DNA of 64,000 nucleotides from Mobula hypostoma. Its lineage: Eukaryota. Positions 1 to 64,000 of this stretch are shown here, piece after piece. Positions within the stretch are counted from its first letter, which is position 1; each line of letters opens with the position of its first letter. A model generated the notes under the pieces. That model had not been told where the DNA came from. It saw nothing but the letters and a program-made list of their open reading frames with translations, and did no database searches. The stretch lies in the NCBI RefSeq assembly GCF_963921235.1, contig NC_086108.1:60142001-60206000 (forward strand), in the 5' to 3' direction. The translations under genes were made by a program, and so were the position numbers.

Positions 1-1748
1 GAAAGATTTTTCAGGTACTCTATTTAAAGGAACCAGGCACTCAGAACTACATAGCTGGATTCTCTTTCAGTTTTTAGCAACTCGAAGATGTTTTGTGATC
101 TGTTATCAGACAAACAGTAGACAGTTTGGCTGTGGAAGACCCACCATTTGAGCTGGAGGAGGAGGGAGGGTAACAGAGTGTTGGAGGAGCAGCAACAGAG
201 GAGAGCATGGTGCAGGATAAAGATCCACAGTGTATGCTCAGTAATCTTCTCCAAGATGAACTTGTGATTCAGACTGAGATTCAGATTTAAATTGATATCA
301 ATTTATTTATCACATATCTGTCAGGAGGAGAGGAAATGCACAGTCAGTGCAGAGTACACCTGCGGCCATTCCCCTCAATAATAAACATCTAACTTTAGAT
401 ACTATTGAGGAGGTCGACCTACCCTGGGGAGCCACATTGACCAAGTCTCTGGTGCTATGACTCAGAAGAAGAGAGAGGTGAGGAGGACTGCGGTGTTGAT
501 AGGACATCATTTAGTCAGAGGAACAGAGACGAGGTTCAGTGGGCACGATAGAGACACCCAGATGGTATGTTGCTTCCCTGGTGCCAGGATCAGGGATGTG
601 TTGAATTATGCCCATGGCATTCTCAACGGTGAGGGTGAGCAGCCAGAGTCTTGGTACGTATTGGCACCAATGACATTGGTAAGAAAGGTGGAGATGTCCT
701 GAAGAGAGGTTTTAGGGAGTTAGGTAGAAAGCTGAGAAACAGAACCTCCAGGGTAGTCTCTGGATTGCTGCCTGTGCCATGTGCCAGAGAGAGTGGGAAT
801 AGGATGATTTGACAGATGGATGCATGGCTGAGGAACTGGAGCAGGGATCAGTGGTTCTGATTTATGTATCATTGGGATTTCTTCTGCGGGAAGGTATGGC
901 CTATACAAAAGGGACAAGTTACACCTGAACCAAAGGGGGACCAATATCCATGCAGGCAGGTTGGCTAGTGTTGTTCAGGTGGATTTAAGCTAATGTGGCT
1001 GGGGGATGGGAAGCAAAATAATAGTGCTGAGGATGAGGTAGTTGGTTTAGAATTAGAGGAAATGTGCAGTGAAGCTGCTAGCAAGGAAAGGCTGATGATA
1101 GGGCAAAATTGGAGTCAACAGGATTTGCAACAAAAAAGGACAAAATTGAAACAGTTGAATACAGGACTAAAGGTGTTATATTTGAATGCATGCAGTATAT
1201 GGAATAGGGTCAATGAACTTGCAGCACAGTTACAGATTGGCAAGTATGATGTTGTAAGTATCACTGAATCAGGCTGAAAGAAGATTATAGTTGGGAGCAA
1301 AATGTCCAAGGATACACATTGTATTAAAAGGATAGGCAGGAAGACTGAGGGGATAGTATGGCTCTGGTTCTGTTGGTAAAAAATGAAATTAAATCACTTG
1401 AAAGGGGTGTCATAGGGTTGGAAGGTGTTGGATCATTGTGGATAGAGCTAAGGAACTGCAAGGGTAAAAAGATCCTGATGGGAGTTATATACAGACCTCC
1501 AAACAGTAATAAGGATGTGGGCTACAAATTACAATGTGAGATAGAAAATATATGCAAAAAGGGCAATGTATGGGGGATTTCAATATGTAAGTAGATTGGG
1601 AAAATTAAATTGGTGCAGCAGTTCAAGAGGGAGAATTTCTAGAATACCTACAAGATAGCTTTTTAGAGCAGCTCATGGTTGAGCCACTAAGGGATCAGCT
1701 GTTCTGGATTGGGTGTTGTGCAATAAACTAGATTTGATTAGAGAACTC

Positions 1749-2140
1749 GGCCTTTTCTCCTTGGAGTGACAGAGGATGGCAGGTGACCTGATAGAGGTGT
1801 ATAAGATGATGAGAGGCATTGATCGTGTGGATAGTCGGAGGCTTTTTCCCAGGGCTGAAATGGTTGCCACAAGTTTAAGGTGCTGGGGAGTAGGTACAGA
1901 GGAGATATCAGGGGTAAGTTTTTTATGCAGAAAGTGGTAAGTGAGTGGAATGGGCTGCCAGCAACGGTGGTGGAGGTGGATACAATAGGGTCTTTTAAAA
2001 GACTTTTGAATAGGTACATAGAGCTTAGAAAAATAGAGGGCTATGGGTAAGCCTAGTAATTTCTAAGGTAGGGACATGTTCGGAACAACTTTGTGGGCCA
2101 AAGGGCCTTTATTGTGCTGTAGGCTTTCTATGCTTCTCTG
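1749..2140 (+). mobile_element. 5'-truncated CR1 3' fragment nested in the older CR1
   Basis: Host CR1 endonuclease sequence breaks after 'gattagagaa' and resumes near 'aacccttagggg..agtgatcataatatg'; the insert encodes CR1 C-terminus 'GDLIEVYKMMRGIDRVD' and ends in 'ttctatgcttctct'. Confidence 0.85.
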
Positions 2141-3587
2141 ATACGGAAAAATAACCCTTAGGGGAAAGTGATCATAATATGGTTTTGAGAAGCAGAAGCT
2201 AAAATCAGATCTATCAGTATTACAGTGGAGTAAAGGCATGAGAGAGGAGCTGGCTAGAGTTGATTGGAGAAGAACACTGGCAGGGATGATGGTAGTGCAA
2301 CAATGGCTGGAATTTCTAGAAGCAATTCGGAAGGCACAGGATATATATATCCCAAAGAAGGAGAAGTATTCTAAAGGCAGTACGACACAACTGTGGCTAA
2401 CAAGGGACACCAAAGCCAACATAAAAGCCAAAGAGAGGGCATATAATAGAGCAAAAATTGAGCAGGAAATTAGAGAATTGGGAAACTTTTAAACATCAAC
2501 AGAAGGCACTAAAAAAGTCATTAAGAAGGTAAAGATGGAATATGAAAGTAAGCTAGCCAATAAATTAAAAGAAGATACCAGAAGTTTCTTCGGATACATG
2601 AAGTGTAAAAGAAAAGCAAGAGTGGATATTGGATTGCTGGAAAATGATGCTGGAGGGTTTTTAATAAGAGACAAAGAAATGGCCAATGAACCAAATAAGT
2701 ATTTTGCACCACTGTGGAAGACACTAACAGCATGGTGGAAGTTCCAGGTGTCAGTGGTCATGAAATGTGTGAAGTTACATTCTAGGGAGAATGTTCTTGG
2801 AAAGCTGAAAGGTCTGAAGGTCAGATGGTGTACACCCCAGGGTTCTGAGAGGTGGCTGAAGATGGTAGAGGCAATAATAATAATCTTTCAATAAATTCTG
2901 GAATATTGGAAAATTGCAACTGTCACTCCACTCCTCAAGAAGGGAGAGAGTAGAAGAAAGGAAATTATAGGCCCAATAGTCTGACCTCAGTGGTTGGGAA
3001 GATGTTAGAGTCTATTGTTAAGGGTGTGGTTTCATGGTACTTGCAGGCACATGATAAAATAGGCCATAGTCAGCATGGTTTCATCAAGGAAAAATCTTGC
3101 CTGACAAATCTGTTGGAATTCTTTGAAGAAGTAACAAGCATGATAGACAAAGGAGATTCAGTTGATGCTATGTACATGGAATTTCAGAAAGCCTTTGAAA
3201 AGGTGCCACACATGAGGCTGCTTAACAAGCTACAAACTCATGGTATTACAGGAAAGATTCTAGCATGAATAGAGCAATAGTTGTTTGGCAGGAAGCAAAG
3301 AATGGGAATAAAGGGAGCATATTCTGACTGGCTGCCAGTTACTACTGGTTTTCTACAGGAGTTTGTGTTACGATCGATTCTTTATATATTATACGCCAAT
3401 CATTTGTACAATGGAATTGGTTTCTATGTTGCAAAATTTGCAGAAGATACGAAGATAGGTGGAGGGGCAGGTAGTTTTGAGGAAATAGAGAGATTACAGA
3501 AAGACAGATTGAGAGAATAGGCAAAGGGGTGGCAGATGGTATAGAGTGTCGGGAAGTATACGGTTATGCATGTTGGTAGAAGAAACG

Positions 3588-4403
3588 TATTACATACTTC
3601 ATGGATATCTTGTGACTGTCTTACGAGGATGATGTAATGGTCTTGCGGAAGTCACATGATGTAATTTTCCTGCCAGTGACGTCACATGATGACCTGTTCT
3701 CAACAAGTATATAAAAGAGACTCCTGATGTGATGCAGTTAGTTTTCAGTTAGTTTTGTGTTAGATACTCTGTTTTGCTGCGTATTCGGCTTATGACACAG
3801 TTTTGTTTTAAAGTGGCGTTCTACTTTCTATTGTAAGTAGTATTGGAGAGTGAAGACCTTACCAAAGTGCAGGAATTCGCCGAGCCAAGTAAAGCTGATA
3901 TCGTTTGGTGGTTTTGAAGAGGATTGACCTTTTATTGAATCTTCATTCAAGAAAAAGTGACCTGCAACTGAGATATCCCCTGCTAAAGTAGGAAGGATAG
4001 TGCAGTGTCTATTCTCCAGAGGAAAAGGTCAGTTCCTTTAAACCGTTTTATTTCTGTGGTCGTGAATCCTGCGGACAAGGCAGATTCCGGGCTGGGATCA
4101 GCAGTAATGACACATCTTCGAGGAATTCTTTACTTCAGGAAAGTCTCTCCTAATTGACTGTATAAATCTCTTGGACTTTAGAGTTTACCATTCTAATAAC
4201 TGTGTTCAAATTTACCACTTTAAGAACTGTTTTCGCATATACCCTTTTAAGAACTGTTCCAGAGTTGCCATATAGCAGTTAACTTCCGGTTAAGTTAGTC
4301 ATTTAAATACATTTTACTATTTTTGAGCAAAGTTTAATAAATGTTTGTTTGTTTTTATAAAATCTGACTCAATTTTATATTCATTGTTGCCGGTCATGTG
4401 ACA
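3588..4403 (+). mobile_element. Solo LTR (Gypsy-like, 816 bp) inserted in CR1 ORF2
   Basis: Termini tattaca...tgtgaca; 4-bp TSD aacg (3584-3587)/aatg (4404-4407); TATA-like 'tatataaaa' near 3708, AATAAA near 4336; CR1 sequence rejoins across it; shares blocks with LTR at 35859-36651. Confidence 0.85.
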
Positions 4404-5140
4404 AATGAAAGGGTTGACTATTTTCTAAACGAGAGAAAATACAAAAATCTGTGGTGGAAAGGGATTTGGGAGTCCTTGTGCAGGATTCCCTAAAGGTTAA
4501 TTTGCAGGCTGAGTCTGTGGAGAGGAAGACAAATGTAATGTTAGCATTCATTTCAAGAGGACTAGAATATAAAAGCAATGATGTAATTTTGAGGCCTCAC
4601 TTGGAATATTGCGAGCAGTCTTGGGTCCCTTATGTTAGAAAGGATGTGCTGAAACTGGAGGGAGTTCAAAAGAGGTTCACGAAAATGATTCCAGGTTTGA
4701 ACAGCTTGTCAAATGAAGAGCATTTGATGGCTCTGGGCCTGTATTCACTGAAATTCAGAAGAATGAGAGGTGACTTCATTGAATCATGTCAAATAGCGAA
4801 AGGCTTTGATAGAGTCCACATGGAAAGGATGTTTCCTATGGTGGAAGTGTCTAAGATCAGAGGACACAGCCTCAGAATAGAGGGGCGTCCTTTTAGAACG
4901 GAGATGAGGTGGAATTTCTTTCGCCAGAGAATTCTTTGCCACAGGCACCTGTGGAGATCAAGTCTTTCCGTATATTTAAGGTGAAGTTTGATAGGTTCTT
5001 GATTGGTCAGAGCATGAAGGAATATGGGGAGAAAGCAGGAGATTGGGGCTAAGAGGAAAAATAGATCAGCCATAATGAAATGGTGGAGCAGACTCGATGA
5101 GCCAGATGACCTAATTCTACTCCTATACCTATGGTCTTAT

Positions 5141-5870
5141 GTGCATTGAAACATACAGGGAAATGTATTGTTTACATCAATGTCCTGGGAGGCAGCCCAC
5201 AAGTGTCACCACGCATTCTGGCACCAAAATAACTTGCCCACCATGCTTGGCAGAACAACAAAGAACACAATAAAATGTAACACAACTAGTAACAAAACAT
5301 CAACTGCAAAACAAGCCCCTTTCCTCCCTTCCACCCACATACAGACAGATCTCCAATCCCAGGACAGACCTCCATGTCTCCAGACTCCATTGGGCTTTGA
5401 TCTTTGGTATCAAACCAGAATTGCAGACGATGGAACCCCAAACTGCTGTCCTCGAACTCCGGGCTCCCTGACTCACCAGCCCTCATGCCTCCTGCTTGCA
5501 CAAACATCCAATCCTGAAACCCACCAGCCTTGGACAGTTTGACGTCCACTGACATTCTTCAACATTCGTCCATTTTGCTGGCATTTGGGCATAGAGCAGA
5601 GGCCTAGACTCCAGATGTCCTTTGTCTCATGTCCACATCACTAGCTTTCAAATGTGGAGTGTGGAGCAGAGGCCTGACCTTTAGCTCTTCCACATCCATG
5701 TCACTGAACCCTAATCTGATCTCTAACCATCACCCCCCCAAAATCCTGACCCTAAACCCTAACCTGACCACTACCTCCTCCTTTATGTCCCCAGAACCAT
5801 CTCTACATACTTAAAATTAACAATCAAGTCTAAGCCATCACCTTGATGCAGACCACAGCTGAGGACCATC
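5141..5870 (-). mobile_element. Non-autonomous Rex1/L2-type LINE derivative (degenerate)
   Basis: No coding capacity; minus-strand start near 'aagatggtcc' and Rex1-like 3' region 'ttgatgtaaacaatacatttccctgtatgtttcaatgcac'. Confidence 0.45.
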
Positions 5871-6547
5871 TTGACCAGCAGATATCCTAGGAGAAGCTTG
5901 CAAGGTGCCTTTGCTTCTCTGTCACCAATTGCATCTGAAGTATTCAGAATTCGAATCTCAACACAGGCTCATGCTATTCAGGGCCACACAGCTCTTCCCT
6001 TTAAACCAGTTTACCCTTTTCACCCTGTGGCAGCTGACACCTCAGTTTGCCAACGTATGAGAGAATCTTTCTACCCTCAGGGAGCAGTAACATCTCTTTC
6101 ACCAAAGGTGGGAAACGCAAGAGCAGCTCTGACCATGAGGATCGCTGTTCAATTGATGAAGTTCATTTTACCCTCCAGTTTAGACGGAACCAAGATCAGA
6201 GCAAAATATTGACATAAAATACACTGAAGCTCTATGACATTTAGAGACTGTGAAAATGAAGATACGTGCCTGTGATTTATTGATGCTCATTCCTCCTGGG
6301 TGTGATTTCATTTTAGTGACATGATTTAATCAACGCAGCTGAATATTTTGAAGTCTCATTGTTTCTTGACCCCATTTTACAGGAATATTGAAACAGTAGT
6401 ACATCATCAAACCTTTGTGCCTGTTCCACCATTCAATGTAATCACAGGAATTTACATCCATTAATCTATCCTTTCTCCATGCCATTTATGGCTTCTGTTA
6501 AAACAGCTCATGTTTAAAATGAACACATGGCTTAGCATTAATTCCTG

Positions 6548-6700
6548 AGCAACAAACACTGGAGGAACTCAACAAGTCAGGCAGTATCTACGAAGAGGAA
6601 TAAACAGTCAATGTTTTGGACTGAGACCCTTCATCAAGACTGAAAAGGAAGGGGGCAGAAACCAGAATAAGAAGGTCAGGGGGGAGGGGAAGGAGTTTAT
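6548..6700 (-). mobile_element. Penelope-like element 3' fragment with degenerate hammerhead motif
   Basis: Reverse complement of 6605-6642 is cagtc-ttgatga-agggtctcagtcc-aaaac-att-gactg, followed by the shared tail 'gatactgcctgacttgttgagttcctccag'. Confidence 0.75.
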
Positions 6701-7154
6701 CACGTGTATGGAATTTCTGGTATAATCCCACTGTTTAAGTAATTGTATTGTAATGACTTACCATAATTCCTGTCAAATGTACCAGTGAGGTATCAAGGGG
6801 TGGAGTGTAAGGAAAGAGTTCATTGTGATTCCTCCTTGGTACATGCCAAAATAAAATAAAAGTTCAAAGATAAAATAATGTCAGTTCGGAATGTTGTGAT
6901 ACTCTGGAGATGTTCAGGAGTGTATCTTCCAGAAATGAGATAATGAGTGATGTTTTCTTACTTGCAGACCTGTTGCCCCTGCTGTCCTAGATTATGCGTC
7001 TTGCCTGAAGGTTGCAAGAGATAAAGGGGTGCATCTGGTACCACCAAGGGATGGAAAAGGATTCTTAAAGGAGCTTTGTCTTAGGTTACTTCATGTCCGG
7101 TACTAGTGCTAAGAGTTGGACAAAATAGAAACAAGTACATTGAAAGAATTAGAG

Positions 7155-9596
7155 CACTGGTCCCAACCACTGGGCCGCAAACCGGTACCGGGCCGCAAAG
7201 CATGTGCTACCGGGCCGTGAGAAAACAATATGATTTGGCGATATGAAACAATATGAGTCAGCTGCACCTTTCCTCATTCCCTGTCACACCCATTGTTGAA
7301 TTTGAACGCATGCAAGATCATCAGTCGGTCATTAACCTACAACTATTCGATGAGTTAAAAACAAACGTCGCTTGAGAGTCTCTTTGGAAGAGTTGGTAGG
7401 GGACATAAAAGGCCTAACGATGATGATAACGCAGAGATAGCTGAGGCCAAGTCTGCGATAAAAAAGAAAGCTCCTTCAACAGAAAATACGATGAGTCGTA
7501 CATAAAATATGGCTTTATTGCGACCGGTGACTCGCACGCTCCGAGCCCCGTGTGTGATATGTGGAGACAAGCTGTCTAATGAGGCAATGAAGCCCTCAAA
7601 ACTGCTTCGGCTCCTTGAGTCCAAGCACCCTGCACTTAAAGACAAACCCGTTGAGTTTTTTGAGCGGAAAAAATGTGAGCAAGTGGGACAGAAGCAAGTA
7701 CTGAGAGTCACCACCTCCACAAATGCTGCTGCTCTGAGAGCATCGTACTGAGTGGCTAGTCGTATTGCTAAGGCTAAGAAGCCTTTCGCTGTTGGTGAAG
7801 AATTGATTCTGCCTGCTGCCAAGGACGTGTGCTGTGAACTGTTGGGAGAAGCTGCAGCTAACAAGATGGCACAAGTTTCTCTTTCAGCTACCACACTCAA
7901 TGACATAGCGGAGGACATCGAATTACAGCTGTTGGAACGGCTTAACGAGTCACCATGGTATGCTATCCAGGTTGACGAGTCTGCCGATGTGATAACAAGG
8001 CAATACTGCTGGTTTATGTGTGGTATATATTTCAAGACGATGTGCATGAGATTATGTTGTGTGCACTGCCACTGCCAACTAACACAACTGGGGCAGAACT
8101 ATTCAAGTCTTTGAATGACTACATATCAGGCAAACTGCACTGGTCATTCTGTGTTGGAATATGCACAGACGGGGCTGCAGCTCTGACTGGACGGCTGTCT
8201 GGTTTCACTACCCGAGTCAAAGAGGTTGCTCCTGAATGCCAGTCTACACACTGTGTCACACACAGGGAAATGCTGGCTAGCCGAAAAATGTCACCTGATC
8301 TTAACAGCGTATTGAGTGACGTTGTTGAAGTCATCAATCACATCAAAGCAAAAGCCTTTAACTCACGTCTGTTTGAGCAGCTTTGCGAGGAAATGGATGC
8401 AGAGCACAAATGCCTTCCGTTCACACTGAGGTCAGGTGGGAAGAGTATCAAGGGGAAGAATACTGGCCAGGGTTTTTGAGTTAAGAGAGCAGCTACAGAG
8501 ATTTCTTTCAGGAAAAAAGTCACCACTGGCAGCACACTTCAGTGATGAGGAGTGGATAGCAAAACTCGCTTATTTGTGTGACATCAACCTGCTCAATGAA
8601 CTCAATTTGTCACTTCAGGGGAGAATGACAACTGTCTTCAAGTTGGCAGATAAAGTGTCTACTTTCAAAGTTAAACTGGAACTGTGGGGACGGCGAGTGG
8701 ACACGGGCATATTTGACATGTTCCTAACATTGGCTGCGATTTTGGGAGAGACTGAGGCTGCACCGTCCTTCTCATAGCTATTACCTATCTTCGCTGTCGA
8801 CAGAATTCGAGCGTTACTTCCCAACCACAAATGACCCAAGACGTACAAAGGAATGGGTCCGTGACCCGTTTGTGAATGTCCCCGGAGAATCATCCATGTG
8901 AGCGCGGGAAGATCAACTCCTCGAGCTTGCAAATGATGGTGGGCTGAAAAGTATGTTTGACATAACATCTCTGCCGGCATTCTGGATCAAAGGTCAAGGC
9001 TGAATATCCTGAGATAGCCACAAAAGCACTGAAAACGTTGCTTCCATTTCCAACATCATATCTCTGCGAAGCGGAGTTTTCTGCAATGAATGCAATGAAA
9101 ACTAAATTGCGGAATAGACTGGACATAAGGAACCCCCTTCGAGTATCGCTGTCTCCCATCACCCCTCGATGGGACCGTCTTGTTGCAGGGAAACAAGCCC
9201 AGGGCTCCCACTGATTCAGCAATATTGGTGTGTTGCAGTGATTTTATATGTTCATACGAGGAAAATATGCGCTGTGTGTTTAATATCCAAACGTTACTTA
9301 AAATGTTATGATGCTATTGACTTATAAGTGACTTATAATTGACTTATCACTATATTCATGCGAGGAAAATATGCGCTATGTTTAATATTAAATTCGTTAG
9401 ATAAACTCTATTAGAAACGAAATTGAGTGTATTAGCCACTTATAAGTGACTTATAGTTGACTTATCACCTATATTCTGGTTGTGATTAACACCGCACCAC
9501 CTCCCCCACCCCCCCTTCCCCGCTGTGTCGGCCGGTCCGTAAGAATATTTCAAATATTAAACTGGTCCACGGTGCAAAAAAGGTTGGGGACCCATG
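7155..9596 (+). mobile_element. Full-length hAT transposon, Charlie/Buster group (MER1/Charlie3-like)
   Basis: TIRs cactggtcccaacc...ggttggggacccatg; 8-bp TSD aattagag (7147-7154)/agttagag (9597-9604) with central TA; subterminal repeats 'cgaggaaaatatgcgct' and 'acttataagtgacttata' each twice. Confidence 0.95.
7350..9214 (+). pseudogene. hAT (Buster/Charlie) transposase, frameshifted
   Basis: ATG at 7350; BED-finger 'CVICGDKLSNEAMKPSKL.R.LESKH'; 'IQVDES'; 'ICTDGAAA'; 'HCVTHRE'; C-terminal 'PFPTSYLCEAEFS'; ends 'GKQAQGSH*' at 9214. Confidence 0.93.
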
Positions 9597-10289
9597 AGTT
9601 AGAGTATTTTGAGTCAGATTTAAAGAGAAAGAAAGAGAGAGAGAGAGAGAAAGCTGTACATAAGATTGACGTATCTGCAGCTCCATTCCAATATTGTAGA
9701 GATCGGTTTGTTTATTTACTTATTTACGGGATGTGTCGTCATCACCTAAGCCAGCATTTATTGTTCATCCCTAGTTGCCCTTGAGAAGGTGATGATGAGC
9801 TGGCTTCTTGAACCACCATGTTTAGTGGATGATGAGTATATTTTGATTTCTGTACTGCTACTACTGTACATTGTTGTTTCTCTTTCTGTGTTACATTTGT
9901 GCTAGTTCTAATAAACTGTTTTCTTGTGGCCTTGAACATGTGTGCAGTGCCTCCCTTTGTTTACGAATACCACAGTACATATGCAAATACCTTCAGATGT
10001 ATCAGAAAAGAACAGAGAACAAATTTTAAAATGATTTTGGTTACACAAGCTTGTTTATTCCATTCCACAGATCCTGCCAGCCTGCTGAGTTCCTCCAGTA
10101 CTTTATTATGCTGCTCTATATTTCCAGTATCTTCAGAAGCTCTTGCATTTATGTTTAACATTCATCTTGCACTGGTTAACTCCAATTTTCACCATCTTTT
10201 TTTCTGCACATAAAGTGTTTCTTCATTTTATTCTGTGCAAATCATGCCCGATAAAATAATGGCTTCTTGTCATAGAGTTGTGGAGTTGT

Positions 10290-10715
10290 ATAGCATAGAA
10301 ATGTGCCTGATGACCCTCTACTTCTATTCCAGCCAACATGCCTGCATATACTAATTCTGCTTGCCTATATTAATTCTACATCCCTCCACAGCTTGTTCAT
10401 TCAACTATCTGTCTGGAAGCCTCTCAAGTATTGTTATTGTTTCTGCCTCTACCATCTCTGCTGGCAGTTCCTTCCAGTTAACAGCTCATCTGTTTGTGAA
10501 AAATGCATCCCGCAGATGCCCTTTAAACCTCTTACCTCCAATCTTAAAATAATGCCATATTAATTTTGACAGTTCTATCATGCATAACTGAGCCTAGCTA
10601 ACTAGATATCTATGTCTCACCTAATCTTATACTGTACTTCAACCTCTTTTGCCCCAGGGAAACAAACCCAGGCTATCTGATCTCTTCATTTAATGCAAGC
10701 CTTCCAGTCTGGCTG
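10290..10715 (-). mobile_element. Old CR1 3' fragment
   Basis: 'gcctctaccatctctgctggcagttccttcca' is antisense of the CR1 'WN.LP..VVEA' end. Confidence 0.65.
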
Positions 10716-10764
10716 TCTTACACTCCCCAACAAACAGAAAGCGTTTTAATTTATTTATTATTTA

Positions 10765-11035
10765 TTTAGAGATAGCGCGTGGGACAGGCTCTTCCGGCCC
10801 AGTAAGTTGCACTGACCAGCAACCCACCTATTTAACACCAGCCTAATCACAGGACAATTTACAATGACCAATTAACCTCCTAACCAGTATGTCTTTGGAC
10901 TGTGGGAGGAAACCGGAGCACCCGGAGGAAACCCAAGCGTTTCATGGGGAGAATGTACAAATTCCTTACAGATGCTGCTGGAATTGAACTCCAAACTCCA
11001 GAATCCCCCAAGCTGTAATAGCGCAGTGCTACTGG
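10765..11035 (-). mobile_element. tRNA-derived SINE with V-domain-like core
   Basis: Minus-strand B-box 'gagttcaattcc'; core 'gggtttcctccgggtgctccggtttcctcccaca'; second copy at 52230-52480. Confidence 0.75.
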
Positions 11036-11258
11036 GCTGCCCCTCATTTTCTGCTACCAACCTCACTGATTCCCCTTAATCTCTTTAAAGCTTGATTCAA
11101 GTCACCTTATAAACATTGAAATTGCAGAGAGTACAACTCTATTTTGTGCAGTTTCTCTTCGTCATATCAACAGCATGAAGGCATCATTTTGATAAATCGT
11201 GTCTTCTAGACATATCACCAGTTGTTTTGATTGTTTTGTACATCAGTCCACGATAATT

Positions 11259-11566
11259 GGGCATGTGGCCAAGTGGTTAAGGCATTGGACTAGCTACCTG
11301 AAGGTCGTGAGTTCGAGCCCCAGCTGAGGGAACGTGTTGTGTCCTTGAGCAAGGCACTTAATCACACAGTGCTCTGCGGCGACACTGGTGACAAGCTAAA
11401 AGGGGTACTAATGCCCTTCCCTTGGACAACATTTCTGTTGTGGGGAGGGGAGACTTGCAGCATGGGCGACTGCTGGTCTTCCATACAACTTTGCCCAGGC
11501 CTGCGCCCTGGAGAGTGAAGACTTTCCAAGCGCAGATCCATGGTCTCGCAAGACTAACGGATGCTA
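11259..11566 (+). mobile_element. tRNA-derived SINE with RTE-like 3' end, copy 1
   Basis: A-box 'tggccaagtgg', B-box 'gagttcgagcc', core 'gtccttgagcaaggcacttaa', tail 'ccatggtctcgcaagactaacggatgc'; TSD cgataatt (11251-11258)/tgataatt (11567-11574). Confidence 0.88.
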
Positions 11567-11589
11567 TGATAATTACTGATCAAAGTACA

Positions 11590-12060
11590 AGGATCTTTAT
11601 TTTTACATGAACCTCCACAGCTTAGCCATCAGCTGTAGAAAGTTTGCCACTCTATCATCTTAGGTCTAAAGTGGAAGGCCTTACATCATTCCTGGATAGT
11701 TATCTGTTTTCCATCGTGCTGTTCATTTGCTTAATTTCTAAACTTGTAATTTAATACTTCCATCTGCAATGCTTAGGTTGCCACCAATCTTTGTATCATC
11801 AGCAAACAAGAACCACTGGCTTTCTATCCCATCATCTAGGTTGTTTATAAACATGGTGAATAGATGTGGATCCAACATGATCCTTGGGGATTGCATGCTG
11901 CCAGTCTGAATGCCTGCTCATTATCCCTACTGTTTGACACCTGCTGCTCTGCCAATTTCTTAAGCAGATCAATAGCTTGCCTTCAGTTGCATAAGAATTA
12001 ATTTTTGCTAGCATTACTTATGAGCGAATTGATCAAATACCTGCTAGAAGTCTACATAAA
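11590..12060 (-). mobile_element. Very old CR1 RT fragment
   Basis: 'ccaccaatctttgtatcatcagcaaac' is antisense of FADDTKIGG. Confidence 0.65.
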
Positions 12061-13189
12061 TAAAATTCATAGGCACTTTAGTCACCTCTGCAAAAAGGAT
12101 TCAAGATATATCTTTTCTCCAATGTTATTTTTCTCAGTATTTGCTATGTGCAATGTTGTTCTAGCTGTAGCAAATGCTGGCAGAATGAATTGAATTCTGA
12201 GCAATTGCCAAAGCTGCATGATGCAGCTGGGGTCTCTAAGATACTGAGAAATGAATCAGCCCTCAAACTGCATAGATCTTTCTGGGAGTTTGTCAGACTG
12301 TAATTCTCTGCCATGGATTTTACCTAATGAGGCATTGACATAGTGCAAATTATTTCTGGTTCCATTCTGAAAGACAGGGTCACTTTCTTTAAATCATATG
12401 GGTTCATTCTGCTGCCTAGAATGTGTCAAAATGAACAGATGAATGCCACCACAAGGTCTTTTCCGTCATGTCTCAAGACTATCTCTTTTCTCACACCATC
12501 TGTTTCAGTCCTACATGAGGGAAGGTAATCAAGTGTTGAAGTGTGTTATCCTCTCAGGCAGATATACGCAGGCCAAGTAACCTGGCGGCAATTCATTGTT
12601 TTCCTTAGTGAAACAGTTTCTGAATGTGTCTTGCATTGTTGCTTGTTATTTTCAATCTTAAAAGACTTCAGCATCGTCAGGCTAGCCCTGTGCCAGGCTA
12701 TTACACATCCCTCACACGAGTGATAGAATGCATTTCGTCGGAAGAAGCGTTCTTTTTACTTTTCCCTCAGAGTACTGTGTCATTGTGGTCCACTGCTTCA
12801 ACTCTCTTTCAGATTTCCACAGTCCTTCTTTGGTACTTTTATTTCCAAAGGCGTGCTGGTGGGTAGGTGAATGAACCGCAGTGTGTAAGAGAGTGGTAGA
12901 ATTTGGGGTGGAGTTGATGAGGATGTTGGATTAGTGTAAATTTGTAGCTTGTGCACCGAAAGTCCTATTACTGAGCTCACTAGACCGAATCATTTATAAC
13001 TTTTTGGCCGTTTCACCCTTACTTACAACATTATCCCAGCAGTCACTACATGATTAATCTGTAATTTGGAATCCTTATAACATTTTACTCTGCATGTTCA
13101 TCCAAACTTACCTTGGTCAGATCTCTGAAAGAGGGAAACAATTAGCTGTCTCTTTCTGAGGTCTTTACCCCATAAAGTGGTGGAATGGT

Positions 13190-13670
13190 ACAAAATAGAA
13201 ATGGCCCCTTCAGCCCTGCACACCTATGCTGTACCAATCCCATCTGACTGCATTAATTCCATGTCCCTCCATGCTCTGCTCATTCAAGTACCTGTCCTGA
13301 TGCTTCTTAAATGTTTCCACTGTTCCTGCCTCCACTAGCTCCTCTGGCAGCTCATTTGAAACACCAGCCACTGTGTGAAAAACTTCCCCTCAGATCCCTT
13401 TTAAACCTCCTCTCACCTTAAACCTATACTCACTAGTTTTAGACACTCCTACCATACGAATCAGACTCTGGCTATCAACCTTCTCTATGCCCCTCATAAC
13501 TTGTTATATCTCTATCACCCTCTCTGCTCCAAGGAAAACAGCCCAGTTTATCTAACCTCTCATTATAAGCCAAGCTTTCCAATCCAGGTAACATCCTTGT
13601 GAATCTTTTCTGCATCCCCTCTGATTTCATTATATCTACCCGCAGTATGGCGACCAAAATTACCACCCCT
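13190..13670 (-). mobile_element. CR1 3' fragment
   Basis: ORF 13475-13666 'EGMQKRFTRMLPGLESLAYNERLDKLG'. Confidence 0.8.
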
Positions 13671-13999
13671 GTGGCTTAGAAGTCTGTTTTGGGGACCCAG
13701 CAACTTATTACTTGTTTCTCATGACATCCCAGGATACACCTGGTCATGCTTTGGGAAGTTATCCACATTTATGTGTTTCAAGACCTGCAGCGTCTCCTCC
13801 TTCATTATGCTGACATGCCCCAAGATGTCACTGTTACGTCATCATCAGGAGGTCAAATGAGGTCAGCTTGAGCAACAGATCTCGGAGCTTAACCATTGGC
13901 TGGAGGCAGTATAGTTCACCTGTGAGGCTGAGAGATTGTAGGTAGCACATTTTTCTGAGACAGTCCTGCCAAATCTTAAAGGAAAGCAAGGAAATTATG

Positions 14000-14485
14000 A
14001 TCCTGAATAAGAGGTGGCCAATTTTGATGACTTATGGCAGGGTCTACCAAAAATAAAATAGGACCAATTAGTGTGCAATCAACTTTCAGAGAGAGATGAG
14101 GAGCAAAATGTTCCCATAAGGATGCTTAATCAAACAATATATTTACAGTATTACTCAAATATTCCTGAAATATTAAATGCACAACACTCTCAAATTGGAA
14201 GCTAGTGCCAATACAATGGCTCAGAAGCAGTAACTTAAAGCTAAATAAATTCTGCTCATCTATAGTGCCACTCTAAACTGTAGACTTCCTTCTAGAACAA
14301 GGGTTAAGTTAAGCAGGGAGCGTTGCAGTTGCTGTGCTTTGATCAAGACACGGCAAGACTGAAATGAAAGGAAGGGTTAAACACAACCACAATGGAGAAT
14401 TAATTGGCTGGAAGGTGCATTCTCATGTGCGTGATAATGGATCCGTTCAGATGCCCGCCTGCGGTAGAGTCCATAGTTGTGACAG
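14000..14485 (-). mobile_element. Possible LTR-like fragment(s)
   Basis: Minus strand begins tgtcaca near 14485, and a second TG-start block 'tgttgtgcatttaatatttcagg' begins near 14186; no TSD confirmed. Confidence 0.3.
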
Positions 14486-14515
14486 ATAGTGAGAAGGATA
14501 GTCTTAAGTAGTGTT

Positions 14516-14806
14516 GGAGTGTGGCCAAATGGTTAAGGCATTTGTCTGGTGATTTGAAAGTCACTAGTTCAAGCCTTGGCTGAGGCAGTGTGTGTGTCCT
14601 TGAGCAAGGCACTTAACCATACATTGCTCTGCGACGACACCGGTGCCAAGCTAATGCCCTTCCCTTGGACAACATCGGTGGCGTGGAGAGGGGAGACTTG
14701 CAGCGTGGGCAACTGCTGGTCTTCCATACAACCTTGCCCAGGCCTGCGCTCTGGAAACCTTCCAAGGCACAAATCCATGATCTCATGAGACTAACGGATG
14801 CCTATA
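14516..14806 (+). mobile_element. tRNA-derived SINE with RTE-like 3' end, copy 2
   Basis: Colinear with 11259-11566: same A/B boxes, 'gtccttgagcaaggcacttaa' and 'gactaacggatgcc' end. Confidence 0.87.
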
Positions 14807-14829
14807 ATAGTTTTAAATAACAGAACAGT

Positions 14830-15360
14830 GTTGATGAGGTGATAATATAGGCAACAGGAGATGGAATTTAATCCTACTACGTGGGAGGTAATACATTTTG
14901 AGAAAACCAATAGGTTCAAGGAGTATTGAGAAATGGACCCCTGAAGGGACAGCAAAAGCAAATAAGATGTTTATGAAGGCACGCAGGGTACTTGCCTTCA
15001 TTAGCTGGGGCATAGAATACAAGAACAGAGACATAGTAGTATGTCACAGTGAGAGTACTGTGTGCGGTCTCCACACTACAGGGACTGGGGTGCAGAGGCG
15101 GTTCACCAGGATATTGCCTGGGATAGAGCATTTCAGCTCTGAAAGACTGATTGGCTGGGTTTGTTTTCTCATGAGAAGAGAAGGATGAGAGAGGGCCAGA
15201 TGGAGTAATTACACGGGCTGATAGCATAGCAAAAAACTTCTGAACGTAGCAGAGGTGTCAAAAACCAAAAGGATAGGTTTAGTATAATCAATAGGAAATA
15301 TAATGGGGTTCTGAGGAAAATTTCTTTTCATACAGAGGGTGGCTGGAATCTGAAATGCAT
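14830..15360 (+). mobile_element. Degenerate CR1 RT C-terminal fragment
   Basis: 'LAFISWGIEYKNRDIV', '[17 protein letters not shown]'. Confidence 0.8.
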
Positions 15361-15569
15361 CACCTGTACTCCAGACACCTTGCTACCTGCTTCCAATACC
15401 CAGAGCACCTGCGAAATAAGGGCTCTTTGTCCAGACTTATTGGGGACCAGAGGCAGCTCCTTCATATGGTAGGCCAGTTCAATGTTGTTCAGTTGAATAA
15501 AGCAGGCATCAGAGGCAAAGTTTTTAACCATTACTTAAGATTTCTGAAAAGCGGATTGTCATGCTAATC

Positions 15570-16200
15570 AGACACAACCACGAGAACATCTGCAGGTGCT
15601 GGAAATCAAAGCAACGCATAGAATGGTGGAGGAACTCAGCAGGTCAGGCAGCATCATGGAAAAGAGTAAACAGTCGACGCTTCGGGCTGCGGTCCTTCAT
15701 CGGGACTGGAAAAAAAAGATGAGGTCAAAGCAAGAAGGTGGGGGAAGGGACGGAAGAAGTACAAGGTGGTAGGTGATAGGTGAAACTGGGAAGGAGGAGG
15801 GGGAAAGTAAAGAGCTGGGAAGTTGAATGGTGAAAGAGATAAAGGACTGGAGAAGGTGGAAACTGGTAGGAAAGAGTAGAAGACCATGGAAGAAAGGGAA
15901 GGGGGGAGAGCACCAGGGGGAGATGATGGGCAGGTAAGGAGCTAAAGTGAGAGAGAGAAATGGGAAGGGGGGAATGGTGAAGTGGGGGGCAATTACTGGA
16001 AGTTCAAGCAATTGATGATCATGCCATCAGGTTGGAGGCCAGCCAGATGGATTATAAGGGGTTGCTTCTCCAATGGGAATGGGAAGTAGAATTGAAATGG
16101 GTGGCCATTTCAAAATGCTGATGGAACTCAGCAGGTCAGGCAGCATCTATGGAAATGAATATACCGTTGACATTCAGGGCCAGGCCCCTTCATCAGGATT
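15570..16200 (-). mobile_element. Penelope-like element 3' region (GIY-YIG C-terminus, pyrimidine-rich tract, two degenerate hammerhead motifs)
   Basis: Antisense of ~15998-16073 encodes 'LEKQPLIIHLAGLQPDGM'; degenerate hammerheads at 15671-15708 (ccgatga...gaagc gtc) and ~16165-16200, each with the shared tail. Confidence 0.8.
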
Positions 16201-16324
16201 ATTGCCACTTTGTCAATTGAAGAAGCTAGCTAAGTGCAAATTCATTGCCATGCATCATATGACATGACAGTATCGATATTTCTTTGTCTGTTAAGTCCTT
16301 TTGGTTGTTATGTCACACCCTTTT

Positions 16325-16822
16325 CAAGGCAGTTAGTCCACCTTTGGTTCCCACCTGGCACTCAGTTCTCACCTGTGGCTCCCTGTAGCTGCTTGCATGC
16401 GACAGCGGCCACACTCCAGGCAACGGCTTCGACAAGCCGGCTAAACCAGCTGAGGGTAGCCGACAGGTCTCAAACCCTCGGTGAGATAGGGAGTTGTCTA
16501 TCCCAGCATGTGAAGACAGACTCCAGCGGGTTGAGCGGACGAGACTAATGGAAGGTCCAACGGTCAAGAAGGCGTCTCTGCAAGCGTCGTGGAACGTGTA
16601 GAGCACGACAAGACACAGAAGACGTCCTGGTCATCCACTGCACCTAGTCCCATCTCCAGCCGTCTAGACTCTGTCTTGCCACTGGATCCAGATGGGAATT
16701 GGGAAGAGAGAGTGAGGCTGACGCTGCGCAACTCTCCCTCACTTAAATCCAAATCACGCGCTAGTCTCAACACCATCATAATGGTGTCGAGGTCCTCATC
16801 GACGTCGACGATGGACGGTCAC
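16325..16822 (+). mobile_element. Probable non-autonomous RTE-derived element
   Basis: CpG-rich, non-coding ~500-bp island with sharp edges; 'gcgcaactctccctcacttaaatccaaatc' and end 'cctcatcgacgtcgacgatggac' resemble RTE UTR segments (recall). Confidence 0.55.
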
Positions 16823-17259
16823 AAGTCCTTTCATCAGCACAGGCCTGTATGTAGATATAACTCTTTGATTTCATGCTTGATTCCATAATCCTTCGCTGAT
16901 GTTTTCCATTTAACTTGTTATTGTTAGGTCAAAAATAATTCTTAAAAATTAATATTTAAAACATTATTTTAGCATCATATTTATTTTGAAAGATTACATT
17001 TAGAAATAAAACATTTTGGAGAGCAAACTGTGGCCTTAAGCGTTACTTCCCCAGGACTGAGTCCAGCCATTGAACAATTCGGAGGACTATAACAACCTTT
17101 TGGTAATGACTTGCCTTCATTTGTTATAATAATAAAATGCACTTAAAACTGCTAACAGTGTGACTAATTCCTTAGTCTTTGTTGCTTGAACCCCTACATA
17201 AGAACAAAAGTGTTTATTTCTAAATCCGAATGCAGGCAAAAATCCCAAGGTGATCCACG

Positions 17260-17695
17260 GAAACATCAACATACAAAATTTGACAGTGAGCCACACAGTG
17301 CGATAATGGGACAAATGATCAAAAGCTTGGGAAAACAGATAGATTTTATGGATTATCTTAAAGAAGGAAATAAAGCTAAATAAAGCTAGAGATATGGCAA
17401 GGTTTAGGAAGAGAATTTACAGAGCTTAAAGTCTTAGCAGCTGAAGGCGTAGTTGCCAAAGTAGAGGGATTAAAATCAGAGATCTTTAAGAGGCAAGTGT
17501 CAGAGGAAGGCAGATACCTTGGAAGGTTGTAGGCCTCAGGAAGACTGAAGAAATAGGAAGGAAAAGCGTTGTATGAAATCTGAAAAATGAACATGAATTT
17601 GAAAATCAAAGTACTGTATGCTTAATTGCAGGCAGTGTAGTTCAGGAAGAATGTGGCTAATGGTGAATGGGACGGTGAGAGTTAGGGCAAAGGCA
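17260..17695 (-). mobile_element. Old L2-like LINE 3' fragment
   Basis: Antisense 'gccttcagctgctaagactttaagctctgtaaattctcttcc' matches the 'AFS....LWNSLP' end of L2-clade ORF2. Confidence 0.55.
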
Positions 17696-17764
17696 ATTAC
17701 CTCAATTTTAATAATGGCCGAATATCCAGGCTACCTGGGGGAGCTTTGGAAAAGTCAAGTCTAG

Positions 17765-18102
17765 AGGTGTCCATCGTTAAGGACCCCTGCCACCCAGGAC
17801 ATGCCCTCTTCTCGTTGTTACTGTCGGAAACCTGAAGGCACACACTCAGTGATTCAGGAACAGCTTCTTCTCCTCTGCCATCAGATTTCTGAATGGATGT
17901 TGAACCCATGAACACTACCTCACTACTTTTTATTTGCCTTTTTTGCACAACGTATTTTAACTTAACTATTTAAAAGACATGTATCTACTTACTGTAATTC
18001 AGTTTTTTCTCTATATTTATTTATCATGTAATTCAATGTACTGCTGCCGTAAAATTAACAAATTTCACGACATATGCTGCTGATATTAAACCTGATTCTG
18101 AA
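17765..18102 (+). mobile_element. Rex1/Babar LINE 3' end
   Basis: 'IVKDPCHPGHALFSLL', 'FRNSFF'; tail 'gatattaaacctgattctga'. Confidence 0.8.
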
Positions 18103-19250
18103 TAGTAAGGCACTTGACAAGGTCCCGCATGGGATGCCCGTCAAGAGGGTTCAGTTGCTCGACATTCAAAGATGAGGTTGTAAATTGGATTAGACATTGG
18201 TTTTGTGGGAGAAGCCAGAGAGTGGTAGTAGACGGTTACCTCTCTGATGAAGGCCTGTGACTAGTGGAGTGCCACAGGGATTGGTGCTGGGTCCTTTGTT
18301 GTTTGTCATCTATATCAATGATCTGGATGATAATGTGGTTAACCGGACCAGCAAATTTGCGGATGACACCAAGATTGGGGGAGTCGTGGACAGTGAGGAA
18401 GACTATCATGGCTTGCAGAGGGATCTGCGTCGAGGAAAAAAATAGGCTGAAAAATGGCAGAAAGAATTGAATGCAGACAAGTGCGAAGTTTTGCACTGGG
18501 TAGGATCAACCAGTATAGGTCTTACACAGTAGGGCACTGAGAAGAATGGTTGTTCAAGGGGATCTGGGAATACGGGTACATAATTCATTGCATTGCAGGT
18601 AGATAGGGTCGTACATAAAGCTTTTGGCACATTAGCCTTCATAACTCAATGTATTGGTACTGAAAATAGGATGTTGTGTTGAACGTATGAGATGTTGGTG
18701 AGGCTTAATTTGGAGTATTGTGTGCAGTTTTGTTCACCTACATACAGGAAAGATGTAAACAAGAGTGCAGAGAAAATTTACAAGGATGCTGCTGGGACTG
18801 GCAGACCTGAGTTGCAGTAAAAGGAAAGACTGAATAGGTTAGGACTGTATTCTTTAGAACATAGAAGATTGAGAGGAGATTTGATAGAGGTATACAAAAT
18901 TATGAAGGGTATAGATAGGGTAAATACAAGTAGGCTTTTTCCACTGAGGTTGGGTGGGACTACAACCAGAGGTCAAGGCTTAAGGGTGAAAGGTGAGAAA
19001 TTTAAGGGGAACATGAAGGGAAACTTCTTCACTCAGAGGGTCATGAGTATGTAGAATAAGCTGCCAGCAAAAGTGGTCCATGCAAGCTCAACTTCAATGT
19101 TTAAGAGAAGTTTGGATAGGTACATGGATAGTAGGCATATGGAGGGCTATGGTCCTGGTGCAGGTCGATGGGAGTAGGCAGATTAAATGGTTTCAGCATG
19201 GACTAGATGGGATGAAGGGCCTGCTTCTGTGCTGTCATTCTCTACGACTA
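18103..19250 (+). mobile_element. 5'-truncated CR1 LINE
   Basis: '[33 protein letters not shown]', 'RGDLIEVYKIMKGIDRV'; CR1 3' end. Confidence 0.92.
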
Positions 19251-20881
19251 TTACTCTAAATGGATGTTTGCAGGTTTTTCTAGCAGATGTACTGAGGCTG
19301 GGACAGGGTTGAGTAATGAGAGACAGAGTGAAGAGATAAGGTCAAAATAATGGTAGGAGTGGTTTTAAAATGTTGCTGTAGAGTGACCAAGGTTGCTAGG
19401 CAAAGCATTGGAATCAGTAGTAAGGGGAATTTGGAAACGGGATTTAATATCTTCACACAGTGTACATTCAGTTGTCAAACCTGAGTCAATCAGGTACAGT
19501 TGAGTGTGTGATCAGATGTTGCTGGTGTCATTTGCTGCCTGAACAACTCATGTGAAGATATTCTTTCTCTGGCAGTTTCATGAATAGATCTAATTATGGG
19601 AGTAAATGGGGGTCCCTGACTACCAGGAAGACATCCTTGGATGACACTTTGGAGCTACCTTTGTACTATAGGAATCACCTTGGAACCAGACTTGTTATTC
19701 CTAGATGCTTTCTTGTATATGGCTATGATATCTTAGGCCTGTAGCCCTGGTATGTCTAAGGTCTTATTATTGAGTATGTTGTTCCTCATCTTGTACCAGT
19801 GAGCTCCCATTCATCAATTCCTCACTGTGTCTGCCACCTCTATAATTTTAATTACTGTATATACTGGTGCTATTTTATGATCACAGTTAATCCATTATGT
19901 TTCAATTTTCTCCCTTCAACAGGTAGGTTAGTGGGAATGAAGAATGATATTTCTCTCAAAAAAACCTTCTGCCACCATATCTGTTTGAATCTGCATCACT
20001 TGGACAGAATGAGCAAAGGCCAATCAAAGGGAAAATTTTTTAAAAAGTTAAGAGAAAATAGTATTTTTTCATGGGGAGGAATATACTGAAGGTGGAGGGA
20101 AGATGTGGTTGAATAGATTAATAGATCAATATCATTGTGAATGGAGGGCCAAAGCCCTTACTGTATAATACACCTACTGGGGAAAAAATTCTAATAGAAA
20201 ATCTGCCATTGTATAACCTCCAATGATAAAAGGCAAGTGAATCAAAGATCAAGAGTAACTGGTTATTGCAACCTCAAATCACTTAATCTCAGTCAGAGGA
20301 CTGACAGAACCTCTCAATTATATTTTAAAGCATTCACTGGAGTTTGGCGAAAGGAAAATATTTTCTGTAAAGTATCTACTCAATTTCCTGTCAGACAAAT
20401 GACAAAAAATAGGAGTCAAGACAGCAAGTTTGAGAAATCAGAATATCTTTCAATCAATGTCCAGAATGTAATCATTTTCACCTTGGCCTGACTGTTTATT
20501 AAAACAATCATTAAATTTCCTACTTTCTCTGCTCTTCAAAGTGCCAATCAATACCACGTGATCACTTTGTTACTAGCACAGTGAAATATTGAACTGCAGA
20601 AAATAAACTGTCGAAAACTTCAAGTTAAAACTCTTATGTGCCATCTGACTTGTAAACTTAATATCTGCTAATTCAGTAAATATCATGATGAGTTCTGAGT
20701 GTAAATATAACATTAGAGTAAATGGAAGCTCAGTCAATGCTCCCATTCATTTTCACTCCCTTCTATGTTCTCGAAAACTGCAAATTCTAAATCTACACAC
20801 CTGAAAATGTTTTTTCTCCAGAGCAAAAATATGATTTGAATATTTAAATATCAAAGTTAAAAAATACACATGGACTAAGAT

Positions 20882-23800
20882 GTTAACTGTCCTGTGCTAT
20901 CACCAGTGGGATCATCAGTTGATCTGCCACCTGTCTTCAGGAGTTTCGGCCCGCTTATGATCAAGACTCCCTCGAGGCGGGGGGCCAGCAGTGTTAAAGC
21001 ACCACCTCCCACTGGTGAGCTTAAAAACTTGGCATCTGCCTCTATCAGAGTTGTTGATCACTTCCATCCATCAATAGTCTGCTCTTCAGGTGTCTATGCA
21101 ACTACTGAAGGGTTTGCAAGATATATATACACTGTCTGACTATCTGCCTCCCTGGACATACTTGGTCCACACCCACGCTGACCCTTTCTCTGCTGCCTCA
21201 GCTACAGCCCTGCTGGTTGACTTGACCTCTCTTCTCATGAAGCCAAGGTCACGCAGCCACTTCTGGAAAGTGAACGCAATAAACCCACAGCAGCCTACTT
21301 CGAATGGATAGCATGAGACCTTCCACCCTCTGTCTCTGCACTCTGATCTTAATTCTGCATACTTGGTTAACTTGCGCTCATGGGCTTCATCGATGTTATC
21401 TTCCCAGGGGACTGTGAGTTCACCAATAACCACTTCTCTACTGGTGTCAGATCATACGATTATATTTGCATGCAATGTGGTAAAAGCTATTTGTTCCGGG
21501 AAACTGACTTTCCCATCCAGGTCGGCCTTGACACACCAATCATTGGCTGGAGAAAGTATGCTTGATCGTGAGCCTATACTGTACACCCTTGACTTGGAGC
21601 CTTCTTTCACAAATGATATGTGATGTTCTGTGCAGCATGGGGCATGAGATAAGTTGTGCTGCAGTACTCTCTGCTCAACCGCTTCTGTCACAACTTTGAG
21701 AACATTGTTAGGTCGCCATGTGTACATGCCACTGGAAAGATTGACTCTGCATCCACTCAAGATATGTTGAAGTGTTCCCTTCTCGCCACAAGCAGCACAC
21801 CTGTCTGTCTTATCTTCATACCAGGTGATGAGGTTGGCAGGTGTTGGGAGCAGATCGTATGCTGCTCTGCATAGAAAAGAAATGTGGAGCTGTTCCATCT
21901 GCCACAGAACATTCCAAGATTGATGTCATTATTCAACACTTTCCCACCAGGTCCAAGCCCCTTGTTTGGCCAGGCCAGCTGTTTTATCTAACCTCTTCTC
22001 CTCTTCTACCTCTCGTATTTCTTGTGTTACAAGCTCACGGCGCTCCTTACCTGCGAAGATGACCAGCACTTGTGAGTTGTCCATCCAAGTCCCTGGCGGC
22101 CTAGCTGGATAGCCCCAACCATCTCCTTCTGCTTCAATCTGGACTCTGCCTCATCAACTGCTACATGGGCTGACCACTTCCTGCTTGATCTCACATCCGG
22201 CTGGGTGTTCTTGATGACAGGGTCTTTTGAGTCTCGAAGCATCAAGAATGATCTTACCTTGGCTACCTTGACCTCTTCAACAAGGGATTGCACTGGTGTG
22301 GTAAGCTTTGTCTGGCTACTGTGGATTGCAACGTTGGTGAGGCTGCTCGGTACTCCAAGCCACTTCTTCACATACTTGTTATCTTCCGTTCCATTGCCTC
22401 AACATGGGACATTGCCACTTCATAGACAGTTAGTGGCCACATTATCCATGGCATCAGTCCGTACTGCAAGCACCACAACTTCAACTTGCTAGGCAAGCCA
22501 CACTTGTCAACAGACATCAGACCTCCGCTGATCTGTTCTCCTGTCTCTTGAACCCTCTTGGTATCTCTCAGCGCCTCTGTGTACCATCGCCCGAGGCTCT
22601 TAACTGGTTGGTCCTGAATGGATGGAATCTCCTCTCCACAAAGGGTGAAATGAAAGTCAACCAGCTTTCCTCTCCTAAGAACAAGGCTCCTTGACTTCTT
22701 GGTCTTGAACTTCATTCTTCCCCAATCCATTAGCTCCTCGAGTCTAGATAGTACCTTTTCCACTGCCTCCGTGCTGGGACCCAAAAGGGTGAGATCATCC
22801 ATGAACACTCGTATTGGTAGTAACTCCCCTCCACCATCAAGTGCGACATCTGGTCCCACTGATTCTGCAGCCCTCACAATGACCTCCATGGCTAATACAA
22901 AAGGATGGGCGAAATCGCACATCCCATTGGGATTCCAACATCCAAGCTCTGTCACCTAGTTGTAAACTGCTGAGTGGAAAACCTCATCTGGAAATCGTTG
23001 TAGTAGTGCATAACAAAGTTCCTCACCTTAGCAGGAATCCATAGGAATTCCATCGCAAAATCAATCAGGACATGGAGAACAGAACCATATGCATTTGCCA
23101 GATCAAGCCAAACTACAGCCAGATTCCTTCTCAACCTTTTTGACTCCTGGATGGTATGCCATATCATACTAGAATGTTCTAGGCATCCTGGGAAGCCTGG
23201 TATTCCTGCCTTCTGCACAGATGTATTTACTAATCCATTATCTATCACAAATGAAGATATTCTTTCTGCCAGAATGCCAACATAATCTTGCCCTCTACAT
23301 TCAGGAGTGAAATTGGTCGGAGCTGTTTCAATGTAGAAGAATTCTCTTCCTTCGGGATGTATACTCCTTCAGCCTCACTCCATGACAAAGGAACAACACC
23401 TTGTCTCCACACCACCTTTAACAATCTCCACAAGTATTTCCTCAGCTGTTCACACTTCTTGAACACCTTATACAGCACTCCATTAGGTCCTGGCACTGCG
23501 CCTGACCTTGCCTTTCTGATGAACTGTTCGACTTCTGCCAGTTTGGATTCTGACAGATCGAACTTCACTCCTGGCTTGGTAGGCTTCACAAGCCCTGAAA
23601 TGTCAAGCAAAGGAGCCTCCCGCTGTTCGTTAGAGTAAGTGTTTGCCAGGTGATCCTCAAGTTCTTGTTGGGAGATGTTAAGCTGCCCGCTCTTACTTTG
23701 TTCAAACAGTTTCTTTGTGAACTCGTGAGGGTTCTCAAAGAATGACTTTCTTGCCTTCTCTCTCTTCTTTCTCTTTGTACATTGTGACTCTGCATGACGG

Positions 23801-24532
23801 AGTGATGCTAGCTTTATTTGAAAATGCTCTGGGAGATCAGCAAGCCCTGGCTTGTCACCCTCACTTGCTACCTTCCACCTCTGTCTCAATGATCTAAGCT
23901 CTCTCCTCAACCTACTAATCTCCTTCTGGCGCCTGCTTTGTTGCTGTGTAGGCTTTGCTTTCTTCAACTCAACCAAACCCAACCTGTACTTTCCAACATC
24001 GTAAATCATATTGCCCATCACTTCCAACTTTCTCTTTGATGTTCCCTTGAGAGTGTTCTCCAACATCATACTGATATCCTCATCAAATACATGCCAAGAC
24101 TTCTCATCTGCCATTGCTGACCACTTGACCTTCCTCTTCTTCTCTACCTCCTCATCACCGCCATCATGCGAAGGATCTACCTGGGTACTGTGGTCTGAAA
24201 CCTGACCTGGGTTATCTCTCATCTGACCTGGAGTATGGTGACACTCTCCAGAGCGAATCATTGTGGCTTGTGAATCAGTGATTGAAAAGACCACATCATC
24301 TGTGCTTAGTGAAGTAATCTCATCTTCATCCACTAGGATGGAATAGCACCTCAATTTTGCTTGGTGGACTCATAAACCTTTAATGCTGGAAAACGCCCTC
24401 CCACACCAACACACTGGACACTTGGAGCCTCTTATCCTAGCTCTTGGTTGTAGTCATTCCCTGTAATTAACTGTATCCGTCCAATTGGGTCCATCATTCT
24501 CCCTCCATCTCGGAGGATCTCAAGGGTATGTT
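20882..24532 (-). mobile_element. HERO/NeSL-clade (R2 group) non-LTR retrotransposon, near full length, frameshifted
   Basis: N-terminal zinc finger 'CWCGRAFSSIKGL*VHQAK' (~24357-24413); RT 'RPISLLNVEGK', 'VVWLDLANAYGSV', 'FMDDL'; CCHC knuckle 'CAACGEKGTLQHILSGC'; restriction-like endonuclease 'ELTVPWEDNIDEAHERKLTKY', 'PFEVGCCGF'. Confidence 0.92.
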
Positions 24533-24899
24533 TCAAATCACACCATAGCAAAATTCAGCAAAGTGCTTCCAGTCACAATTCCTTCCTCTTCAATGTCTAT
24601 CACAGTTATACAAGAGATGGCATCATTCATTATGCAATACATCTTTTGACGCATTACAGTAAATATTGTGGGGCATTCCCAAGACATTTAGGTCTGCAAA
24701 GTTCAGCATTGGTTTGGGGTCCAGTGAGCTAGGTTGTGCACTTACTTCACATTTATTGGGTCTGTGAACCCAGAACATAACATCAATATCACTCTCTCCC
24801 ACCCCCACCTATTCCAACCAATCCACCCTCCCTCCAGACAAACACATCTGCCTCCAGAGCCACCACTATACCTCCTGACTCACTATTCTCCCTTGCACT

Positions 24900-25230
24900 T
24901 TAGAGTTATGGAGTCACACATCATCATGACTCTGTCAGCCATCAGTTATCCAGAACTACTAATCCAATTTTAAAGCACTTGGCCTTGGTGATTCAGGTGC
25001 TTGTCCAGATGCTTCTTATTTTGTGAAAGCATCATCTCAGGCACAGTCTGGGTGAAAAATCTTTACCTCAGGTCCATTCGATCCCTTTGATCTTCACTAC
25101 TAACTACATCTTCTAGTTTCTGACATTTAGTGGAGTAAGGTTTCTTACTATCCCTCCTACCTATTCACACAGAACTTTGTAAGCTTTTTCTATTCCAAGG
25201 AAAATAAATTTAGCCTATCCACTCTTTCCT
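24900..25230 (-). mobile_element. Old CR1 3' remnant
   Basis: 'tctgggtgaaaaatctttacctcagg', 'ttccaaggaaaataaatttagcctatccactctttcc' are antisense CR1 C-terminal motifs. Confidence 0.5.
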
Positions 25231-25555
25231 GGTGAATCTTCTCTGTCTCCCTCTGCTGTCCTACTTGCCATCATATTCCTTGTCTCATCTAATCGTCAAC
25301 ATCTCTCATGCTTCTTCACCATCTTCTTGTCCAGTTCTGCAAACGTTCTTCCTGACTCTCTCTCCATCACCACTGATCTCTTCCCCTCTCAGACAACCAA
25401 ACTCCTTCCCAGCCCATCGGTCTCCCTTCAGACCCACTGAGTTTTCTGTCACCTTCAGAATCGGAATCAACTTTAACATCACTGTTATATGTGGTGACAT
25501 TTGTTGTTTTGCAGCAGCAGTACATATTAATAAAAAAAACTATAAATTACAGTAA

Positions 25556-25651
25556 CACACATCAAAGTTGCTGGTGAACGCAGCAGGCCAAGCAGCATCT
25601 GTAGGAAGAGGTGCAGTCGACGTTTCAGGCCGAGACCCTTCGTCAGGACTG
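25556..25651 (-). mobile_element. 96-bp Penelope-derived mini-insertion (hammerhead + tail) with TSD
   Basis: Direct repeat taaattacagtaa at 25543-25555 and 25652-25664. Confidence 0.88.
25614..25651 (-). ncRNA. Minimal type-I hammerhead ribozyme motif, intact core
   Basis: Reverse complement: cagtc CTGACGA a gggtc tc ggcct GAAAC GTC gactg; stem I cagtc/gactg, stem II, palindromic ACGT stem III, GUC cleavage triplet. Confidence 0.8.
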
Positions 25652-26794
25652 TAAATTACAGTAAGATGTATATATAAAATAAATTAAACAAGTAATAAAA
25701 ATAAAAAGAGAAGAAAAAAATTAAGATTAATGTTATTTCCTATACACAAATGTAAAGAAGAATGAAATAATTGTTATTCTAGATCAGATGCAGCACAAAA
25801 TAACACAGAAGACAAATAACACAATAATAATTAAAACACTATAAATGTAAATATAAAAGATAGTTTATATACATAGATTGGTTGTATGTAAATGAAGTAA
25901 TGCTGGGCTGTGCATAAGGTGAACGACAGGAAATAATAAAGTATTTGTGGGTGGAGCTGATAATGTGCTGGACAGTTTGACTACCTGTTGTAGAGCATTC
26001 CTGTCCCTGACAGTGCAGTTTTTGTACTAAGCAGTGATGCAGCTTGCCAGGATGCTCTCTACTGCACATCTGCAGAATGACCTGAGAATGGATGTGCAAA
26101 GTCCAGCTCTCTCCAGCCTCCTCAGAAATTAGATGCATTGGTGGGCTTTCTTGACTGCATAGTATGTGTTCTGGAACCATGAGCGGTTATGCAAGATGTG
26201 CACCCCCAGGATCTTGCAGTTTTGACTGCTTTGTCACTGATGTAAAGAGGGGTGTGGGTGGTCCTTCTGATTTCAATAACCATCTCTTTTGTCATGTTGA
26301 TATTGAAGAATAGGTTACTTGCCTGGCATAAGGGCCTTGAGCTCTTTCACCTCCTCTCTGTAGGATGCTTCATCATCATTAGTGATGACCCCTACCACTG
26401 TCGTGTCATCAGCGAGCTTGGTAGAATGATTACTTGAGTTAGTTATGTATGAGTAGAGTGTATAACAGTAGGTTCAGTACTTAGCCCTGGAGGGCACCCA
26501 TATTAAGGATGATGGAGAGGGATTAATGGTTATGCATCCTGACTATCTGAGGTCTGTTTGTTAGGAAGTCCAACACTCAGTTGCACAGTGGTGTATTTAG
26601 ACAGAGAAGTAGGAGTTTGTTCACAAGGTCTGGGGGACAATAGCGTTGAATGAAACAGTGTTCTGACATAAGTATCCTTGTTTTTAAGTACATCAGGGCC
26701 AGGTGCATGAGAGTTGCTTTGGCATCTGTTGCAGAGTAGTTCTGTCAGTAAGCATATTGCTGAGTGTCCAGTATGGTAGGAATGGTGCTTTGAT

Positions 26795-28567
26795 ATAGAA
26801 ACATAGAAACATAGAAAATAGGTGCAGGAGTAGGCCATTCGGCCCTTCGAGCCTGCACCGCCATTTATTATGATCATGGCTGATCATCCAACTCAGAACC
26901 CAGCCTTCCCTCCATACCCCCTGACCCCTGTAGCCACAAGGGCCATATCTAACTCCCTCTTAAACATAGCCAATGAACTGGCCTCAACAGTTTGCTGTGG
27001 CAGAGAATTCCACAGATTCACCACCCTCTGTGTGAAGAAGTTTTTCTTAATCTCGGTCCTAAAAGGCTTCCCCTCTATCCTCAAACTGTGACCCCTCGTT
27101 CTGGACCTCCCCAACATCGGGAACAATCTTCCCGCATCTAGCCTGTCCAATCCCTTTAGGATCTTATACGTTTCAATCAGATCCCCCCTCAATCTTCTAA
27201 ATTCCAACGAGTACAAGCCCAGTTCATCCAGTCTTTCTTCATATGAAAGACCTGCCATCCCAGGAATCAATCTGGTGAACCTTCTTTGTACTCCCTCTAT
27301 GGCAAAGATTTCTTTCCTCAGATTAGGGGACCAAAACTGCACACAATACTCCAGGTGTGGTCTCACCAAGGCCTTGTACAACTGCAGTAGTACCTCCCTG
27401 CTCCTGTACTCGAATCCTCTCGCTATAAATGCCAGCATACCGTTCGCCTTTTTCACCGCCTGCTGTACCTGCATGCCCACTTTCAATGACTGGTGTATAA
27501 TGACACCCAGGTCCCGTTGCACCTCCCCTTTTCCTAATCGGCCACCATTCAGATAATAATCTGTTTTCCTATTTTTGCCACCAAAGTGGATAACTTCACA
27601 TTTATCCACATTAAATTGCATCTGCCATGAGTTTGCCCACTCACCCAACCTATCCAAGTCACCCTGCATCCTCTTAGCATCCTCCTCACTGCTAACACTG
27701 CCACCCAGCTTCGTGTCATCCGCAAACTTGGAGATGCTGCATTTAATTCCCTCATCCAAGTCATTAATATATATTGTAAACAACTGGGGTCCCAGCACTG
27801 AGCCTTGCGGTACCCCACTAGTCACCGCCTGCCATTCTGAAAAGGTCCCGTTTATTCCCACTCTTTGCTTCCTGTCTGCTAACCAATTCTCCACCCACAC
27901 CAATACCTTACCCCCAATACCGTGTGCTTTAAGTTTGCACACTAATCTCCTGTGTGGGACCTTGTCAAAAGCCTTTTGAAAATCCAAATATACCACATCC
28001 ACTGGTTCTCCCCTATCCACTCTACTAGTTACATCCTCAAAAAATTCTATGAGATTCGTCAGACATGATTTTCCTTTCACAAATCCATGCTGACTTTGTC
28101 CGATCATTTCACCGCTTTCCAAATGTGCTGTTATCACATCCTTGATAACTGACTCCAGCAGTTTCCCCACCACCGACGTTAGGCTAACGGGCCTATAATT
28201 CCCCGGTTTCTCTCTCCCTCCTTTTTTAAAAAGTGGGGTTACATTAGCCACCCTCCAATCCTCAGGAACTAGTCCAGAATCTAACGAGTTTTGAAAAATT
28301 ATCACTAATGCATCCACTATTTCTTGGGCTACTTCCTTAAGCACTCTGGGATGCAGACCATCTGGCCCTGGGGATTTATCTGCCTTCAATCCCTTCAATT
28401 TACCTAACACCACTTCCCTACTAACATGTATTTCACTCAGTTCCTCCATCTCACTGGACCCTCTGTCCCTTACTATTTCTGGAAGATTATTTATGTCCTC
28501 CTTAGTGAAGACAGAACCAAAGTAATTATTCAATTGGTCTGCCATGTCCTTGCTCCCCATAATCAAT
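26795..28567 (-). mobile_element. Young 5'-truncated CR1 LINE
   Basis: (tttctatg)n tail at 26795-26820; 1773-bp alignment to 41411-43183 with only scattered substitutions. Confidence 0.97.
26893..28566 (-). CDS. CR1 ORF2 reverse transcriptase region (557 aa, open, 5'-truncated)
   Basis: '[13 protein letters not shown]', '[13 protein letters not shown]', '[11 protein letters not shown]', '[10 protein letters not shown]' with no internal stops; TE-derived, not a host gene. Confidence 0.92.
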
Positions 28568-31120
28568 ATGTGCCATTATCAGTCGTTCAAAGCACTTCAT
28601 GATGACTGGCATCAGTGCCACTGGACTGTAGTCATTTAGTGCTGAAGATGTAGAGTTCTTTGGTACAGGAATGATGGTGGCTGATTTGAAGCATGTAGGT
28701 GGTGAGGTAGTGTACATGGGTTCAATGTCCATTCAGAAAGCTGATGGTGGAGGGGAAGAGGCCGTTCCTGAAAAGGAGACTGTGTGTCTTCTGGCTCCTC
28801 CTTGACGGTAGCAATGAGAAGAGGACTTATCCTGGGTGATGGAGATCCATAATGATGGATGCCATCTTTTTGAGGCATCGCCTTTTGAAGGTGTCTTTGA
28901 AGCTGTGGAGGCTGGTGCCCATCATGGAGGTGGCTGAGTTTACAAATATCTGTAGCTTTTTCTGATCCAGTGCAGTGGTCCCTCTATACTAGATGGTGAT
29001 GCAACCAGTTAGAATGCCCACCATGGTACATCGGTAGAAATCTTTGAGTGTCTTTGGTGACTTACCAATTGTCCTCAAACTCCTAATGAAATATAGCTGC
29101 TGTCATGCCTTCTTTGTAATTGCATCAATATGTTGAGCCAGGATAGATCTTCGAGATGTTAACACCCAGAAACTTGAAATTGCTCACCCTTTCCACTGCT
29201 GATCCTTTGGCAAGGACTGGTGTGTGTTCTCTCAACTTCTCCTTCAATTCCGTGATCTACTGATGTTGAGTGCATTGTTGTTGTTGCAACACCACTCAAC
29301 CAGATGATCCATCTCGCTTCTGTACACCACCTTTTCACCTGCCAACATGTCCTAAGTTCTACTAACAATAGTTGTATTATCAGAAAATTCATAGATAATG
29401 TTTGAGCTGTGCCTAGCCACACTGTTATGGGTGTAGAGAGAATAGAGTAGTGGGCTAAGCACGTATGTGTGAGGTGCACCAGTGTTGATTGTCTGCGAGG
29501 AGGAAGTTTTATTTCTGATCTGCACAGACTGTGATCTCCCAGTGAGGAAGTCAAGGATCCAATTGCAAGGGAGGTACAAAGGCCCCGGGGTTTGAAGCTT
29601 GTTGATTGGAACTGAGGGTATGATTGTGTTGAACGCTGAATTGTAATCAATAAACAGCAGCCTGATATTGGTATTACTATTGTCCAGGTGATCCAGGGAG
29701 GAATGAAAAGCTGGTATGGTAGCATTCTCTGGAGACAAATCGCAGTGGGTTCAGGCTCTTTCTTAGACTAGGGTGGATTCTAGCCATGATCAATATCTCA
29801 AAGTATCTATTCACAGTAGATGTGAGTGCCTAAGAGCAATTGTCATTGAGGCAGCTCACTCCGCTCCTTCTTAGACACTAATATAATTGTCATCCTTCTG
29901 AAGCAGGTGGGAATCTCCGTCTGCAGCAGTGAGAGATTGAAGATGTCCTTGAACGTTCCCGCCAGTTGGTTGAACGCTTCCCATCAGCTCAGCTAAGGCT
30001 CGTGAAGTAAACCCTCATTTCCATCCACCCACCACCTATTTTGCAAGTCTGCAACCCCACCCACCCACCCAATCCTAATGGTCAGTTAACAGGTTATAAT
30101 TCCAACAAAGATCCTGGTCTCAATATACATAGTACCCCTGATCTCCTCGCTTTCTCCCCAAGCCAGGCCTAGTATTGCACATTGCCAGCCGCACACTCAC
30201 ACAATATCCGCTGTATCACATGGGGACATTGGACTTCAGGTGCTATTAAATTATGTGACAGTAGGCCTGCAAATGGAATTGATGGCAGCAGCCTACCACA
30301 ATTTCTAGGACACTGCAGTTTTGGAGACACTACTCCAGAGAAACGTATTGTTACCTGCTAAAGGGTGATAAAACATAGGTTAAATATTCATTGAACAAGA
30401 AACTAAACTTCTTAGGAGCATTCCCTTAGGTGGGAGGAAATTCCATATTTGTTGCTCCACCTTCATATTTTGCTAAGCTGACCAAAACAACACCCAGGTA
30501 AGAATTTTTATATTTCTTCTTTCAGTCTACACCATTTCCTTTAAGCCACAGATTATCTTAGTTATGATGAATGCAGCAGGCTTGATTCAAGGCAATTTCC
30601 AATTCAATTACAGGCCTTGGTAGGTGGCAAACACCTAGTGTTGAATGTGTGTCCACACCACCCACCACAGTGAACAATAGTTAATGTTTAGATGACACCA
30701 ATCAAAGAGATTTTAGAATCTGCCATCTCTACCTGTGAACAGAGTACTGAGAAGCTATTTATTTTTACCTTTTTCAAAATGTGCATGTTATAAGAAAATA
30801 TTTCTGAACTTCATATATTTTTTCTGAGAATGCAAACATAAATCAGCAAATACATAATCCAGTATTCTGTTTTATCTTTTTTTTCTGGTCTTTCCTTTTT
30901 CCACACATAGAACAAGCATACTGTTTCTTTTGTTGGTTTAAAATGTAGTATTAAGTCTCAAATAGGGTCTTAAAATGTGTTCTCTGTGCTGTCTACAAAT
31001 AATTCTTGATAAAAGAAACAGTGCATTCTAAACAGACCCATTCCAGTAATACAGCTGACTGAACAGTATTCTCCGGCACAAATTTACAAAGGACATCTGC
31101 ACCTTCCAAATTTTTTTTTT

Positions 31121-31788
31121 AGATTATGAGGACTCAGTCCTCATTTATTCTCATTTAGAAATGCATGCATTAAAAAATGATACAATGTTCCTCCAGAAAG
31201 ATATCACAGAAACACACGACAAACCAAAACTAAAACTGACAAAACCACATAATTATAACATATAGTTACAACAGTGCAAAGCAATACCGCAATTTGATAA
31301 AGAGCAGACCATGGGCACAGTAAAAAAAAGTCTCAAGTCCCGATAGTCCCATTATCTCACGCAGATGGTAGAAGGGAGAAACTCTCCCTGTTGTAAACCT
31401 CCAAGCGTCGCAAACTTGCCGATGCAGCACCATTGGAAGCACCCGACCACAGCAGAATCTGAGTCCATCCGAAAACTTCGAGCCTCCGATAAGCCCTCCG
31501 ACACCGAGCACCGAGCACCATCCTCTGCTGAGTGCTTCGACCCCGTCCCGGCCACCGAGCAACAAGCAAAGCCGAGGACTCGGGGCCTTCCCCTCTGGAG
31601 ATTCTGGATCACAGAGTAGCAGAGTCAGTGAAGCAGGCATTTCAGAAGTTTCACCAGATGTTCCTCCGTGCTTTCACATCTGTCTCCATCAAATCAGGAT
31701 TGTGTACGGCACCCTACTTGACAAATAACAGATATCAATCACTGAAGTGGCCGCTGCGAGCTGCGTCACGCCACCATCTTCTCCTCCC
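31121..31788 (-). mobile_element. Non-autonomous LINE-derived element (Rex1-type tail), copy 1
   Basis: Minus strand starts gggaggagaagatgg and ends 'aataaatgaggactgagtcctcataatct'; colinear with 46229-46911 and 53601-54190. Confidence 0.85.
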
Positions 31789-32261
31789 ACCTTTGTGCAG
31801 ATTAAGCCTCTGTGTACTCCTTGGATGTGAAACAACTTTTGGCAGGGGAGGAAACATTTTAAGTGAAATGTAACAAAAATCTGTGATTATTTAAAATTTC
31901 GTACATGTCCACAGGTAATTCCAAAGTGCTTTACACCAAATTAGTGCCTTGTGTTTTCACCCATAACACTAATCTGGCACAGCGGAAGTGTAAGTGTCCA
32001 TTTGTTTTGTCAGTTAAAAGATCTTGAAATTAGGCAAAAAGACATTTAAACCTGAATAAAATAAAAATGGGATTAACTGTTTACTCATCAGATCAGACAG
32101 TATTACAAAGAGAGAAACATGGAGTTAATGTTTAAGGATGACATTCCTTCATTAGAATTCACATCAGATGGTTTATACCAAAAATCATGCACTAAAATAT
32201 GTGTGTGTCAAGGTCGAGGATGATGGTCTTCATTCTGAAGAAGTGATGCACAGAGTGAACA

Positions 32262-32368
32262 CTCTTCCTTCAGTTAGTCCTGACGAAGGGTCTCGGCCTG
32301 AAACGTCGACTGCGCCTCTTCCTATAGATGCTGCCTGGCCTGCTGCGTTCACCAGCAACTTTGATGTA
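32262..32368 (+). mobile_element. Penelope-derived short insertion nested in the RTE-derived element
   Basis: Nearly identical to 25556-25651 and 50415-50525. Confidence 0.85.
32276..32311 (+). ncRNA. Minimal type-I hammerhead ribozyme motif, intact core
   Basis: agtc CTGACGA a gggtc tc ggcct GAAAC GTC gact; predicted cleavage 3' of C32307. Confidence 0.8.
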
Positions 32369-35141
32369 TGACGCCTGTGCGTGTATTTGTTTAACGTGTA
32401 CTCGATGTTGCACTCCATGAAGCACACGATACTTCACAAATCAACCGACTGATTCCAGTGGCATCTAAACCACGACGATTGGAGCTGATGGATTTGTTGC
32501 AGCCTTCATCCGCCTTCACAGCCGCTGAGTTCAAAATAACTTCGTCCGTCTGTTCTACCATTGAGGTCTTGGTTGGATTGTTCTTTGTCAGGGACCTCAC
32601 CCTCGACCTTACCGCCATGGGTGAGCCTACCAGGAGCATAGCTCCAGACGGCATCGCTCTCGGGATCACAGGACCACACAAGCTGCTCCACCACAACAAG
32701 GTGACAATCCACTGAGAAGGCACTAAAACAGGACCACACCAAACTGACTGTGGCTGAGGAAACAATGTTGCCCTGGTAACCAGACTGCATCAAATGTGAT
32801 TGCCATGAGGAGATACAGCAGGGGTAGGTGAAGAGGATATATTGTACATTATTGCTATTGCACACACTCTCACACACACAAATTGCACAAACTAATCCAT
32901 CCACACCCTCCGTGTACTGTATCTTATCCCATCGTAATCACTGCCTTTATTCCGCATGTGGCATTTTATCCTCTTCCTCATCCACATCAACGTCATCCCT
33001 CCAAAAGGTGATAATGAAAAGCTTACTCAGTGTTCTTCATTTCCTCCACTTAGGCTAAAAGAACAAGGAATAGCTGTGAGGCAATCCACACAGGAGCTGG
33101 TAGTTGGACAAAGCAATACAGATAGAATTTAATCATAAAAATGTAATATGATACATATTAAGAGGACTAGTAAGAGTAGGACATACACCATGTGGTAGAA
33201 CTTTGGGAAGGACTAAGGAACAGAGGGTCCCTAGTGTACCTGTTAGAGAAATGCTGGAGAATAGAATTAGTAGAGATACAGTAGGTGCTTAATGACCAGC
33301 ATGGGAGGAAGATCCTGCTTCCATGTTATATAACTCCATAACTTCTGACTTCACTCAGGAGATCTGAACTCTTGTCCTGTTGAAATATCCAGGCAGTATT
33401 TCCACCCATCCTTCTGTCAAACTCTACCTCTGCTCCTGCACCTAATGTATTCATCCCATATCCTCCTCTCTCTGGTGCTCCCCCTTACTCCCACTTTTAT
33501 TTCAAGGGATCAGTGCCCTCCAATTATTAATCTACTGTCCTTCCTTCGCTTATCTTCCAAATTGTTTCTGTCAGTCATCAGTTTTAAAAACAGAATAAGG
33601 GAAGATATTGGGTATATATTTATGGTTTTCACTATCTCTAAGGTTTTAGAAATTACATTATTTTTGTCACAGCTGTAACAATTGCATCTCTCAGCTGTTT
33701 GTTAAACACAGATGCTACAATTGGTTTTAAAATCCAAGTTTCTTTGAAAAATGACTGAGATATGTTAAGTCTTCGAGGATGATTTTTCATTTAGTTGAGC
33801 ACCCTTTGTGATGTCCAGCTGTTGGAAGCAAGAATGAAGCATTTTAACCAGCCCCGATATATACTGTAGATCCACTCTCAAAAGAATATAGGTAACTAGT
33901 TCAGAATGTTATGCAAATCATAATTGTAGATACTCAAGGCACCATGATGTGTTATATTTATACGCTGTATGCCATGTTCTTTTGGTTGACTCTGAATAGC
34001 CAGCCTTACTTTCATACTCAACCATCTAAGCTCCAGACCAGAATATGTTTTCTCTCTTTCTTCATGTTGTACACACTGAGACACCTGATCAGCAGCTCCT
34101 TTTCACATTCTTTCTTTTTTCACTCAACTACCTGCTCAACTAGCTCACAATGTTATCTTTCCTTCCACTTCTATTATCCCAAAACACTCCCTCCCACCTG
34201 CTTGTCTGCTCATTGCAAAACATAGTCAAATTAATGCATTCCTCTCCAAATAATGGTCTCTTCTCCAAAGAATATGTGGAACTCCCAAAAATGATCCCTA
34301 TTCCAACTTTCCTCTCTCTATCCCCACCAATTTTTATACTCCCTTCTACTTCACCCATCATTAATTAGTGCCATTAACCTGTCGAATGAATCAAAGTATG
34401 TCTGCAAGTTTGGATATTATTAGGCCCGAGTTTTATATTCTGAATTATAATCAGCAAAGAGAAGCAGGTTACAATAGGTTTATGAAATATTTGAAAATGT
34501 AAGTAGAGCTCTTTATATATTTAGATGGTCATTTTTGGTAACATTCCAATATGTAAAGGATATACCCTTGGACGTCAAGCTGATTTGTGTTATTATTGAT
34601 TAAAAAATAACTAAATTGGAATATAATTATTACCATTTTCATGGACAAATCATAAGCAAAATATGTTACATACCTTCGGAAGATATTTATGCTAATTCAA
34701 TATATTTCATAATCTTCTTTAGCCAAATCCTAACATACCAAGCAATTAGGAAATAAAGAGCTGCATTCTGGATTTCTCAGTTCCCAATTAACTTTAATCT
34801 TTCACATCGACATCTACTTCAAAGTCAAAGATTAGGTTAACCATAATACAACACATCAACTAAAATTTATATACAGAAAAATAATTTTTCAGCTTAAATA
34901 AATGCTAGAACTATAATAAGTTAATAGGAATGTAGGAGTCTATAAAGTATAAATGTAGCTAGAAGCAAGAGATAATTACAATTGAGGTTATTGTCTCGAT
35001 GTATTGCATTTGACAAAACATATTCATTTAATACTGCTTAAAATTAAACATACTTGAGCCACTCAAAAGAATATTGACCAAGTACTGCTGTAATTGCCAT
35101 TGCCAGTTACCCAATTACTAGATCCACTCTAGTATCTCGAC

Positions 35142-37957
35142 CAGCCGTTCTCAACCCTTTTGCCCTGGAGGAACCCTAAAAATAATTTTCAGGTCTCGGG
35201 GAACCTCTGCATAAAAATTATTATATCTACAGCTCACGGTACATTAGCGTGATCAGCAAGTTGTAGATATAATAATCCAAAAAAAATTGTTCATTTTTTT
35301 TTGAGTAGGGAATGAATTTTTAGCCAATCTTTCTGAAAAAAAAACAGGTAGTTAAGTTTGCCTTACCTTTTTTGGAATTAACCTCTTTCTTTCCCTTTCA
35401 TAAATTTTAAAAACTCCTAAGGCAAACATAATTTGTCAATTCTGAGTTGAACTTGAGATCAGCACACATAGATTACACCTTCAACTGAAATGAGACAATT
35501 TCTATCCTTACTCTTGATGCTTGTTAAACAAGAAAAAGCTTGCTCACACATGTAAGAAGTTGAAAGCAACAGTATGTTCATTTCATTCCTATGAATGGCA
35601 AGATACTTTTCTTTCACAGAAATCTAGAAGTTGCCCAGGGACAGGTCAGTAAATCTCATCGTGAGTGCATGCTCAGAGTGCAGCTCACAAAGTTCTTCCT
35701 CTTCTCTCAAAGTGAAGTTCTCAGGCTGAGCAGAAGATTCAAAGAAAGGGTCCCTCACCCAGTCATACACTTGCGTTGAATGGGAGGAAAAATGCTGTTC
35801 AATTTTGTTCTGCAGTTCTTCTACGTAGTTTTCAATAACTCAAGACTTTCTGATATCCTGTTACATATCCCGTGAGCATGATGTAATTATCTTGTGAGCA
35901 TTATGTCATTATCTAGTGATGGGCATGATGTAATTGTCTCATGACTGTGGGGTGATGTTATGTTATGCGATGGCATGTTCCAAAAAGTATTTAAACAAAG
36001 CCCGCCAATGTGATGCAGTTCTCATTTTTATTTGTAGTGCAAAGTTGTCATTGCCGGTCGGATGTTTGGAGACACCACTGGTTTTGTTTGTTGCGCATTT
36101 ATTTTTCCCTTACAGTCCAATATCGGAGAGTGAAGACTTTACCAGAGTTATCCAAGCAAAGGATTGGGTAAAGTTAATGTCGTTCAGTGTCTTGGGAATG
36201 ACTGACCTTTTTGAATTCGTTCGGGAATTGTGGCTTGCACATTTGAGTTAAACCCCTGCAAGGTCGGGAAGATTTGTGCAGTGACCACCCTCCAGCCAAA
36301 AGGTCAGTTCCTTTATTTCTTCATGATTCCTTCAGACAAGGCATCTCTCAGCTGTGATCAGCAGATTCGTCATTACTTCGAAGGAATCGTTGTTTCGGGG
36401 AAGTCCCTCCTTAATGACTGTATAAATTACATGGACTTTTGAATTTACCATTTTATGTCTGTGCTTGGATGAGAACTCATTAAGAACAGTTTATAAGTTT
36501 GACTGTTTGTTCGATATAGTCGCCTGTTAACTTCCAGTTAAGTTAGTCGTTCGTTTACTTTTCGATGTTTTGAGCAGAGGTTAATAAATGTCATTGTTTA
36601 TTTTATGAAAACTCAACTCAAATTCATCTCTGTTGCTGTTGATTTATAACAATCCTTCCTCACTCTCAAGACCAAGCAGCAGTGGAAACGTTTCAAGATT
36701 TCCTATTGCAACATGATTTTTCCAAAGATTCAGTTTCCTTTTAAATCCAAGAATCTTGTCACTTGCAGTCAATGCATTTTCTCCAGGGCTTTGCAGAGTC
36801 TTGTTCAACTGGTTCATATAATGAAAAATATCTGTTCAATAGACTATCTTCTGCAGCCATTCTTCATCTTCAAAGTGCTTAGCAAAATCTGGCCTACTAT
36901 TTTCTTGAAAGTACTCCTGTAATTCACCTTTTAGCTCAAACACCCTGTTGAGGACTCTTCCTCTGCTTAGCCGTCAGATTACTTTCTGAAGCAGGGGACT
37001 GGTATGCTCTTTGTCCAGGTTTTCACACATTCTCAACTGAAATGGACTTAAAGTTACTAAATAACTTGCTTCCTGATCTTCCTGACTGCGACTTTACTTT
37101 CAAAAGCTTTAACCTGTTTTGAGATTCCAATAGTCATTTAAAATAATCCACACTTTCGTGTGTCACATGGCTGTGATTTGTAGTTAAGATTCTTGTCTTT
37201 TCAATTTTGCTGGAGCCATTGCTGTATTTGTAGGTTGTTTGCCACTAGGACAACTTGAATCACCAGTCCATGTAAAACCCATTGATAAATAGCTTTCATT
37301 GTAAAGACAGACTTTTTTGTTTCCGTTGTTACACTAGTGCAGTGAAGTGATTCAGAACGCTATAATTCTTCTGCATTAACCTTACCAGAAATGTCTGTAG
37401 GCCTAGGCCTAGAAGCGTCCTCTTCCATCTCACACTTCCTTTTCAAAAACTGCCACACTGGGCTGTCTTTAGAATGGAAATTTCCCTCCAAGTTTCTACT
37501 ATGCTGGCAGTTTGTTCACTCCCATAAGTGAGTCAGCGGCGTGTAAGGGGAAGGTGGGGGAGGTCATTCAGGAGGAAGAGGCTGACATCATAGCCCAAGT
37601 TGAGCAATTCCATTCAATGCTCAGAAAACGCACTTCATTCTCCTCAACAGCCTACTGTCCTCCCCTCCGGGCAATACAGTGTTCATCAATTATCAACTGC
37701 CTCCCCTATTTTCCATCAAAAACTGAGAATGAACTCAACCAACTAAACAAGGTCCGACTGCACACTGCCATACAGCGCTGAAGAGCCCTCTGATGGGACT
37801 ACTCATTCACCGCCCACCACTGGAAGCTAGCATCACGCTTTGCATGAAGTTAAAAAAAATGATATTTATTTATTTATTAATCACAATCTCTCACGGAATC
37901 CCTCATGACTTCTCACAGAACCCAAGGGTTCTACTGAACACCAGTTGAGAAACCCTG
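35142..37957 (-). mobile_element. Decayed, internally deleted hAT (Charlie-type) transposon
   Basis: TIRs cagccgttctcaac...gttgagaaaccctg; degenerate 8-bp TSD atctcgac (35134-35141)/atatagac (37958-37965); antisense C-terminus 'LSTSYMCEQAFSCLTSIKSKDRN' near 35500-35570. Confidence 0.85.
35859..36651 (+). mobile_element. Solo LTR (793 bp) inserted in the hAT element
   Basis: tgttaca...tataaca termini; perfect 4-bp TSD atcc (35855-35858, 36652-36655); AATAAA near 36583; related to 3588-4403. Confidence 0.9.
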
Positions 37958-40070
37958 ATATAGACCTTTGAAAGTAATTTACTACTTTGTAGTTAAGAAG
38001 TAGTGAATGAAATTTTTTTCTGATAATTTTAGAAATCTGCATTTAAGTCATAAAATTCATTGTAAATTAATTTTTATTTGTGGTGTAATTCATGGACAAC
38101 TTGTCACTTCTGGCACACCCGCAAGTTATGGGTCCTTTAACTCTGAACTAAACTTTACCACATTGACACCCTCTACTGGAAGGAGCTACAACATTTCCTA
38201 TGATCCAGGCCTTTGAATGCCTCCCTTTGTACATAGCCCTGCTCTACGTGAAACTTCATGAGCTGATGTGTAAGCAGGAGCAAGTAGTTTCAAGCTGGTA
38301 CACTGGGGAGAATGTAACCAGAATAATATGAACCAGGAAATGGGAAACTAGGAATGAAATGGCCTTCATCTCCCTGCCCATCATCATCCAGAACAAAGTT
38401 CACCAAAACATCCTCATAAATTCCTTCAAGTTTGCTCCCCATTGTTGGAGCAGATTCAATGACATTACCATCAGCAAGTTCTTCACCATCCATAGCCTGG
38501 CAGGAAACTGTTGGAGGAGTCAAATAAACATTGTCTACAAGAGCAGGTCAGATGTTAAGTAATTTGCAACAAATGATTCACCTCATGACACTCCTAACCA
38601 CTTATGATGGACAGGAGGTCATTGATGAAGCAGCTGAAGATGTTTAGGTTCAGGATATTGACCTGAGGAATTTCTGCAGTGATGTTCTATAGCTGAAGTA
38701 ATTAAGATCCAGCAACCATAACTAACTTCCCAGATGTAAGGTATATCTTCAAACTATAGAGTGTTGTTCCTTTCATAACTGTTAACTTCAGTAACATCAT
38801 GGTACCTTGAAGCCACACTAACTCAAATTGACTTGATATCTGTAATGTACCCACAAGGTTCATATTTTCTGTGGACTGTCACTTTAAAATGTCGGGAGAA
38901 TGAGACTGACTTTTGGACACTATTTGAGCTGCTCCAGAGAGGAGGGAGTGGAGTTATTTGATGGACAATCGATGTTATGGTTTCTCCGCAGCTTGTTTTG
39001 AATATACAAGGACACACAGACACACACAGTTAGAGTCAAGATGCATTCAGTCAATGGAAGACACCAGTGAGTCGATCGCTGGTTTAAGCTTTCAGTAGCC
39101 CAAAAAGGGTAAGTTGAGATCGATCCTGAGTATTGATAAATGACTGTCACAAGTTTTCTGCAACTAGAACAAGTTTGCAGGAAGAGAAGAGAGGACAGAT
39201 AAGTTTGAAACAGAAGAAGCCTGGTGACAAAGAGATCACTGTTTGGACTCAGTAGCCTGTGAGGGTCAGTTTGTTTCCATTCAACTACGAAAGTGTGATT
39301 GTCACTTAGTTAATCCACAGGAGTGGGTTCCCTAGTGAGGGGAAAACCTTTGTAAATAACATGTATGCATTTACCCTTTGTCTGGGTGTGGTAGTTCACG
39401 GAAGAAAGGCATCCCTGTGGCAAATCACTGTTGGAGTTATTTCCTATGTCATGGAATTGGATAAGTGGCTATCACATTGTTTGTCTGGGATAATCTTGTG
39501 GAATCTACCGGTGTGTCGACCCTTGCCTGGGTGCTGGTTCCCTTGAAGAGAGTCCCCTTTGTGATAAGCTACTGTTGGTGATAATCCATACGTGGATTCT
39601 GTTGGAGTATCCTGTGGCCACCACTTTGAGATGTCCCGTAGCTGAATTCGGGTGTGGTACCACTTGTGTTGAAAGGATATTCGTTGAAGATCACTGTCGG
39701 TGATATTTCGTGTGTGGATTGGAACAACTTTGGAGATAAAATCTACTACTATTGTTATTTTGTACTGCTGTCGTGGAATCTGTGGAATATCGATGTAATT
39801 GCCTTCTCACAACATTCGCCTTTGGATTACAAACATCTCACATTAACCAACCTTTGCATCTTAAGACCATATCAATTACCACCTAAGTTTGAAGAAGTTT
39901 GGGTTTTATATTTCCACACCTATATATGCATAAACTCTGCTAACCTGTTCAATTTTTCTAGTTATATGTTACTGTATTGCATAGTTACTAATAAGGTAGT
40001 GTTAGTTAACATCAAAGCAGACTCCAGGTGTGTTCCATTTCTGCTAGTTCTTTAACCCGTTATGAGGTAC

Positions 40071-43000
40071 TTTAAACTAGAATGGTTGGGGGGTGGGAAT
40101 CAAATTAAAGAGGCTAGGTGTGAGGAGGTTAGTTCACAACAGAGGGATGGGAACCAGTGCAGAGAGACAGTGGGGTGTAAAGTGAGCATAGAAGCAAAAA
40201 GTACAAAGGGGAAAAGTAAAAGTGGCAGGCCGACAAATCCAGGGCAAGCATTAAAAAGGGCTAAGAGAGTTGTAAAAGAGCGCCTGAAGGCTTTATGTGT
40301 CAATGCAAGGAGCATTCGTAATAAGGTGGATGAATTGAAAGTGCAGATTGTTATTAATGATTATGATATAGTTGGGATCACAGAGACATGGCTCCAGGGT
40401 GACCAGGGATGGGAGCTCAACGTTCAGGGATATTCAATATTCAGGAGGGATAGACATGAAGGAAGGGGAGGTGGGGTGGCGTTGCTGGTTAAAAAAGAGA
40501 TTAACGCAATAGAAAGGAAGGACATAAGCCGGGAAGATGTGGAATCGATATGAGTAGAGCTGCGTAACACTAAGGGGCAGAAGACGCTGGTGGGAGTTGT
40601 GTACAGGCCACCTAACAGTAGTAGTGAAGTCGGAGATGGTATTAAACAGGAAATTAGAAATGTGTGCAATAAAGGAACAGCAGTTATAATGGGTGACTTC
40701 AATCTACATGTAGATTGGGTGAACCAAATTGGTAAAGGTGCTGAGGAAGAGGATTTCTTGGAATGTATGCGGGATGGTTTTTTGAACCAACATGTCGAGG
40801 AACCAACTAGAGAGCAGGCTATTCTGGACTGGGTTTTGAGCAATGAGGAAGGGTTAATTAGCAATCTTGTCGTGAGAGGCCCCTTGGGTAAGAGTGACCA
40901 TAATATGGTGGAATTCTTCATTAACATGGAGAGTGACATAGCTAATTCAGAAACAAAGGTTCTGAACTTAAAGAGGGGTAACTTTGAAGGTATGAGTCGT
41001 GAATTAGCTAAGATAGACTGGCAAATGACACTTAAAGGATTGACGGTGGATATGCAATGGCAGGCATTTAAAGGTTGCATGGATGAACTACAACAATTGT
41101 TCATCCCAGTTTGGCAAAAGAATAAATCAAGGAAGGTAGTGCACCCGTGGCTGACAAGAGAAATTAGGGATAGTATCAATTCCAAAGAAGTAGCATACAA
41201 ATTAGCCAGAGAAAGTGGCTCACCTGAGGACTGGGAGAAATTCAGAGTTCAGCAGAGGAGGACAAAGGGCTTAATTAGGAAGGGGAAAAAAGATTATGAG
41301 AGAAAACTGGCAGAGAACATAAAAACGGACTGTAAAAGCTTTTATAGATATGTAAAAAGGAAAAGACTGATAAAGACAAATGTAGGTCCCCTGCAGACAG
41401 AAACAGGTGAATTGATTATGGGGAGCAAGGACATGGCAGACCAATTGAATAATTACTTTGGTTCTGTCTTCACTAAGGAGGACATAAATAATCTTCCAGA
41501 AATAGTAAGGGACAGAGGGTCCAGTGAGATGGAGGAACTGAGTGAAATACATGTTAGTAGGGAAGTGGTGTTAGGTAAATTGAAGGGATTGAAGGCAGAT
41601 AAATCCCCAGGGCCAGATGGTCTGCATCCCAGAGTGCTTAAGGAAGTAGCCCAAGAAATAGTGGATGCATTAGTGATAATTTTTCAAAACTCGTTAGATT
41701 CTGGACTAGTTCCTGAGGATTGGAGGGTGGCTAATGTAACCCCACTTTTTAAAAAAGGAGGGAGAGAGAAACCGGGGAATTATAGGCCCGTTAGCCTAAC
41801 GTCGGTGGTGGGGAAACTGCTGGAGTCAGTTATCAAGGATGTGATAACAGCACATTTGGAAAGCGGTGAAATGATCGGACAAAGTCAGCATGGATTTGTG
41901 AAAGGAAAATCATGTCTGACGAATCTCATAGAATTTTTTGAGGATGTAACTAGTAGAGTGGATAGGGGAGAACCAGTGGATGTGGTATATTTGGATTTTC
42001 AAAAGGCTTTTGACAAGGTCCCACACAGGAGATTAGTGTGCAAACTTAAAGCACACGGTATTGGGGGTAAGGTATTGGTGTGCGTGGAGAATTGGTTAGC
42101 AGACAGGAAGCAAAGAGTGGGAATAAACGGGACCTTTTCAGAATGGCAGGCGGTGACTAGTGGGGTACCGCAAGGCTCAGTGCTGGGACCCCAGTTGTTT
42201 ACAATATATATTAATGACTTGGATGAGGGAATTAAATGCAGCATCTCCAAGTTTGCGGATGACACGAAGCTGGGTGGCAGTGTTAGCAGTGAGGAGGATG
42301 CTAAGAGGATGCAGGGTGACTTGGATAGGTTGGGTGAGTGGGCAAACTCATGGCAGATGCAATTTAATGTGGATAAATGTGAAGTTATCCACTTTGGTGG
42401 CAAAAATAGGAAAACAGATTATTATCTGAATGGTGGCCGATTAGGAAAAGGGGAGGTGCAATGAGACCTGGGTGTCATTATACACCAGTCATTGAAAGTG
42501 GGCATGCAGGTACAGCAGGCGGTGAAAAAGGCGAACGGTATGCTGGCATTTATAGCGAGAGGATTCGAGTACAGGAGCAGGGAGGTACTACTGCAGTTGT
42601 ACAAGGCCTTGGTGAGACCACACCTGGAGTATTGTGTGCAGTTTTGGTCCCCTAATCTGAGGAAAGACATCTTTGCCATAGAGGGAGTACAAAGAAGGTT
42701 CACCAGATTGATTCCTGGGATGGCAGGTCTTTCATATGAAGAAAGACTGGATGAACTGGGCTTGTACTCGTTGGAATTTAGAAGATTGAGGGGGGATCTG
42801 ATTGAAACGTATAAGATCCTAAAGGGATTGGACAGGCTAGATGCGGGAAGATTGTTCCCGATGTTGGGGAGGTTCAGAACGAGGGGTCACAGTTTGAGGA
42901 TAGAGGGGAAGCCTTTTAGGACCGAGATTAGGAAAAACTTCTTCACACAGAGAGTGGTGAATCTGTGGAATTCTCTGCCACAGCAAACTGTTGAGGCCAG

Positions 43001-43085
43001 TTCATTAGCTATGTTTAAAAGGAAGTTAGATATGGCCCTTGTGGCTACAGGGGTCAGGGGGTATGGAGGGAAGGCTGGGTTCTGA
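40071..43085 (+). pseudogene. CR1 ORF2 with two in-frame TGA stops (40551-40553, 42462-42464)
   Basis: ORFs 40062-40553, 40590-42464 and 42492-43085 share one frame; the sister copy has CGG (Arg) at the second stop. Confidence 0.92.
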
Positions 43086-43183
43086 GTTGGATGATCAGCC
43101 ATGATCATAATAAATGGCGGTGCAGGCTCGAAGGGCCGAATGGCCTACTCCTGCACCTATTTTCTATGTTTCTATGTTTCTAT
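40071..43183 (+). mobile_element. Young CR1 LINE, ORF2 nearly complete, ORF1 missing
   Basis: APE 'LCVNARSIRNK', 'GITETWL', 'GVVYRPPN', 'MGDFN', 'SDHN'; full RT; (tttctatg)n tail. Confidence 0.97.
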
Positions 43184-44407
43184 AACAATATCGAGGACAG
43201 TGATTATCCTTTCATTTCTGGAATTCAGTTCCAAGGTTCATGTCTGGACATCTACTGTAATAAGATCAAAAGTTGAGCTGTCTTGGCAATGCCCAAACTA
43301 GACATTGATGATCAGGTTATTGGTGAGAAAGTACCACTCATGCCACTGTCATAAAACTTCCCATCACTTTGCTGATGAATGAAATGAGATTACAGTATAC
43401 AGTGAATAGTTGGATTTGATTAGTCCTGCTTTTTACAGACAAAATGTCCTGCACAATTTTTAAACATTATCATTTAGGTGCCTTGCAACAGTACCAAAAC
43501 AACTTAGCTTGAATTATGGCTTGTTCTGAAGCATAGCTGTTTTAGCTGGGATATTATCTGGTTCCATTGCCTTTTCTGTAAACATTGCTCTCAGCTGTTT
43601 ATAATACCATGTAATATTAGCTGAAGATTTGCTTTGGCAATAGCGGGAGCATTGGAGGAAGCCAAAATGAATTATCCACCCAGCAAATTCAGCAGATTGA
43701 GATTGTAGGTACATATCTTTCTCTTTAATTTTCGCACACTGGACCCAGCCATTATTATGGATGAGGATATCCTTGAAACCTCTTCCACTTTTTAGTTGTT
43801 ATGATTCAGAGTTAAATGAGGGAACACTGACAAACTTTGATCAGCTTTGTTAGCCATGAGATGAATTAGCTCAGTCTATTGCACACTATTTTTGTTTCTT
43901 GGTATGAAAGTAGTCCCATGTTGTAGCTTTACTATATTGGTACTTCATTTTAAGTCTGGCTGGTGTTGCTCCCAGGTTGTCCCTCAGCATTCCTCATTGA
44001 TCTTGAATTGTTTCCTTGTTTGGTGGCAATGATAGAGTGAAGGGAGTGTACACCCAGCAGGTGACTCACTGTGAAGTTGTGCATTTCTGCTGCTGTTGAT
44101 GGTCCGTTGTCCATTAGAGATGTTTAAGCTGATGTATCTGCTCTTAGATAAATAATAACTCTTGTTTCTCTCTTCACAATTGCTGTCTGACCTGTTTGAA
44201 ATGTATGAATCTATTTCTTTTAGAGCAATGACCTCCCACCCCATCAGCACTACGTATTGATTTGTTGTCTGTGCATGCCCTGTTCTCTACGCATGCACAT
44301 TGCTTGCTCTCTCGCTCCCTCACTGCGATGTGAATACACCAGTTAAAGCCATCTCCATAGTCTATGCTTTTATTTAGTAAATATGTAGTTGTGCAGACAC
44401 AACAAAT

Positions 44408-44421
44408 TGGCGACGAGTATG
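44408..44421 (+). promoter_or_regulatory. Primer-binding site, probably tRNA-Ser(GCU)
   Basis: tggcgacgagtatg three bases after the LTR's terminal CA; one mismatch to the recalled complement (tggcgacgaggatg) of the tRNA-Ser(GCU) 3' end. Confidence 0.78.
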
Positions 44422-46228
44422 AACCTGAATGTCAGAAAATATCATGAACTGCACTGACGTTTACAGGACAATTATGGGACAAACAGCGAGAGTTAAATAG
44501 TATAGAGAAGGCTGTCATGAAGGCTAACAAAGGCATGAGTACAGTGCTTAGTAACAGCGAAAATCACACTGAAGTTAAAGTGAAAATAATGTGGCGGTGA
44601 CTTCAGTTGGGAAAGATGATGAATTTGATAGTCCTAATAAAGGCTGGGAGTCATATATTGAGAGAGAAGAACGATATTGTAACAAGAAGAATGTGGAGGA
44701 GCAAAAGAGAGCCCCTACACTTCTTGGCTTAATGGGTCCAAGAATGCACATATACCCCTTAAAAGCCAGCAAGTAAGATGTTCGACAAAATTGTTAAAAT
44801 TTTACAAAAATCACTTGAGCCCTAAACCACTGGTAATAGCTGAGAGTTTAGATTTTACAAAAGGAACCAGTCAAAAGAGGAATGCATTTCAGAATACATT
44901 GCAGAACTGCACAAAGTTTCCCAGTATTGTGATTTTAGAGGTGGACCTTCTGATGCATTAAGGGATAGGCTTGTATGTGGCATACAAGCTCAAAAGAGGC
45001 TATTGTTCAAAAGAGACCTAACCTTAGAACAGGCATTGACTGTTGCAATATCATTAGAGACTGCAGCAAAGAACTATAGAAAAGGAGGTTAGAATGTGAA
45101 ATGCATAAAATGACCCTGAATGGTGCAAAAAGCCAAACTTATTATCGATGTCGCAACTCCTCCCATGATGCAGATGATTATTGGTTCAAAGAAAAAGTCT
45201 GCAGATAGTGTCACAGACAAGGTCACATACAGAGAATGTTCAAGGCAAACGAAAAACACAACCGAGTGAAAAGTCGCAAACACAAAACTAAGCAAATGCA
45301 TAAAGTTACCGAATTTAAAACAGAATCAGACTATATAGAGTCTGAAAAGGCTGAACTGTCATGCCTAGAACTGCGTAGTATAACTGAGGCAAATCACAAA
45401 ATCAACTGGATCACTAGATGCGTCTGGTGTAAAACTGAAAATGGAGCTGGATACATGGTCAGTTTTGTTCATAATTCCAGAGACTAACTACTACTGTCTG
45501 TTTTCTCAGATACCATTAAAGAAGACCTCAGTGATGCTGAAGGCTTACACAGGTGAAAAAGTGGCTCCCAAAGGCAAACTGAAAGTAACTGTGATCTGGG
45601 AAGGCCAAACACAACAGTTAGAACATTATGTATTGAAAAGTGAAGGGCCAGCACTTTTCAGATGTGAATGGTTGAGAAAAATCCAACTAGACCCGCTCTC
45701 ATTCAAATCTCTCAATGTGGCATCAACAGGCAATGGCAGCCCAAATGGTAACATTAATCGGAGACTGTCACAGCTGCTTAACGTTAATGAGAAGGTGTTT
45801 GAGAAAGGGATTGGCAAACTCAAAGGCATGAAGGCTAGAATTGCAACACCAAGATTCCGTAAAGCGCATCCAGTGCCTTCTGCACTACGTCCTAAAGTGA
45901 TGTTGAATTGCAGAGCTTGGAGGCATCTGGATTTCTCTCAGATTAAGTGGAGTGACTGAGCCATGCCCATTGTTCTGGTGATCAAGGAAGGAAAGGCCCG
46001 GAGCTGTTCACATATGCTGAAATTTCAACATGAGCATCACCCTGGTGCTGCATACTGTGCAGTATCCCCTGCCCCAAATAGACGACAGTTTTGCATCTTT
46101 GGCAGGTGGGGAAAGGTTTTCAAAGATTGACTTGTCACAAGCCTATCTGGAAATGGAGATTGAGGAGTCAAGCAGGAAGTTCCTCACAATCAACACTCAC
46201 AAGGGACTGTTCCAGTATAATAGTCTTA

Positions 46229-46911
46229 GATTAGATTATATTATGAGGACATTCAGTCCTCGTCTATTGTCATTTAGAAATGCACGCATTAAAAAATGAT
46301 AAAGCATTCCTCCAGAATGATATCACAAGAAAACACAGGACAAACTAAGAGTAAAACTTACAAAACCACATGATTATAACATACAGTTACAACAGTGCAA
46401 AGCAAAACCATAATTTGATAAAGAGCAGACCATGGGCATGGTAAAAAAAAGTCTCAAAGTCCCGATAGCCTCATCATCTCACGCAGGCGGTAGAAAGGAG
46501 AAACTCTCCCCGCCATGAACCTCCAAGCGCCTCAAACTTGCTGATGCAGAACCATTGGAAGCACCTGACCACTGCGGACTCTGAGTCCGTCCGAAAACTT
46601 CGAGCTTCCTACCAGCCCCTCCAACACAGCCTCTCTGAGCACCATCCTCTGCCAAGAGCTTCAACCCCACCCCAGCTGCCGAGCAACAAGCAAAGCCGAG
46701 GACTTGGGGCCTTCCCCTCCGGAGATTCTGGACCATACAGTAACAGCAGCAGCGAAGCAGGCTTTTCAGAAGTTTCATCAGATGTTCCTCTGTGCTGTCA
46801 CGTCTGTCTCCATCAAATCAGGATTGTGCACAGCACCCCTACCTGACAAATAACAGACATCACCACTGGAGTGGCCGCTGCCAGCTGCGTCGCGCTGCCA
46901 TCTTCTCCTCC
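46229..46911 (-). mobile_element. Non-autonomous LINE-derived element, copy 2, inserted in Gypsy RT
   Basis: Interrupts 'GLFQYNSL|IFGIASAP'; 'agtctta' on both sides (TSD); (taatc)n tail. Confidence 0.9.
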
Positions 46912-49227
46912 CTAAAGTCTTATCTTTGGCATCGCATCAGCTCCAGCAGTTTGGCAAAGAGCAATGGACCAAGTGATCCAAGATATCCCAGGAACACAAT
47001 GTTACCTTGATGACATCATCCTGACTGGCAAAAATGATGAAAAGCACCTCCTGAAACTCAATAAAGTGCTTACCAGGCTGAGTGAGTATGGTCTGCATGC
47101 AAAGAGAGAAAAATGTGAGTTTTTCAAGAAGGAAATCTGATATTGTGGACATGCATTGACAAGCAGGGCTTACATAAGTCACAATGGAAGATTGAAGCAG
47201 TGCTACAGCCACCCAAATCAGAAAATATGTCACAACTCAGGTCATTCTTGAGCTTTGTAAACGACTATCATCTTTTTTTCCCAAACATTGCTACAGTGAC
47301 TGCACTGTACAGACAGGAGCAAAGTGGGAATGGTCAGAAAGATGTAAAAGAGCATTCAAGGAAGCAAAGAGACTAATAACATCCAATGAACTGCTCACCC
47401 ATTATGATGCATCCCTGCCCATCAGACTGGTATACGAAGTGTTCCCTTATGGCATTGGAGCCATTGTGTCACACATTATGAAAGATGGATCTGAACGCCT
47501 GATTGCATTTGCTTCAAGATCACTGATGAGCACAGAATGCAACTACATGCAGATTGACTGAGAGGCCCTTAATCTAGTATGGGAAATGAAGAAGTTTCTT
47601 CACTACCTCTACGGACACCAGCCCCTTGTGTACATTTTCAATCCCAGGGAGGGAATTCCAGTGATGACTGCTGCCCTAGGAGCCCACTCTTATGACATAG
47701 AGTTCAAGGGTATCAAACAACACAGCAATGCTGATGTCTTGTCATGCCTTCCACTACTGACAACTAAAGAAGAAAAGTCTTCATATTGTGACCCAGCAGA
47801 AGTGGTCCACACTGCACTGGTGGACCAGTTCTTGGTAACAAATTCTAAAATACAAACAGAAACAAGGAACGTCCCAACATTGTCAAGAGTCTATGAAATC
47901 AACATGCAAGGATGGCCTGCCAATGGTAACCTAATGTTATCAGATTTCTCGGCGAGACCAACTGTTGCTATGTCAAAGAACGCTGATGTATGGATCTCAT
48001 GTTGAGGTTCCCAGAATGACGGAAAATCTGCATGAAAGACACTTGGTTACGGTCAAGCTGAAGAGTCTCACCCAGAGCTATGTGTGGTGGCCGGGAATAG
48101 ATAATCAGATTGAAGACTTGTCCAGCTGTTCAGGATGCCAAAAAGTTCAAAATGCATCCTCATAGGCATCGTCATACCCATGGAAGTGACCATCATCACC
48201 ATCGCAAAGAGTACATATTGACTTTGCTGGGTCATTCATGGACTACATGTTCCTGATTGCTATGAATGCTCATTTGAAGTGGCCAGAGGTTATACCATGT
48301 AGTCAACCAGCTCAGAAAAGACTGTTTCCGTTCTAAGAACTACCTTCACCAGCAATGTCTTACCCAAGCAACTTGTGAGTGACAATGGACCACAATTCAC
48401 GTCGGAAGAAAATCCAACTGTTCTTGAAGAAAAATGGCATCAGATATTTCAGGTCAGCTCCTCACCACCCAGCAGCAAATAGGTTAGCTGAAACGAATGG
48501 GTTATCCAAATCTCAAAAAGTCAATTAAAGCGATGGACAAGGTGGACATTTCTTTACAGCACAAGATAGACCACTTCCTTTATGTGTATTGGAATTTTGA
48601 TCACGCAACGACAATTCACAGATCAGTATTGCTGCTCATGAACAGGAATCTGTGACCTCGCATAGACTTCCTGAAACCAGACCTCTGGAAGGAAATACAG
48701 AATAAACAGTTCAACCAGTTGCCAAGTGAATCAGCAAGGAACTTCGGAATTCGACCAGAAGTCCTAGTGCGTGATTACCAAGAAGACAAGTAGGCCCTCA
48801 GTAGGATAGCTACAAGAAATGGACCACTGATGTACACAGTGGATGTTGGAGATCAGACATGGAGACGTCATGTGGACCAGCTACTGGATGCTCAACCGAA
48901 GAACACACCGGAGCCAATTGCATCCAACAAGACGGACACTTCACAGCCACCGGACTGTTCTCTTTGTGATGATCATGTTACTGACAGTAATGTGACACCG
49001 GAAACCGAGAACGTTGTCTTAGACAAGACACCTACCAAACCTGATACCACTCAACAAGCCAAGAGGCACTATCGAAAAAGAAACAGAGCACCACCAAAAG
49101 ACTGAACCTTTAGAGCTGTTAAGTTAGTTATGGACTGTTATTATGAAAGCACGTTTATTTGGAATATGGATTTATGAAAGGGAAATTGAATGCTTTGTAC
49201 ATATGCAGCATTATGTTGCATTAATCT

Positions 49228-49241
49228 AAAAGGGGAGGAAG
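49228..49241 (+). promoter_or_regulatory. Polypurine tract of the Gypsy element
   Basis: aaaaggggaggaag immediately before the 3' LTR TG. Confidence 0.85.
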
Positions 49242-49317
49242 TGTAATCTATGAATCTATTTCTTTTAGCACAATGACCCACCCTCCCCGCCCCCCGCCTT
49301 AGCACTACGTATTGATC

Positions 49318-49682
49318 TATGCGGAAAGTTTGAAGTTAATAATTCATCAGTTAATAACTCATCAGGGGTGATTGATAAGTTTGTGGCTTAAGGTAGAAGG
49401 AGATGAGTTATTAACTTCAAACTTTCTGCATCATCACTCAAAGAGCTGAACTGCATATGCATGTTACGAGAGCTGTACAACTCATCTCCTTCTGCCTTAG
49501 GCCACGAACTTACCAATCACCCCTGCTGTAGACACTTTCTGGAGGTCCAAGATCCATATGCTCCACAACCGCTGGACTAAGTGTGTAAATGTAAGAGCGG
49601 ACTATGTTGAAAAATAAATGTGCTAGGTTTTCTAAAATTGACTCCTTCTACATTAGGCCATGAACTTATCAGTCACCCCTCG
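49318..49682. mobile_element. Tc1/mariner-type MITE with internal TIR copies; left end missing
   Basis: Right end 'aacttatcagtcacccctcg' followed by TA; TIR-like 'aggggtgattgataagtttgtggc' near 49365 and an inverted internal copy near 49500-49525. Confidence 0.75.
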
Positions 49683-49844
49683 TACATCAGGTTTGATTAT
49701 ACTGTAGGACTCCTGTGTATGATATCAATCTCAAACTGTTTTTGAGGGGAATTTGTAAAGTCACCTGAGCAGAAAATGGCTTTGCCTTGTCTAAATCAAG
49801 TGTATGGTATGTTTGATGTGTTACTTTCCCAGCCCTGGTGAGAT

Positions 49845-50000
49845 CATTGAACTTCTTGTCACACTCTCTGCAACTCTGACATTGAGTGAGCTTGCTCATG
49901 GAGGCAGTGCTATCTGCCTCAAATCAACAGGAGTGGACATGCTGGCTACACACAGGAAACAATGCTTCCTCCTTTCAGTCTCAAGCTGAAGGCTTGGAGA
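49845..50000 (-). pseudogene. Myb/SANT-like (Harbinger ORF2-type) relic
   Basis: Antisense 'EEALFP' and 'ECDKKFNDLTRAGK' followed by GT; resembles the 'LFP...QCRKKFNDL' motif. Confidence 0.45.
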
Positions 50001-50024
50001 TCTGCATCACGGTTCAGTCTTCCG

Positions 50025-50560
50025 AATACACTCAGGTTGGAGGAACAACACCTTATATTCCATCTGGGTAGCCTCCAACCTGATGGCATGAACATTGACT
50101 CCTCTAACTTCCGTTAATGCCCCTCCTCATGTTCTTACCCCATTCCTTATTTATTTATTTGTTTGTTTGTTTATTTCCTTTTTTTCTCTCTCTGTCCCTC
50201 TCACAATAACTCCTTGCCTGCTCTCCATCTTCCTCTGGTGCTCCCCTCCCCCTTTCTTTCTCCCTAGTCCTCCCGTCCCATGATCCTCTCCCTTCTCCAA
50301 CTTTGTATCCCTTTTGCCAATCAACTTTCCAGCTCTTGGCTCCATCTCTCCCTCTCCTGTCTTCTCCTATCATTTCGGATCTCCCCCTCTCCCTCCCACT
50401 TTCAAATCTCTTACTACCTCTTCTTTCGGTTAGTCCTGACGAAGGGTCTCGGCCTGAAACGTTGACTGGGCTTCTTCCTATAGATGCTGCCTGGCCTGCT
50501 GCATTCCACCAGCATTTTGTGTGTGTTGCTTGAATTTCCAGCATCTGCAGATTTCCTTAT
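50025..50560 (+). mobile_element. Penelope-like element 3' region
   Basis: 'LRLEEQHLIFHLGSLQPDGMNIDSSNFR*' (GIY-YIG C-terminus), CT-rich tract, hammerhead, tail 'gaatttccagcatctgcagatttcc'. Confidence 0.88.
50432..50467 (+). ncRNA. Minimal type-I hammerhead ribozyme motif (GUU triplet)
   Basis: agtc CTGACGA a gggtc tc ggcct GAAAC GTT gact. Confidence 0.77.
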
Positions 50561-52229
50561 GTCTGAGCTGTCATCGTTCCTTTAAGTAAAATATTTGTCA
50601 AGCATGCAGTAAAGTCATCTAAAAATGAAGAGCTGCTGAAGAGGTTTGCAAATTATAAAAGCTTGCTCAGAAATCTGTATTTTAACTACTTATGACACAT
50701 TTACATCAATTGTTGTGCAAATGTTTCTGTTAATGAGCTCATTTAGGAAATTTAAATGTTTACCCTTGTTTTCATTTCCTCCATGATTATGCTTTACAAC
50801 TCATCTGGGCTCCTCCAATTAAAGCTATTTGTTCAACCTAAGATTTAATTACTCGCCCTTTGCCAGTGGTACATTCACCTCTCCCTCTCTCAAAACTTTA
50901 CACCTCTCTGCTGCTAACTGCTTCGTCTCAAACAGAGCTTTTGACTCATGGTCCCTGTGTGGCTCACAGTCCATTTTGTTTATTAAGACCTCCACAACAT
51001 TTTAACTTAAAATAGAAAATAATTAAAATGAGGAGGAAAGATCATATTAATTAATTGTTTCTTCACAGCTGCTTTCCAGGCTGCTGAATATTCTTAGTAT
51101 TTTCTGTTTTATTTCAGATTTCCAGCATCTGGTATTTTGCTTCTGTGACATTGAGTTATCTTATAAACACTCTGCATAAGCATGTACATTAGAACTGTCA
51201 ATCAAACCTGTGCATTAAACCCAATTTGAATTCATTGATATGTGAAGAATATGTTTTTTCTTTTTTTTATTCAATTTATTCCATGAAACCAGCTTTGTTT
51301 GTCAGTGACCCAAAGAAGGAACCCCAGGGATGCACAGTAAGGTCAAGATAATATGGCAATTGCTGCCTGATTTTGGATCATGGTCTGGATTGCAAAATTT
51401 AATTTTTGTTTTATTTTAAAATTTCCAGAGATGGTTAGGGAAGCAGAGCTGGGGTCTGGGGCACATAGGGATCAAGGATCACACGCAGGCTGGATTTGGT
51501 CCTCGAGAGACTGTTATGCATTTTCCCTGCTGAAGCACACGATTAACAGATGAATTAATAGAACCATCCTTAAGGTTTAAGAAAAAAGATCAGACATGCT
51601 CTAGAAAATTACAAGTTAGCCAGGAAGGATCTGAAGAATGGGCTTACAAGAGCTAGAAGTGAACCTGAGAAGGCCTTTACGAATAGGATTAAGAAAAACC
51701 CAAAGGTGTTCTACACGTACATGAAGAACAGAGGAATGACTAGGACCAATCAAGAATACAAGAGGAAACACATGCTTGGAGTCAGAGAAGTAGGGGAGGT
51801 CCTTAATTAATAATTCACTTCAGTATTCGCCTGTGAGAGAGACCTTGACAAATATGAGGTCAGTGTAGAACATGCTAATAGACTGGAACATGTTGAGCTT
51901 AAGGAAGAGGATGTGGTAGAACTTTCACAAAGGTTGGTGGAGTTGTGGAGAGTGTAGAAAGTTCCCATAGATTAGAAGAAGACATTGACAGGATGCAGAG
52001 ATAAGCCAAGAAATCACAGATGGAATTCAATCTTAAAAAGTGTGAAGTTGTACACTTTGGAAGGTCAAATTTGAAAGCAAATTACAGGGTTAACAACAGA
52101 ATTCTCAGCAGTGTGGAGGAACAGAGAAATCTTGGGGTCTACTTCCATACATCCTTCAAAGCTGATGCACAAGTTCATAGGTGGTTAAGAAGGTGTATGG
52201 TGCATTAGTCTTCATTCTTCTTTTTATTG

Positions 52230-52480
52230 AGATACAGCACAAAACAGGCCCTTCTGACCCTTCAAGCCACTCCACCCAGCAACTCCTGAGTTAACCCTAA
52301 CCTAATCACGGGACAATTTACAATGACCAATTTAACCTATTAACCGGTACATCTTTGGAATTTCGGAGGAAACTGGAGCACCCAGAGGAAACCCAGGAGA
52401 AACTCCTTACAGGCAATGGTGGGAGTTAAACCTGGGGTGCCTGAACTGTAAAGTATTGTGCTAACCACTGCAATACTACG
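52230..52480 (-). mobile_element. tRNA-derived SINE, same family as 10765-11035
   Basis: Shared 'cctaatcacgggacaatttacaatgaccaatt', 'ggaggaaactggagcacccagaggaaaccca'. Confidence 0.78.
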
Positions 52481-52529
52481 CCATCTCAAGTATTCAGGGG
52501 ATTGAGCTCAGGATTGCAAAGTAATGTTC

Positions 52530-53290
52530 AAAGTCCAGGTTCAAAGTTCAAATTAAGTTATTATCAAAGTACATATATGTTACCATATACAACCCTGAGA
52601 TTCATTTTTTTTCTTGTGGGCATACACAGTAAATCCAAGAAACACAATAGATTCAATGAAAGACCGCACCCAACAGGACGGACAAATAACCAATGTGCAA
52701 AAGACAACAAACTGTGCAAATACAAAAACAAAATAATAATAAATAAATATGCGATAAATATCAAAATCATGAGAGGAAGACTCCTTGAAAGTGAGCCCAT
52801 AAGTTGTGGGAAGAGCCCAGTGATGGGGCAAGAGAAGTAGAGTGAAGTTATCCCCCTCTGGTTCAAGAGCCTGATAGTTGAAGGGTATTAACTGTTTCTG
52901 AACCTGGTGGAGTGGGTTCTGAGGCTCCTGTACATTCTTCCTGAGAGTGCATGTCCTGGGTGGTGAGCATCCTTAATCATGGATGCTACTTTGCTGCAAC
53001 AGTGCTCCGTGCAGATGTGCTCGGTGGTTTGGAGGGCTTTACCCCATGATGGAATGAGTTATATCTATTACTTTCCATAGGATTTTCCATTCAAGGACAT
53101 TGGTGTTTCCATACTAAGCCGTGATGCAACCAATCAATATACTGTCCATCACACATGTATAGAAGTTCATCAAAGTTTTAGATGTTGTGTCGATTCTTTG
53201 CAAACTTCTAAGGAAGTAGATGTGCTGCTGTGCTTTTTTTTCATAATTGCACTTATGTGCTGGGTCCTCTGAAATAATAACTCCAAGGAA
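52530..53290 (-). mobile_element. Rex1/Babar LINE 3' fragment
   Basis: Tail 'ttcaaagttcaaatt..ttattatcaaagtacat'; antisense 'SMIKDAHHPGHA'. Confidence 0.8.
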
Positions 53291-53600
53291 ATATCATCTC
53301 TGCAAAACTCTACTGAGAACAAACTCAGAGTATTGTGTTCATTTCTGATCTCGTCATTGTGGAAAGGATGTAAAAGTTTTAATGAGGATGCAAAGGAGAT
53401 TTACCAGGCTGCTGCCTGGATTAGCGTGCATGTCTTATGTGGATAGGCTGGACAAGCTAGGGCTTTCTCTTTGGAGCGAAGGAGGATGAAATGTGATTGA
53501 TAGAGTATTTAAGATGATAATAGGCATAGTTGAATTGGACAGCCAAGAGACTTTTTTCCCAGAGCAGAAATAGCTAATATGAGGAGGCATAATTAGATGG

Positions 53601-54190
53601 ATAGATTATGAAGACACACAATCCTCTTTTATTGTCATTTAGTAATACATGCATTAAGAAATGATACAATATTTCCTCCGGTGGGATATCACAAAACACA
53701 GGACAGACCAAGACTGAAAAAACTGACAAAACCACATAATTATAACATATAGTTACAAACAGTGCAACAATACCATAACTTGATGAAGAAGTCCATGAAC
53801 ACAGTAAAAGTTCAAAGTCTCTCAAATGTCCCACATCTCACGCAGCCAGGAAAAGGAAGAAAAACTCTCCCTGCCATACCCAACCACAATCCGACTCTGA
53901 GTCATCCGAAAACTTCGAGCTCTGATCAGCTTTCCGACACCAGGTACTGAGCGCCATCTCTATCCGAACGATACGATCTCCACCTTGGTCGCCAACAGCA
54001 GGCAAAGTCAGGGATTTTGAGGCCTTCCCTCCGAAAGATTCCCGACTGCGCAGTAACGACAGCAGCGAACGAGCGTTTCAGAAATTTTCCAGATGTTCCT
54101 CTGTGCTTTCACGTCCATCTCCATCAAATCAGAATTGTCCACGGCCCCTATTTAACGGATACGATTTCATTTTTCACTGGAGGGCTGGGC
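53601..54190 (-). mobile_element. Non-autonomous LINE-derived element, copy 3 (more divergent)
   Basis: Same terminal blocks as 31121 and 46229 ('attgtcatttagtaatacatgcattaa', 'aaaaccacataattataacatatagttaca'). Confidence 0.82.
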
Positions 54191-54504
54191 CATTAGATGC
54201 TAGTGGAGATATCAGAGATAAGAGTACATACAGAGTGGAAGGTGCATGGAATGCACTGCCAGGGGTGGTAGTAAAGGCAGACTCATTAGGGACACTTAAG
54301 CGACTCTTAGATTGGCACATGGATGAAAGAAAAATGGAGAGCTATGTGAGAGTGGTTAGATTTATCTTAGAGTAAGTTTGAAAGGATCAACACAAGACAC
54401 TTGAGCTGACACTAGGCTGATATTCCAGTACAGTACTGAGGGAGAGGTATACCAAGTTGCTATCTTATGAAGACATTTAACTGAACAAATTAGATTAGCA
54501 CTCC

Positions 54505-54950
54505 AACGTGTGGTGAAAACTGCCCAGCAGACTATCGGCACCCAATTGCCCACCTTTGAGAACATCTACCATAAATGCTGCCTGGGCAGGGCGAAAAGCA
54601 TTATCAAGGATGCATCTCACCCTAACCATGGACTTTTTACTCTCCTCCCATCTGGTAGGCGGTACAGAAGCCTCCACTCCTGCACCAGTAGGCTCAGGAA
54701 GAGTTTCTTCCCTGTGGCTGTGATCCTGCTGAACCTCACATCACAGCGCTAAGTAGTATTGCACCCACATTTTACTGTCTCAGAACTTTCATACTTGTGT
54801 GCTGTAGCACTTACTTTTTATTCGCAGTTATTTTGTAATTAACACTATTCTTTGCATTTCTGGTTAGATGCTAACTGCATTTCATTGGCTTTGTCTCTGT
54901 ACTTGGCACAATGACAATAAAGTTGAATCTAATCTAATCTAATCTAATCT
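54505..54950 (+). mobile_element. Rex1/Babar LINE 3' end with (taatc)n tail
   Basis: 'SIIKDASHPNHGLFTLLPSGRRYRS..RLRKSFFP'; 'gacaataaagttgaatctaatctaatct'. Confidence 0.9.
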
Positions 54951-56259
54951 CCTCTCTCAGATGGGCTGTAAAAGATTTCATTGCACTCAACAACAGAGAA
55001 ATTATCCTTCATGTCTTGAGCATATTCATCTCCCAAAACAGCATCACTAAAACAAACAGATTAATTGGTTATTATCACATTGCTTTTTGTGAGATCTTAC
55101 CGTATGTGTATTGGTTGAGAAATTCCCATGTTAAAACAACATCTGAATTTCAAAAATACTCCAATGCCTTGGGATGACGGTGAGGCCATGAAAGGTATAC
55201 ATAATTGCAACACATTTTAAAGGTGTATAAGTCATACTGAAATGATTATCAATGCACTTTCACTTGTGATGATATAACCATTGCACACGACATAGATAAA
55301 TTGTAATAACAGTTTCCAGCATTCTCTCAGGATATATTACAATTCTTTATTATAAATTGGAAAAGTCCATTTTTTAATTATAGGTTTCACTTAATTATTA
55401 CTTTTTTGGTAGAGGGTGTTCTGAATCAAATTCTTGTCAATAATTGCTCAAATTATTGTATAATCAAATCCACGCATATGCAAATTAAAATGCAAAACAT
55501 ATTCATATATACATTTTCAAAATCCCAATTCCACTACCTCTGTTCGTTTAATTGCATTCAAGTCTATTTGAATGCAAATTAGATACATATTCTCGATGTT
55601 TATAGGGGGAAAAGTCAAATTTGCATGCATTTCATAGGCAGTGACCATTTATATGCTAGTCAAGTGGTTTAAAAGCTGGGTCACTATATTACTTGAAATG
55701 CAACTGTAACAAATTACAGTCGTTCTTATTTGATACTTAGAAATAAACCCAGGTTATGAAAAATCCATGACTGTATAACAAAGATTGAAGGCAGATAATC
55801 ATTTTTCATTCCTAGATTATTAATAGCATGACTCAAACCTGCAGCCGTTTGATGAGGGCTAAGCTTTTTGCAGAACCTTGATTATTGACCATCTTAGCCC
55901 AAAACTTAATGTACATAAGACATAAAAAATGGCAAAAGTATGCATCAAAAACACATTTCATTTATCTTTAAAAATGCTGATTGCCTTGCAATGCTTCTCC
56001 GTTATTCTCTTTCTACTTGCTGCATTTTATATTTAGCTGATCTAATTGATGTCAACAGATTTTTCCAGATCTTTTCAGTATTTGAAGAACTGTAGAGATA
56101 ATAAGGGTTGAACTCTTTGACAGACCAGCATTTATTTATAACCTGTTTGCACAAATTAAAGCAAAGTGTCCTTTTACTCTCCTGATAATACTACACAAAA
56201 TGTATATGGTTCCATCGGTAGGATATCACAGTCACAAGCTCTTGGATTCAATCCAACAA

Positions 56260-56432
56260 TGGTGTAGATTTTGATGGAACAGGTGAGAGAATACGAGCTG
56301 TTCCTGTTCCCCAGGGACAGAAGAGGTGGGAGGATACATGCAGCTTGCCTGCAGGCAGCTGCTGGCCGATATATACGCCTCCACATCACTCCCACAACAT
56401 GATAAACGCATGAACGCTTCAATGACCAAACT
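56260..56432 (+). pseudogene. Possible Myb/SANT-like (Harbinger) relic
   Basis: 'ILMEQVREYELFLFPRDRR' and downstream 'RFND'. Confidence 0.35.
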
Positions 56433-56939
56433 CAGATACCGATATAATATTTTTCCTCTCTGAGTTTTTACAGACCATGTTCCCTAACTCAACTTAAATA
56501 TGAGTATTTCCTTCCTGCTCCAACTGCTTCTTGTCCAATCACAAAAGACACAGCCATTAACTCTTCTGCGCATTCCAATGTGCTCAATTACTTCTGTATT
56601 TATGACAGAAACTGAGAGCGTTTTGCTTTTCTTCCTGATAGTAGCTGCAAAGAATTCAGTCCCCTGCTGAATACTTTAACATTCACTTGCTTCTGAAAAT
56701 TCATTCCTGTTTCCTGTCACGTAGCACACCATATCTGCTCCTCAGAGATGACAGTCCAACGACACACTAAATCTCTTTGTTTTGTTTTGCAGATGGCCTG
56801 ACTTGCAATTACCAAAAGAGGACCAGAACCAAGGAAGGCCAATTCAGATAACAGAGGAACTAGTGGAGATCATTAGACCAGGATCATTGATTCTGATCAT
56901 GATGAAACCCAGATTCATACCCATGTCAATGGCAATAGT

Positions 56940-58950
56940 CGTCTGTGGGATGTGACCTTCTTCATAGTTGTGACTGTGTGTTGTTGCCAAGATGGACTCT
57001 CTGAGATGTTGGCACCCAAGAATTTGACGTTGCTTTCCACTGCAGACCTTTTAATGAGGACTGCTGATCGCTGATCACTGGATTCCCCTTGCTAAAGTCC
57101 ACAATCAGTTCTTGGCTTTGCTGACACTGAGCACAAGATTGCTGTTATGATACCATTCAACCTGTCCTATCTAATTCCTGTACGCCTCCTTGACACCATC
57201 CATGATTCTGCCAACAGCAATGGTGTCATTGGCAAATTTGTAGATAGTGTTCGAGCTATGTTTAGGCATACATTATAGAGATAGCAGAGAAGGGGCTAAG
57301 CCCTGAGGTGAGCCTGTGGTGATGGACAGTGAAGAAGTTGTGTATCTGATCCACATGTATTGTCATTTCCCAATGAGATAGTTGAGGATCCAATTGAAGA
57401 GGTCTAATTGCCCAGGTCTTGGAGATTGGCAGGTTTTGAGGGGATGATGTTGTTCAAAACTGAGCTATAGTCAATGAATAGCAGTTTGATATAAATGACT
57501 AATAGATAAATGTTCTGGTTGTCCAGATGGTCAGGGCAGAGTGGAGAGCCAGTGAGATAGCACCTGCTACACCATTGTTGTGGTGATAGGTTAATTGAAG
57601 CAGGTGCAGGATCTTGCTGAGGCAGGAGCTGACTTGAGCAATAACTAACTTCTCATAGCAATTCATTATGTTGCATGTAACTGCTACCAGACTGTAGTCG
57701 TTGAGGCAAGTCACTCTGCTCTTCTTGGGCCCCTTCACAATCAGTGCTATCTCGAAGCAGGTGAGAGACTTCAGCCCCAGAAGTGAGAGGTTGAAGATTG
57801 CTCTGAGCACATCAGCCAGTTTGTCAGCGCAAGTTTTAGCACTCCACCACGTACACCGCCAAGTCCTGAAGCCTTGTGAGGGTTCACCTTCCTGGAGAAT
57901 GTCAAGTTCTGAGACTGAGATAACAGGGTCAGCAGATGGTGTGGGGACCTGTGCAGGTGTGCCATTATTTTCCCTCTCAACAGGTACAAAAAAAGGCATT
58001 AAGCTAATCAGAGAGTGATGAGTCATTGCAATTCACATATATTAGTCATTCTCACTTCACAGGGAGTGATGATGTGTCAATTCTGCCATAGCTGTCTAGC
58101 ATCCATTTGTATCTCTAGCTTCATCCAGAATTGCCTTTTTATTCTACGATAGCCTTCTGGAGATCTTACCTGGACTTACGGCAGGTTGTTGGATTGCCAG
58201 TCCTGAATGCCACGGATCTAGCCCTCAGTAGACTACGAATCTCCTGGGTCATCCAGAGCTCCTGGCTCGGTATGTTTTTGTGAGCACGAATTGGTAATGA
58301 CCATAGTAAAATACTTACTCAGATCCGATGAGTTCCTGAATATGGTCCACACTTCTGATTCAAAGCAATCCTGTATATATCCTTCTCCCTTCCATAAGCA
58401 TACCTCTGAGCTCCCACCAGCTAGGGCTGTGCTCCTCAATTTCTCCCACCCTCCTCATCACCTCCACCAACCTAGGGAAAAGTAGACAGGATGGAGCAGT
58501 GGGAATTGGAAGGTGCAGCGGGCAGGCGGTCAGATTTCCCGAAGAGTGGGTGTGATTGTAAGTGGTGCAAAAGTGGTCAAATATGTTGGGTCCTCTGGTG
58601 TTACAGGTGTCATGCTGGGTGATGGTTCAGCAGAGGCTTCTTCAGGGCAGCTCATTAGGTGATGATGGGGAAGCCATTGTGTGCACTATTTCATGCTTAT
58701 TAATCACAATTTCCAATTCTTCCAGTGCCAGCTTGCCTGGGGTGGGACGTACACTGCAATCAGTATAACAACACAGAAGTTCCTTGGAGGGAAACCTGGA
58801 TGACACTTGCATACCAGATGTTCCAGGTCAGGGGAGCAGGACTGAAACAGAACTGCCACGTCTGAGTGGGTTCTCTTCGAGTCCAATGCATCGAGCCACA
58901 GGCTTGTCTCTTTAAAAGCCAACTACCTTCATGAATGCCAAAAGTCCTCA
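56940..58950 (-). mobile_element. Degenerate Rex1/Babar LINE
   Basis: 'KTCADKLADVLRAIFNLSL', 'PKKSRVTCLNDY', 'LIAVYVPPQA'. Confidence 0.85.
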
Positions 58951-58954
58951 TGGT

Positions 58955-59842
58955 GTGTGTGACCTCAGCACTGCAGCCACAGCTCTAACCTGCTAATTAA
59001 ATTTGCTGACGACACTACATTGATTGGCCTAATCTCAAATAATAACGAGGCAGCCTACAGAGAAGTCATCATCCTGACACAGTGGTGTCAAGAGAACAGC
59101 CTCTCCCTCAATATTGCAAAAACAAAGGAGCTGGTTGTGGACTACAGGAGGAATGGAGACAGGCTAACCCCTACTTACATCAATGGATCTGGGGTTGAGA
59201 GGGTCAACAGCTTTAAGTTTCGAGGGATACACATCACCGAGGCTCTCACATGGTCAGTACATATCAGCTGTGGGGTGAAAAAAGCACAACAGTTCCTCTT
59301 TCACCTCACATGGTTGAGGAAGTCTGGCATGGGCCCCAAATTCCTAAGGACTTTCTACAGGGGCACAATTGAGAGCATCCTGACTGGCTGCATCACTGCC
59401 TGGTATGGGAACTGTACTTCCCTCAATCGCAGGACTCTGCAAAGAGTGGTGTGGACTGCCCAGCACATCTGTAGATGTGAACTTCCCACTGTTCAGGACA
59501 TTTACAGAGACAGGTGTGTAAAAAGGGCCCGAAGGATCATTGGGGACCCGAGTCACCCCAACCACAAACTGTTCCAGCTGCTACCATCTGGGAAATGGTA
59601 CCACAGCATGAAAGCCAGGAGCAACAGACTCCAGGACAGCTTATTCCACCAGGCCATCAGACTGATTAATTCACGCTGACACAATTGTATTTCCATGCTA
59701 TATTGACTGTCCTGTTGTATATACTATTTATTACAAATTACCATAAATTGCACATTGCTCATTTAGACGGAGAATAACGTAAAGATTTTTACACCTCGGG
59801 TATGTAATGGAAGTAAGAAATAAAGTCCATTGAATTCAGTTC
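58955..59842 (+). mobile_element. 5'-truncated Rex1/Babar LINE
   Basis: 'KFADDTTLIGLI', 'KTKELVVDYRR', 'FYRGTIESILTGCITAWYG', 'HPNHKLFQLLPSG'; tail 'aataaagtccattgaattca'. Confidence 0.92.
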
Positions 59843-59974
59843 AGCTCTCCTGACAGCTACATTGATAATTCAGTTTTGTAAACTACCATCCTCTTTGTCC
59901 CACACATAATCAGGCAGAAAATGCTGGTAAAATTCGGCAAGTCCAGTCGTATCTGTGGTCAGAGAAGGTCAAAT

Positions 59975-60480
59975 GATACAGTGGCACGGCTAATAGAGCT
60001 GGTGTGGCGACCCACTTTCTGGCACACACGAACCGGCTCACAACAGCGCGCGTAGGCAGAGGGCCGGCAGCAAAAAGGGCGCCAGGCCATCTTCACCAGC
60101 AGGGGGAAAATCCCGCGCGCAGAAAGGGTCTGGGAATATACATTCCCCACAGTAGTCCTGCCCAGGGAGGGCGGGAACGGGAAGGCTTTAAAGCAGGCCG
60201 CGAAGTTTGAATAAATCTCTTTCATCGCAACTCTAACTCACCGACTCCGTGTGGTTATTCTAGCGCTGTGTGTAGCACATCGCCACACTGGTTCCTCAAA
60301 GCTTCTGTGACCCGGGTTCAATCCTGCCCTCTGTTTTCATCCGGGTGGAGGTTGCTCATTTTCCCTGTGTAGGTGAGTGGTTACACTTGGGTTGAGTTGA
60401 TGGGATGTGGGAAGAATGAAAATAGGATTAGTGATAATGTGGGCTTGATGGTGGGTTTGGAATGCTTCTGTGCTGTTTTT
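59975..60480 (+). mobile_element. Degenerate tRNA-derived SINE split by a solo LTR
   Basis: A-box-like 'gtggcacggctaatag' before the LTR; B-box 'ggttcaatcc' and 'gtggaggttgctcattttccctgtg' after it. Confidence 0.65.
60003..60287 (+). mobile_element. Young solo LTR (285 bp)
   Basis: 8-bp inverted termini tgtggcga/tcgccaca; perfect TSD ctgg (59999-60002, 60288-60291); 'tttaaa' and AATAAA; CpG-rich. Confidence 0.92.
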
Positions 60481-60735
60481 CATCAGAAGTAGTTGCTTTG
60501 TGTACATGATTCAGCCATTCACAATGAATCCACACTTTTTACAGCATCTTGCTAAGACCAGATACCAGATACATGGCTGGGAAAGCTGTTTTTGAAGCAG
60601 ACATTTACATTTCTAAAGCAGTGTATCTGGTGGTTTTCTTCAAAACAGCCCATATAATGGTGTATTTCTGTAAGCTGCCTGATTTTGCCTTGGAAGAGGA
60701 TGACACAATTAGCTGTCAATGGCAGCAGTCATCTG

Positions 60736-62665
60736 TGGGATGAGAGAATCAACATTGATGACAATGGGCGCAAAGAAACAGGAAGCCTCCAACTTCTGCC
60801 TGCAACCAGAGCTCTTTGTCAGCAGCTCATTCAAGAGTATGTCAGGTGATCAATCTTTGTTCCCCGGTATTAACTGTCCACAGTCTCTCTCAGCTCTTGC
60901 AGTGTTCTGCCAGTTACATCTGTCAAAAGGCCACCACTGCCGTCCAAGTTGTCATTGTGGAGTCACTATAGACTCTCAGAAAAAAAAAACAGCACAAAGT
61001 ATTTCAGAAAGTTTTATAATTGTATTCTTTCTTAAAAGCCTACACACTGATTAGCTCCTGAATGTCAGCCTATGGTGTCTGCCTTAATCTATCTCTTTAC
61101 CTACACCTCTGTTCATTCAAAATGCACTGGCCGTGACTTCAGCTTGAGCAGTGAAAGGCTGCCGATGTTCAGGTGAGAGTTTCTGAGGTGCCAGGTGTGG
61201 CTCTGGAAGCTCAGGTTTCATGGCAGCATTTGTGTTTGAAGGTGGAGTCATGCCACCCTTCTGAAAGAGAACACAGATTACTGAGCATATACCACTGTCT
61301 TTCCCACACACCTCATCACCCTCACTAATTAGGGGATAGTAGACAGGATGGATCTGCTTCCACTCTGTAATCTCCCTTTTGGATTTGAGCTTTTAAACCA
61401 CCTGACAACCTTGAATTCTTGCGGTGTGAACTGAAGTCTCACAAGTGCAGGGTGGTTGCAGCACGGTGTGTATGGTCTGAATCGAGGCAGCGGGGCTTGG
61501 GCCCAAGAGCTGGAGACAGCCGAGCTTTGACAAATTTAAGTGCCGGGTCCAACTGGAAAGGTCCAGTATTGGGGGAATTGAGGCAGAGGGGCTTGGGCCT
61601 GAGAGCGTATCGACGTGGCAGGGCCTGAGTCCAAGAGTGTGGCACGACCCGCTGTTTGGCTGGTTTAAGCACTGGGTCAGATTGAAAGAATGAGGTGGGG
61701 GACAGGCTGGTGTTCAGCTCATTGCTTGGCAAGGTTTACTAATCTCTGCGCTGAACTGAGGCTGTGGCCTCCACTAAAGGGTGCTTGGATTGGCTGTGAC
61801 TGTCTTTAAGGCTGTGGACTCACTTCTGTAGACTTCAGTTCTGAATGTTACTTGTTTTTTTATTGTTTGCATGGTTTGCTCCTTTTTCTGCACACTGGGT
61901 GTTTGATGGTCTTTTTTTAATGGGCTCTATTGGTTTCTTTGTTTTATGGCTGCCTGGAAGGAGATGGTTCTCAAAGCTGTATATAGTATACATACTTTGA
62001 TAATATCTGCACTTTGAAGTCTCCAATCAATGACTTTCTCAAATCTTTCAATGCCAGAACAGATGGAGAGGCCCAAGTCCTGTTCGAGCTTTGATCAAAG
62101 CTGTAAGAGAGAGGTGTGGCATCCATGAAGGTGACCTTGCACACCATGATAGACAGCAGCTTGCTGAAATCTTACATCAGTGGACACACAATCCATGAAA
62201 AACCTGCTCTGCACCCCAACAAAGACGGCTTGTTTCAACTCAACAGAGATGAAATTGTCTTGAAAGTAGTATTTTTTTTCAATTTAAGCTGGTCTTTAAA
62301 GTTGGCATTTCTGATCTGGCATTTCTAAAGCGGGCATTCTGATCCCAGGGCTATTTTTCACTTGTTTATTCACCAAATACAGAACTGTCCAATATGCTTA
62401 CAAGCCCTCAATCTGCCCATTTAGATCATTCTTGCAGAGAGGCTATGGGTATGAGAATTTGGCAGGATTCTCCTTGAACAGATGTAACTGGCTGAACACT
62501 ACAAGAGCTGAGAGAGACTGTGGACAGTCAAAACCGGGGAACAAAGATTGATCACCTGACATACTCTTGAATGAGCTGCTGACAAAGAGCTCTGGTTGCA
62601 GGCAGATGTTGGAGGCTTCCTGTTTCTTTGCGCCCATTGTCATCAATGTCAATTCTCACATCCCA
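60736..62665. repeat. Local inverted duplication, arms 60736-60923 and 62478-62665
   Basis: ORFs 60719(+) and 62443(-) share 'TLMTMGAKKQEASN.CLQPELFVSSSFKSMSGDQSLFPG'; DNA arms differ at only a few sites. Confidence 0.95.
61420..62020 (+). mobile_element. Non-autonomous Rex1-type element
   Basis: Internal repeat 'gaggcag.ggggcttgggcc..agag' twice; 3' end 'gtatacatactttgataata' matches the Rex1 tail near 52560. Confidence 0.6.
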
Positions 62666-63575
62666 GTCGCAACTATGAAGATGGTGTGCTAGCATCATTA
62701 ACTTTCTGAAAAGTTTAATGAGATTTGGCATGACATCAAAGATTCTGAAAAGCTTTTGATAAACTGTTACAGATGTACAGTGGGAGGCATTCTGACTGCT
62801 GCATCACGGACTGATATGAAAACTCCAATGCAGAGATTTACAAGCCTGAAAAGATATGGTTCAGGTGAAATAGCAAGATATTCTACCCCAGAAATATTGA
62901 TTTGGGTGAGAAAAAAGAAGTGGAAAAGCAAAATTTCAAAGACAGTGTGAATTGCAGTGACAGACATAAAATTCATAGAGGACCAGTGGAATCCCCATGG
63001 TCATGCATTAGTGCAGTGGCATTTAACTCACCTTTTAGCGGAAGAGTTATGGAATGGAAAATAATAATTGAGTATTCAGAGTGCTCACAACACAAATATT
63101 TGTCTCATACATTTATCATATGATTCCAGAGACCCCTGACATTTATAGATAACAGATTTTTCATCATTCTAAAAATAGACATGATTACACAAATCAGGTT
63201 GATCCGGTGTTTATAAGAAATTGAAATGCAAGAAATTTAATTTTCAATCCAATGAATTTTTTTTTGGGGTCAGTGGCTTCAGACTGATGAGTCTTCTAAA
63301 GCAATTGGCAATGCAACTTCAGCTGTCAATTAGACAAAGATGCAATCAGATTAAAAAGATGCGATTTTAAATTAACTAATAATATCACGATAAAGCTCAC
63401 AAAATAACAACATTAAGGAGATGAAATTGGAATTATTTATATGATACATTTGATTCAAATCTTGCATCTGACATTTACTGTTGCTGAGGCTTCAATTATA
63501 AGAAAAGCAGAACCAGGTTTCTAGGATATTTACAGGTAGCACCCGAAACAATTATTTTTATGTTGGAGATCTTAC

Positions 63576-63699
63576 CTCTGGGGGGAAAAGCCGTCATTCT
63601 CCTTATATCAGCAATGTGACCAGTTTCAGATCTTCCAGCCTCCAAGGTTAGAATTAATGAAGATAGAGGGAAAGATGTATCTCCCGGAACAGCATCCGT
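63576..63699 (-). CDS. Candidate internal host-gene exon (124 bp), product unidentified
   Basis: Acceptor 'ttttatgatag|', donor 'gag|gtaaga'; only one open frame: TDAVPGDTSFPLSSLILTLEAGRSETGHIADIRRMTAFPPR; flanked by TE-free AT-rich DNA. Confidence 0.45.
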
Positions 63700-64000
63700 C
63701 TATCATAAAATGGATTGAAAATCCCAATAGCTAGGTTGCTACCACACTATATATTAATTATAGGTACAAATGACAAAGTTTGAATCAATAAGCTAGTTTA
63801 TTGATTGTTATTTCATGTGGAACATGACAATTTTGTGTTATACCTGTTCAGGTTAATCCAGCTACTGATTTATCACTTGATATTTGTACTGGTGGGTTAT
63901 TAAAATGTTTTTACAGTACTGATCACATGCATTTTATAGCTGATAGGACAAACTGTAAAGAAATAGATACAGTATTATCCTGAAATATGTATTGCCAATT

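What the first reader, a model, noticed from the sequence alone, without database searches (positions are those of the whole stretch)
25556..25651. A 96-bp mobile unit that is essentially a hammerhead ribozyme plus a short tail, with its own TSD
Seen: the insert is flanked by taaattacagtaa direct repeats (17 bp with one mismatch if 'act' microhomology is included). On the minus strand it begins at hammerhead stem I (cagtc CUGACGA..GAAAC GUC gactg) and then carries only ~58 nt of tail. Known: Penelope-like elements carry minimal type-I hammerheads, and retrozymes are short non-autonomous hammerhead retroelements. Inference: this may be a minimal retrozyme-like family mobilised in trans by Penelope RT, or just an extremely 5'-truncated Penelope copy.
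Basis: partly seen in the sequence, partly recalled or inferred. Interest (0 to 1): 0.72.

Follow-up and report, generated by a model that had tools for sequence, protein, structure and literature searches.

The report
Truncated Penelope retrotransposon end with hammerhead
This 96-base insertion is real, but it is most likely the cut-short tail end of a very abundant Penelope-like jumping gene, which carries a known minimal hammerhead ribozyme motif, and not a separate mini-element.

Summary
Observation confirmed: a 96-nt insert (25556-25651, minus strand) with an intact minimal type-I hammerhead, a 58-nt tail and an exact 13-bp target-site duplication. A paralogue of the host repeat carries the duplicated motif once.

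The insert is collinear with the 3' end of a Neptune-type Penelope-like element (PLE). A longer window copy runs 408 nt further upstream into a GIY-YIG ORF end. Eight window copies start at scattered points (about -408 to +40 from the core). The 5' junction lies in a 3-4 nt microhomology, so 'starts at stem I' is partly an effect of the target. The 3' end falls in the proximal of two end clusters about 30 nt apart, the known PLE 'tail' or internal RT-start signature. Contigs from two organisms show a huge family with no sharp step at stem I.

It is not a retrozyme: one hammerhead, no tandem array, and it spans the cut site. A real 5' hot spot just upstream of the hammerhead (the template's own 5' end) remains open at about 20%; notes from this scan report that pattern on other DNA, and this family was noted many times in this genome.

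The parts
25556..25651 (-). Inserted unit: 3' end of a Penelope-like pseudo-LTR (hammerhead module plus short tail)
   Evidence: 91 of 95 nt identical to copy 32276-32370, 87.5% to 50432-50525
25614..25651 (-). Minimal type-I hammerhead motif: stem I (5 bp), CUGACGA core, stem II, GAAAC-GUC without loop 3; predicted cut between 25619 and 25618
   Evidence: matches the min-HHR description in PMC4209133
25556..25613 (-). 58-nt sequence after the hammerhead, ending at the proximal 3'-end cluster (inferred internal RT start)
   Evidence: loose ends at 50524-50530 versus 50554-50557
25652..25664 (+). TSD copy at the element's 5' junction (13 bp; 25648-25664 if the microhomology is included)
25543..25555 (+). 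TSD copy at the element's 3' junction; inferred TPRT primer end, matching the element's continuation at 4 of 5 nt
25455..25555 (+). AT-rich host repeat that was hit; its paralogue at 18101-17841 (minus) is uninterrupted
50028..50558 (+). Longer copy of the family: GIY-YIG ORF end, pyrimidine-rich pLTR, hammerhead, long tail
   Evidence: 27 of 29 aa identical to P0001
32262..32370 (+). Second short copy: starts 18 nt upstream of the core, same short 3' end, no TSD found
15588..16202 (-). Older partial tandem: short hammerhead unit joined to ORF end, pLTR, hammerhead and long tail
6547..6692 (-). Older decayed copy starting about 39-55 nt upstream of the core

Best explanation
A severely 5'-truncated insertion of a Neptune-type, endonuclease-positive Penelope-like retrotransposon. 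(1) The element's GIY-YIG endonuclease made staggered cuts in an AT-rich target [inferred from the TSD]. (2) The nicked end primed reverse transcription internally on the element RNA at the proximal of two start sites downstream of the hammerhead, perhaps helped by a 4-of-5-nt match [3' end position shown, mechanism inferred from the anole PAc element]. (3) RT copied an uncleaved RNA straight through the hammerhead [shown: the insert spans the cut site]. (4) After about 92-96 nt the cDNA was joined to the other target end through a 3-4 nt microhomology that coincides with stem I [microhomology shown, causality inferred]. The hammerhead is a passenger here; a lone copy lacks helix III and should need a partner or the element's protein to cleave.
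For: The whole insert aligns to the 3' end of longer copies; 50028-50558 continues into a GIY-YIG C-terminus with 27 of 29 aa identical to RT+GIY-YIG protein P0001. Eight copies start at about -408, -405, -39 to -55, -18, -4, -2 to -6, +31 and +40 relative to C3. There are two 3' ends about 30 nt apart in the window (5 short, 3 long) and in four runs (50524-50530 and 50554-50557, with low-agreement AT-rich flanks), as in PAc. In X1, summed depth at the ORF end (5.84M) equals that at the hammerhead (5.71M), and the bin just upstream holds 3.27M, no lower than a dip inside the module (3.36M). TSDs of 8-10 bp, microhomology 5' junctions and solo pLTRs are described for PLEs. The monomer's lowest-energy fold sequesters the core.
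Against: Two of the five other core-bearing copies also start within 20 nt upstream of the core (P about 0.04-0.12 under exponential truncation), and 16202-16108 has nearly the same two ends as the focal unit. Depth does fall to about 0.57-0.61 of the hammerhead value just upstream. The tool states that contig depth is no copy number. Only 24 of 1906 loose-end rows were shown, and not ranked by count alone, so the missing row at stem I is no bound. None of the other five copies searched had a detectable exact TSD.
Confidence: 0.72

Rival explanations
1. Run-off product of defined length. The same tail motif also lies near the 5' end of a PLE transcript that starts in the upstream pLTR. RT starting there would run off the RNA's 5' end just upstream of the hammerhead and give a complete 95-110 nt cDNA. 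The boundary could be a transcription start (initiator-like TCAGTY) or a 3' splice site closing the pyrimidine tract. Such units placed in front of a full copy would rebuild the pLTR.
For: Three of six core-bearing window copies start at -2 to -18. The partial tandem 16202-15588 begins with such a unit. An initiator-like or acceptor-like motif abuts stem I. PAc RT initiates 111-118 nt into the ORF start on a pLTR-ORF template. D. virilis Penelope starts transcription inside the pLTR and its intron ends at helix I. Joints from the ORF end to 50432 appear only in run X21 (letters between not known, run flagged 'probably DNA'). Two unchecked scan notes report the same clustering in other genomes; these are leads only.
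Against: The clustering is not significant with five independent copies. The focal junction is fully accounted for by microhomology and has no extra G. There is no order-of-magnitude depth step at stem I. Alignments of diverged subfamilies start at stem I anyway because conservation starts there.
Confidence: 0.2
2. An independent 96-nt retrozyme- or SINE-like family with its own source copies, mobilised in trans by PLE RT.
For: Own TSD; intact core; a 96%-identical short copy with the same 3' end. Vertebrate PLE-derived retrozyme units of 51-972 bp with dispersed monomers are reported, including in one chondrichthyan. A joint 50468 to 50432 with three letters between is seen in X1 and X5; its kind is not shown.
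Against: No tandem array here. The nearest sister copy has a different 5' end (-18). No tRNA-derived head, and all 96 nt are PLE sequence. The unit spans the cut site. No tail-to-head joint among the 15 of 224 joints shown.
Confidence: 0.06
3. The ends were set by ribozyme self-cleavage or by copying a circular RNA.
For: One decayed copy (10052, plus) starts about 2-3 nt after the cut site.
Against: Neither end of the focal unit is at the cut; the cut site is internal (nt 33/34). In PAc, hammerhead mutants do not affect insertion and no RNA-seq ends map to the cut.
Confidence: 0.02

Closest known systems
5'-truncated insertions and solo pLTRs of EN+ Penelope-like elements with optional 30-40 bp tail (PMC8557442 and PMC3846280, passages; PMC2377424, parts 1-3 of 4)
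   Same: Heavy 5' truncation, partial tandems, TSD, microhomology 5' junction, two alternative 3' ends, GIY-YIG ORF upstream; P0001 has the CX2-5CxxC motif of Neptune/Nematis
   Different: Shorter than the pLTRs described there (181-218 bp in A. vaga); TSD 13-17 bp versus 8-10 bp; no inverted 5' copy at this locus
Poseidon element PAc of Anolis carolinensis (PMC11167929, parts 1-2 of 4)
   Same: Hammerhead upstream of two adjacent internal RT start sites; AT-rich target; uncleaved RNA as template
   Different: Different clade (Neptune-type here); this subfamily has ACG where PAc has its start codon in the hammerhead; a 4-of-5-nt primer-template match is present here, whereas PAc starts without homology in vitro
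Minimal hammerheads (min-HHR) of metazoan PLEs (PMC4209133, parts 1-2 of 4)
   Same: Type I, 5-bp helix I, no loop 3, palindromic 15.2-16.2, mostly solo copies tied to truncated PLEs
   Different: G-U (or A-U) instead of G10.1-C11.1; cartilaginous fish are not mentioned in the parts read
Non-LTR retrozymes (PMC7229834, passages; bioRxiv 10.64898/2026.07.22.740005, parts 1-3 of 5)
   Same: Type-I hammerhead, non-coding, pLTR-related
   Different: Those are tandem arrays with at least two hammerheads that yield circular RNA; this is a lone TSD-flanked unit

Membership tests
EN+ Penelope-like element (3' end) | Collinear with a pLTR that follows an RT + GIY-YIG ORF | tested here: met
   (GIY-YIG E=0.00046, 20.9 bits, below the 22.6 cut-off); loose ends at 50028/50031 continue into the ORF
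EN+ Penelope-like element (3' end) | Optional 30-40 bp tail, i.e. two 3' ends | tested here: met
EN+ Penelope-like element (3' end) | Variable 5' truncation and partial tandems | tested here: met
   8 window copies; small sample
EN+ Penelope-like element (3' end) | TSD in an AT-rich target | tested here: met
   uninterrupted paralogue
Neptune clade | CX2-5CxxC motif before GIY-YIG (shared with Nematis) | tested here: met
   seen in P0001; definition
Neptune clade | RT phylogeny | not tested
   no RT of this family in the window
min-HHR, type I | Core nucleotides, helix I 4-5 bp, no loop 3, palindromic 15.2-16.2 | tested here: met
min-HHR, type I | G10.1-C11.1 pair | tested here: not met
   U at 11.1; C makes up 27% (X1) and 31% (X5) of depth at 50455
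min-HHR, type I | Self-cleavage as dimer or with protein | not testable with these tools
   active-like dimer -11.9 versus dimer MFE -33.5 kcal/mol; such models do not predict catalysis
Rfam hammerhead families | Covariance-model match | tested here: not met
   0 gathering hits in the window; no hammerhead among 6 hits at E up to 10
Non-LTR retrozyme | Tandem array with at least two hammerhead units | tested here: not met
   no array at the locus among 6 TRF rows; nearest intact core 6.6 kb away on the other strand
Non-LTR retrozyme | Arrays of this 96-nt unit elsewhere in the genome | tested here: inconclusive
   none among 15 of 224 joints shown; one unresolved joint at the core
Non-LTR retrozyme | Cut-to-cut monomer and circular RNA | not testable with these tools
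   only contigs available; the unit spans the cut site
SINE | tRNA-derived head | tested here: not met
   all 96 nt align to the PLE end
SINE or fixed-length derivative | Fixed 5' end across copies | tested here: inconclusive

The most novel reading that the evidence does not exclude
Short hammerhead-headed units like this one are complete run-off cDNAs. RT starts at the tail motif in the transcript's 5' pLTR and ends at the RNA's true 5' end (or at a splice boundary) just upstream of the hammerhead. This would be a strong-stop-like product of defined length that inserts alone or in front of a full copy, and would explain how Penelope elements regenerate their pseudo-LTRs.
Probability: 0.2. 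Interest if true: 0.6.

Novelty: new member of a known kind. Interest (0 to 1): 0.2.

Why it matters
As read here it is an ordinary, fairly young truncated PLE copy. Its value is as a clean junction record: it shows in vivo copying through an uncleaved hammerhead from the proximal RT start, matching in vitro work on the anole element in another clade. If the run-off reading held genome-wide, it would address how PLEs rebuild pseudo-LTRs, which PMC2377424 states has no obvious mechanism. A family this abundant would make that directly testable.

Tried and rejected
No whole genome is held, so copies could not be collected genome-wide. Two family patterns found 0 matches in viral, metagenome and prokaryote collections. 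Rfam gave no hammerhead match. Folding stability of the 96-mer is not above shuffles (z 1.2). No RNA holder was listed; this is no evidence on expression. TSD search on five other copies found none. A text search of the PAc supplements gave 0 hits in 7,325 characters; their figures could not be seen and may bear on 5'-end positions. Supplements of the bioRxiv retrozyme paper were not seen and may list a chondrichthyan unit like this one. Paper searches returned no description of a TSD-flanked hammerhead mini-unit in sharks or rays; the library lacks most subscription papers and Repbase. The dimer energy was an invalid value and was redone. Chance and assembly artefact are rejected. A sequence look-up among earlier findings returned nothing.

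Full report
Observation. The insert is exactly as described: 96 nt at 25556-25651, read on the minus strand as a 5-bp stem I, the core CUGACGA, stem II, GAAAC-GUC with no loop 3, the stem I partner and 58 nt of tail. It is flanked by an exact 13-bp direct repeat, 17 bp with one mismatch. Only 1 of 63,700 positions in the window has an exact 13-mer on both sides of a 96-nt spacer. A hammerhead descriptor gave 3 hits, all in this family, and none in 100 shuffles. The target lies in an AT-rich repeat. Its paralogue at 18101-17841 carries the duplicated motif once, which supports a true insertion. The empty allele at this locus was not tested.

What it belongs to. BLAST and nhmmer find seven other related pieces in the window, plus one relic at E=0.022. 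The copy at 50028-50558 is 87.5% identical over the module and continues 408 nt upstream of the core through a pyrimidine-rich region into the last 29 codons of an ORF. That peptide matches 27 of 29 residues of P0001, a protein labelled Mobula hypostoma with RT motifs, a CX2-5CxxC motif and a weak GIY-YIG hit just under Pfam's cut-off. By the definition in PMC8557442 (passages) this points to the Neptune or Nematis type; no tree was built. The host is probably a ray or other cartilaginous fish (inference from that hit). Every base of the insert is thus the 3' end of a Penelope-like element; there is no tRNA head.

The 3' end. Five window copies stop near the focal end and three run about 30 nt further. 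I laid contigs of four runs on the long copy: X1 from organism A, which may be the window's source, X5 from organism B, and X20 and X21 guessed to be RNA. 124,234, 104,355, 8,941 and 6,153 contigs were laid. Loose ends with heterogeneous AT-rich flanks cluster at 50524-50530 and 50554-50557 (24 of 1906 rows shown). The focal end corresponds to 50525. This is the optional 30-40 bp tail of PLEs, which PMC11167929 (parts 1-2 of 4) traced to two internal RT start sites downstream of the hammerhead. The first five bases of the TSD match the element's continuation at 4 of 5 positions, so a short primer-template pairing is possible (inference).

The 5' end. Relative to C3 the eight copies begin at about -408, -405, -39 to -55, -18, -4, -2 to -6, +31 and +40 (decayed copies are approximate). 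At the focal junction the target's next four bases match the element's stem I 5' strand at 4 of 4 against the two sister copies and 3 of 4 against the insert itself. The true junction may therefore lie anywhere in stem I, and one substitution is needed on either reading. Microhomology 5' junctions, TSDs of 8-10 bp and solo pLTRs are described for PLEs (PMC3846280, passages). In X1 the summed depth was 5.84M at the ORF end, 3.27M just upstream of the hammerhead, 5.71M on it, 3.36M in a dip inside the module and 5.49M on the tail; unique flank was about 6.5. X5 had the same shape. A dominant stand-alone 96-mer would give a steep step at stem I, and none is seen. The limits are real: the tool says this depth is no copy number, the fall to 0.57-0.61 could hide a minority hot spot, and the loose-end table is not ranked by count alone, so the missing row at stem I bounds nothing.

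Against the simple reading. Two of the five other core-bearing copies start within 20 nt upstream of the core (P about 0.04-0.12 under exponential truncation). The unit at 16202-16108 has nearly the same ends as the focal one and heads a partial tandem. An initiator-like or splice-acceptor-like motif abuts stem I. In D. virilis Penelope, transcription starts within the pLTR and an intron ends at helix I (PMC2377424, parts 1-3 of 4; PMC4209133). Two earlier scan notes on other genomes report 5' ends piled just upstream of the hammerhead. They are unchecked; they prompted this rival, and my test of it was inconclusive. I give 20% to a run-off product that ends at the template's own 5' boundary.

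The ribozyme. The motif fits the minimal hammerheads of metazoan PLEs, which are thought to act as dimers and showed no monomer activity (PMC4209133, parts 1-2 of 4). It has U rather than C at 11.1 (C is 27-31% of depth). Its lowest-energy monomer fold pairs the core with the cleavage triplet, and an active-like dimer is far above the dimer minimum; such energies do not predict catalysis. Rfam does not match it. The cut site is internal to the insert, so the template was uncleaved, as found for PAc.

Retrozyme test. Non-LTR retrozymes are defined as tandem arrays with at least two hammerheads (PMC7229834, passages; bioRxiv 10.64898/2026.07.22.740005, parts 1-3 of 5). This locus has one hammerhead and no array, and no tail-to-head joint was among the 15 of 224 joints shown. 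The preprint does report PLE-derived units as short as 51 bp with dispersed monomers, and one joint at the core (50468 to 50432) in both organisms is unresolved. I therefore leave 6% for an independent family.

Verdict. A real, fairly young insertion, almost certainly the end of a Penelope-like element, and most likely an ordinary severe 5' truncation fixed by microhomology. The kind is known. My searches found no paper describing this mini-unit in cartilaginous fish, within an open-access library. The scan has noted this hammerhead family many times in the same genome (44 notes fit the look-up, 8 shown). Interest 0.2; the run-off reading would deserve about 0.6 if a genome-wide end map confirmed it.

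Noticed in passing
window 15588-16202 (minus): Partial tandem: a hammerhead plus short-tail unit of about 95 nt joined directly to the GIY-YIG ORF end, pLTR, a second hammerhead and the long tail. The two cores are about 494 nt apart and both are mutated; this is closer to a two-hammerhead layout than the focal unit.
   Followed up: partly
window 50120-50433: A pyrimidine tract of about 300 nt ends in an AG/initiator-like motif right at stem I, with a branch-point-like motif about 20 nt upstream. Run X21 alone shows joints from the ORF end (50097, 50118) to 50432, letters between not known. A pLTR intron is possible.
   Followed up: partly
window 50432-50468 (table 5c): A joint from the end of stem I back to its start with three letters between, in both organisms (depth 33.6 and 45.5). 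It could be a tandem duplication of the bare hammerhead core or an inversion; the kind was not shown.
   Followed up: no
window 10050-10140 (plus): A decayed copy that begins about 2-3 nt downstream of the predicted cleavage site and has the long tail.
   Followed up: partly
window 32083-32163 (minus): A relic of an older hammerhead-tail unit (E=0.022) about 100 nt upstream of the 32262 copy, on the opposite strand.
   Followed up: no
window 25648-25662: The right-hand TSD copy is a 15-bp palindrome with a one-base centre; the paralogue supports this version as the ancestral target.
   Followed up: partly
window 50529-50660: The 3' junction of the long copy is also present in organism B (contig piece 32), so that insertion is shared by both organisms.
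   Followed up: partly
window 26790-28567 (minus) and 41411-43188 (plus): Two 99.4%-identical LINE copies with long open RT frames (560 and 636 aa); CR1-like by recall, not tested. A recently active family.
   Followed up: no
window 49319-49680: Nested inverted repeats (arms 49360-49528, with further 39-nt copies at 49642-49680) inside or beside a decayed LTR-retrotransposon-like region.
   Followed up: no
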